Positions 1 through 64,000 of a stretch of 64,000 bases of DNA are shown here, one piece after another; position 1 is the stretch's first letter, and each line of letters starts with the position of its first letter. The stretch lies in contig MU004234.1 of NCBI GenBank assembly GCA_010405405.1, positions 168,993 through 232,992 on the forward strand, given 5' to 3'. Position numbers and translations under genes: made by a program. This DNA is from Microthyrium microscopicum (lineage: Eukaryota). The notes below the pieces were generated by a model, which saw nothing but the letters and a program-made list of their open reading frames with translations, ran no database searches and had not been told where the DNA came from.

Positions 1-1670
1 TCTCGAAAAGGGCGCCACGTTGTTCAGCGCGCCAGTTTCTCAATACATTTGAGAAAAACGATAAACAAAAAGTGAGTCTGCTCTCTAATGATGGCGGGTA
101 TCAAGCAAGGGACTACCAAGCGCAAAACTGCGTTTTCACAACATGGAATATAACAATGCTGCACATATTCAATACAAACAAGCCAGCTGCTAACTTGTTC
201 TACGCTACAAGCTTCTTCGATCGACAAGGCATTCCCGACGATCTTCTGAGAAGTGTTTTCATGTGGATACAATCCAGCAAGAAAGCGATTGACTCAAGTG
301 AACAAGAGGCCGAAGAGAACAGCGATAACAATGCTTTAGCATACTTTCAACGACCTGAATCCAGTTCTAGCATGGACGAAGCATTTGAAAACGCCTTCCA
401 GATGCTCAGAGACTATTGGCTCGTGACCGTGACTGCCGATCCCAGTGTATTTGAAGTACATCGACTGATACAGGTTGGTGCAAGACAACTTAACCTGACA
501 AGCAATGACTTCTACGGTAACCTCCTGGTAGGTTTGGCGGTTATTTATTTCGATTTTGAAGATGGAAAACCAGTATCTGGAAGCCACAGTCTGGGTCAAG
601 ATATTGAGAGCAAGAAATGGAGGGTCTACTTTCCACACTTCAAAGCCTTAATCAGCTCGGAGCCACAGCTTGACGAATATAAGGGAGTGTGGCTGCTGAT
701 TCTTAGCAATACAGCAGAAGCAGCAGTTTTCGCGGGAAAGTATTCCGAGGCAGAGAGCATCGCGAGTGTCCTTTTGCAAAGATGTTCACCAGATACATGG
801 AAAGCAACCAGTCCTACCACACTAATTTGGAAGCGAGAGACCTTTATGCGAATCAATGTCGTTCTTGGAAAGTCGTACGCAGCTCGACTCATGTATTCAC
901 AATGTGAAATCTTTCTGGACCGCTTTCTACCAACAATGTTCAAAGAGTTCAATATCTGGTCGAACGAAATTGAACCGTCACCGTCCGAGTTACCGAATCT
1001 TTTCCTTTACGTAGACATACTGTGGACTTTAGCCATGGTGAAGCTATGCCAGAACAAACTGCAACAAGGTCAGAAATGGCTGGATCGTGCATATGAGACG
1101 ATTTGTTACTTCACAATGCAACACCCATCGGTGGAAGACCGATTCAAGCGCAGGACATTAGATATAACCGAAGCTCTTATCATCAATGTGATAAGAATAA
1201 CGGCGAATCGAGAGATGATACGAAATGAAAAGCTTGCTGAGCTTCCGGAAGCGGTGGAAGAAGTTAGAAATCTCGCATCACAGAACTATGACAGAAGTGT
1301 TGCTTTATTGGGAGCCGATGATGTCCGGACGACTCGAAGACGTTGGAATTGTCTCTTCTTGGCAGGCACATCGGAAGCGCATGAGAGCTTAGTGAAAGAG
1401 GGTCAAGGGGCTCGTGAGAAACTTGAGGCTTCATTAGGCTCTGATCACTCAGCAATCCCAGAAGCCCTGTGGTTTTTGGCAACTCTCTTGAAGCTGGTTG
1501 ACAAGCATGCTGAAGCGTTAGAAGTCATGGAGGAATGTGTGAGGCTGGGCGCTCAGATTCGAGGTTCAGACAATTGCCGGACGCAGGAGTGTGCGAGAAG
1601 GTTGTCGAACTGGAAGCAAAACATTCCAGGCGTGCCTGCAATTGGCTTATTCATGGCATCTTTTCCATAG
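1..1670 (+). CDS. NLR-like protein, C-terminal part (end of NB-ARC/winged-helix region plus degenerate TPRs); 5'-partial
   Basis: Frame is open from base 3 (SKRAPRCSARQFLNTFEKND...). Motifs FTTW, SFFDRQGIP and FEVHRLIQ are typical of fungal NB-ARC-TPR ('kinesin light chain-like') proteins. C-terminal LGSDHS/RGSDN repeats resemble TPRs. Confidence 0.75.
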   Translation, partial: SKRAPRCSARQFLNTFEKNDKQKVSLLSNDGGYQARDYQAQNCVFTTWNITMLHIFNTNKPAANLFYATSFFDRQGIPDDLLRSVFMWIQSSKKAIDSSEQEAEENSDNNALAYFQRPESSSSMDEAFENAFQMLRDYWLVTVTADPSVFEVHRLIQVGARQLNLTSNDFYGNLLVGLAVIYFDFEDGKPVSGSHSLGQDIESKKWRVYFPHFKALISSEPQLDEYKGVWLLILSNTAEAAVFAGKYSEAESIASVLLQRCSPDTWKATSPTTLIWKRETFMRINVVLGKSYAARLMYSQCEIFLDRFLPTMFKEFNIWSNEIEPSPSELPNLFLYVDILWTLAMVKLCQNKLQQGQKWLDRAYETICYFTMQHPSVEDRFKRRTLDITEALIINVIRITANREMIRNEKLAELPEAVEEVRNLASQNYDRSVALLGADDVRTTRRRWNCLFLAGTSEAHESLVKEGQGAREKLEASLGSDHSAIPEALWFLATLLKLVDKHAEALEVMEECVRLGAQIRGSDNCRTQECARRLSNWKQNIPGVPAIGLFMASFP

Positions 1671-1940
1671 TGACTGGTTGCAGATTGAAGTACACACTAT
1701 GGTGGCCATGGTGGCCCACTACTTGGGACCAAGTTCGTCGCGCTTCGTAGGTCTCCAATATTATAGTAGACTGACAGAAGATATTTAAGGCAATGAGCAC
1801 TGAATTTGGAAGTGCTGTGTTCAGCCAAATCAGCCTGACCTTGGAACTAGTCCTCCCAAAAGTCCAATTCTTGTTCATTGTAGTTCTACTAGGGGTATCA
1901 TATGCTATCTGGCAATCATCATAACTGTATCATCATTCAA

Positions 1941-4166
1941 TCATACCGCGCCGTCCTTCTCCTGTCGCTTCTCAGGAGTAGCATCTCCACCTCTTCGTCC
2001 CAACGGACTTTGCTTCATCCCCTGCCCCTTCACAGCATCCATCCTCGACCGACCATGCCCACTCGGTGTTGAAGGCCCGGATCTAGCCTGCCACGAATTC
2101 CGCGCTCCTGCCTTCGCAAACTCCGCCCGCGGTGACAGAGGCGATCGCGCACCTTCCCACTCCTGTTGATACCGTTGCTTCGTCCGCCGTGCATACCCAC
2201 TCGGACTATCATCCAGGCCACCCTCACTCTCGAATCGTCCCCGTGAACCTGTGCTAGACGGTGAAAACCCAGCATTTCCTCCCTCATCCCATCCATCCTG
2301 CTGCTCGTGCTGATGCAGATACTCCTCTCCGCGAAACTTCATGGGACTCTCAGCATATGGGTCAAAGCCGACGTCCCGTCGAGCGGCCGAGCGCATCATT
2401 TTACGGCGTTCAGCGTCTGCGCCGGCGCCGGTGGAACTTGATTCGGCGAGGAAGAAGTTCAAGAGCTCGTCTTCAATAGCGAGGTGGGGACATTGCTGGA
2501 ATTGCTGGAGGGCGGTGAGACGGATGAGGAGTTCGAGGAGAGAGAGCGAGGTTTTGAGGGCAGGTAAGGAAGTTGTGCCACGCGGGGAGAGGACTGTTGC
2601 AGGAGAAGATATGGTGTTTGTTTTGGCGATTTGGCTGGAATTGAGATCTTTTGGGGTGAGTGGGCTGGAGCGGATGTGCATTGAGGATAGACCGGTTGTT
2701 ATTGGGTCCACGGAGTCAGCGCGGTTGGTGGATGGGCGGAGAGGTGATGAGACAGTAATGTCTTCTTCGTCTTCATCTTCAGAGGAGTCAGGCTCTTCAA
2801 CATAAACTTCTACAGCCATCCATTCCTGGTTGAGATCGCTCGGAAATCGCCACGGCTGAGTAATGGGCTCTGGCTGAACAGGTGGTTCGGGTTCAGGTGC
2901 TGTTGAAGACTCGCGGTGAAGTTGGGCGCGAGCCTCATCGTCATCATCGTCATCATCATCGTCAAACCCATTTGTGGGAGAGTCGGGCGGAAAGTTTTCT
3001 TCCTCTTCCACGGAATTTCGATCCACCATCCGTCTAGGAGGTACGGCATTTGGATCACGTCGGAGTAGCAAGACTGGATTATTGGGTTCACCGTCAGAAC
3101 TAGAGCCGATGTTTAGAATTTTCCCAGTGTCTGCGTAGAAGATCTTCGATATTTCGTGAATAGGAAGAATTTCTCTTATACCAGCAAGGTTGACATCGTC
3201 ATAAGGACCAGGCTTGAGCTCGTTGTCATCGAAGGTGTGAACTCTATCGTCTTCCAAATCTTCGACGATGAGCAGCTGATATGCAAACTCTTGAGTCAAG
3301 CCTTCTGATGGTACGTTCTCGAGGAAAGAATCATCATCTGGGTTCGACTGGGCATGCCTATGGTTTGACTGTGCCCCTGGCAGATCGTAAAGATTATCCA
3401 GTGGTACCCGAAGTAGCTTTACTCGTGCTTTATGTACGACCTCTTTCCAAGTCATTTCACGAATACCCTTAACACTATGACGAAGCGAGTGACCACCAAA
3501 CAGCATATACAGAGAAAGCGTAAATGCTGGACCGATTTGTGTGGGCTGTGTTGGATTCAGATTATATCCAGCGTCTCCAGTGGTGAGGAATGTGCTCGCT
3601 TGCAGAAGTCGAGATGGTGATACCGTAGGTGGGAGACCCGTTGATAGATTGACTCCGGAAGTGGTGATAGCAAGGTTGATGAGAGGCACAGCATCTTCAA
3701 TCTGAGTGAGTAATTTCTTGATATCCAACACGATGCCTTGGAGTTCCCGTTCCGCTTCGATTCGATTGCTAGGTTTGCTCTTGTCTCGGTGAAGATCTTG
3801 GTCAGCAGCTTTAGCAAGTCGCATTCCAAGGGATTGAATCGACAGTCGTAGATTTTTCGTAAGTGTTACTGCTGAATCTAGTGAGGTATTTCCACGCGCG
3901 GCTATAAGTTCAAGTAGATTGATTGCTGGCGCAATGATTTTGATTTTGCTTTGGAGGCGCTGTTGAAGATCTGCTATCTCTTCTCGGTCGCGACCATCTG
4001 CTGTTGTTTTGAGCAAACGCGTACATTGTTTGAACGCGTAGCCGGTGGTTATCGTGATTCCTGACCGAATTGCATAGTTTACAGCGTGTTGAGTGATCTA
4101 TTTCCGTTAGAGATATACTCCTCCAGTTTTCATTCAGGATCTTACCTTTCCAAGAAAAATGTCCAT
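1941..4166 (-). CDS. YRB30: RanGTP-binding protein (Yrb30/Ran-binding family); 2 exons (4166-4146, 4097-1941)
   Basis: Spliced N-terminus MDIFLGK|ITQHAVNYAIRSGITIT, with a GTAAG...CTAAC...TAG intron. Motifs ELIAARGNTSL and IEDAVPLINLAITTSG...VSPSRLLQAS. Confidence 0.85.
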
Positions 4167-4596
4167 TTTGGCGATATCAAGATGTGGGTGCTGTTCATTT
4201 GGTGATGGATGCAGCTAAGACATGCATGTGCAGGCAGCAGGCAGAGATGCAGTTCGGGATCAACGACCACGAGCTAGAGTAATTCTAGTCACCACCTACT
4301 ATTCGGGTTAGGTGGAAGGGGGGTCGGATCTGTTGTCAAGATTGAGGTGCAGCATTACATAAGGTCGATGGATGATTTGTGATCGCCAGTTTTGACGTCT
4401 TGTTTACTTGCATAAAAAGGCGGTATCACGTGGCTTGATCTGCCTAATTTTAGCGACCTCTCACTAGAATTAGTGGCCTCGTGGCTGCTATTTCGGCTGT
4501 CGATATATCGTCTTCTCTTGGGAGCTTCAACTCTACAATCAGTGCACATTTCCTTCATATTCTTCAAGACTCTCCACATTCTCACTTTCTGGTCAA

Positions 4597-5301
4597 ATGG
4601 CCTCTTCATCCGAAGAATTCACATATAAATCATACCGACTGGACCCAAAATCTCCCAACTTCCAGTTTCTCGCCGGGAAATATGCAGCTATATCTCTTCA
4701 AGCTCTATCAACAGATCCGGGATCATTCGGAGTCGCATACTCAACAGAGAGCACACTTGGTGCATCCGAATACGCTATTCGGCTATCCCGCCCAAACATC
4801 GACGTATTCATCTGCGTCGCACATGCCGCCAGTCTCGCGTCAGAGCTCCACGACATTGAACACGGTCACTGGATCGGTATGGTCACCCAAGTTGGTCCAA
4901 CACCCAAAGAAGTCTTCTGGCTTCGAGATTCAGGAGCACCAGAGCCTCTAGACGACGAGTTGGAGACTAAATGGCATCATACGGGTCTATGGGTGGATCC
5001 GGCGCATCGACGAAAGGGCATCTCGAGCCAATTGATCAAAGCAGCTCTAGAGCATGCAGCCAAGACATTGACTGGTACTGTTCAACAAACGCGGTTTCGA
5101 CTCTTTGCTGCTCCTGGGAATGAAGGAAGCCCGGGACTATATGGCAGTCTGGGATTTACTCATGTTGGAAAGTGTACGATCCCGGAAGCCATGGCCGGTA
5201 ATGGTAACGCGACGTATCCCTTCAGAGGCATAGAAAAATGGTCCGAAGAAGAATTGCAGAGGAGGGAAGGTGTAATACTAGAAAAGGTAATTGTAAAATA
5301 A
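4597..5301 (+). CDS. GNAT-family N-acetyltransferase
   Basis: 234-aa intronless ORF with acetyl-CoA binding motif A LWVDPAHRRKGIS and C-terminal LYGSLGF. Confidence 0.85.
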   Translation: MASSSEEFTYKSYRLDPKSPNFQFLAGKYAAISLQALSTDPGSFGVAYSTESTLGASEYAIRLSRPNIDVFICVAHAASLASELHDIEHGHWIGMVTQVGPTPKEVFWLRDSGAPEPLDDELETKWHHTGLWVDPAHRRKGISSQLIKAALEHAAKTLTGTVQQTRFRLFAAPGNEGSPGLYGSLGFTHVGKCTIPEAMAGNGNATYPFRGIEKWSEEELQRREGVILEKVIVK

Positions 5302-5902
5302 TTAGAAAGATATCAGTTGTGTTGACAAGCGAGGCGGGTGCTCTTTGTCAACCTTGGAAGCACAATAACAGTATCAGTCCAGATCTTTTCAACCAAACAT
5401 GTACTTTGATGACTATTTTATGCTTTGATGATATTCGAATTGCTCCTACATACGATCAAATATTATCAACTCGCGTGCCTCGGCCATATTTTGGTTGTTA
5501 GTTACTGTTTTGCTCTTTAAATCAGAAGGTATGACGGTATCATGGTTCATGACGCTACATTTTCTGGGCTCCTTGTGAGACTTTCGCACACATTCTTTTG
5601 ATCAACCTGGCCAATGAATTTGACATCTTCATTACTCAGATCATTCTAGAAGAAGGAAGCCTCAACTTCCTAAATTAGAAATTAAAATGGTTAAGATCCG
5701 ATCGCCAGGTACACTTTCTGTATTTGGACCCCTATCGCCTACGACGTCACTCGTGAGACCCTCCCCAAAACTTTCCACACCTTTCCATCTCCAACCTTCA
5801 ACTCTTTCCTGTTTCTACTCGAAAACACAAAAGTTATTTGTGCAGAAACTCATTTTTTCGAAAACAAAAACTTGCCATTATTCATCTCGTAACACTGCAG
5901 TC

Positions 5903-7072
5903 ATGTCGGAGGCACACGGCGGAAAGGATGGCGAGTTCAAGCCAATATCCGAAGGTCAGGCTCAAAAACTGCCTGGGTATGTGTCATAGATCTGTTGCTG
6001 TCTCACAAATTCAACACAACTAATAACTGAGACCAGTTCCGAGCGAGACATGAAGCCAACCAGTGAGTCTACCAAATTGGAAGGTAGTGATGGCTTCGTT
6101 GAATATCAGGCTGCCGGAAAGCTTGAGGGCAAAAAGGCACTCATCACTGGAGGAGAGTAAGTTCATAACTGACTCCCCATGACAGGAATATAACTAATGT
6201 CGAAGTTCTGGCATTGGTCGTGCCGTAGCCATCCTATATGCTCGGGAGGGAGCAGACGTCACCATTGTGTACCTGCCCGATGAGGAGAAAGATGCGCAAG
6301 ACACCAAGAAGGCCGTTGAAGAAGAAGGCATGGAATGTCTCCTAGTTGCCGTTGACTTGACGAGCAATGAGAACTGCAAAAAGGCCGTAGAGCAGCACAT
6401 GAAGAAGTTGGTGTCATATATCATTCTCGCTGCCTCTTACTGATTTGTGCTTAGGTATGGCCAGCTTGATATCTTGGTCAACAATGCTTCTAAACAGGAG
6501 CAGTGCGAAGACTTTGCGGAGATCGATCTGGATACCGTTGAAAGTAGCTTCCGTAGCAACGTCCTCCAGATGTTTGCCGTTACCAAATATGCCCTTCCTC
6601 ATTTGAAGAAGGGAGCTTCGTACGCTGACCGTCTGCGCCGTCAGTTACTTTCTGACTAACGAATACAGAATCATCAATACCACTTCTGTTGTGGCATTCC
6701 GCGGCACAGGCGCAATGATTGACTATGCAGCAACCAAGGGCGCTATCGTTAGTTTCACTCGAGCACTTCACAAGAGCTTGGTATCGAAGGGTATTCGTGT
6801 CAATGCCGTCGCTCCAGGTCCAGTATGTTATCCTCTTCAAGATGTCGCCTAAGACTTCTGTCAAAAGCTCGGGACTAACACCATGTCAGGTTCATACGCC
6901 ACTGCAACCAGCATCTCGTCCACAGGAGCAGATGGAAGGTTTCGGCAAGAAGTCGCAAATTGGACGACCTGGACAACCAAGCGAGCTCGCTCCTACCTAC
7001 GTCTTCCTGGCTTCAAAAGATAGCTCGTTGTACTATGGACAGATCATGCACGCATACCCTATGGGTGACTGA
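5903..7072 (+). CDS. Short-chain dehydrogenase/reductase (YghA/general stress protein 39-like); multi-exon
   Basis: Spliced motifs KLEGKKALITGGDSGIGRA, LDILVNNA, catalytic DYAATKGAI, RVNAVAPGP and GRPGQPSELAP. About five GT-AG introns. Confidence 0.9.
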
Positions 7073-7522
7073 GCTGTTGGCTCAACTATCTCATTACAAC
7101 TCACAAGGATAGCAAACGACATGTCCTCTCCGAATGAATCGTGTTATATCTCCATTACACCTCGAGAAGGGCTTCAGGTCTTCTTCAAGTCTGAATTATG
7201 CAACGGGCTAGACTTGGGGGAGTGCTTTGGGTCTGATGCTTGTCTCGAATTGTTCAATCCCATGTACTTTTAGCCACCATGAGTAAAAACCACCAGCAAC
7301 AATTTCAAACCAATAACAAATGATACCAAAAATGCTTATTCTCCTGTGAAACATACAGAAACGCCTCAAACACTTTGCCCATCTTCGAGAAATTTCCACA
7401 ACGCAGGGTCCTTTTTTTCATAAAAATATATACGTCATCGTCCCAAGCCATTTTGATATAATCGTCATTCTTTCGGCGCGTGTGTATTTGCCAAAGAAAA
7501 CCACATTCGTAGAATCCTAGCT

Positions 7523-8349
7523 ATGATTCCTCAATCTCTAACCTTCGATCTTGCTCCAAAACCAGACGTAGATATGCCAAATAGTAACCAAGACACCGAC
7601 GGACCGCCCACTCATGCGACTCGATCCAAAGACGACGATGCCTGGAAACATCAGCCTCCTTACAAATTCCAGAAAGACTTCCAAGTGGAATATGAAGCGA
7701 ATTGTCAATGCAAAAAGATCAAATATCAATTGAGTAGGAAGGAGCCGTTGAATTCAAAGCTATGTCATTGCTCTGATTGTCAACGCCAGCACGGTAAATC
7801 AACTTGCCCATCTATTCCGATAATAGGAAACCTAACACGACGAAATAGGCGCGCCATTCCAATGGGCAGCAATCTTCCACAAAGAAGACATCAACTTCCT
7901 CAACGGCGCTGAAGGGCTTGAATGGTTCCATGCACCCAACGCATCTCTAGAACATACGCTTCCATGCAAAGTCCACTGCCATCATTGCAAAAGTCCTATT
8001 ATGGATGAAGGCAAATCAATGATTCTTCTATTTCCTGGTCTAATCCATTTCAAATCCAAGAAGGATATGGACTATTTCAATCCTAAGTAAGTCCTCCGAT
8101 GCCAGATAGTCCTTAATCAAAGTTGCATGATAGAGGTAATATTCGAATGCTGACGATATCTACAGGTGCCATATCTTTTATGGACAACGGGTGATAGATA
8201 TTCCAGATGGACTGCCAAAATGGGACGGACTAGACGAGAAGAGCAAACTAATTGAGGATAGTCCGGAGGATATAGTGAAGGAGTATGAGCAGAAGCGGAA
8301 GAGTGAGGAGAATGATTCTGGAAAAGATTCGAAAAAGGTCAAGTTGTAG
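7523..8349 (+). CDS. GFA/Mss4-like (CENP-V family) zinc protein; 3 exons; alternative start at 7574
   Basis: CQC, CHCSDCQRQHG|APFQWAAIF, CHHCKSPIMDEG and CHIFY motifs across two introns. Confidence 0.85.
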
Positions 8350-8462
8350 ACTATACGAACAAGGCATTTCAATTGTTTACATTGCTCGCGCATTCATAAA
8401 CATTGAACATAATTAAGACCCTAATACCCGAAAAACTATTACTTTCCCCTCACAAGGTTACC

Positions 8463-11085
8463 TCAGTCGAACTTTGGTAAATCGTAAGTTCCCTTCTGAT
8501 CCTCACCATGCTCCATAATATAGTCCTTGACAGTCTTCATATCCCCGTCAATGTCAGTCAACAATTCACGCATCTTCAACTTGACCTTGTCGTTTTTCAG
8601 CGCAGCGCCACGGATTGCTGCCTTGGCAACGTCGTAGCGAGAGACGTTATTGACGACCATCATATCGAATGGCGTCGTTGTGCTGCCCTCCTCATGGTAC
8701 GAGGCTATCGTAACATTCTGACCTGGGCGACCAAATATAAGACCTTTCAGTTCTTGGGCGTAACCATGATAATTGAAGTGAACTGGCACCCCGCCACCGA
8801 AGAGGCTTTCGTACTCGGCGTCAGTCAACGCATGGGGGTGATGATTGTTCTCCGCTCCAAGGATAAGGAGGTCAGTGACGTTGACTACTCGCACTCGCAG
8901 CTCTGGCACCTTTTTGCGGAGTAGGGCGGCAGCGGCGACGACTTCGAAGGTGAGTTCCGCACCAATGCCAACTAGCACTACATCTGGGTTGAGACCTTCT
9001 TCCGTGCTGGCGAATTTCATGATACCGCCTCCAGCACGACAGTGGGCCTCAGCCTCTTCGATGCTGTAATAGACGGGCGTTGGCTGCTTTGAACCGACCA
9101 TGAGATTCACGTAGTTCTTGGATTGTAGGCAGTGTGCCACGGTAGAGAGGAAGGTGTTCGCGTCTGGTGGTAAGTAGACGCGAGCGGCGGAAGCTTTCAG
9201 ATTGAGAACTGCTCCGATGAACGACGGATTTTGATGAGAGAAACCATTGTGTTCTTGCCGTGTCCAGGTACTGGTTTCAATGTAGTTGATGCTTGCGATA
9301 TCACTTCGCCATTTCGTCTCCCGGGCCTTGTTCAGGAGTTAGCAAGATCGTAACGCATGTTTCATATTAGCCGAACTCACTATCTTATTGAACTTGCTGT
9401 ATTGAATCATCATGGTGTGGATGATACCAAGGAAGCTCTCGTAAGAAGGAAAGATACCGACTCTGCCCGTCAAAGTGTAACCCTGAAGGAAACCTTGACA
9501 TTGGTGCTCGCTGAGAGTCTCAATAACTCGACCTCCACGAGCGTTGGAGAACTGATCCCACTGGAAGTTACGCCCAGTATGATCAAAGACAGCACTAAGT
9601 TTATTGCTCTCCAGCTCATCTGGCGAGAAGAGTCGCAGTCTATGTGGATTTTCCACAAAAGCTTGGTCAATGAGTTTGCCGATGGCTTTCATACAGCTTT
9701 CTTCAGAGCCCTTTTCAGCGCCAAAAGTTTTCCAGTCTACGACTTTGAGTGGCTCATACGACTTGAAAGCTTCGGCTCTTTGGCCAAGTTTCTTTTCTCC
9801 TACGGGGAGGAGTGATTTGATTGTTGCGTTGGCGTCGCCGCCGTCTTCGAAAATCTCCCTTGGCTTATAGGACGAAAGCCATTTCTGGAGAGCATCACGC
9901 TCCTCTGTATCGGTTTTTGCTGCTGGTAGTGGCACTTGATGTGCGTGGAAAGATCCCTCAATAAATTGCCCGTGGATCTTCTTGGGTCCACTCCATCCCT
10001 AGAATTGTTAGTATCCTAATTGACAAGTTTTTGATGCAACTTACTTTTGGTGTTCTGAGAATGATCATAGGCCATCGTGGCTTGAAAATCGGCTTTCCTG
10101 ATCTCGCAGCTTCTTGGATGCGACGAATCTCCTTGACAGCCCATTCAAGTGCACTGCTCAGGGCCAGATCAATGTCCTCAAGGTCATCGACGAGACATGG
10201 CTGGTATCCATATCCAGTGAAAAGTGCTCCCAATTCTCTGCTATCCATGCAACCATAGATAGTTCTCTCACTGATCTTGAAACCATTCAAATGGATGATG
10301 GGTAGCACGGCACCAGACTCAGCGGGATCGATGAACTTGAAGCCATGCCACGCAGTAGCAGTTGGACCGGACTCGGCTTCACCATCGCCTACAACGCATG
10401 TTGCGATGAGATTAGGATTGTCCATGACAGCGCCAAAAGCTACAGCAAGCGCGTAACCTAGCTCACCACCTTCGTGGATGGCGCCAGGTAGCTCAGCGTT
10501 GATATGACTTGGGAAGCCTCGAGGCGTACTGAATCTAGTGATGAGGTTGTGAAGACCTTCACGTGTTTGCGAGTATTGTGGGTAGAATTTTGCCAGAGAA
10601 CCTTCAAGCCAGAGACTGGCAAGAATTGCTGGTGCGCCATGTCCAGGTCCCACGACATAGAGCATGTCCAAGTCTTCCTTTTTGATCAGACGGTTAAGAT
10701 GTCCATACACCAAGGACAATCCGGGGCAAGTTCCCCAATGGCCTATCGCCGGTCAGCTATGGTCATACCATACGAATGTGAAACTTACCTAGAAGTCTAG
10801 GCTTGATGTCATCTGCAGTGAGTTCGCGATCTAGATAGACATTGTCTTGCAAGAATATCATTGCTGAATACGATTGTCAGTATCAAACTCTGGAACACAT
10901 GGAAGTAAACGTGAATGCTTACCAGCAGCAATGTAATTTGCCGCATGCCACCATTCCTCAAGAGCTTTTCGATCCTCATCCTTTAAGGTAGCTTTCTCTG
11001 GTTTGACAAGTAGACTGTCGAACGACTCTGGAAGCTGCGAAGGCAGAGCATCCGGATTTGGTTTGTCAATCTCTTCGCCAGGCAT
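8463..11085 (-). CDS. xfp: Xylulose-5-phosphate/fructose-6-phosphate phosphoketolase; multi-exon
   Basis: HWGTCPGL, GPGHG, IHEGGELGY, TPP-binding GDGEAESG, LSEHQCQG, QEHNGFSHQNP and EEGSTTTPFDM motifs. Exons are joined by canonical introns. Confidence 0.97.
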
Positions 11086-11403
11086 GTTTGCGGTTGTGTA
11101 AGTAGAAATCAGGGAGATGAAGCTTGAGGTTTTCTGAAATGATATGATCTCAGTCCTTTTATCTTTGATCCGGCAATGGGCGGAAGACGGAGAAGCTGTT
11201 AGTTCACAAGTTTTATCAGTTCTGATTGTCGTTCGTGTTGGGCGATGTCACCCAATGAGCTTCCCATGCAGACGTCATTTGGCATCCACCAACAGATAGC
11301 TCGCTGCAAGCTACCTCCCAGCGGAACCATTATTTTAATTGAAGCCATTGAGAACAAAGCCTGCCGATTCTGTCTTTAGAAAACATATCTTCGGTCGTCC
11401 TTC

Positions 11404-12833
11404 ATGGCTCAGCTAATATTGGCTGTCAATGCTGGCTCTTCATCCCTCAAATGCACTCTCTTTCAAAACAACGATTCGCTCGACCGTATCGTTTCGATAG
11501 AGATATCTGGACTTAACAGTAGTGATCCTGCTTCCGTCGAGATACGGAAAGGATCGGAAAAAGAAGAGAAGGAAGACAAAAACATTAAGAATCATGACGA
11601 CGCCTTCAGACGCGTGCTACAGCTTCTGGAGAAGGATGAATCTGTTCCAGGCATTCAACACGCCGAGAAGATAATCGCTGCTCATCGAATCGTACATGGC
11701 GGCGACTTTGAGCACGATGTTGAAATTAATGACGAGACATACCACTACCTTGAGAAGTTGGAGGAACTGGCCCCATTGTCTGAAAACCTACAACTGGACA
11801 TTTTGAATTGAAAGCTGACCATTCTAGACATAATGCATCCGCACTTGCTATCATTCAGTCTTGTAGTCGCGAACTGCCAAAAGCGAAGAATGTAGCTTGC
11901 TTCGATTCTGTCTTTCATCAAACGATGCCAGAAGCTGTCAAGACGTACATGATCGACCCTGAGCATGCCAAAGAAAAGGGTCTAAGAAAATATGGCTTTC
12001 ATGGCATCAGCTACAAGTCCATTTTGCGCAGTGTGTCGCACCATTTGCAGAAGCCAGAGGAAGAGACAAGCTTAATCGTTCTTCATCTTGGAAGTGGCGC
12101 ATCCGTCTGTGCGATACAAAATGGGAAGTCTATTGAAACCTCGTAAGTGACCCGCAGGCGTCCATTTGTAGAAGTCTTCCTCACAGTTCATAGGATGGGA
12201 CTCACACCATTATCTGGACTTCCTGGATCATCTCGCAGTGGTGATGTAGACCCAACGCTGGTGTTTCATTTCACGTCCGATGCTGGCCAGTTGAGTTCGA
12301 AAAGCACGAAAGAGCTTCATATCACCAATGCATGTTATACCAGCATTCGTTTTCTTGAATTGTGACTGACAAGTAGACAGGCGGAGGAAATTCTGAACAA
12401 GAAATCCGGATGGGCGGCGCTCACAGGGACCTCTGACTTCTCGAAGATTGGAGTGCCTTCGGCGACAGGAGCTAACCGCTTAGCTTTTGACATTTTTGTG
12501 GATCGTATCGTCGGCTTCATAGGTAACTACTACGTGAAACTGTCTGGAAAAGTGGATGCCATTGTCTTTGCTGGAGGAATTGGTGAGAGAAGCGCCTATC
12601 TTCGACAGCAAGTTTGCCAACGCTGCGAATGCCTTGGACTTGGTGCACTCGGCAACAAGGAGAATGAAAAGAAGATGGAGGGCGCGGTGCTTGATATCAC
12701 TGAGAAGGAGACCAACAAAATCCTTGTGTGTCACACAGATGAGGAGGTAAGTGAAACTGTTTCCATTAGCAAGTGAGTTATCGCTGACAGATTGAAGGCG
12801 GAGATGGCGCGGTCTTGTAGAGAGAATTTCTAG
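11404..12833 (+). CDS. ackA: Acetate kinase; 5 exons
   Basis: [63 protein letters not shown] and TDEE motifs. Confidence 0.97.
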
Positions 12834-13333
12834 ATAAATGCAAGGCATAATGACAATCCCTCAGATAGAAAATGGCTTCTGCTGTGATACATCATATCTG
12901 CCATTAGACGCGCAGCTGTGATCGTCTGTCATCGTGACGCGGAGATGCCATTTGTGCCCGAGATTGTTACCCAGACTGGAGTTGAGAATCAGCAATAGAT
13001 ATGCATATACTGAATGTGCTCATCTCCTAAAAAGGTAATAAATTCAAGAATGGAGTTGATTAAAGTTATAAGAGATCAAACCATAGAAAATAAAGGTGGA
13101 CACGTGCAAGGTCGTCGCGTGAAACTTATGATCGTCCAACTTCACGCCCTACTTCTTCATCTTCCACCATACCATTCCCCGTCACCTACGTGCCCATTAC
13201 CCGCCTGACGGATGCCTACTACCATAGCTAGGCCTATGCCTCCAGAAATCCGAGTCGTTTGACATCTCTACCCTACTCGAGCCACAAGTACCCGGCACGC
13301 TGCCATTATTTCACCACCCAACAAACATTCAAG

Positions 13334-14419
13334 ATGCAAGGCTTCAACATGGGAAGGTATCATCCGCCGTCCTCTCTAGACAAATCACTTGCCGAAAAAT
13401 CATCACATGGCTTCAATAAACAAGCAAATGGAAAACGAACCCAAGCCACAGGCCCGCCAACTGTGCGCTTCGAGATGCCCTTCGCGATATGGTGCACCAC
13501 ATGCACGCCCGAAGCCATCATCGGCCAAGGAGTTCGATTCAACGCGCAAAAGGCTAAAGTCGGCAACTACCACACTTCCCCAATCTGGGGCTTCACAATG
13601 AAACATACTACATGTGGTGGTCTGATCGAAATAAGAACAGACCCCCAGCTTGGAGATTATGTGGTAGAAAAAGGTGCACGAAGAAGAGATTATGGCGATG
13701 ATGGAGATTCGAGAGAAGGAAAATTTGGCGAAATATTGACTGAAGAGGATCGAGCGAGAAGAGCTGCGGATCCTTTTGCGCATTTAGAAGGACGGGTGGA
13801 GCAGAAAGAGAAGGCAAAGAAGGAGGGCTGGTGGGTCGAAAAACTGCAGGACCACAAGGATAGAGATTGGGATGATGTCTGGAGCGCGAATCGACGGCTT
13901 CGCAAGACTTTTCGAGTTGAGCGGAAAGACTTGCAGGAGAAGGATCAGAATAGAGAAGAGCTGGCTGAACGACTTGGGCTGGCTATTGATGTTCTCGATG
14001 AAGTAGCTGAAGACGGACAGAGAGCTGCTCTCATGAGCTATGGAGAGACTGATATCTCCGCCGAAAGGAATGTCACAGTATCTGTCTCTAGGCCACTCTT
14101 CGATAAAGGTCGCAACCAAGAAGCTGTACCGACGACAGTCTCAACTACAAAAGCACAGAAGAAAACAGCCGAAAGCATATCATCTCTAAAGAAAGACCTC
14201 CGTGGCAATACTAGAGCAGTTGTGGATCCGTTTCTCAACGAAAATCCTCGGACTCCCAAATCTGGACAACGACTTGCTGGTGTCAAACGAAAGCGTGTAT
14301 CTGATCAGCACAAGAGTCCTCCCCTGGACGATCCCAACCACAAGAGAAAGCCCGCCCAGTCCGCTTCTTTGATCCAGTCAAATACCCCTTTGGTTGCTTA
14401 TGATTCTGATGATGATTGA
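13334..14419 (+). CDS. CCDC130: CWC16/Yju2-family splicing factor (CCDC130/Saf4-like)
   Basis: MQGFNMGRY start, VRFEMPFAIWC, IGQGVRFNA and CGGLIEIRTDP motifs. Confidence 0.9.
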   Translation: MQGFNMGRYHPPSSLDKSLAEKSSHGFNKQANGKRTQATGPPTVRFEMPFAIWCTTCTPEAIIGQGVRFNAQKAKVGNYHTSPIWGFTMKHTTCGGLIEIRTDPQLGDYVVEKGARRRDYGDDGDSREGKFGEILTEEDRARRAADPFAHLEGRVEQKEKAKKEGWWVEKLQDHKDRDWDDVWSANRRLRKTFRVERKDLQEKDQNREELAERLGLAIDVLDEVAEDGQRAALMSYGETDISAERNVTVSVSRPLFDKGRNQEAVPTTVSTTKAQKKTAESISSLKKDLRGNTRAVVDPFLNENPRTPKSGQRLAGVKRKRVSDQHKSPPLDDPNHKRKPAQSASLIQSNTPLVAYDSDDD

Positions 14420-15058
14420 TGTCGTTTTACGAAAACATCTCAACAACTTTGCATCGGTTTTGGCGTTTTATACCCGGGACATCGTTCCCACCATTTTGCT
14501 TCATAATGAATTTAGATTTTCAAAAAGCCTACCATGTCAAATTTAAGGGACTACTTGAGGTCTAATATTTGTAGGTAGCTTAGTTCTACATCTGAAAACT
14601 TAGGAAATCATCAATATGTCTCTGGTTTCTGGGGACTCGTAAACCTCAGGCAATTCCCGCTATATATCATCGGCTCGCGGGTCCGCTCAAGGTAATTCTC
14701 AAGCAAATTCTACGCATTTCGTAACATTTACCATCCACGGTTGCTAACAATGGTTGTGGTGTTGGGTGTTATATGACTGTCAATCTATATTATATATGAC
14801 TTCATATGACTTGGCCAACCAGCAACCTTCTACAAAAAGAAGTAGGGATATTTTCGGTACCACAAAATCTAATCTCTAAATTCTTAAGGGAATGGTCAGA
14901 CGCTTAATTTATCGCCAGATCGCTAAATTAACTCCCGAGGTTTCTAAGATGTTTACTAGGACAAGGTGGCAGGCTGATATAAGAGCTCGGGATCTCCACA
15001 TATCGTGAGTATTCAGACAATATTGTTTACTATTGCTCACTGTCGCTCGTTATCCAAC

Positions 15059-16377
15059 ATGAAGTCTCTCGTTATTTTGAGCAGTATTGCAGCTTTGGCT
15101 GCTTCGGCACCAGTTGCAGATCCACCAAAGATTAACAAAGACACTGTACCTGGGCTGAAAGTTGTGCCAAAGAACCTCTATCCCAAGCTTTTTGATGCGA
15201 ATGGAAAGCTTCAGTCTGTTCTATCGAATCCAGAAGGTGTTGCCCTGCCAAAATCAGAGCGTCCAGAGATCCAGATCGAGCCATCGAAAGACTTTGGCGC
15301 TTCTCCCCCAGCTGGCATTATTCGCAAGAAGATTAGATATGGTCCCTACAGACTCCCACCAACCAGTGAGAAAAACTGGCAAAGAGAGCATATGAATCTC
15401 GCTGGCATGGCTGATGAGTAAGTCCACATCCTGCTATCCAACAATAACTTAGACGTATGATCTAACGATGCAATAGATACCACTACAACATCACCAAACC
15501 ATGCACCGAATGCATGATCGCCAGTCTCTCCGCCAACCTCGAAGACGCCAGCGGCAAGCTCGTCCCATCCGCCAATGCCTGGCTCCACCACTCCGCCGTC
15601 GTGATCGCAGGACCTCAAATCCACGATCCCGTCTGCGGCGAATCCAAGACAGAAACGCTCTTTTCCTCCGGCAATGAGCGTTCAGTCACCCGCTTCCACT
15701 CTCTAACCGCACCCATCAAATCCGGCTACCGCGTCCGTCCTGACGACACCATCACCGTCGTCGGCGAGTACAAGAGCGAGATCGACACGGAACAATACGT
15801 CTGGCTTACACTCACCTGGGAAATCTTCGACGGCCCACAGCCAGCCATGAAAGATGCGCACGTCATCTGGATGTCCACCATCAACGGGTTGAACTGTGCC
15901 AAGGATGCTGGTGTCAAGAACCCATTTGGCGAGACCAATCTTACTGCTGCCGGTGTGCCGAAGGTCAAGGCATTCTCAGAGCACAGCATGCCATGGACTA
16001 GCCCCATCAATGGCACCATGTTGGGTATGGGCGGCCATTTGCATGATGGCGGTATGAGTATCGAGCTGTATCAAAATGGAAAAGTGCTGTGTGAAACGAA
16101 GGCAACGTACGCTTCCGGGCCGGCGGCTGCGGGCGCTATGGGATCGAATCATGCGGGTGGAGATCATTTGAGTGCTTTGAGCTCGTGCCCGCTTATGAAG
16201 CCGTTGAAGGTGAATGATAAGTTTTGGTTGGCTGCGAACTATGACTTTACGAAGCACGCAGGGTAGGTTTACGACACTATTTACTTGATCTGTTTGCTGA
16301 CTTGTTTTAGATCTGTTACTGAATCCGGGGATCTGGATGAGATTATGGGAGTTGGTGTTATATTGCTTGTAACTTGA
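15059..16377 (+). CDS. Secreted protein with copper-monooxygenase-like His/Met motifs (SurNod19/PHM-like); 3 exons
   Basis: Signal-peptide-like MKSLVILSSIAALAASA; WLHH, FSSGNER and GGHLHDGG motifs; last exon DEIMGVG. Function is inferred. Confidence 0.7.
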
Positions 16378-16802
16378 GTTATCCTCCAATGGAGTTCGAC
16401 TACTTACCTCTTTCATAATCTATCAATTTCATTTCGCTTCCCAGGTTATCGCCGATTACCATCTTGATACATCACCGGGACTGTCACTCCATTTTCGATT
16501 GGTCCATTTGTTGCGGGATTTTGCATTGGCAGGTACCACTGATCATCTGGCAGCAACCGCCGGGTTACCTAGGCAGGAACAGAAGCCCAAAACTTCAGTT
16601 CAAACACACAAGCTCTAACACATGCGTTGACCGCTCCATAAAGTTTAACACCTAAGGCTCCCTCCAATTTCCCAACTCGAATTCTGGACCAAGCACACTT
16701 ATGGTTGTCATTGTCCATTTCGAAGATATCGGTCAACAGGCACAACTAATCTGTCCCCTGGGTTGTTTTCGGCCAACAGTTCGCCAGAACAGGAAGATCA
16801 GT

Positions 16803-17956
16803 ATGGAAAATTTCTATCAGGAGTAAGAAATCTCATTGCCTGTTTGCTGCGTTGTTTTTGACAGTACCCTAGCATCCTGGAATCTCATTTGATTATTTTC
16901 CACGTTGGTCCAGAGCGCAAGCGGTGTGCTATCCATGCCGCTGCCTTCCAAAGACTATCAACGAAGATGGCCTCCGAAATCGAGCTGGCAGCAAGCCCAC
17001 CCTCCAGCAGCCCAGCAGTTGTGCTGCCACAGATCACCTGGAGTCATGTCTATTTCGACGACTTTGCTCGCCTGTATCAGTTTGCACATACCGGAGACTA
17101 CTCCAATCCGAAACCCAGCAAAGTGGATTCTGAGGAGCAATCGGAATACTATGATTTGATACGGCGTGACGGAGCGGAAGAATACTGGTCTTACGACTCT
17201 GATATACTGATGGAGCTCAGAGAGCAGGAGAAGAAGCGCAAAGATGGCGCAGAAGTTGCTACTATAGAGCTTCTTACAGGCTCAAAGAAAATAAGAGCTC
17301 AAAAGAAGTACGACGAGCGCAAGGCGCTCGAGGCTTTGGAAGCTGCCCGTGAACAGGATGAAGAATACGAAGAAAGGCTTACCTCAGGGAATGGCGGTGC
17401 TGGCAGTCAGTATGATTCTCACAAAGATCACCAGCACAACAACCTGGATATATCATCCTCTGCTGGTCTACCTAAGACCAACTTCCATCGCGAAGAGTTT
17501 GACAACCTGGCCTTCTGTAAAGACTTTCCCCGTGCTAGGTTTCAAGAGCCGTGTGATTTCATTGCCGATGGAAACTCGGAATGCAGCCTTGACTCGATTC
17601 TACTGGCTCATGCCCGAGTGTACTGCCTGGCTAAAGCTTACGACATCGAATCCCTTCAAAGTCTCGCTCTCTACAAGCTTCACCAGTTCCTCAAGAACCT
17701 GAAGTTGGATGAAGTACCACGCCGTGTGGTCTTTGACGTTCTGGATCTGGTGCAATTTGCTTACGGTAAAGGCTTCAAGGAACTGAACCTAAAGAAGACA
17801 GCTTATTTAGAGCTGCGAAAATTGGTCCTGGCCTACGTGATGGCGGAGTTGACGCTCATTCGAGCAGAAAAGCGCTTCGCCCAAGTTCTGTCCGAGGGTG
17901 GCGACTTTGTCACTGACTTGTTCCGCGAGATTATGGCATCAAAATTCCGATTTTGA
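16803..17956 (+). CDS. Fungal BTB/POZ-like protein, paralogue 1; 2 exons
   Basis: MENFYQD|ILESHLIIFHVG, FARLYQFAHTGDY, LLAHARVYCLAKAYDIESL and EGGDFVTD motifs. Confidence 0.8.
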
Positions 17957-18521
17957 TCACCAAATGCTCCCAAAGTCGATACATTGACTCTAAAATCTTC
18001 TATTTCTCTTTACTTCCATCCTCACTGAGAGGTCCCCGGTCCCAATGCGCTCTGACACCTTTTGTTCTAGACCTTCTGTAACTAACAATCAAACATTGTC
18101 GTTGTGCTTGTCGATTTCTTCCTTCTCCTCGAACTGCAATCGTCAAGTTAATCGCTTCTTTCTGACTGTAGCATATGTGTCAACCTGTTACCAGCAATTC
18201 TGCTTGATCTTGGTCGATTGTGTCAACGGGAGTAGACAAAGCAAGTTTGTCCGTACATGTCTTAGACGGCCGGAAGTTATCGTAGTCCCATTGTTCAAGT
18301 CGGAGACATCATTACCTAACTCTCATATCAGAGACCATTGCAAACGGAGGAACCAGTGGCAGAAGTATTATAAGTATATCATGCTCCTCGCATTGCAACA
18401 GTTCAAAACACCTAGCTCCAACCAGCAGTCTATGACCAGCTTCACATCGGCTTCATTCCATCGCCTCATTGCAGCTCTTTTCCCAACAGCCGAATTACCT
18501 ACTTCTCCGAAACCACTCAAG

Positions 18522-19413
18522 ATGACAGGAACAGGTTCACCTTCGCCGGCCAAACTCGAATCCGTGCATGGCAATGCTCACTGGGAACAATTGAAGAAGT
18601 AAGATGACCTTTATATCGATATAGTTTTTTTCTGACTTGATGGATAGAATTCTCAAAAGCGACATCCAGATCTTCATTGTGGGACAGTCACAGACTCCAT
18701 ATGACATCCATACCGAGGCCCTTACTGGCCTTAGCCCAGAGATCAAGACTTTGGTCTCAGAGAATGCGGAGGACAATGTTGTGAAGTGGTGCTGGATGCC
18801 TGAAGAAGATTTCTTGCGTCTTGTCTCCTATGGTTACAGCGGCGATTTTGATTGCCCACCCACCAAATTCACCACTAAAGGGATAAAAACCTCGCCGACT
18901 CGGAAAGGAACCCCATCGGCGACTTTGACAGCTGCATCGCCATCCCGAAGCGCTTCCGTGCGCAGCCCAAACAAGTCTTCTCCAACGGGCCAAACTGTCC
19001 AGTCACTTCCGATTGTGTCCGTCACGGCGGGCCCAGCTTCGTCCAAAATCGATATGAGCGTTGTGTCAAGCTACGCACGGCTGTATTTCTTTGCCTGCAA
19101 GCACAATATCACGGCTCTCAAATATCTGACCGCTTACAAGATCGAGACGATCCTCATGGCTCGTCAGATCAAGGCCAAGGACGCAAATGGCATCAAAGAG
19201 CTGCTGGGATTCATGATGTATGTCTTCCAGGAGACCACTGCCGAGGCCGAACAACTCCTGCGAAAGATCGCTATGCGATACATGGGGAACAACATCACTG
19301 TAGTCGCCAATTCACCGCAGTTTGCAGAGGCTATGGTAAAGGGAGGCGAGTTCGCTCGCGCGTTCTGGATTGAATTCCAACCTCATGTAGTCCGAGCTCA
19401 ATCCGATACATGA
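18522..19413 (+). CDS. Fungal BTB/POZ-like protein, paralogue 2; 2 exons
   Basis: ...QLKK|ILKSDIQIFIVG, FLRLVSYGYSGDF, YARLYFFACKHNI and KGGEFAR motifs. Confidence 0.75.
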
Positions 19414-19936
19414 ATTCCTCTACTTATCTGCTCTTCTCATCGAAGGGGAGAAATTTAGGCTCAGGAGTTTGGACTTGTGGGATATTGCGTTGTACTCGTC
19501 AGGATTGGGAAGGTTTTATCACCATGTTTGTTCCTGAATCTCAATTTACTAGATAGAATTTAGTGTCATTATCTCCCGTATTCTCTGCTCTTTTGTGACT
19601 TTTGCTAACATCTGACTTGATGTACTTCACGGCTTAGTCCAGGAAATGCACACAGATCTCAAGGCCGTAATAGCGTAACGATTCGACTAGGAACAAAGCC
19701 ATTTATTCCCTGTTGCAATGAGAACGCTACAAAGCTAGAAATTGAAAGTCATGGGCCAAAATCTCACCTATCATATGCAGGAAATGAGTTGCAAGCGAAC
19801 CATGTTCTCGGGAACCGGTTTCCGCTTAGCTGTGCTATAAACCCCTCAAAGACTTGTTTTCGTGGAAATCAATTTAGCATCAGTTACTTTCAAATTTATA
19901 GTCTAACTACTAAGATTCTTTTTCCTAACCATCACA

Positions 19937-20842
19937 ATGCGTGTTGTTGTCTTTGGCGCTTCAGGGGTACAAGGTGCAGCTCAGGTGAAGGTTCTCGCTA
20001 AAGCTGGACATGAGGTCGTTGCGATATGTCGAAATCGGAAAGTCGCAGATGATGCTGGAGGAAAAGTCGAAGCAGTGGCAGTGGATTTCAACGACAAAGA
20101 CGGAATCTCCAAAGCTGTTAAAGGAGCCGATGTCATCTTCCTCAACCTCCCTTCAACTTCATTTAATCAGGCAGAACCAATTATCGCCGCAACCAAAGCA
20201 ATTGGAGAAGCCGCAAAGGAACATGGCATTAAGCTGATCGTCTTCAACGTCAGTATGACCATTCCAGAAGTTCCTCAAGGGATCAAGGCCCAGGAAGACA
20301 GACGAATTATGCGCGATCTCCTTCGCGATATGGGATTGCCAGTCATTAGCATGCAGCCAGTGGCATATATCGACAACCTACTTGAAGGATGGGCCCTACC
20401 ACCGATTCGAGATCGCAACACTGTCGTCTATTGCCATCGGCCTGACCTCCAAGTTTCTTGGATTTGCCACCATGATCTGGCGCAACTGATGATGGCTGCC
20501 ATGGAGCGACCAGAACTTGCCGGACGCAATTTTCATGTGGGAGGGCCAGAGACGGTGCGACTAGAACAATTGGCTGAGAAGTTATCAATAGCGTGGAATA
20601 TCAAGCTGGACTATGACTGCCAGACGGTAGCTGACTTCTGTGACAAGATCAGCAAGAATATGCAAGGGAGAGGTCTTGATCCAGACATTATCTATAAACA
20701 GATGTTCAAAGCTTATTCATGGTACAACGATGCGCCAGAGAAGCCATTTGATGTCGATATGGCTCCGATACTCAAAGAACTACCGGTCACTCTCACTCCG
20801 ATAGAAGAGTGGGCTCGAACACATCCTGTGCCGCGAGCATGA
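19937..20842 (+). CDS. NmrA-like NAD(P)-binding protein (atypical SDR)
   Basis: Intronless 301-aa ORF with Rossmann motif VVVFGASGVQG, SWICHHDLA and VGGPE motifs. Confidence 0.85.
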   Translation: MRVVVFGASGVQGAAQVKVLAKAGHEVVAICRNRKVADDAGGKVEAVAVDFNDKDGISKAVKGADVIFLNLPSTSFNQAEPIIAATKAIGEAAKEHGIKLIVFNVSMTIPEVPQGIKAQEDRRIMRDLLRDMGLPVISMQPVAYIDNLLEGWALPPIRDRNTVVYCHRPDLQVSWICHHDLAQLMMAAMERPELAGRNFHVGGPETVRLEQLAEKLSIAWNIKLDYDCQTVADFCDKISKNMQGRGLDPDIIYKQMFKAYSWYNDAPEKPFDVDMAPILKELPVTLTPIEEWARTHPVPRA

Positions 20843-21354
20843 ATGATACGAGAATAGAGAGCACCTCGTAGGGTCAAAGGTTGGATCATGGATCTTCAAA
20901 ATTTCGCTGAGCATGCTATGTAGGATATGAAGTCACTCTGGCAGAAATTTGCTTTTAAAAAACACAAATATTATTGGTTTTGCCATTGAGCTTCGGCAGT
21001 GTGTGTAGTGCTTCACCTCAAGCCGCCTTCACAACAGACCAGAGACCACGAGATGCAGGGGCACCTGGCTCAGGCAATCGATAACTCTGTCTACAAATGC
21101 TAAGACGGTGGCCAACTCCACAAGAACACTGTGCGGTACCTACCAAACATGTAGGGTGTTGGCGGTGACTGACATGCTACCCGTCCCAGGTGGACACAGC
21201 CTGTCAGAAAGAGCAGGCGGCTCTTGAAATCTCCACGCATCCACGAGATTCTATCATCTACCTTTCTTCCTCTTTTTCCTCTTCCTCCTCCTCATCTTTC
21301 AAAGACGTACCAATACACTGAAACTCTGCCACACACAAACACACACACGGTACA

Positions 21355-21360
<6 letters not shown>

Positions 21361-21448
<88 letters not shown>
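21361..21448. repeat. Compound microsatellite (CT)32(CA)12
   Basis: Read directly from the sequence; ends 29 bp upstream of the ATG at 21477. Confidence 0.98.
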
Positions 21449-21476
21449 AAACCATCGTCAGTGCCGATCTACAGCT

Positions 21477-22469
21477 ATGGCAGAAAGCAAAATCAATTTC
21501 TATGAGCGGTAACAATGTTCAGTTTCCATTACAGTACCTTTTAAATTAACGAATGAGCTTCTCAGGATCCTGTCAACCGATGTCTGGGTTTTTCGCATCG
21601 GCAAAGAACAGACACCCTTCTACGTCCATAGCGGAGCTATCGAGCATCAGTCTCGAGCTCTGTCAGCCTTAGTCCGCAAGCCATACTCGGAGTCTACTGA
21701 AAAGACGGTGCTCTGGCCAGATGTTTGTCATGAAGACTTCGTTCGCTTCTATGAATTTATACATACTGGCGACTATCCAGCGCCACTTTTGTCGCACGAA
21801 GATCACAAGGATGAAGTGAAGCCAGAAATGGCCAAGAGCTCAAATATCGTCTACAACTGTGCGAACTGTATAAGAAGCAACTTCTCCATAATGTGTAACC
21901 ATTGCCGCATCAACATGGTCGGGCGTACTGACAATGCACTTACGAGACAAGCCGACGGCAACCTGATTGTGTGCATGACCACATTGCCTCCAGCTTCTCA
22001 GTCATCCACAGACAAGCTCAGCTTCTCAAAGGTCAAAAAAGCATTCGAAGCCAAGGATTACTGCCCTACTCTCCCTCGTGAAGCTTTTCGAGTATTGTAT
22101 GATGCCGTCCCTTTAAGTGGCCCTACCGTCGACTACAAGCCGATATTCCTAGCACATGCACGACTATATGCGCTAGGCGACAAATACGCCATCTCAAGCT
22201 TGAAGTCATTGACTCTATCAAAGCTCCACCGTGCTTTGCTTAACTTCAAGCTATGCGATGAGCGTGTGGAAGACGTCGTGGCACTTATCGATTTTGTCTA
22301 TAGCAACACTGCACCATCATCAGAGGAGAAACTGCGAGAACTAGTTGTCGACTATGTTATCAGCGAAGAGAATACGATCGGCAAATCGGATTCCTTCCTG
22401 GAGCTTCTTGGGGGTGGAGGGGATTTTGTGCAGGATCATCAGAAGAAGCTCTTTCAGCTGTTGGCATAG
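21477..22469 (+). CDS. Fungal BTB/POZ-like protein, paralogue 3; 2 exons
   Basis: MAESKINFYER|ILSTDVWVFRIG, FVRFYEFIHTGDY, FLAHARLYALGDKY and GGGDFV motifs. Confidence 0.85.
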
Positions 22470-23292
22470 ATTCAAGAGCAGATGACGAATGGACTCAGGG
22501 GTCCGCCCAAGAGTTATTGAAAGTGTATCATTTTGTAAGGATACTTTCGGCAGAAGCTATTGGAGCCATCAAGTGTCATGGGGCCAGTGTCTACGATTTT
22601 ATTTGCCTCGAGGAGCTCTATTGCTGGAAGAAAAGAGAGTAAAAGCCATACTGTCCAGGCTCACATTGTCAAAATCTTCAAGCGACACTCTTCTGTTGAA
22701 TGTTGAACGGTGGTCATTACTACAAACCTATGTAAAATAAAGAAAGACTTGAATGAAGGCTGATAATGTATCTTTTGATCTTAGAACCCGGTGCCTAGAA
22801 TTCGTCAATACGATTATGATCCGAGCTAATACGCCTGAAAAGACTATAATGATCATTTCCTGGTGAAACCAAACCGCCCATCGCATTTCCTGTCAACCTT
22901 CAAGTATTAATGAAGATAAGGATCTTTTCGTTCTATGAGATATCTTGAATACTGTGGTTTTGCTTGGGGGAATCCTTTCCATTGACATACGTGAACAATG
23001 GAGTATGCCGCTGCTGAGGATGAAGTACCCGAATTCAAATAACTAAGCCCCTCAGAGATAAAGAAATTGGCTCAGCGATCATTGTTATTCCACAATCTAT
23101 TCCATCGTCGCGTGTTGGCCATTTGACATCCTCACGAGTCTGACTCTTCAGCCAACACAATCAAAATGACAACAAAGTCTGCTTCCTGTTGCTGCTGTCG
23201 AGAGGTTTCTTCCAAACTTCAAACTTGTTCTCTACATTCTCATCATTGTTTCCATTCGCCCCGGGTGCACTCAGCGCCCCTGATTTTTGGAA

Positions 23293-24352
23293 ATGGCCTC
23301 TTCGGTGAACGCCAAAGCTACGTTCTATGAGCGGTAAATGTCCAAAGATCCAAGCAGAAAATGGCTCAGTTCACTGACATCTTCACAGTATCCTGTCAAC
23401 CGATATATGGACTTTCAAGGTCGGACAGGATCAGCAACAGTTCAGTGTTCACAGTGGAGCCTTGGAGAACCAGTCCAGCGCCCTGACAGCTCTGCTGCGA
23501 AATCCTATGGCTGAAGCCAATACCAAAACTGTGACATGGCCTGACACGGAGCCGGAAACTTTTGTACGATTCTCTCAGTTCTTGTACACTGGAGACTACG
23601 TCTCCCCATTCCTTATCCAGATCCCAGAAGCCGAGAAGCCCGAGTCAGACATACCAGACAAGCAATCAATACCACTGGCAGAACCAACATCACTGCATGG
23701 CATCGGCATTAATCCTAATCTCTACAGACTCTTGAAAGACTCCTGTCAGACCTGTGGAAACTTCACCGACTGCAAAGAATGCAGAAAGCAACGACAAGAT
23801 ATACACAATGAATACTTGAAATCCAAGTATGGAAAATCAGCTATTGCCACTCCTAAGGATCCCACAAACATTAACCTTGCCAGACTGCGCCGAAATTTCG
23901 AATCAAAAGACTACTGCGCACGCCTTCCTCGCGAGGACTATCTAGAGCCATGTGACAAAGTACCAGACATCGTACCAAGCCGCGACTACAAACCAGTACT
24001 GCTAGGACATGCCAGAATGTACGTACTAGCTGACAAGTACGGCGTTGATCCTCTCAAGGGACTAGCCGTCTCCAAGCTCCATAAATTTCTACTGAAGCTT
24101 AAGCAATCGAAATACCAAGTAGAGGATGTGGTAGAGCTGATCGAGTACATCTACATGAACACCGCGGACACTGTTGGCGAGCGACTTCGCAAGCTTGTGG
24201 TCGAGTTTGTGGTTTGTGAGGAGCATGTAATGGGAACAAATGAGGGTTTCTTGGGGTTGCTTGCGGCAGGTGGTGATTTCGTGACTGATCATCACGTCAA
24301 GCTCTGCGAGATATTTTGTCCTCCGGAATCTAGTATCGTTGAGATAGAGTAA
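23293..24352 (+). CDS. Fungal BTB/POZ-like protein, paralogue 4; 2 exons
   Basis: MASSVNAKATFYER|ILSTDIWTFKVG, FVRFSQFLYTGDY, LLGHARMYVLADKY and AGGDFV motifs. Confidence 0.85.
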
Positions 24353-24622
24353 GGCGGTCTCTGGACCCTTCAAGAGATAATGTCTTCTCGGTCTTCAAGG
24401 CTGGAAGCATAATGAAACTGCTCCAATGTCAATGGGGAAAATAATAGCGTGTATGAAGACCTTGCAAGACTGAAGCCTTGATGTCCTTAGATATCTCATC
24501 TATCCAAGCGCCATAGCAATGCATCCAACTCTATTCCAATGCAAATGCTCCCATGCTCCCCATCTAAATCGTTACATCACAAAACACATCGCCATGCACA
24601 TAACCAACCTCCCAAACCCGCT

Positions 24623-35975: not shown

Positions 35976-38286
35976 TCACTTTGAGGCACTCATTGTGACG
36001 ACAATCTCGTCAGCTTGCACATCTACGAAGCATTCTGTCTTCTCGGGGTGTTCTGAAAACCCTTCGTTGATTTCAAGGTACTCGTCAACGAGGCGACTTT
36101 TCACCGTGTCAACGGCGGTGATCAAACTGCGGGCGCCTAGGTGTATGTTGTAGCCGGATTCGGCCAGAATCCGACAAACAGAGCCATCTCTGCGAATTCG
36201 AAGCCTCACGTTGCCAAGCAGCTTTTCTTTCGGTCCTGTAGAAAGGTTTACAGGACCCTCGACAGATTCGCCGAGCTCTAAGAGATACTTGTGAACAATG
36301 ACTGCTTGCTCGCCAACAGAGAATGGGAGAAACGGGATGAAAGCCGATATGCGGCCTGTGAGTGGTGGCTATATGGCAAGTCAGCGAAAACCTTGTTGTC
36401 TTAGATATAGCTTACACCGAATGTTCTGAGAAAGTCCTCCTTGACCTCAGACGCCAGTTTCTTAATCAAGCGAACACCTTCATCTTGATTTGTTGGATCG
36501 GATAGCGCTTCTTGATGAGACTCAAAGTAGTCTTGAATAACTTCGTCATGAGCATTCGTGGCGAGTATCCAAATTGTGTTGGAGCAATTGATGTTAGAAC
36601 GATGTCGTCTATCCTGATATTCCCCTAAGCCTATTATTAGCTCAGCTTGGAGTTGAAGTGATAAATCAGCTTACCATTGTCGAATGGAAGTAACAATGTC
36701 TTGTGTATTTCAGTAGTAGTCTTTTCAAATTCATCCAAGAATACAATACATCGCTTTCCGGCATTCTTTGCTAGAAAATTGTTGAGTGGACTTCCCTGTG
36801 CGGCACCACTGTAAGGCTCTCTGGGCCCAAACAGTTCAATTTCGCGACTAAATGCTGTACAGTCTACAACCTCAAGCTCCAGGGACAGTAGATGGCCCAG
36901 CCGCCTAGCGAGCTCAGTCTTGCCATGCCCGCTTGGACCAGCGAATACCATCACAAGTGGGCGTTTACTTGGAGATAGAATATGGCTTAGCAGTTTACGA
37001 AGTAGGAGATGTGACGCAAGTGATTGACCTATGAGAAAGTATGAAATGCCCAACAGTCCTTCCGCATTCCGTCGCTGGGCCAGGTCAACTTCTCGAGCCG
37101 TCGGCACTCTCAAATTTGCCGCCTTTTGAATGAAGTATCGTTGTGAAAGCGTCAGGGCTGAGGCAAGTCTTTGACTAACATCTTCTGTGCACCAAGGTGT
37201 ATTGAATCTGGCTCCTTCTATCTCAGAGTTTGCAGAATTCTCCGGACCAGTCTCGGGCAGATCTTGAAGATATGGAGTATAAAACGCCGAGGGAAGGACG
37301 TTGGGAGAAGCACCCAGACTAAGCAACGTCGCGACTAGAAGGGTTTTATCGCCCTCTACGTTATGACTGTTGACTATGGCAAAGACTAGAAGAGGAATTT
37401 GAGAGGGTACATGAACAGCCTCAGGATTCCCAGATTTCGATACGCAATGTCGAAGCAGCCGCTCGTTGTTGGATTCCACGATATAAAACATGAGTGGAAA
37501 CCCCTCAATCTCATCATTAATTTGATATGAGACCTTTTCTCTGCTGTATCGATCCAAGTAGCCTATGAGTGACAACAAGTTGGCACCGTCCTGAACTGCT
37601 CTGGCAAATGCTGCAGGATCAAAAGTGCTACTACCTTGATCGATATTCGCAGCATTCTGAGTACTAGCAGCGAAACGGAGTCTAGGCAGCTGGAAGTCCC
37701 ATTCTGCGATTTTGTCACTGCTTGAAGGGTCCGTCTCCACTGCGTCAAAGTCCGAACTTCCTGGGAAAGTGCTGTTGTTGAGATCAATTGTTGAAGTTCC
37801 ACCCGTGAAGGAATCAACTGCGGGGCTTATCACAGAACGGTCAGAAGGCTCTGATAAGCTGGCCGAGTTCGTTAATCGTTCGGGGACATGATTTTCGTCG
37901 TCCATATTCAACACTTGGCGACCGTTTGGCGGCGAAATGACCGCTGGTGCTGGCGTATTGCTGTCTTGGGCGTCCGCTTCTGACGACTCTTCGGAGCTCG
38001 ACCAAGAAGGATATTGGCTCGGTCGCTGAAAGGGTGACTGGTAATCCGAGGCTCGCGAACGCGAACGAGGCAGATCGCTGTTGGTGAGATATCGCTTCAA
38101 GATGTTATGCTGAGACTTGGCTTGATCAAGGTCATTGTTATTATCCTGAGGCTCAGAGTAAGTCCAAGCTTGAATTGCACGATGGCATTATACCTGTAGC
38201 AATTCTACGGCTCTTTCCATTGAGCAGCCGCAAGCTTCCACAACCTTTTGAATAAGATCTTGACCGGGAACTGATGGGCTAGCCAT
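35976..38286 (-). CDS. AAA+ ATPase of ClpB NBD2 type with N-terminal UBA-like and ankyrin-like segments; 4 exons
   Basis: Walker A GPSGHGKT, Walker B IVFLDE, WILATN, LTGRI and sensor-2 LGARSL. Ankyrin-like PLMFYIV and PLLVFAI...LLSLGASP segments. Confidence 0.8.
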
Positions 38287-38830
38287 TGAGTGAAACACAA
38301 ATGTAAGGCACTGGTAAGTAGGGAGTAATGCGAGATACCAGATGGCAGTAGACAAGTTCAAGTTGTTCGAGAGCAACAAACTATTCATCAATAAAGCATT
38401 ACATAAGGCTGCTACTGATCCATTAGAGAGACTTGTGATAGCGTCAAGAAGCGGACGACCCTGAAAGCCTACATGTAGGCTCCCACTGGAAAGGTCCATC
38501 TAAAAGATAAGCGGTCAGAATACAGTGACACGTCAAGAACGAGGGTGTGTCCAGACTGGACGAGCCTGTCGGAAAGGCAGCCAAAGGCTGACCGTTCTGA
38601 AATGGCTGCATAACGGATAGGCTGAAAGCGGATTTGCGAAGATCTGGAACTTTCAGCCCAATAGGCTGACCAGTACGGCGAACAAGTTGTGAGATTGTAG
38701 ACAAGTCTGCCATTTTATCAGATCTGCAACCTTTCAAAAATTCTATTGCCGAATTTATTATTTCTCATCAAAGCCTGTATTCATCGTGAAAGAGCAAAAT
38801 TGCTGAGCCATAGCACCCTCCTCCGTCAGA

Positions 38831-39649
38831 ATGAATGCTCGAAATTCACATCGTTCCCCTCGTGACGAGCCTGGTCTAGACGCGACATTTACGACCACGG
38901 AGAGGATGGTTGATCGCGAAGACCCGCCTGGCAGTCCTAGAGCAGTTCCAGAAATCCGCAAAAAGAACAAGCACCTGAATGAGATATACAACCTGAAGCA
39001 GGAAGTCACTGATCTGCAAGATGACAATGAAAAGCTTCACCAGTCGATCGGGAAAATGGCTCTCGACTTGGATAAGGCTGAGAAACAACTGGAAATGAAG
39101 AAGCGAGATCATGAAATGAAAGACAGTCAGCTCTTAGCACTTCAACAGAGAGTCGACGAGCTCACACAGGCAAGCAATTTCCGGAACAAAATGGAAGTTC
39201 AAAGCGTGAGCCCCGTGGACCAGGCTGAACACCAGCGATTGCAAAATGAACTCTCACGTCTGACTTTGGCAGTCATTGACAAGGACGGAGAGTTGAGAGA
39301 CAAAGACAAGAAACTGGCTGAGGCTCAGAGTACCGCCGCGACTGCTGCAAGTCAGGTCTCGAAAATGACACTCCAAATACAACAAGATACAAAGCTTCGG
39401 GAAAATGCAAACCAGAACGACAATTCCCTACAACAAACAGCCGCCTCCGTAACATCGAAGAAAGATGAGGAGATAGCAGAGCTTCGGAGATGGTGCGATT
39501 TTTATCAAAAGAATAGCGAAAGATTATCCAAAGAGCATTCGCTCAGCAATAAGGCCACTTCACCGCCAAGAAGACAATTTAACATGATTACGGAGGCCCA
39601 GGCAGGAAGCTTATCCGGGTCAAGAATGGTCATGCCTGGCGCTTTCTGA
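38831..39649 (+). CDS. Hypothetical coiled-coil protein
   Basis: 272-aa intronless ORF with ATG start and heptad-like E/K/Q/L-rich sequence. Confidence 0.7.
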   Translation: MNARNSHRSPRDEPGLDATFTTTERMVDREDPPGSPRAVPEIRKKNKHLNEIYNLKQEVTDLQDDNEKLHQSIGKMALDLDKAEKQLEMKKRDHEMKDSQLLALQQRVDELTQASNFRNKMEVQSVSPVDQAEHQRLQNELSRLTLAVIDKDGELRDKDKKLAEAQSTAATAASQVSKMTLQIQQDTKLRENANQNDNSLQQTAASVTSKKDEEIAELRRWCDFYQKNSERLSKEHSLSNKATSPPRRQFNMITEAQAGSLSGSRMVMPGAF

Positions 39650-40025
39650 TAAAAGCAATGCAATGCTTGTACGCTATGGTGATACCTAATCCTGCCGCAA
39701 TCATTCTGTATCACTCTACAATAGCAATAGTTAAATCAAGAAACCTAGAATTCCAGCAGTCTCAATTTCTTCAGTTCGTGAAAGCCGATGCTACATCCAA
39801 GAATCATGTAAGTAGGGTCCTACGTGGCTCATCCAGCCCTTCTTAGATTTCAGTAGCTAAGTATTCAAGCATATAACTCGAGTCGTAAATGAAATTCATA
39901 GCCTAATCTACAGCTTGTGAGCTCATTCTAATAGCAATCTGAACTATCAATACCTACTCCCCTTAGTATCTGATATACCACTGACTCAGCGAAACGATCG
40001 CTTTCTTGAGGAGTCATAGCAGCAT

Positions 40026-40430
40026 CTAACAAATCTTAGTCCCACAATGATTCTTAACATAATTGACAGTGATCTCTCCTGTTGACACATCATTGCCGGG
40101 AAACACTGGACAACTCCCACACCCTTTACATCCATGGCTCAACAGATCAGACACCTTCTGCTTAACCACCAATCCTTCGACATTTCCACCGCCGATATTT
40201 TGCACAATAGCGCACAATCCGCCGACGACATGGCGGCATCCGATACAGGCAACTTTATCGCCGTTAACAAACTTTTTGGAGTCGGATAGGTCGGAGTTGA
40301 TGAGGCCGGATAGCTCGTCAAGACCGACAGAACAGAGGGTGCAGGTTCCGCTGCCTTTGCAGTTGATGCCAAGAGCTGATGTTAGGGAGCTGGAGAGGAG
40401 AATGGCTAGGACAGGGGTTGTGAAATGCAT
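40026..40430 (-). CDS. Secreted KP4 killer-toxin-like protein
   Basis: Signal peptide followed by LGINCKGS; GCKGCGSCP...GNDVSTGEITVNYV, characteristic of the KP4 family. Confidence 0.93.
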   Translation of the reverse strand: MHFTTPVLAILLSSSLTSALGINCKGSGTCTLCSVGLDELSGLINSDLSDSKKFVNGDKVACIGCRHVVGGLCAIVQNIGGGNVEGLVVKQKVSDLLSHGCKGCGSCPVFPGNDVSTGEITVNYVKNHCGTKIC

Positions 40431-41007
40431 GGTGATGGATGCTTGGAGGATTGGCTGTTAAGGTTGTTTGGTGGTTGGACGGTTTGCAGATAGATTGATC
40501 AGAGTATTGGTAGATTTAATGCGATGCTCTCTTAAAATGGGATCTTATGACGGATTTATATGCTCACATGGCCTATTGAAATATGCGCCTTTGCCAATAC
40601 TTGAAAGGCTTGTGGTACCAACAATCCGAATTTGATGTCAATCATGGGGATGGTTACAGTCTCAGAGCTTTTGTTGTTTCATGTTACAAAGCAGTGGCAA
40701 ATCAATTTCCTTGAGGGTGTTGGTTTACTATTCTGGTTATGGCGCAGCAATATCAAAATGAAGTCCGACATGTTGTGGCACCATAAGCCGACTCTGTACA
40801 AAGATCTATCAGCTAGGAAGGAATCCGAATTGTACGTTTGGGGCCATTTTGTTTGTTCAAATATGGATACAGAATCCTACAGCGGTTCTTGGCCGAAGCA
40901 ACTTGAAATAGGTAAGAGGTAGTATACACGCCGAGTTGGACATAATTGCAAGGTTCATGTAGACTCTCATTTCCAATACAAACTCTACAGCCAAACTGTA
41001 TCCGACA

Positions 41008-41526
41008 TCAATTTCCATTAGCCAGCTGCTTTCGCGGTGCAGGTCCTCCTTTCTTCACCTGACCTCCGGACCGTCCGCCCCTATAGATACCATCTTCGTC
41101 AACAAGGGACTGAACGCCACCAATATCCATGGTTGCAACACGGATAGCAATTGGAATTGCATTAGCATGTTCAGCAGCCAGACGGACAGTTTCCTCGGGC
41201 TCTAAATTTTGGACAAGCAAAAGACTGTCATTTTCTGCAGTTTGCTTGTCGGCAACTAGGAAGATATCGTGGAACAGGGACCAGTCTTCGGGAAATTTAG
41301 TGATAAAGGCACCTAGTTCTGTCGTGGTTTTGCCAAGAAAGGGGTACTCATTGATGGCTGGAATTGAAAGACTGGGGTCTTTTGGTTCGGGGCCTGAGGG
41401 AATATCCAAGTCGTTGATGAAGATGATATCCGGGTCAGTGTCTGGACTGCCTTCGTAAGCCAGGGTGAGGATGGTGGTAAGCCTGTCCGCGGAGATCTTC
41501 TCGATGCAGAAAAGTGGAATTGACAT
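41008..41526 (-). CDS. Hypothetical intracellular acidic protein (172 aa)
   Basis: ATG at 41526 in a good context; intronless, globular-looking sequence; no family recognised. Confidence 0.7.
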   Translation of the reverse strand: MSIPLFCIEKISADRLTTILTLAYEGSPDTDPDIIFINDLDIPSGPEPKDPSLSIPAINEYPFLGKTTTELGAFITKFPEDWSLFHDIFLVADKQTAENDSLLLVQNLEPEETVRLAAEHANAIPIAIRVATMDIGGVQSLVDEDGIYRGGRSGGQVKKGGPAPRKQLANGN

Positions 41527-42377
41527 TGTGCTATCAAAGTGATGGTAGGATCGTGGGAATGTGAAAGGAGAAGAAGATGGTGTAAAAAACCTCAAGGTGC
41601 TTATGCAAAGAGGTTATGATCTCACTGCTTACTGTCTGTGTTCCCCGCTGTGTGTTACCTCTTGTAACTTTCTGTGGCAACTGACTCTGAATATTTGTGT
41701 AACTCCATAAGACCGTGTTCTGGTGGGAATCCACCAGGAGGATATGAAGTTGTTGGGATATCAAAAATATAATTGGTACGATGTAAGCGGAAATAGGCCT
41801 GGTTTCAGTGCGGTTGCAACGATCACTACTTTGTACGATTCCAAGCCACTCTAAGATTACAAGAAATGAAGCATATTCTTTGTAGATATACCGTTGCTGT
41901 AACCACCCACTTCTTGTTAGGCTTCGACCAGTGGCGACTTTCATTGTGCTTTCAATTGATTTCATAACCAACGAGCTTAGTCCATGCATACGAAGTAGCT
42001 GATAAGACTTCCTCGGATTTGGAAAACCATGGATCAGTGCGAAGTGAACTTGCTTGGTTCTATTTCAATGGCGAACGATGATCCGTATAATGAACCTTAT
42101 CAAGCCAAGATCGACTTGTATCACAGGTTTGTCAGGGACCAGAAAGCCAGATATTGCAAGCGCCGGACATCAAGTATATCAACAATAGCTACGCAAAAAC
42201 TCCCGGAATAGATCAGTGTATGAGGCTGAGGGCAACGAGACATTCTGATGGTTTTTCAACCGTCCGCCTTAAGTATAAGAAGCTCAACAAGAGGCATGAA
42301 TATCACCACCTATCCTTCCCATAATATCCACTGCCTCCCGCTCAATCAATCTTCCCAACAAATTCAACCAATTCACC

Positions 42378-43195
42378 ATGCATCTCACACTCTTTTCACT
42401 CCTCCTCCCTTCCTTCGCGCTGCTCGCTTCAGCCAAGAACTTCGACTGGGACTGCACTCACTCTCTAGCAACATGCAACAACGCCTGCTACGCTTTTCAC
42501 TGCAGAGGCATAACCCACGCTCTCACATATGACAAAAACGAGAAGAACCGCGGCCCACGCAGACGAGATTCTGGATGTGCGCTGCAGCCGTGTACACAGG
42601 GGCCTACGCAGGCCACATATGGCAAGTTTGGGAATTCGTGTGATGAGTATCCATTTGCTAGTACGCATGAGGGTGGGGATGATGCTACACTGCGATGCGT
42701 AGATAGCACTGAGAATAGTAGTACGTATAATGATGTTGTGAGTGTGTAATTTGAACTGATAGAGAGTTTAGGCGAGGGTGGGCAGTTGGGGAATTTTTAT
42801 AAGAACCAGAAAGTTAAGGATGGTGCCAGTTTCGGGTTTACTATCAAGAATTATGTGGGAGCGTAAGTACTTGTTCATGTTTGGCGTACCTCAAGCTGAT
42901 TCATCGTAGTCCATATTGCGAACAAACCCTCAATTGCGTAAACGATGGCGGAGAGTTTATATACGATGGGACCAGGTATACTAACGCAAAAGTCAAGAAA
43001 AGCTTGCCAGGGTTTGAATACGCCCAAGTCAATCGTAATGCGGAGAGATCTTCGATTCGGAAATTTGTGGGAGAAGATGGAGTGGAGCGCCTTTGGTTGA
43101 CTCCTGGTAATCGGTCAACTCTTGTTGGTGAGAAGGTCTGGAACGAAAAGCATGGAATGCTGAGCATTTCAAGTGAGGTAGTCGAGACGAAGTAG
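42378..43195 (+). CDS. Secreted NucA/NucB-type deoxyribonuclease; 3 exons
   Basis: Signal peptide; CNNAC and RRDSGC motifs; His-Me-like SCDEYPFASTHEGG...LRCV...ENS.EGGQL across an intron. Confidence 0.88.
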
Positions 43196-43302
43196 ACTAT
43201 GCTAGTGGATATAGGAGTTGAAGATATCGATTATATTTACCGATCGCTTGGCTTGTGTACATCAAGATGCGCCAGTAGTATTCTATGGAGCACACTATGA
43301 AA

Positions 43303-44469
43303 TCATTCCTCAGCCGCCAACTCGATCACAATCTTCTTAGCCGAGACACCCTTTTTCACCATGTCGATACCTTCTTGAACCTTGCCAAGCCCACCTTTCA
43401 GAACAAATGGGTCTGGTTTGGCCTGAAACTGTCCGCTCGCAAGAGCTGAAGGCATGAAATCCTCCCAGATTGCTTTCCCAATATGAGGAGCCCCTGTGCC
43501 CCATTCCCCGTTCAACTCGCTCTCAGTGAATCCTGGAGCTAGACCGTTCACTATCAAGGAAACTTCAGTAAGCAAAAGAAGTAGATGTGCGTCGATATAG
43601 GACTTACCCAAAGCTGACTTGACGTTATCCGGAAATTTGGCCAAAGCCCACATTGTTAAGGGAAGTGTACCGCCTCCAATAGCACCCAAGATCTTGCCAC
43701 ATGTTTCTTGTGTTTCTGGACTACTAATGCAGTCAAACACAAAGTCGCCTTCTTTCAATGCTTTCTGGATTTGTTCTGCAGAGTCTGGATCACGATGGTT
43801 GAACACCTCGGAAGCACCAAGGCTCTTCACGAAGGCAAAGTTGGCTTCGCTCGCTGTGGTGATCACCTGCAATCCAGCAGCAACTGCCAACTGGATCGCT
43901 GAACTGCCAACTGATGAGCTACCGCCCCAGATCAAGATGGTCTTGCCACTTGGCTCGGGATGCAGTGATGGGAGTGGTAGACCGAGATTCTGGAAGAGTG
44001 CTGCCGATGCTGTGTCTACGGAAAGGGGCAACACAGCAGCATTGGCTAGTGGCAAAGAATCTGGGACCGCCGAGACCAGAATTTCTCGGCATGTGCTGTA
44101 AAGCTGAAATCCAGCGTTGGCAGCTTTTCGTGTGAGAAGACTGTCGCAGTGACCAATAACTCGTTGGCCGATCCTGAATCTTGTGACATTCGCACCAAGT
44201 TGGACAACGGTGCCAGCAACATCAGTGCCGAAGATGAAGGGGTAATCCATGCTAAAGTATGGTGAATCTTGCATCTGTTCTGATTAGTAGACTACGACTG
44301 CACTCTTTGATGAACTGACTTTGTAGTCTGTAGGATTTACAGCTGCATATGCGACCTTGATGACGACTTCATTTTCGGTGGGCTCTGGCTTTGGTGCTAT
44401 TCTGAGTTCTAAAGGATGTTGCTTTTCAGCTGCAATCCACGCTGCTTCGTTTTTCAGTTCTGAGGACAT
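43303..44469 (-). CDS. MDR-superfamily enoyl-reductase-like oxidoreductase (CipB-like); 3 exons
   Basis: AVNPTDYK, FGTDVAG, LIWGGSSSVG and GVSAKKIV motifs. Confidence 0.92.
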
Positions 44470-44860
44470 TTTGCTTGGGTACCTCTGCTAAGAAATGAGA
44501 GGAAATGGAAAATATTGGTATGTGATTGATGAATTGCGGCCACCTGACCAGAGATACTGCTGGATTTATATTCTTCACATAGTACATGAAAGCTGCCGCT
44601 GCAAACTACCTTCCAGATTTGTAATAAATGCAACGGAGTTCCTTACGCAATAGAGAACCCCCAAAAAGATAGAGTGGAGTGGAGTCTGAAGCATTCGACC
44701 AATCATATCACGTAAAGCTCCTGCTACGATGACACGGAGTTCCATCGACCAGCTTACCAATACCTCCCATCTTGACTACTTCCTTTTCAACATGTCCGGT
44801 GCGTCTCTTGCATTTTCTTGACTTGATACAATCCCTTGTGCCCTCATCTGGCCGAAGACA

Positions 44861-46273
44861 ATGAGTTCCGGAGCTCACTTTACGTGCAAACTGTGTAGCA
44901 AGGAGTTTGACAACAGTACATAAATCCCCTAAACTGGCGCAGACTGAAGCCCTTGACTAATGTAAACAGAAAAATCACAGATCAGGCACTCAAGTTATTG
45001 TCGGAAAAAAGCCGGTGGTCCACCTCGCGCTAGAAGGCGGTCTTGTCTGGCATGTGTCAAGGCAAAAACACACTGCGGTGCTGTGATTTCTCCGTGTCCC
45101 AGATGTCTACAAAGAAGCATAAACTGTGTTTATGAGCACAATGGGCAGCAAGTTATCTCTGAGCAGTCAGGATCACTTCTTCTTGACTGGGCAGAGTTGT
45201 CGGGGAGTGGCATATTGACTGAGGACATTGTGCTCCCTACTCCATTTTCACCAACATCAGCGTTGGCAGCGTCTAAACCATGGGATCTGTCAACATCTTT
45301 CGTTCTTCCGTCTACAAGCTCCAACTGGCTGGATGATAATTCTGGCTTTGGAACCTGGAATCTCGAGATCACGAAACCATTCAATCAGCAACTCGTTCCT
45401 CGAGCAGTAAAAGCATTCTGGCCAAAAGGTATAAAATGGCGCCAACTTTCGCTCGTGAGGAAATATGTCCTAAGCAGCCTCAAATCATACTCAAACATTC
45501 TGCTCTCTGACTATAAAATGCCACCGTTTATCCATCCAATATGTATGAGGAGAGAGAAAGTACTTCCAGATATTTCACAGCCTGGAATTCTGGCCAGATG
45601 TGCCGGCATAATGGCAATATGGTCCACCAGAAGTAAAGATAACCAACACTACATCTGGAAAATCATTCGCATGGAGCAAGAGCGTCTATCAGCCGAATCC
45701 AACACCTTCAAAGACTGGACCGCTGTAGCAGCCTTACAAGCCATTCTCATGTACATCCTACTAAGAGTTTCCGCAGAAGACGATGAAGACGCCGATTTTG
45801 ATATTCCTCTGATACAGACGATGACGCAGCTCGCACAAGTAGTCAAAGGCATAACAGTCAAATATTGCGACCCCAAGTCAGAAGAAACTCCAACATGGGA
45901 GAACTGGGTATTAGTCGAGTCACTGAGACGCACAATATCCGCGTTATTCATTATCTACTTCCTTTTTGAAATGGCGCCTGGTACGAGCAACTGTCCATCT
46001 GGTTTAGGGGATTCTGGGTTTGATAGTGCGAAACACTGGTCGGAAATGCTGCTACCAAGCTCCAAGGGGTTGTGGCAGGCGCAGACAAGAGCGCAGTGGG
46101 AACAGGAGTATAGAGCCTCGAATAACGATCAGCGGTCAACATTTGGAGAACTGCTTACACATGATGATGTCCAGAGTCAAAGTGCTGGGTTGCTTGATAG
46201 GTGGATGGGACAGGTAGATGAGTTTGGGACATTGGTTATTGCTGCTGCCAGTTTAGCAGATGCAATAGAGTAG
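44861..46273 (+). CDS. Zn(II)2Cys6 transcription factor with N-terminal C2HC-like finger; start approximate
   Basis: CKLC...RHSSYC across an intron, then CLACVKAKTHC...PCPRCLQRSINC. WENWVLVESLRRT and LPSSKGLWQA in the C-terminal domain. Confidence 0.88.
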
Positions 46274-48132
46274 TTATCATGACTTGCTATCTCGACACCA
46301 GTTCGTTGGTTCCAACCAGTCTGCCTTGTCTGCTATCAGAGCGTTCCAACCCAAGGTTTAATTGAAATGCGTGGTAAGATGATAGAGACATTGTGAATAT
46401 ATAGATTTGTCTATCAAATGAGTGGTGCTTGATTTTAGCTAGCCTCAAATTTCCCCCATTTTCGAAGGATATCGTGGCGTTGAACTGGTGGTTTTACCAA
46501 CGGCTGAACTTCCAATCTCCTCATGTCACAACAAGGGGTGATATCACTAAGAAATGAAAGGAATTTCTGACGCAGAAATAATAAGTCGAAAATTCAATCC
46601 TCTACTTTTTCTAAGAGAATATACCTACCAAGCGCAAGGCCCCGAAACGCTGTGTGATATCAATAATCTAACCGAAGATGCCTCATGCCGGGGATAATCG
46701 AACACTTAACGAAGAGACTGTTGAACACGAAAAGAAGCCGTATGCAATGTTCTCCAATGGGGCATTCAAACGCGAATCTCCTCATGACTTTTTGTTGTGG
46801 ATCACCATAGATGAAATCTACTGATCTTCCTGATTGTCGAGACCGTTAGTTCAACGATTGTGGATTCAGTGCACAAGTGGGTCCTCAGAAACCCACCTAC
46901 AGTTCTGTCCCAAGAGAGTGATCAAAAGCAACCTGGCAAATCCACAGCGACTTGTTTTTCGACTGAGATACCCAAGTCAAACCTTCCAGAAGTCGTGCAG
47001 GTTGGGTACGAGATTGAGCTTTTCCGCATGCAAAGTGAAATCTCGGAACTGTTTTCCAAGACTTCCATCGCAATCGTTTGAAGCATTGTTCGCGTTTTGA
47101 GCTGGTGGGTTCTCGAGAGATTCCCTCGACTCTGTGGACTTATTCGGTTGCTCGTCCGTTGCGTAGTAGCTCGCCTTGCATTTGGGGCAGTATTCAATAT
47201 GCGAAAGATGCTCTTCAAGGTAAGGCTGCTAGCTTTTCCAATGTTCGAGTATTCTTCTCTCCAGCTCTCTCTGTGCTTCCAGTGACTTTATTTCCTCCTG
47301 GAGTTCTGCCATCCTCTCCACATGTTTCCGCCATAACCACTCTAGGCATGGATATTTGAAGCGCATAAGTAGATTGGAGAAGTCAAACAACATCTTGGCT
47401 CGAGCTGACGAAGCGAGATGTGGGCTTTGAAGAGAATGAGACTGGGAGGTACAGAAGACTGCTTTGGACCAAATGATGACAAGATGAACGATATATCTGT
47501 GGTGTTGCAAGGTGATGATAATATCCAAGCAGAGCAATTGCGAGCGTTGATGATATAGCAATATGGGGCGAATGGATGAAGAAGCATTATTCTACGCGTT
47601 GATGCGATGTGTATACAGCTCCAGACAGCCTATGCTTTTTGGAAGCAAGAGCACTTTGAGCGTTTGTATGGCATGTTGCAGGACAGAGGAAGGAACGACG
47701 GTTGTTTGCTGCATCACGGAAGGAGCGATGCGGTTAGATAGGGCTGAAATTCGCGCTAGTAATAAACTATCCCTCCTTTCGGTTAGCTTCCGGTCATCCT
47801 GGGTGAAAGCTTCCTTGATCATCCAATTATATCAGCTTTACAGGGCGGATAGTGACTAGCGTGAATTTAATCCAAAAGTAGTTTCCAGTTCAGTGACTGC
47901 AACTCACCTCTTCAGTTCTCTCAAAAATTAATCTACTTGCTAAACTCTTCCTTCGCATCCTCGCTGGCAAGCTTGCGCTTTCAGACATGACTGCGCGTAG
48001 CCCCATATATCATCCGCTGTGCACTGCCGCCATCATCACTGGATAGCGACATCTATCCTTTACGCTTGTCGCGTCCTGGTCAGCCTGCATCAGCATCCAG
48101 CAGCTCAAACGGTGCTTCTACCTGCAGCAACC

Positions 48133-49578
48133 ATGGATCGCGCCAGCAATGCCGACATCTTGCGCGAGTATAACATCCAGCCAGATCAGTTAGCCATACT
48201 TAGTCGCAGCATCGATATTCCTTTCCAATCTACATATGACAACTTGACTGCTTCTTTCAAGGAACTCGGACTTACAACCTTTATTTCCGCATTTCAGATC
48301 CGAGCACTACTAGATCACCTCGAATCCAAGAAAGGTATCGTAGCTCTTTGAGTTTCTTCGTCAAGCTTGAAGCTAACAAATGATGTCTTCAAGAACATAA
48401 TGGAACACCCTCAGCTAGCGAGACATACACTTCCGTTGTCTTATCAGCCGAATACTACCTCGTATGTGCGAGCTACAAGGCTGAACCAGGCTGTACTGAT
48501 GGCATTCACTACAACCCATTTTTAGCCCACTGGGTTGCTTTTGTTGACCGATGTATGGAATTTGCATATACTACACCAGAAGAAAATAAGATACTGGGCC
48601 TACCTGATTGGTGGGTGAGGACTCATCGTGCGAGAATGTTGATTGCACTTAACGCCTTGCAAGAAACGGTAAGTTACCAAAGTCATACAGATGATAATCT
48701 GCTAAGAAGTTTTCAAGACTATGGGTCATGCAGACAGGCTGAGTCCTAGACAATTCGAGGAGGACGCTTCACACGAAAGCCTCAAGAATGTTGACCTCCA
48801 GTTTCTTGGACCTCTCATCAACATACTCGAGACCAATGGACTACGCGGAAACCCGAGCGAACTACTGGCTAAAGGCGAACATACCACTCCTCCGCAAAAC
48901 ACAGCAAAATCATCTACTACTGCACAGCCTACACTCGACACCAATGAAAAAACCAAGTCGACGACTTCTGATAACTCCGCTCACGACGGATCAAGCAACG
49001 TCATTGACTCATCGTTCCTCGAGTCCATAAACACAGCATCTTCCGGTACCTCCTTCGTTGCTGATTACGAAACCTACCTTCGCAACTCCCCCTCCGAGGC
49101 CCTTTACGACCTCATACGCCTACCACCAACTCTGCACAATCTTGACCTCGTCACGACCGTCATAACCAAGGCTTCCATGCGCAACATCCTCGCCGCCTTG
49201 GATTTCGATCCATCAAACATTGGCCGCGAATATCTCCAACAAGCACTGCTCGCTCTCGAAAAGTCTGTAGCAGCGAGCGGACTGGGCGGACCAGTGCAGG
49301 CGCCCGAGTCAGACGTGCCCTCGCCAACTGGACCGCAAATCATGTCCAAGGACGAAGTTGCGCGCTCAGCAACACTGTTGACCGTCTTTCTGCGTAATGT
49401 TCTGACGCGCGGTGCGTTGAGATACGAGGAGGTGGAGTTGGATATCAAGGAGCTGTGTGTGCGTTATATCTGGGTCGCAGAGGTTCGTGAGTTTAGCGCT
49501 TGGTTGGCGGAAGTCACTCAGGATGGACATGATGAGGATGGTGGACCACAAGGACAGAACCATGGACTTGGTGGATGA
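48133..49578 (+). CDS. CNOT11-like protein (DUF2363 C-terminal domain); multi-exon
   Basis: C-terminal LLTVFLRNVL...DIKELCVRYIWVAEVREF resembles the CNOT11 C-terminus. Exon boundaries approximate. Confidence 0.65.
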
Positions 49579-50004
49579 ATTCATTTACTGGCTCAGAAGA
49601 GTGAGTGAAACTGAGAAGTTGCGGCATTGATAGTGGCGTTGGCAGGCAGCCGTGCGAGGAGCGAAGGTTCCCTTGGACGGTTGCTTTTCAATTTGTGTTT
49701 TCTGTTTTATCATACTTTAGTTGTTGCATAGCATGGATATGGGATTAGAGCGTGGAGTTTTGGATTTTGGGATTACTCTATGATACTCCATTAGCATAGG
49801 TGGCATGCATTTTCCCATTATGATCGAAAAGTCTTCATAATCCCAATACTGTCTTCAAACTTTCCAACAACAAGAGTCACAGTGTTCTTGCAAGCAGGAG
49901 AAGTGAATCTCTATCGCGGGTTTTTTGTCCCTTATATTGCTATATTCTTGTGATACATGAGGGGAGTAATATACATTCCATATCTTCTCATCGTCTATCC
50001 ATCA

Positions 50005-51520
50005 TCACCGTACCACCGACTGAATACTCCCAGTCGAATGTTTTACCTGCGCGACAACACTCGGTCTCGATTGAACCTGGAGGCTTTTAAGCATCTGTAC
50101 AGTCCGCCGCGGAACACGCAGCCGGCTACCCAACAACAGCATCGTAGTAAGCAGCGCCAAAGCACCCGCCTGATGTGCGGCTGCCAGTGCCGTAGGAACC
50201 ATATATATCAGCGTACTGATCCCCAAAATTACTTGCAGGTTTGCCATATGGAAGACTCCCGTAAGACCTTTATTCGCAGCACTTGGTAACACTGCTCTCA
50301 GTTTACTTGAGAAGCGTGGTAGGAGGAATAGGCCGACGATAAGACTGTATGTGGTCGTTGCCATTATCCGATGGTCCAGTTGGACTAATGATGGATTTTC
50401 CAGCATGTTGCGCCACCACAGATCAGAGTGGTCTGACTGTTGGCTATACCGTGCATCGAATAGCTCGGCTTTGGGTGGTGTGAGGCCAAGTCCCATCCAT
50501 GGGAAATCGTTGTATATCATCCCAGCGTCTAAGCCTGCTACGAGCGCGCCGGACATGGCGGTCGTAAAGACCAGTGCGGTCAGAGCTGTGACTGCGAATC
50601 TTAACCGTCTCATGGGTGGTGAGCTCAACTTCTCTAGAAGTGAAAGAGCAGCTTTTGGATCTTTAAGCATCGCATGTTCGCGCAGAATAGACAAACCGCA
50701 TACAAGCATGGCAGAGTACGCTACAAACGCAGTCCCCAAATGCGCCGCGAGTCGATATTGTGATACACGTGGATGGGAGCCTGGTGCGAGTAGATCTTCT
50801 TTCAAGCCTGATTTCACCATCCACCAACCTATTAAGCCTTGGAAGCCGATCAGACCGCATATGCCAGTGAGTTTCCACGCCATATGTGTCGGCACGCGTC
50901 GTCGAGCGATGAAGTAGATGGTCGGTACCAGGAAGGTGATGCCAATAACGCGACCCCAGAGCCGATGCGTCCATTCCATCCAGTATATTTTCTTGAATTC
51001 TTCGAGATTCATGCGTGGGTTTAGGCGGATGTATTCGGGTGAAGCTCTGTATTTTGAGAATTCAAGCTCCCAGTCGGTTTGGTTGAATGGTGGGAGGGAA
51101 CCGGTTACGGGGCGCCATTCTGTTATACTGAGACTAGAAAATTGTTAACCAAAGTTTTGGCAGCTTTGTTGGGTCTACATACCCAGACTCGGTCAATCGC
51201 GTCAGACCCCCGAATATAACTATCCCAAAGACGCTCGCTGCGCTTCCCAGCAGCCAGTATGCAACGGACTTGCTACTCGTCTGCGTGTGTACTCGAGATT
51301 GGAAGGCATTTGCGCTGATCGCGGTCGCGGATATGGATGATAAGGGAGTTTGGACCGACGCATGACTGGTTTGTGATCTCGAGAAAACGAAGAAGGGTGT
51401 CTGTTGGGAGAAAGGTAGCGGTTTTGAAATCCGACTTGCGGCTTTGTTGGTGAAGAATGAGGGTGTGAGCCGTGGAGAGATTTGCCTCAATAAAGGTACG
51501 GTTCTTGAGAATCCAGCCAT
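50005..51520 (-). CDS. COX15: Heme A synthase Cox15; 2 exons
   Basis: Mitochondrial presequence-like N-terminus; GGLTRLTESG|LSITEW, EWTHRLWGR, GWWMVKSG, YRLAAHL and GALVAGLDAG motifs. Confidence 0.97.
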
Positions 51521-52588
51521 GGAGGCTTCTTAGCCAGCTAATTGACCGATCAATAGGCGGATATAGCGAAATATTGAGGTGTAGTTGCTTTACATGTGCT
51601 GATCTTGAGGCTCGTGGGCATCATACACATGCATAAAATTATAGCTTAGGAACGGGCCGAGCAGGCATTGCTATCGGCTTCAATCGGAGAATGGATTCGG
51701 AGGTTCGGAACCAACCTCAGATTTCTATGCAGCCCAGGCTCCAGCACATGCAGCTATCAAAAGTTGCTGCAGATTCTAGATTTCTTCCTTTACCTGCCTG
51801 CCTTATGAGCAATGATAGCGGCAATTGCTGGTTTGGCCATTGTCTCAAAGTCTCCACAGTCATGTCCATCTGCACAATCAATATGTACCTCCTCAGTCCA
51901 GGCGTCATAGAGCTGATATCTTGAATCTCGAAGTGAAGTAAGGACAACCGCGGATATGTACCTATTTCTTACATGTAAGCCGCCATGAAATATCCATTGG
52001 GCCAATCGAAGCAATTTACCACTTGATTTCAATATCTACATATGAATCCCAGCACTTTCCCCTGATGAACTTGAATTGGTACTCGTAAACAGCCAAGACA
52101 TCCTTTGGAAGTTTGGATCAAGCTGAACAACTCCGTAGCCCGTACAAGGCCAACGGCGCTGCTGCGCCATGTGCGTCCCGAATTCAACAGCCCAATCTCC
52201 CACGAGCGGCTTGACCTAATTTGGACTCTGCCCTGCGAGTCCAGCCACAAAAAAGACTGTTTTCACGCGTTTAGCCGAGTCGGCGCTGCTGGGACCCCGT
52301 AAATATCTGTGAGTCTTGTTGGAGAACGCCAAATCCTCCAGCCGCAGAATTAAAAGCTCCAGTTTGGCTGCAGTACAAGGCCATTCTAGATGCCGGTCAT
52401 GCACAGATAATTATCGTTGCTCGCGGGGTTCGCGATAACTATTCTTTTGATCCGTACGACCTGTTGGCCTTAACTTTCTGGCCTCTCCAATATGCCCAGT
52501 CTCTCAAGTTGACCTGTATCCCATCAGTAATGTCTTGATCCTGGCCCTAGTGAAGCTTTTGCTTGGTTTGCGTCTATCACCACACATC

Positions 52589-55121
52589 ATGGAGGAACGG
52601 ACTGAGCGACCTGCAAGCTCACTTTACACCTCGAGCACGACTTACACCGCTGCTGCTTTTCGAAATCCAGTGTATTCGCAAGAATCGGAACATGATCCAG
52701 TTTCTCCTGAACAATCGCCGCCACGCAATACTCCCAGAATAATCGAACCTGAGCAATTTTCACATCCACTTCGTCATAAACCGACTCCAATAGTTTCGAT
52801 AGGGGCAGAATATCAGCAACTGTCCCTCGGCGATCATCCGGAAGCAGATGATCATACTTTGCGCCCACAGCCTTTCTCTCACAACTCATTCTCCTCCATA
52901 CAGTCCAATGATCCCCTGCTCACACCTGGTTCACAAAGGTCCGGAGACTATCTTCTCTCTAATCCTCGCGAATCTGGAAGATTAAACGGGCCTCCTCTGC
53001 CACCTTATGGCCAAGATACACACTTGATTGAACCATGGGAAAGATGGCGATGGCTCAACTCATCGTGGACAATGTACGGGTTGCTCATAATCGGAATCGC
53101 TGGAGCAATATCACATCATGCGTTCTATGCGCATCTGGATAGACAACCAGTTTATAATCAGTTGATGCAATTGCGATATGGAGCAGCATTGGCATATGTC
53201 ACCAAGGCATCCCTGATGGCTGCTGTGGTGTTCGCATATCGACAGCAATTATGGGCGACATGTAGAAGAAAGAATCTACGGATGACGACCATCGATTCAT
53301 TATTTGCGGCGACCGAGGACCTTAGCGCTCTGGCTAATCTGGACTTGCCGCGAGTCGCAAAATCGGTTCTGGCTCTATCAATCATGGTCTGGCTGTTTCC
53401 ATTGACTGTCATTTTGACTCCAGCTACTCTTACTGTGGCGCCTTTGCAGGATACTAATCACACCATGTGTTCATCAGTCCGGACTTTGAACTTTGATATG
53501 GAGAAACCGAAGAATTGGAGATTACCTGTGAAAATCAACAACTACCCGCTAGTAGCACTTTCACTCTGGAATAGTACACTCAACAGTACCGGACAGATCA
53601 AAACACCGTTCAATGAGACTTTCCTCGACTACTATACTGCTCCAACCAGGCAGCTCGATTCAGCAAGTACATTAAGCGCCTTACTGAAGAAAGTCGTACC
53701 CAGAGAGAACGCCTCGGTTGAAACCTGTGGAGCTGGCTGGAACTGTACATATACCATCTCATTCATTGCGCCCGGCTACAAATGCGAGCAAATTGCCGAA
53801 GGTAGAAACGATAACACGGATAAGCTAGCAGATATGAATGCGCCCTTCAACACCAACGACCTGATACCGGATGGGAATTGCAGTTACATTGCGCAATCTT
53901 TCCTAGGAGAGTATTCCAATATTCAAATTGACGCTGTCCCTGGTGGAGCTCCCAAAGTTGTTGGTCCATTGCCAAAGAATCTTGGTACTTTCAGGACTGA
54001 ACCGGTTCTCTGGGTTGGTCATTCAGATCGCATTGACCCGAATACTCCACTTCCTTCGTCGAGTGCGGATCCTGCGTGGAATTCTTCATATATGCCCAAG
54101 GTGAGTGGAACTTGAGGAATTCCTCTGAACCTTAAGCTAATGAGAGAACCAGATATTCCGCTGTGAGCATTATGTAACGAATTACACCGTGCGATTTAAC
54201 CACACTCTCGCCAGTCAAGGAACGACAATCGTCAATAAAACCTATCTATATCCCATTATTAACACCACCTACGTTCCCAATCAAGACGCCAACGACGGTA
54301 CGAAAGACAATACAACAGCCACACCCGAATCAAACTACATCTACCCACTAGACACGGAACGCTACCGCCTCACCGCCGCATACCACTCCGTAGGCCTCGT
54401 ATTCCGCGAATACATGAACGGCACAATGTCATACAATGGTGGCGCCGTAGCCAACACAGACGCCCTCAAAACCCGCCTCATCAATCCCACAAATTACCTA
54501 GTAATCGACAACTACATCACCGAGTTGCAAAAGTTCTACGAAGACATCATCCTCTCCCTCTTCTCCTACCCGCAATTCCTCATCGTCACTTGGGCTGGCG
54601 CACCGAACACCTCCTCCGGCATCGCCAACGCTACCGATCCGAAACTGCTCTGGCCATGCACAAAAACACGCATCACAAACAAGTTCGTGTACCGCGCGCG
54701 CGACCTCTGGATAACCTACAGTCTCGCCATCCTCTGCGCAACCGTCGGCGTCGCTTTCGGCGCAGCCGCCCTCGCGCAAAACAACCACCATGTACGCAGC
54801 ACGCGCTTCTCCAGCATAGTAGCAGCGACTCGCGCGCCAGTGCTGGAGGATTTGCCATGGAAGCATAGCAAATGGGGTGAGGTCCCGTTGAGTGTGTATG
54901 ATGCGACGTTGGGCTATGGTTTGGTAGTCGATGAGAGCCCAAGGGCCAGTCCGATGGGCGAATCACCGCCAATGGAGCAGGGTGAGGGACGACCACCGCA
55001 GACGCCGGGAGGCCGAGAGTATTGGGGCTTTGCACCGGTGGAACGGTTGACGCAGGGGACGGAGTTGAGGGGACAGAATTATCGGGCGAGGGGAAGTGTT
55101 TTGTCGTTCAAGACGTATTGA
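52589..55121 (+). CDS. Fungal-specific multi-pass membrane glycoprotein of unknown function; 2 exons
   Basis: HHAFYAHLD, AYRQQLW and IDSLF motifs; several TM helices; many N-x-S/T sites; C-terminal TM then FSSIVAATR. Intron at about 54101-54151. Confidence 0.8.
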
Positions 55122-55239
55122 TTTTCTTTTTGGAAGTATAGCGGAGCATAGCGTGGCGCTGGTTTGCTTTAGCTGGAAGTCTAATTCTTGTACATGGCCA
55201 TCTAACATAGTAATAGTTAAAGCTCTTATTCATGGCTAG

Positions 55240-57292
55240 CTCCAGATCATTCATCTTCAAGGGCATCAAAAAAGGAGTCAACACTGTGCTGCGAACCAGG
55301 ACCGTATACAGTCACCCTCTTCCATCCATCTTCTTCAAGTGTTACTTGGCTTTCAGGGGCTCAGAATCCGAGAGGAGTTTACAAAATGATTTCATAATGA
55401 TTCTCTCATGAACAGATACCTAGGACTTCCACTTCTCCGGTAATCCGATCTGTATATTGGTCCTTCAATTACAAACTCGAGCCGTAAGACGTCAAGGTTG
55501 CAGTGTTTTGTATTATCTGAGCGATTTTGAAAAGTGCTTCCACAAGGGGCCTGTCCGGATTGTCCATTTCTTCAAAAGGGTCGTCTAAGTAGATGCGAAG
55601 GTCTCTGATCATATGTAGTCGATTTTTGTCCATTCGTTTGAGCCTCTCACATTTTTCCAGAAGTTCGACAGGAAATCCTTCCATTTGAAATCGATTTCGA
55701 GTGTAGAAGACTTCAAGAGCTTGTGCTCTTGAAGCCTTGTTGACTAAGAAGAGCGACGAGTTGCCTAGAGGACTACATGTGCAGCTGCTGGAATATAGAA
55801 TTGAGAATTTCTCGCAGAAGCAAAAAGTTCGATTGTCGTGAGATTTGACACGATTTGAGCCGGCGCAGTGTACGCGGCATACACCGTCATCTAAACCACC
55901 TTCGATGCAACCATCCGTACTGATTCTCGAGTCACATAGGAGATCAGCATGTGATAGGACCATCAGTTGGAGTTCTTCTGGCAGTTGCATGAATGGAAAG
56001 GGAACTCGCGCGCCGTCTTGAGGACGCACCAGCATCTTGTAGGCGCACATCTGAAGATCTTGGTATTCCTTTGATCGATACCAGGTTTCTAAATTTGGGC
56101 AATTAATCCTTCTTGGTTGAGATGTTTCATATCATCACCCAAGTATTTCTTTGCCCAAGCAAGGAAATCAGGGTCGTATTCAAGCAGCTTCTGACTAGTA
56201 CCTTTCTGTGCCTTCTCGCGTGCACAATACAAACGCATCTGCGTTATAGGAGCAGCACTGCGAGTAGAAAAGGGTGTAACCGATTCCCGCTGCTGAAAGC
56301 TGAACGGGTTATACGATTTTGCAAGAAGCCAAAGAATGAAGTTACATGCTGCGTCAAGTCGCAACGCATTTGCCTGGAATGCCGTTGGATGCTCAAAGTA
56401 CGAGGCAGAAGGATGAGGAGAATATAAGATGACGTGCTTTAAATTCTCACCATTAAACAAAAGATCGAAATCTAGCTCCAATCCTGTCGATGGACAGAAA
56501 GGAACAGAGAGACTGAGCAATCGTATGCCATGAAAAGGTTTCATAGTGATCCGCAGACTTTCTCGAGGACAAGTACCACCGATGAGAACAAAGGGAGCAG
56601 GGAGAACATTTAAAAGATAGCAAGAGAAGCCATCATTTAAGTCTTTTAGCGCTCCCGGCCAACTTGTTGCATGACACTTTCCACGACCAATGCACGACCT
56701 CTCTCCTCGCCAGTGCCAATCGTAACCAAAGAAGAAATCCGGGTGGAGCCCTTTCTTATTATTCAAAGCTTTTATCGTAAAAGAGGTTTCGTCCCAAAAA
56801 GGCGAGGGTTGATGGGTAGTACCTTGCGCGTCGCCTGTCTGACAGTGTAGAATGAGGACCAATTCCGCGTCCTCTCGTCCCGATGGGAGACAAATCCGCT
56901 CAATGAGGGTCTCCGGCCAAGCAAAGCACTCCTCGTTCTCATATGACTGACGAACTATGTCCTTCTCTGTTTGGTAGAACTGAGAAACCTTGTCTTGGAC
57001 GAAAGTACCGCCTCCGGTTTGCGGATCAGTGCCCTGTTTGAGGGTATGATGTTGTAGGAAAAACTTTAAGCAACCGTAGTCCCGTTTATTTAATGTGCTA
57101 GCCGCTGTGGTTGCAAAGCATGAAGCGATGTGCTCGCCTAGATAACTCTTACTGTGAGTGGCTGTTTTCGGAGATGTTTGACCGATGGATGTGTGTGCTT
57201 CCCGATAGCCTGTGAGGGCATCCAAAACACGATGTTAGAGTAGCCTTCCGGTGATCTGTCAGGGCATCCAAAAAACGAGAGGGAATCCTCAT
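55240..57292 (-). pseudogene. Frameshifted gene remnant: unknown N-terminal domain followed by an F-box-like/Cys-rich region
   Basis: ATG at 57292 is out of frame with the 56089-57225 ORF. That ORF is out of frame with the 55469-56050 ORF (FPFMQLPEELQLMVL, F-box-like). Protein-like sequence continues in other frames past 55469. Lower boundary approximate. Confidence 0.5.
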
Positions 57293-57490
57293 CGGAGGGG
57301 TGAGTAGTCTTTCAGTAGGGGAAATGCGGGGAAATAAAAATTGATGCCGTTACCTAGAACGGCTATAGTCATAGACGAAGGGACTAAGATTACTACGTAT
57401 CAATAGTATTTCGTAGGAGAAGCACGAGACTATCTAATTTAACAAAATAAGGTAATATTCCTGTTCTTTTTGGAAAGAAAAAAAAGGCCT

Positions 57491-57497
57491 AAAAAAA
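57491..57497 (-). terminator. RNA polymerase III terminator (T7 run) for the tRNA-Cys gene
   Basis: A7 on the + strand, 11 nt past the tRNA 3' end; a second A-run lies at 57478-57485. Confidence 0.75.
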
Positions 57498-57508
57498 GGA
57501 GAACAAGT

Positions 57509-57640
57509 AGGAACAAATGTGGATTGAACACATGACCTCAGGATATTCATCGCTGCAATCCCGCGCTCTGCTGTTGGTGCCAGTCAGCAATTGGACATCT
57601 AGCGTGACGACAAATGACTTACCCACTGAGCTACTGTTCC
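57509..57640 (-). tRNA. tRNA-Cys(GCA) with an 8-nt canonical intron (57545-57552) and a 52-nt spliceosomal-type intron in the D-loop (57571-57622)
   Basis: Joined sequence GGAACAG TA GCTC AGTGG|CA GAGC G CGGGA TTGCAG|A TCCTG AGGTC ATGTG TTCAATC CACAT TTGTTCC T. All four stems pair, length 72 nt, discriminator U. Confidence 0.88.
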
Positions 57641-58543
57641 GCAAGATGAATGCTCAATTCAAGCATTTCGTATTATAGCTACGACATACCATCGAAGCAA
57701 ACATGAAACAAACAGTTACTAGACAGTATAAACTAGGACCTAAACAAATAACAGGGTTGAGCATGAGCAGTCTAAAATACTGAAATTTTAATTATAAGTA
57801 GAGTTAATTGCGGCCGAGTAGAGGATAAGTACTACTATTATTTTATCTTTAATATCTACACTTCGAACTTTTCTTGCGCGCAACGCTCGAAATAACGCAA
57901 AACCTATTTAGTAAACCTTTCTACTTATAATCCTTAATAAGAGTATATATATATTGAAGGTTATATTTATATCGCCCTCTTCATATTGCTTAGGGATGAG
58001 ATCAGGCATGATTAGGAGAAGCTCGGGCTTTAATCAGTTGGATTGATCACACTGGCTCAGCCACAGCTCACATTGCTTACTCACTGCTCGCGTTACACTC
58101 CTGCGTAATTCACGTCTCGAAACAGAAATGGCATTTGTGTGGAGGCACTTTGTCCCCATATATCTATCGCTATTTTGTGAAGCAATATTCTCATGAGCTC
58201 ATCGAGCCTTTCATTTCAATATATGGTCATGGGTCCGACGCGACCGAAGACAGAAAACAAAGGGCCAGTTACTGTAAACAAATACTTTTAGCATCATTAG
58301 CCATCTTTGGGCTATCTACTGAATGCGGCTACTATGGTGGTCACTTAGGTAGGCTGGAGGAGTTGTTACAATATATTACATTTTCTTTTGTGTTTTCTGT
58401 GTATTAAGCATTCGAACTTTTCCAGGGCCTCAGAGATATAATGTACAGTCAAATGCCCTGGTTAACCACACCCATTGCCACCTTACTTTTCATGCGAATT
58501 TGCCTCAAATTCGTCTTCCTGTTATACATATCCCTCGCAGCCT

Positions 58544-61500
58544 TCATTCTTCGGAATCAGACGACTCGGACTCGGTTTCATCAGAATCGACTTCCTCCGA
58601 ATCAGTTTCTTCGCCCTCGTTGCTTATATCCTCTTCTCCAGGGCAAGCTTCGTTGTCATCGTACATGTATTCCTCGTATTCCTCAAATTCCATATCATAC
58701 AAATCATCAAACTCTTCGACAACCTGAGCAGGGCGGTGGGAGATGAATGCCTTCGGCCGGCAGTGCTCGATCTCTGCGAAGAATGGATGATTCTCCGTCA
58801 AGACCTTCCCATCGCATATGTATCCCATTGGAGTGTGCGTGAAGTCCTGGCACTTTCGTCGAGTCGCAAGCCACTCCTTGATGAACGTCAATGGTTTCGC
58901 AGTGAAAGTCTCAATGGCCTTTTGGAAAGTAACGGTTTTCGTCTCGGTGGTTTGCGGCGGTATTCCTAAATATTGGCAGATACTCGAATATTCATCGAAG
59001 GCAAAGTAGAGACGGCCGCTGAAAATCCCAAGTTCAACCTTAAGCCAGGTAGGGGCCGACCACTGAGCTGGTAAAGCCGGAATGCCGCAGAAAGACAAGT
59101 CGTTGAATGGAAGCATCTTCTTCGAAAATGGCGCAGCGTGAACGAGAAGATGCACATGTGGACAAGTCGATTTGCTTGTGACTCCCCGTACTAGTCTGTT
59201 TGCTTCTTCAGGAACCACGACGAGAGCTATATTGGTTTTGACGTTGATCAATATCCAGTTCACTGGTCGCTATAATACCAAATTAGTACCTGAGATCAAA
59301 GATTGTTGCGGGAACAGATCAATACGTAAGAAAATCAGATTTGTGGAAACCAGTGGGCTTGATATGAGGGAGAGATGTGTCAAAGACTTACCAGGAAATT
59401 GTCGTTTGGTTGTTCCAACTCAACTGTGCGGAGGTACTGCCAGGAGACAAAAAGTTTAGACTTTGCGAAGCCGAGATTAATGCCCATTGTCTGACCAAGT
59501 GCTGTGGAGCTAATGACCTTGAGAAACGGGATGATTGCTTCGGATCCTTCATTTAGTACGCCCGTGTTCACGAACATAGCAATGTCGCGGTGTAGGCCAG
59601 GATACTTCAGTGGGGCGTATCTTATTGGAATTTGCATTTGTCGTTCAATCTCCACCTCATATGTGACCTCTCTCTCTTGCTCAACTTCTTGTAAGACGGA
59701 TTCATGAATGGTTTGACCAAAGTCCTGGAAATCGTTCTGCAGGTCTATCAATTTAGCAGCAAAGGTCCCAATCTTGGACGTGGAAGGTTTGAGCTGCGCA
59801 GACTTATTGGCTTTTGGTCTAGGATCGTACAGACTATCAATTGTCTGGTGTTCCTGTTGGCGTAGGGCATCTAAATAGGCAGTTCGGTCGGCTACTTCTG
59901 TTAAAAAGGCTGGATGATCAAAAGATGTTTGAGCGCGATGACAAAAGTCAACACCTTGCGAATGCCACAATGGCTGAAGCTGCTCTAAACTATGACAGGT
60001 TTGCTGCAGGAGCCAGCAAACTACGTCATGGGAATCAAGAGAGGATGTGGGTTCCTTGCGTTGTTGGTCAAGAATGCTTTGATGGACATCTGGTGTCGCA
60101 AACCACACCACAGCTTGGGTTGTCGCGAGCTGTCGCATTCTCATTGCCGCTAAGACATGTCAGTTCAGGGCTGAGCTCCAAATTCAGTGCAGTGGACTTA
60201 CCTTGCACAGTATGATCTTTCGTCTGACCAAAGCCTAAAGTAATGGCAGCCCGGGCTTGGGCTGGCAGCTTCAAATCTGTGCCTCTAGTGTGAGCCTCGT
60301 CGATGTAGACTAAACAGCCGTCAAGATTATCGGCAAATGGACTGGCAGATAAAGTGGTCTGCTTGTGATTCCGGTAGAGAATCATTGGTTTGTTCTCATT
60401 GAAAAAGAGAGCCGCTTTGGCGTCCTTGTCGACCTGGAGCCAGGCCTTAGCCAGGTCAACATTGCTCATTTCGAGTATATGAGCGCCGGAATCCAGAAGG
60501 ATTCGAAGTCCTTTGCCTTGCAGCCAGTCCAGGAATTGCTTTTCTGATATCCGACGACCATCGCTGTCAGCTGCCACATGGTACTCGCGATTTCGTTTCT
60601 GCAAAAGATAAGTGAGAACCTCTGCGTTGGTATGCGCCAAAGTTTTCAAATCTTCTTGTCTGATTGTCAGAGGGAGTAGATTGCGACTATCGTTGGTACC
60701 ACTGAAACCTGTCGTTAGTAACCTATTGGACTGGTTGCCAGCGTCCTGGCCAGCAGAGATCAAAGGAATATCCCATCCTGACGCCTGCAACTTGACTTCG
60801 AACTGCTTAGCGTGGCGAGGAAAAACGAGATTGTTGAGGAAGTAATTAATAACAACAACGTTATGAGCCAGATGTTTTAAAAGATCGTTCAGCTGGAGGT
60901 CGTCGTCGGCATTGATCAGAGTGATGTCCGACAAGCATTCTGGAAGTGTGGCCGCATTTTGAATCCATTGATTATACTGCGCTGGCGGGTCATCGCATTT
61001 TCCCAGGTGGTGTAGGGCTTGCTGAAGATGATTGATTCCTAACCCACCTAGATAGAAAGACAGGCAGGTCAGGAGAATGGCAACGTCACAATGACCCCAC
61101 TCCGAATGATCACTGAGAAGAATTAGCATCAGAAGATGTAAAGATTGAGGCATCTTACCTTGGTACACCTTTGGCCAAAAATGGTACTGCAATCGGATCG
61201 CGTTGTGGGTGGAGACCATATTGTACGTTCCATCGTTTCTTCAAGGACATGAGAAGGATTTTGTGGGCAAGCAGTCCACGTAGGAGATAAAGGTTTTTTT
61301 TAGCTGGCAGATATTCCTGGAAAACCGACATTTCTTCAATCAACCGAAGCGCACTCGGATTGACCATCGGATTTGTCAAGAACTGGTCTATTGCAGCAAG
61401 TTCTTTTTCTGTGCAGTCTGCAATCGGCAAAGTGGAGGTTCCACCCGAGATAACACTCTTAACAATCCGAGACATCAGAGCTTCTTCGACATCGGCTCGC

Positions 61501-64000: not shown

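Follow-up and report, generated by a model that had tools for sequence, protein, structure and literature searches.

Can a transfer RNA gene carry an intron of the kind that the spliceosome takes out of messenger RNA precursors? The introns of tRNA genes are taught as being of three kinds, namely those spliced by proteins (an endonuclease and a ligase), group I introns and group II introns. The locus considered here raises the question of a further kind. On the minus strand of the window, by which we mean the whole 64,000-nucleotide stretch of DNA that was analysed, a tRNA-Cys gene with the anticodon GCA is interrupted by two inserts (Table 1). The shorter one, of 8 nt, matches the canonical 37/38 intron of eukaryotic tRNA genes, whereas the 52-nt insert at 19/20 has none of the features of that kind. 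The original prediction had read this longer insert as an apparent spliceosomal intron, and when the sequence was re-read the coordinates and letters that it gave for the locus were correct in every detail.

Judging from the sequence and from the relatives described below, we think it probable that the window comes from a Dothideomycetes-like ascomycete and holds a nuclear tRNA-Cys(GCA) gene that works, with an intron of the U2-type spliceosomal kind in its D-loop in addition to a normal 8-nt tRNA intron. We are considerably more confident of the class as a whole, which we take to consist of functional tRNA genes whose introns are removed by the spliceosome. The window copy is rated below the class because no orthologue of it was found and because there is no genome-wide count of tRNA-Cys genes to set beside it.

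A tRNA-Cys gene with an intron-like insert in its D-loop

The window is gene-dense, with about 47% G+C, and holds fungal genes for phosphoketolase, COX15 and 2EXR, among others; the best named relatives of a Ran-binding protein encoded there are in the Dothideomycetes, at 50-59% identity. Five sequencing runs contain this DNA, and all of them have the character of DNA assemblies from a single species. They include one that had been guessed to be RNA, the contigs of which are identical to the DNA, end in adaptor and likewise behave as a DNA assembly; no joints were found.

Table 1. Parts of the split tRNA-Cys(GCA) gene and of its surroundings, numbered from the first letter of the window.
Feature	Position	Strand	Evidence
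Whole tRNA-Cys(GCA) gene: 72-nt tRNA, three exons plus inserts of 52 nt and 8 nt	57509..57640	-	ARAGORN after removals; RF00005; 21/21 pairs
Exon 1 (18 nt), tRNA positions 1-19: 5' acceptor strand, 5' D-stem strand, D-loop through G18 G19	57623..57640	-	Sequence; ARAGORN
A-box-like TAGCTCAGTGG, complete, inside exon 1	57633-57623	-	Sequence
Spliceosomal-type intron, 52 nt, between tRNA positions 19 and 20	57571..57622	-	Splice signals; removal tests
5' GTAAGT of the 52-nt insert	57622-57617	-	Sequence
GCTGAC (CTGAC branch site) of the 52-nt insert; branch A at 57584, 13 nt before the end	57588-57583	-	Sequence
3' CAG of the 52-nt insert	57573-57571	-	Sequence
Exon 2 (18 nt), tRNA positions 20-37: end of D-loop, 3' D-stem strand, 5' anticodon-stem strand, anticodon loop with GCA	57553..57570	-	Sequence; ARAGORN; pairing count
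Canonical tRNA intron, 8 nt, after position 37	57545..57552	-	ARAGORN i(37,8)
Exon 3 (36 nt), tRNA positions 38-73: 3' anticodon-stem strand, variable loop, T arm, 3' acceptor strand, discriminator T (57509)	57509..57544	-	Sequence; ARAGORN; pairing count
B-box-like GTTCAATCC within the T arm, exon 3	57529-57521	-	Sequence
Pol III-type terminator: T7 (57497-57491, starting 12 nt past the tRNA 3' end), then T8 (57485-57478)	57478..57497	-	Sequence
TATAATA, -37 to -31 from the tRNA 5' end; putative upstream promoter element	57671..57677	-	Sequence

The mRNA introns with which the insert can be compared are those predicted to bridge open reading frames in the window. They offer about ten donors and are mostly 44-64 nt long, with two longer candidates of 104-122 nt; they start with GTAAGT, GTGAGT or GTAGGT, contain CTRAY and mostly have 6-14 nt between the branch and the AG. 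As had been claimed, the 52-nt insert fits the size and the signals of this set, which is a small and predicted one. Its CAG is the first AG downstream of the branch A, and the longest run of T within it is 3.

Removal of nucleotides 57571-57622 is both necessary and sufficient for ARAGORN to call a tRNA-Cys here. In the native window ARAGORN reports no tRNA, also when introns are allowed, and at a lowered threshold it miscalls the locus as a tRNA-Ala(tgc) with a 52-nt intron. Once the 52 nt are taken out, the call is tRNA-Cys(gca), with an intron of 8 nt placed after position 37, and when the second insert is removed as well it becomes a tRNA-Cys of 72 nt. In this doubly trimmed sequence the stems are paired at 21 of 21 positions, the GCA anticodon is present and the discriminator is U73, such that the restoration of a complete tRNA-Cys was found as foreseen, as was the response of a tRNA finder to the DNA with and without the insert. 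The A and B boxes, judged by their usual consensus sequences, are intact, and so is the T-run terminator, again as originally described.

How readily would such an arrangement arise by chance? Random segments of 50-65 nt that start with GT, carry YTRAY 10-13 nt before their end and end in AG occur at a frequency of 1.2e-4. When the 1,660 intron-like segments of the window were removed one at a time, ARAGORN found a tRNA across the joint in only five overlapping variants, all of them at this one locus, and no false locus appeared in 64 kb. The split tRNA-Cys structure is more than chance. Its exact boundaries are another matter, since the rules of the cloverleaf alone leave them unfixed: a loose cloverleaf filter passes 21 different mature 5' halves at the window locus, and 20-37 alternatives for each D-arm insert in general. 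They are placed here by the GT-AG rule and by comparison with relatives, in that a cut at GT-AG is the one that yields the same D-arm as in the uninterrupted relatives.

Interrupted tRNA-Cys genes in metagenomes and their conservation

A metagenome scan for the exact D-arm context followed by GTRNGT ... YAG gave no match, and the window insert is without an orthologue there. A second scan was anchored only in the anticodon arm, the variable loop and the T-loop of tRNA-Cys and was blind to the 5' half; it gave 92 matches at 88 loci. Sorted by ARAGORN with introns allowed, 74 of the matches were uninterrupted, 14 were interrupted, three were cut by the end of a contig and one (L015) was miscalled; two of the 14 interrupted loci, L048 and L077, were mis-modelled under this setting. 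In the uninterrupted relatives an anticodon-loop intron is either absent or 9-23 nt long and lies in the same place as the 8-nt intron of the window gene; in the 74 matches that ARAGORN sorted as uninterrupted its length is 0 or 10-21 nt. A T discriminator is common to all 75 relatives that were examined. Open reading frames in the flanks of the metagenome loci were short, mostly overlapped the tRNA and gave no Pfam match (0/11).

The 14 interrupted loci supply 15 further inserts of 50-65 nt, each of which separates the 5' half of the tRNA from the remainder. Every one of the 15 starts with GT, has YTRAY with the A 10-13 nt before the end, and ends in AG. When the inserts are removed, ARAGORN calls a tRNA-Cys in all 15 constructs, that is, the 14 loci and the window gene. 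Assigned by their GT-AG boundaries, the inserts fall at 3/4 (L073), 15/16 (L037, L055, L068), 18/19 (L001, L002, L052, L034, L048, L077), 19/20 (the window gene) and 22/23 (L017, L031, L040), and one gene, L006, has two, at 14/15 and 27/28. With the 23-nt intron in its anticodon loop added, the 72-nt tRNA of L006 is interrupted by three introns, which are of two kinds. Because the scan was blind to inserts 3' of the anticodon and was confined to tRNA-Cys, the bias towards the 5' half and the restriction to Cys are effects of ascertainment. The window gene belongs to a recurrent class of tRNA-Cys genes that carry one or two such introns in other, apparently fungal, genomes.

The splice signals are not uniformly strong. 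All 16 inserts, with that of the window included, start with GT, and 12 of them fit GT[AG]NG[TAG]; the exceptions are L001, L002 and L052 (GTGAAG or GTGAAA) and L034 (GTATGT), and we count the weak 5' site of the subgroup L001/L002/L052 against our best explanation. The branch motif YTRAY has its A 10-13 nt before the end in 16 of 16. The terminal AG is the first one past the branch A in 11 of the 16, and in the remaining five an earlier AG lies 3-9 nt past the branch A, which we likewise count against the best explanation.

Related interrupted genes that share an insert site have kept their exons, whereas the remainder has diverged. L017 and L040 have no difference in 72 exon positions and 103 differences in 360 positions of flank and insert (p = 3.6e-10), and for L037 and L068 the figures are 0/72 and 128/297 (p = 5.7e-16). 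Pairs among L034, L048 and L077 have identical exons (0/73) and 53-73 differences in about 355 positions of flank and insert (p of 2.4e-5 or less), and L001 differs from L002 by one exon position in 73, a change of G-C to G-U, and by 50 in 355 elsewhere (p = 4.9e-4). Where inserts that share a site are aligned, the only fixed parts are the GT at one end, the AG at the other and the branch motif. The comparison of orthologues, which had been named beforehand as a possible refutation, thus found the signals and exons kept and the rest of the inserts and the flanks diverged, and the original reading had the support of all the other computational tests as well.

Some changes in the stems of the tRNA are compensatory. 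The two subgroups with an insert at 18/19 differ in their tRNAs by a compensatory change from A49:U65 to G49:C65, and their inserts, both of 53 nt, are identical at 14-21 of 53 positions, which is the level of shuffles. Between L037 and L055, which have the 15/16 site in common, the pairs 7:66, 50:64 and 52:62 have each changed on both sides and still pair. Each of the nine distinct mature sequences from interrupted genes is paired at 21 of 21 stem positions, and among 90 genes (45 distinct mature sequences) no uninterrupted twin of any of the nine interrupted types was found. It seems unlikely that intact paralogues have converted these genes again and again and yet spared an insert of 50-65 nt inside a gene of 72 nt. 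On these comparisons we take the interrupted tRNA-Cys genes, as a class, to be under purifying selection, and the inserts must for that reason be removed from the RNA. This evidence of conservation comes from other lineages, at least three in number, and not from the window copy.

Proposed removal from the RNA and the likely polymerase

Two other ways of splicing were tried on the inserts and rejected. A bulge-helix-bulge (BHB), that is, two 3-nt bulges and a 4-bp helix with flanking helices, is formed by none of the 16; in the window insert 0-2 of the 4 central pairs are found and there are no outer helices, at both equivalent boundaries, and the same test on the anticodon-loop introns returned the expected anticodon stem of 4-5 bp (5 bp except in one gene) with 1-4 central pairs. 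A self-splicing group I or group II intron, with its large conserved ribozyme fold, is contradicted by the size of the inserts, which are much too short for one (52 nt in the window), by the fold of the window insert, which is no better than that of shuffled sequences (z = 0.2), and by the Rfam intron families, which had no match in the window insert or in the metagenome loci. Since the features shared by the inserts are the three spliceosomal signals at their proper spacing and nothing else, the spliceosome is the best-supported agent of their removal.

Could the window copy nevertheless be dead? On this account a tRNA-Cys gene recently received a spliceosomal-type or introner-like insertion in its D-loop, its transcripts stay unspliced and uninterrupted genes elsewhere supply the tRNA-Cys, which we consider unlikely, if a good deal short of negligible. 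It gains from the lack of an orthologue in the metagenome scan, from the fact that there may be other tRNA-Cys genes in this genome, and from the usual practice of taking insertions in the D and T arms of eukaryotic tRNA genes as marks of pseudogenes (PMC4090602); a young insertion would leave all features of the tRNA intact, and one made recently into a now-dead copy would look the same as the window gene. However, the conservation of the exons argues against a dismissal of this class as pseudogenes, given that at least three other lineages have identical exons, diverged inserts and flanks and some compensatory changes in the stems, and that no interrupted type has an uninterrupted twin. The window copy itself is free of defects in its stem pairs, its U73, its terminator and its splice signals, which agree with the consensus. 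A weak point on the same side is that in four DNA runs no second contig piece matched 57509-57640 at 80% likeness and no other contig matched the 52-nt insert at 80%, as an introner-like copy would, in a search that short matches, including those to the short exons, may escape; a 77-nt repeat at 58055-58131 did match a second contig piece in the same four runs. If, on the other hand, the gene works, the insert might leave by a route that does not involve the spliceosome, through the tRNA-splicing endonuclease or some other enzyme, or might be retained in the RNA, and to this we give very little credence. Ectopic introns of the D-arm, with up to three introns in one tRNA, are known from archaea, Cyanidioschyzon and nucleomorphs, and a nucleomorph tRNA-Cys(GCA) with three introns, which are spliced by a mechanism not known so far, offers some precedent (PMC4090602). 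Those of nucleomorphs measure 3-24 nt (PMC4090602), whereas the present inserts are of 50-65 nt, lack the BHB throughout and have, in 16 of 16, a GT, an AG and a branch motif at a constant spacing, all of which would be superfluous to an endonuclease. As to retention, an RNA that kept an insert at 3/4, 22/23 or 27/28 would have a broken stem and could not work.

With the spliceosome preferred as the agent, it has still to be considered which transcript it acts upon. Pol III is suggested for the window gene because the A and B boxes are intact, a TATA-like element lies near -30 and a T7 terminator follows. In the metagenome loci, the median distance from the discriminator base to a run of at least four T past the 3' end is 6 nt in 13 interrupted genes and 5 nt in 62 uninterrupted ones, and these downstream runs are kept in the interrupted genes even where the flanks are otherwise randomised; the longest T run in any of the 16 inserts is 4 or less. 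Several observations are counted against a simple Pol III picture: the two inserts lengthen the spacing from A box to B box by 60 nt in the window gene, the A box is divided at the DNA level where the insert is at 14/15 or 15/16, the L073 insert precedes the A box altogether, and T4 occurs inside the insert at L017, L031 and L034, a run of the length that is the longest within 40 nt downstream in 13 of the 62 uninterrupted genes. Some of this would suit a different account, in which the spliceosome acts only on a Pol II transcript that spans the locus, and RNase P and RNase Z afterwards release the tRNA from this spliced RNA, or in which the splice has no bearing on tRNA production at all. Pol II transcripts are the normal substrates of the spliceosome, the gene lies between two open reading frames of the same strand (one ending at 58544, the other starting at or below 57234), and the A box is split in the DNA of some relatives; in L073 the insert at 3/4 is upstream of the A box, which means that the start site is not set by the A box alone, and TATATATAA about 50 nt upstream of exon 1 would fit any TATA-directed start. 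We nonetheless regard a restriction to Pol II transcripts as improbable, in view of the T-run terminators directly past the 3' end, alike in interrupted and uninterrupted genes, of the intact A and B boxes in the window gene, of the distance of about 900 nt to the end of the upstream open reading frame, and of the U6 genes, the Pol III transcripts of which can be spliced (PMC5855946).

Based on these considerations, we propose the following order of events for the window gene. The gene would be transcribed, most likely by RNA polymerase III. In the nucleus the spliceosome would excise the 52 nt with GTAAGT as the 5' site, the A at 57584 as the branch point and the first CAG beyond it as the 3' site, and so rebuild the D-arm. 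Only then could the body of the tRNA fold and the end-processing enzymes act on it, after which the tRNA-splicing endonuclease and ligase would remove the 8-nt intron. The splicing of tRNAs in fungi takes place outside the nucleus. The eukaryotic endonuclease is positioned by contact with the tRNA body, with Sen54 on the D-arm (PMC4090602), and the insert in the D-arm must for this reason leave first.

Relation to known introns and to tRNA annotation

In the literature that we searched there was no report of spliceosomal or mRNA-type introns in tRNA genes, nor of fungal genomes that lack tRNA-Cys; subscription journals may hold one. By its manner of working, the closest known system is, as an analogy, that of the mRNA-type introns of fungal U6 genes. 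In S. pombe the only U6 gene, which is transcribed by Pol III, contains an intron that the spliceosome takes out, and in many yeasts a U6 gene carries up to four unrelated introns with canonical signals and a sequence that is otherwise unconserved (PMC5855946). As there, the introns described here would lie in a small structured RNA gene of Pol III type, are short, have canonical 5', branch and 3' sites with little else conserved, occupy many positions, of which some are common to relatives and some are specific to a lineage, and may number more than one in a gene (PMC5855946). In contrast to U6, the host is a tRNA and no part of the spliceosome, so that the argument of reverse splicing near the active site is not directly applicable, and the same precursor also requires the separate pathway of tRNA splicing. 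The further hosts of spliceosomal introns that are listed in the review are U2, U5, U1 and rRNA, and tRNA is absent from that list (PMC5855946).

The rRNA genes of lichen-forming ascomycetes provide another likeness, for their ectopic spliceosomal introns measure about 57 nt and interrupt ascomycete genes that are not transcribed by Pol II; one lichen intron of 57 nt is excised by the spliceosome of yeast when it lies in an rRNA transcript made by Pol I (PMC8527467). They differ in polymerase and in host, and the present introns lie inside an RNA of 72 nt, the folding of which they would block entirely. By the position of the insert, the closest system is, again by analogy, that of the ectopic tRNA introns of Archaea, Cyanidioschyzon merolae and the nucleomorphs of cryptophytes and chlorarachniophytes. 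These too are found in D-arms, two or three in one tRNA and also in tRNA-Cys(GCA), and at positions such as 3/4, 20/21 and 22/23 (PMC4090602). They are dependent on a BHB or only 3-24 nt long (PMC4090602), whereas the inserts described here are of 50-65 nt, form no BHB and carry GT, YTRAY and AG.

The widest reading of these data, to which we would give about an even chance, is that fungi have a fourth kind of tRNA intron. Nuclear tRNA-Cys genes, and possibly genes for other tRNAs, would then carry spliceosomal introns of the ordinary sort in the acceptor stem, the D-arm or the anticodon stem, with up to two of them beside the canonical intron in a 72-nt tRNA; in some lineages such a gene would be the sole tRNA-Cys gene, and the production of an essential tRNA would depend on the spliceosome acting on its Pol III transcript before the endonuclease. 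Were this so, the supply of tRNA-Cys would be tied to the capacity of the spliceosome. If the genes work as proposed, one small RNA would pass through both splicing systems of the eukaryotic cell in a fixed order, and the substrates of the spliceosome would include Pol III transcripts beyond U6. The inserts may have originated by reverse splicing, and the gain of introns by reverse splicing into abundant RNAs would, on the same condition, find here a compact case that can be tested, with many independent sites of insertion. The pattern as a whole points to an undescribed route of tRNA production.

There would also be consequences for annotation. On the reading of a fourth kind of intron, these genes would be hidden from every standard tRNA finder, and if they work as proposed, the annotations of fungal genomes would be systematically short of tRNA genes. 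That standard finders would miss the window gene had been anticipated, and at standard settings both ARAGORN and Rfam are indeed silent on the native window. At gathering settings Rfam has no match in the whole window; with laxer filters, applied to the unspliced DNA of 57000-58700, the Rfam tRNA family RF00005 scores 40.2 bits against a gathering score of 29, in an alignment that spans insertions of 53 nt and 11 nt at the locus. Among the 14 interrupted metagenome loci, the Rfam threshold is reached for only three. The brute-force removal of intron-like segments, run on the 88 loci, recovers 13 of the 14 interrupted genes, with L006 requiring two removals, and its only spurious calls are single ones at L023, L045 and L062, where the genes are already intact.

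Interrupted tRNA-Cys genes in metagenome loci

The tRNA-Cys gene of metagenome locus L006 carries three inserts in a single gene, namely two of the spliceosomal type (GT start, YTRAY branch motif and AG end) and a canonical intron, leaving coding exons of 14, 12, 10 and 36 nt. In L073, another interrupted locus, a 54-nt spliceosomal-type insert lies at 3/4 (tRNA numbering), such that just three tRNA nucleotides precede it and the A box lies downstream of the insert, and exon 1 is preceded, at a distance of approximately 50 nt, by TATATATAA. Such a layout sits poorly with a start set by the A box alone.

Two subgroups of loci interrupted at 18/19 each have a conserved G+C-rich block upstream of the tRNA-Cys gene, approximately 70-190 nt away in L034, L048 and L077 and approximately 100-260 nt away in L001, L002 and L052. 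The blocks are subgroup-specific, that of the former subgroup being distinct from that of the latter, and a comparison with Rfam families at E <= 0.1 gave no match for either.

Features of the interrupted loci and of the window
Feature	Position	Strand	Length	Description
L006 tRNA-Cys gene	389-586 of locus	minus
L006 insert 1	14/15		50 nt	spliceosomal-type
L006 insert 2	27/28		53 nt	spliceosomal-type
L006 insert 3	anticodon loop		23 nt	canonical intron
L073 tRNA-Cys gene	321-459 of locus
Open frame	window 30483-34199	minus	1,238 aa	SNTX-type MACPF/CDC-like domain, DUF7656 and P-loop GTPase region
Open frame	window 56089-57234	minus	381 codons	a short way downstream of the window tRNA; putative gene model
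Repeat	window 58055-58131		77 nt	also occurs at one other place in this genome, with 12 differences

Uninterrupted relatives

The flanks of L064 and L085, two uninterrupted loci, are near-identical and their mature tRNA-Cys is the same, yet an 11-nt anticodon-loop intron is present in one and absent from the other; thus the presence of the canonical intron varies between close relatives. No run of four or more T was found in the first 25 nt downstream of the tRNA in either locus. Elsewhere among the uninterrupted relatives, tRNA-Cys genes occur as inverted pairs approximately 280 nt apart (L016, L063, L082 and L088), and the mature sequence of these genes is the commonest in the set. It is found in 24 genes, distributed over 20 loci, and all of these genes have an intron of 11 or 12 nt.

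Surroundings of the window gene

The predicted product of the longer open frame combines a pore-former with an NTPase, an architecture reminiscent of fungal NLR-like proteins. The shorter frame had no match in Pfam, and its earliest ATG is not reached until 56544. Neither ARAGORN nor Rfam identified the 77-nt repeat as a tRNA. Its second copy is present in all four of the sequencing runs compared.
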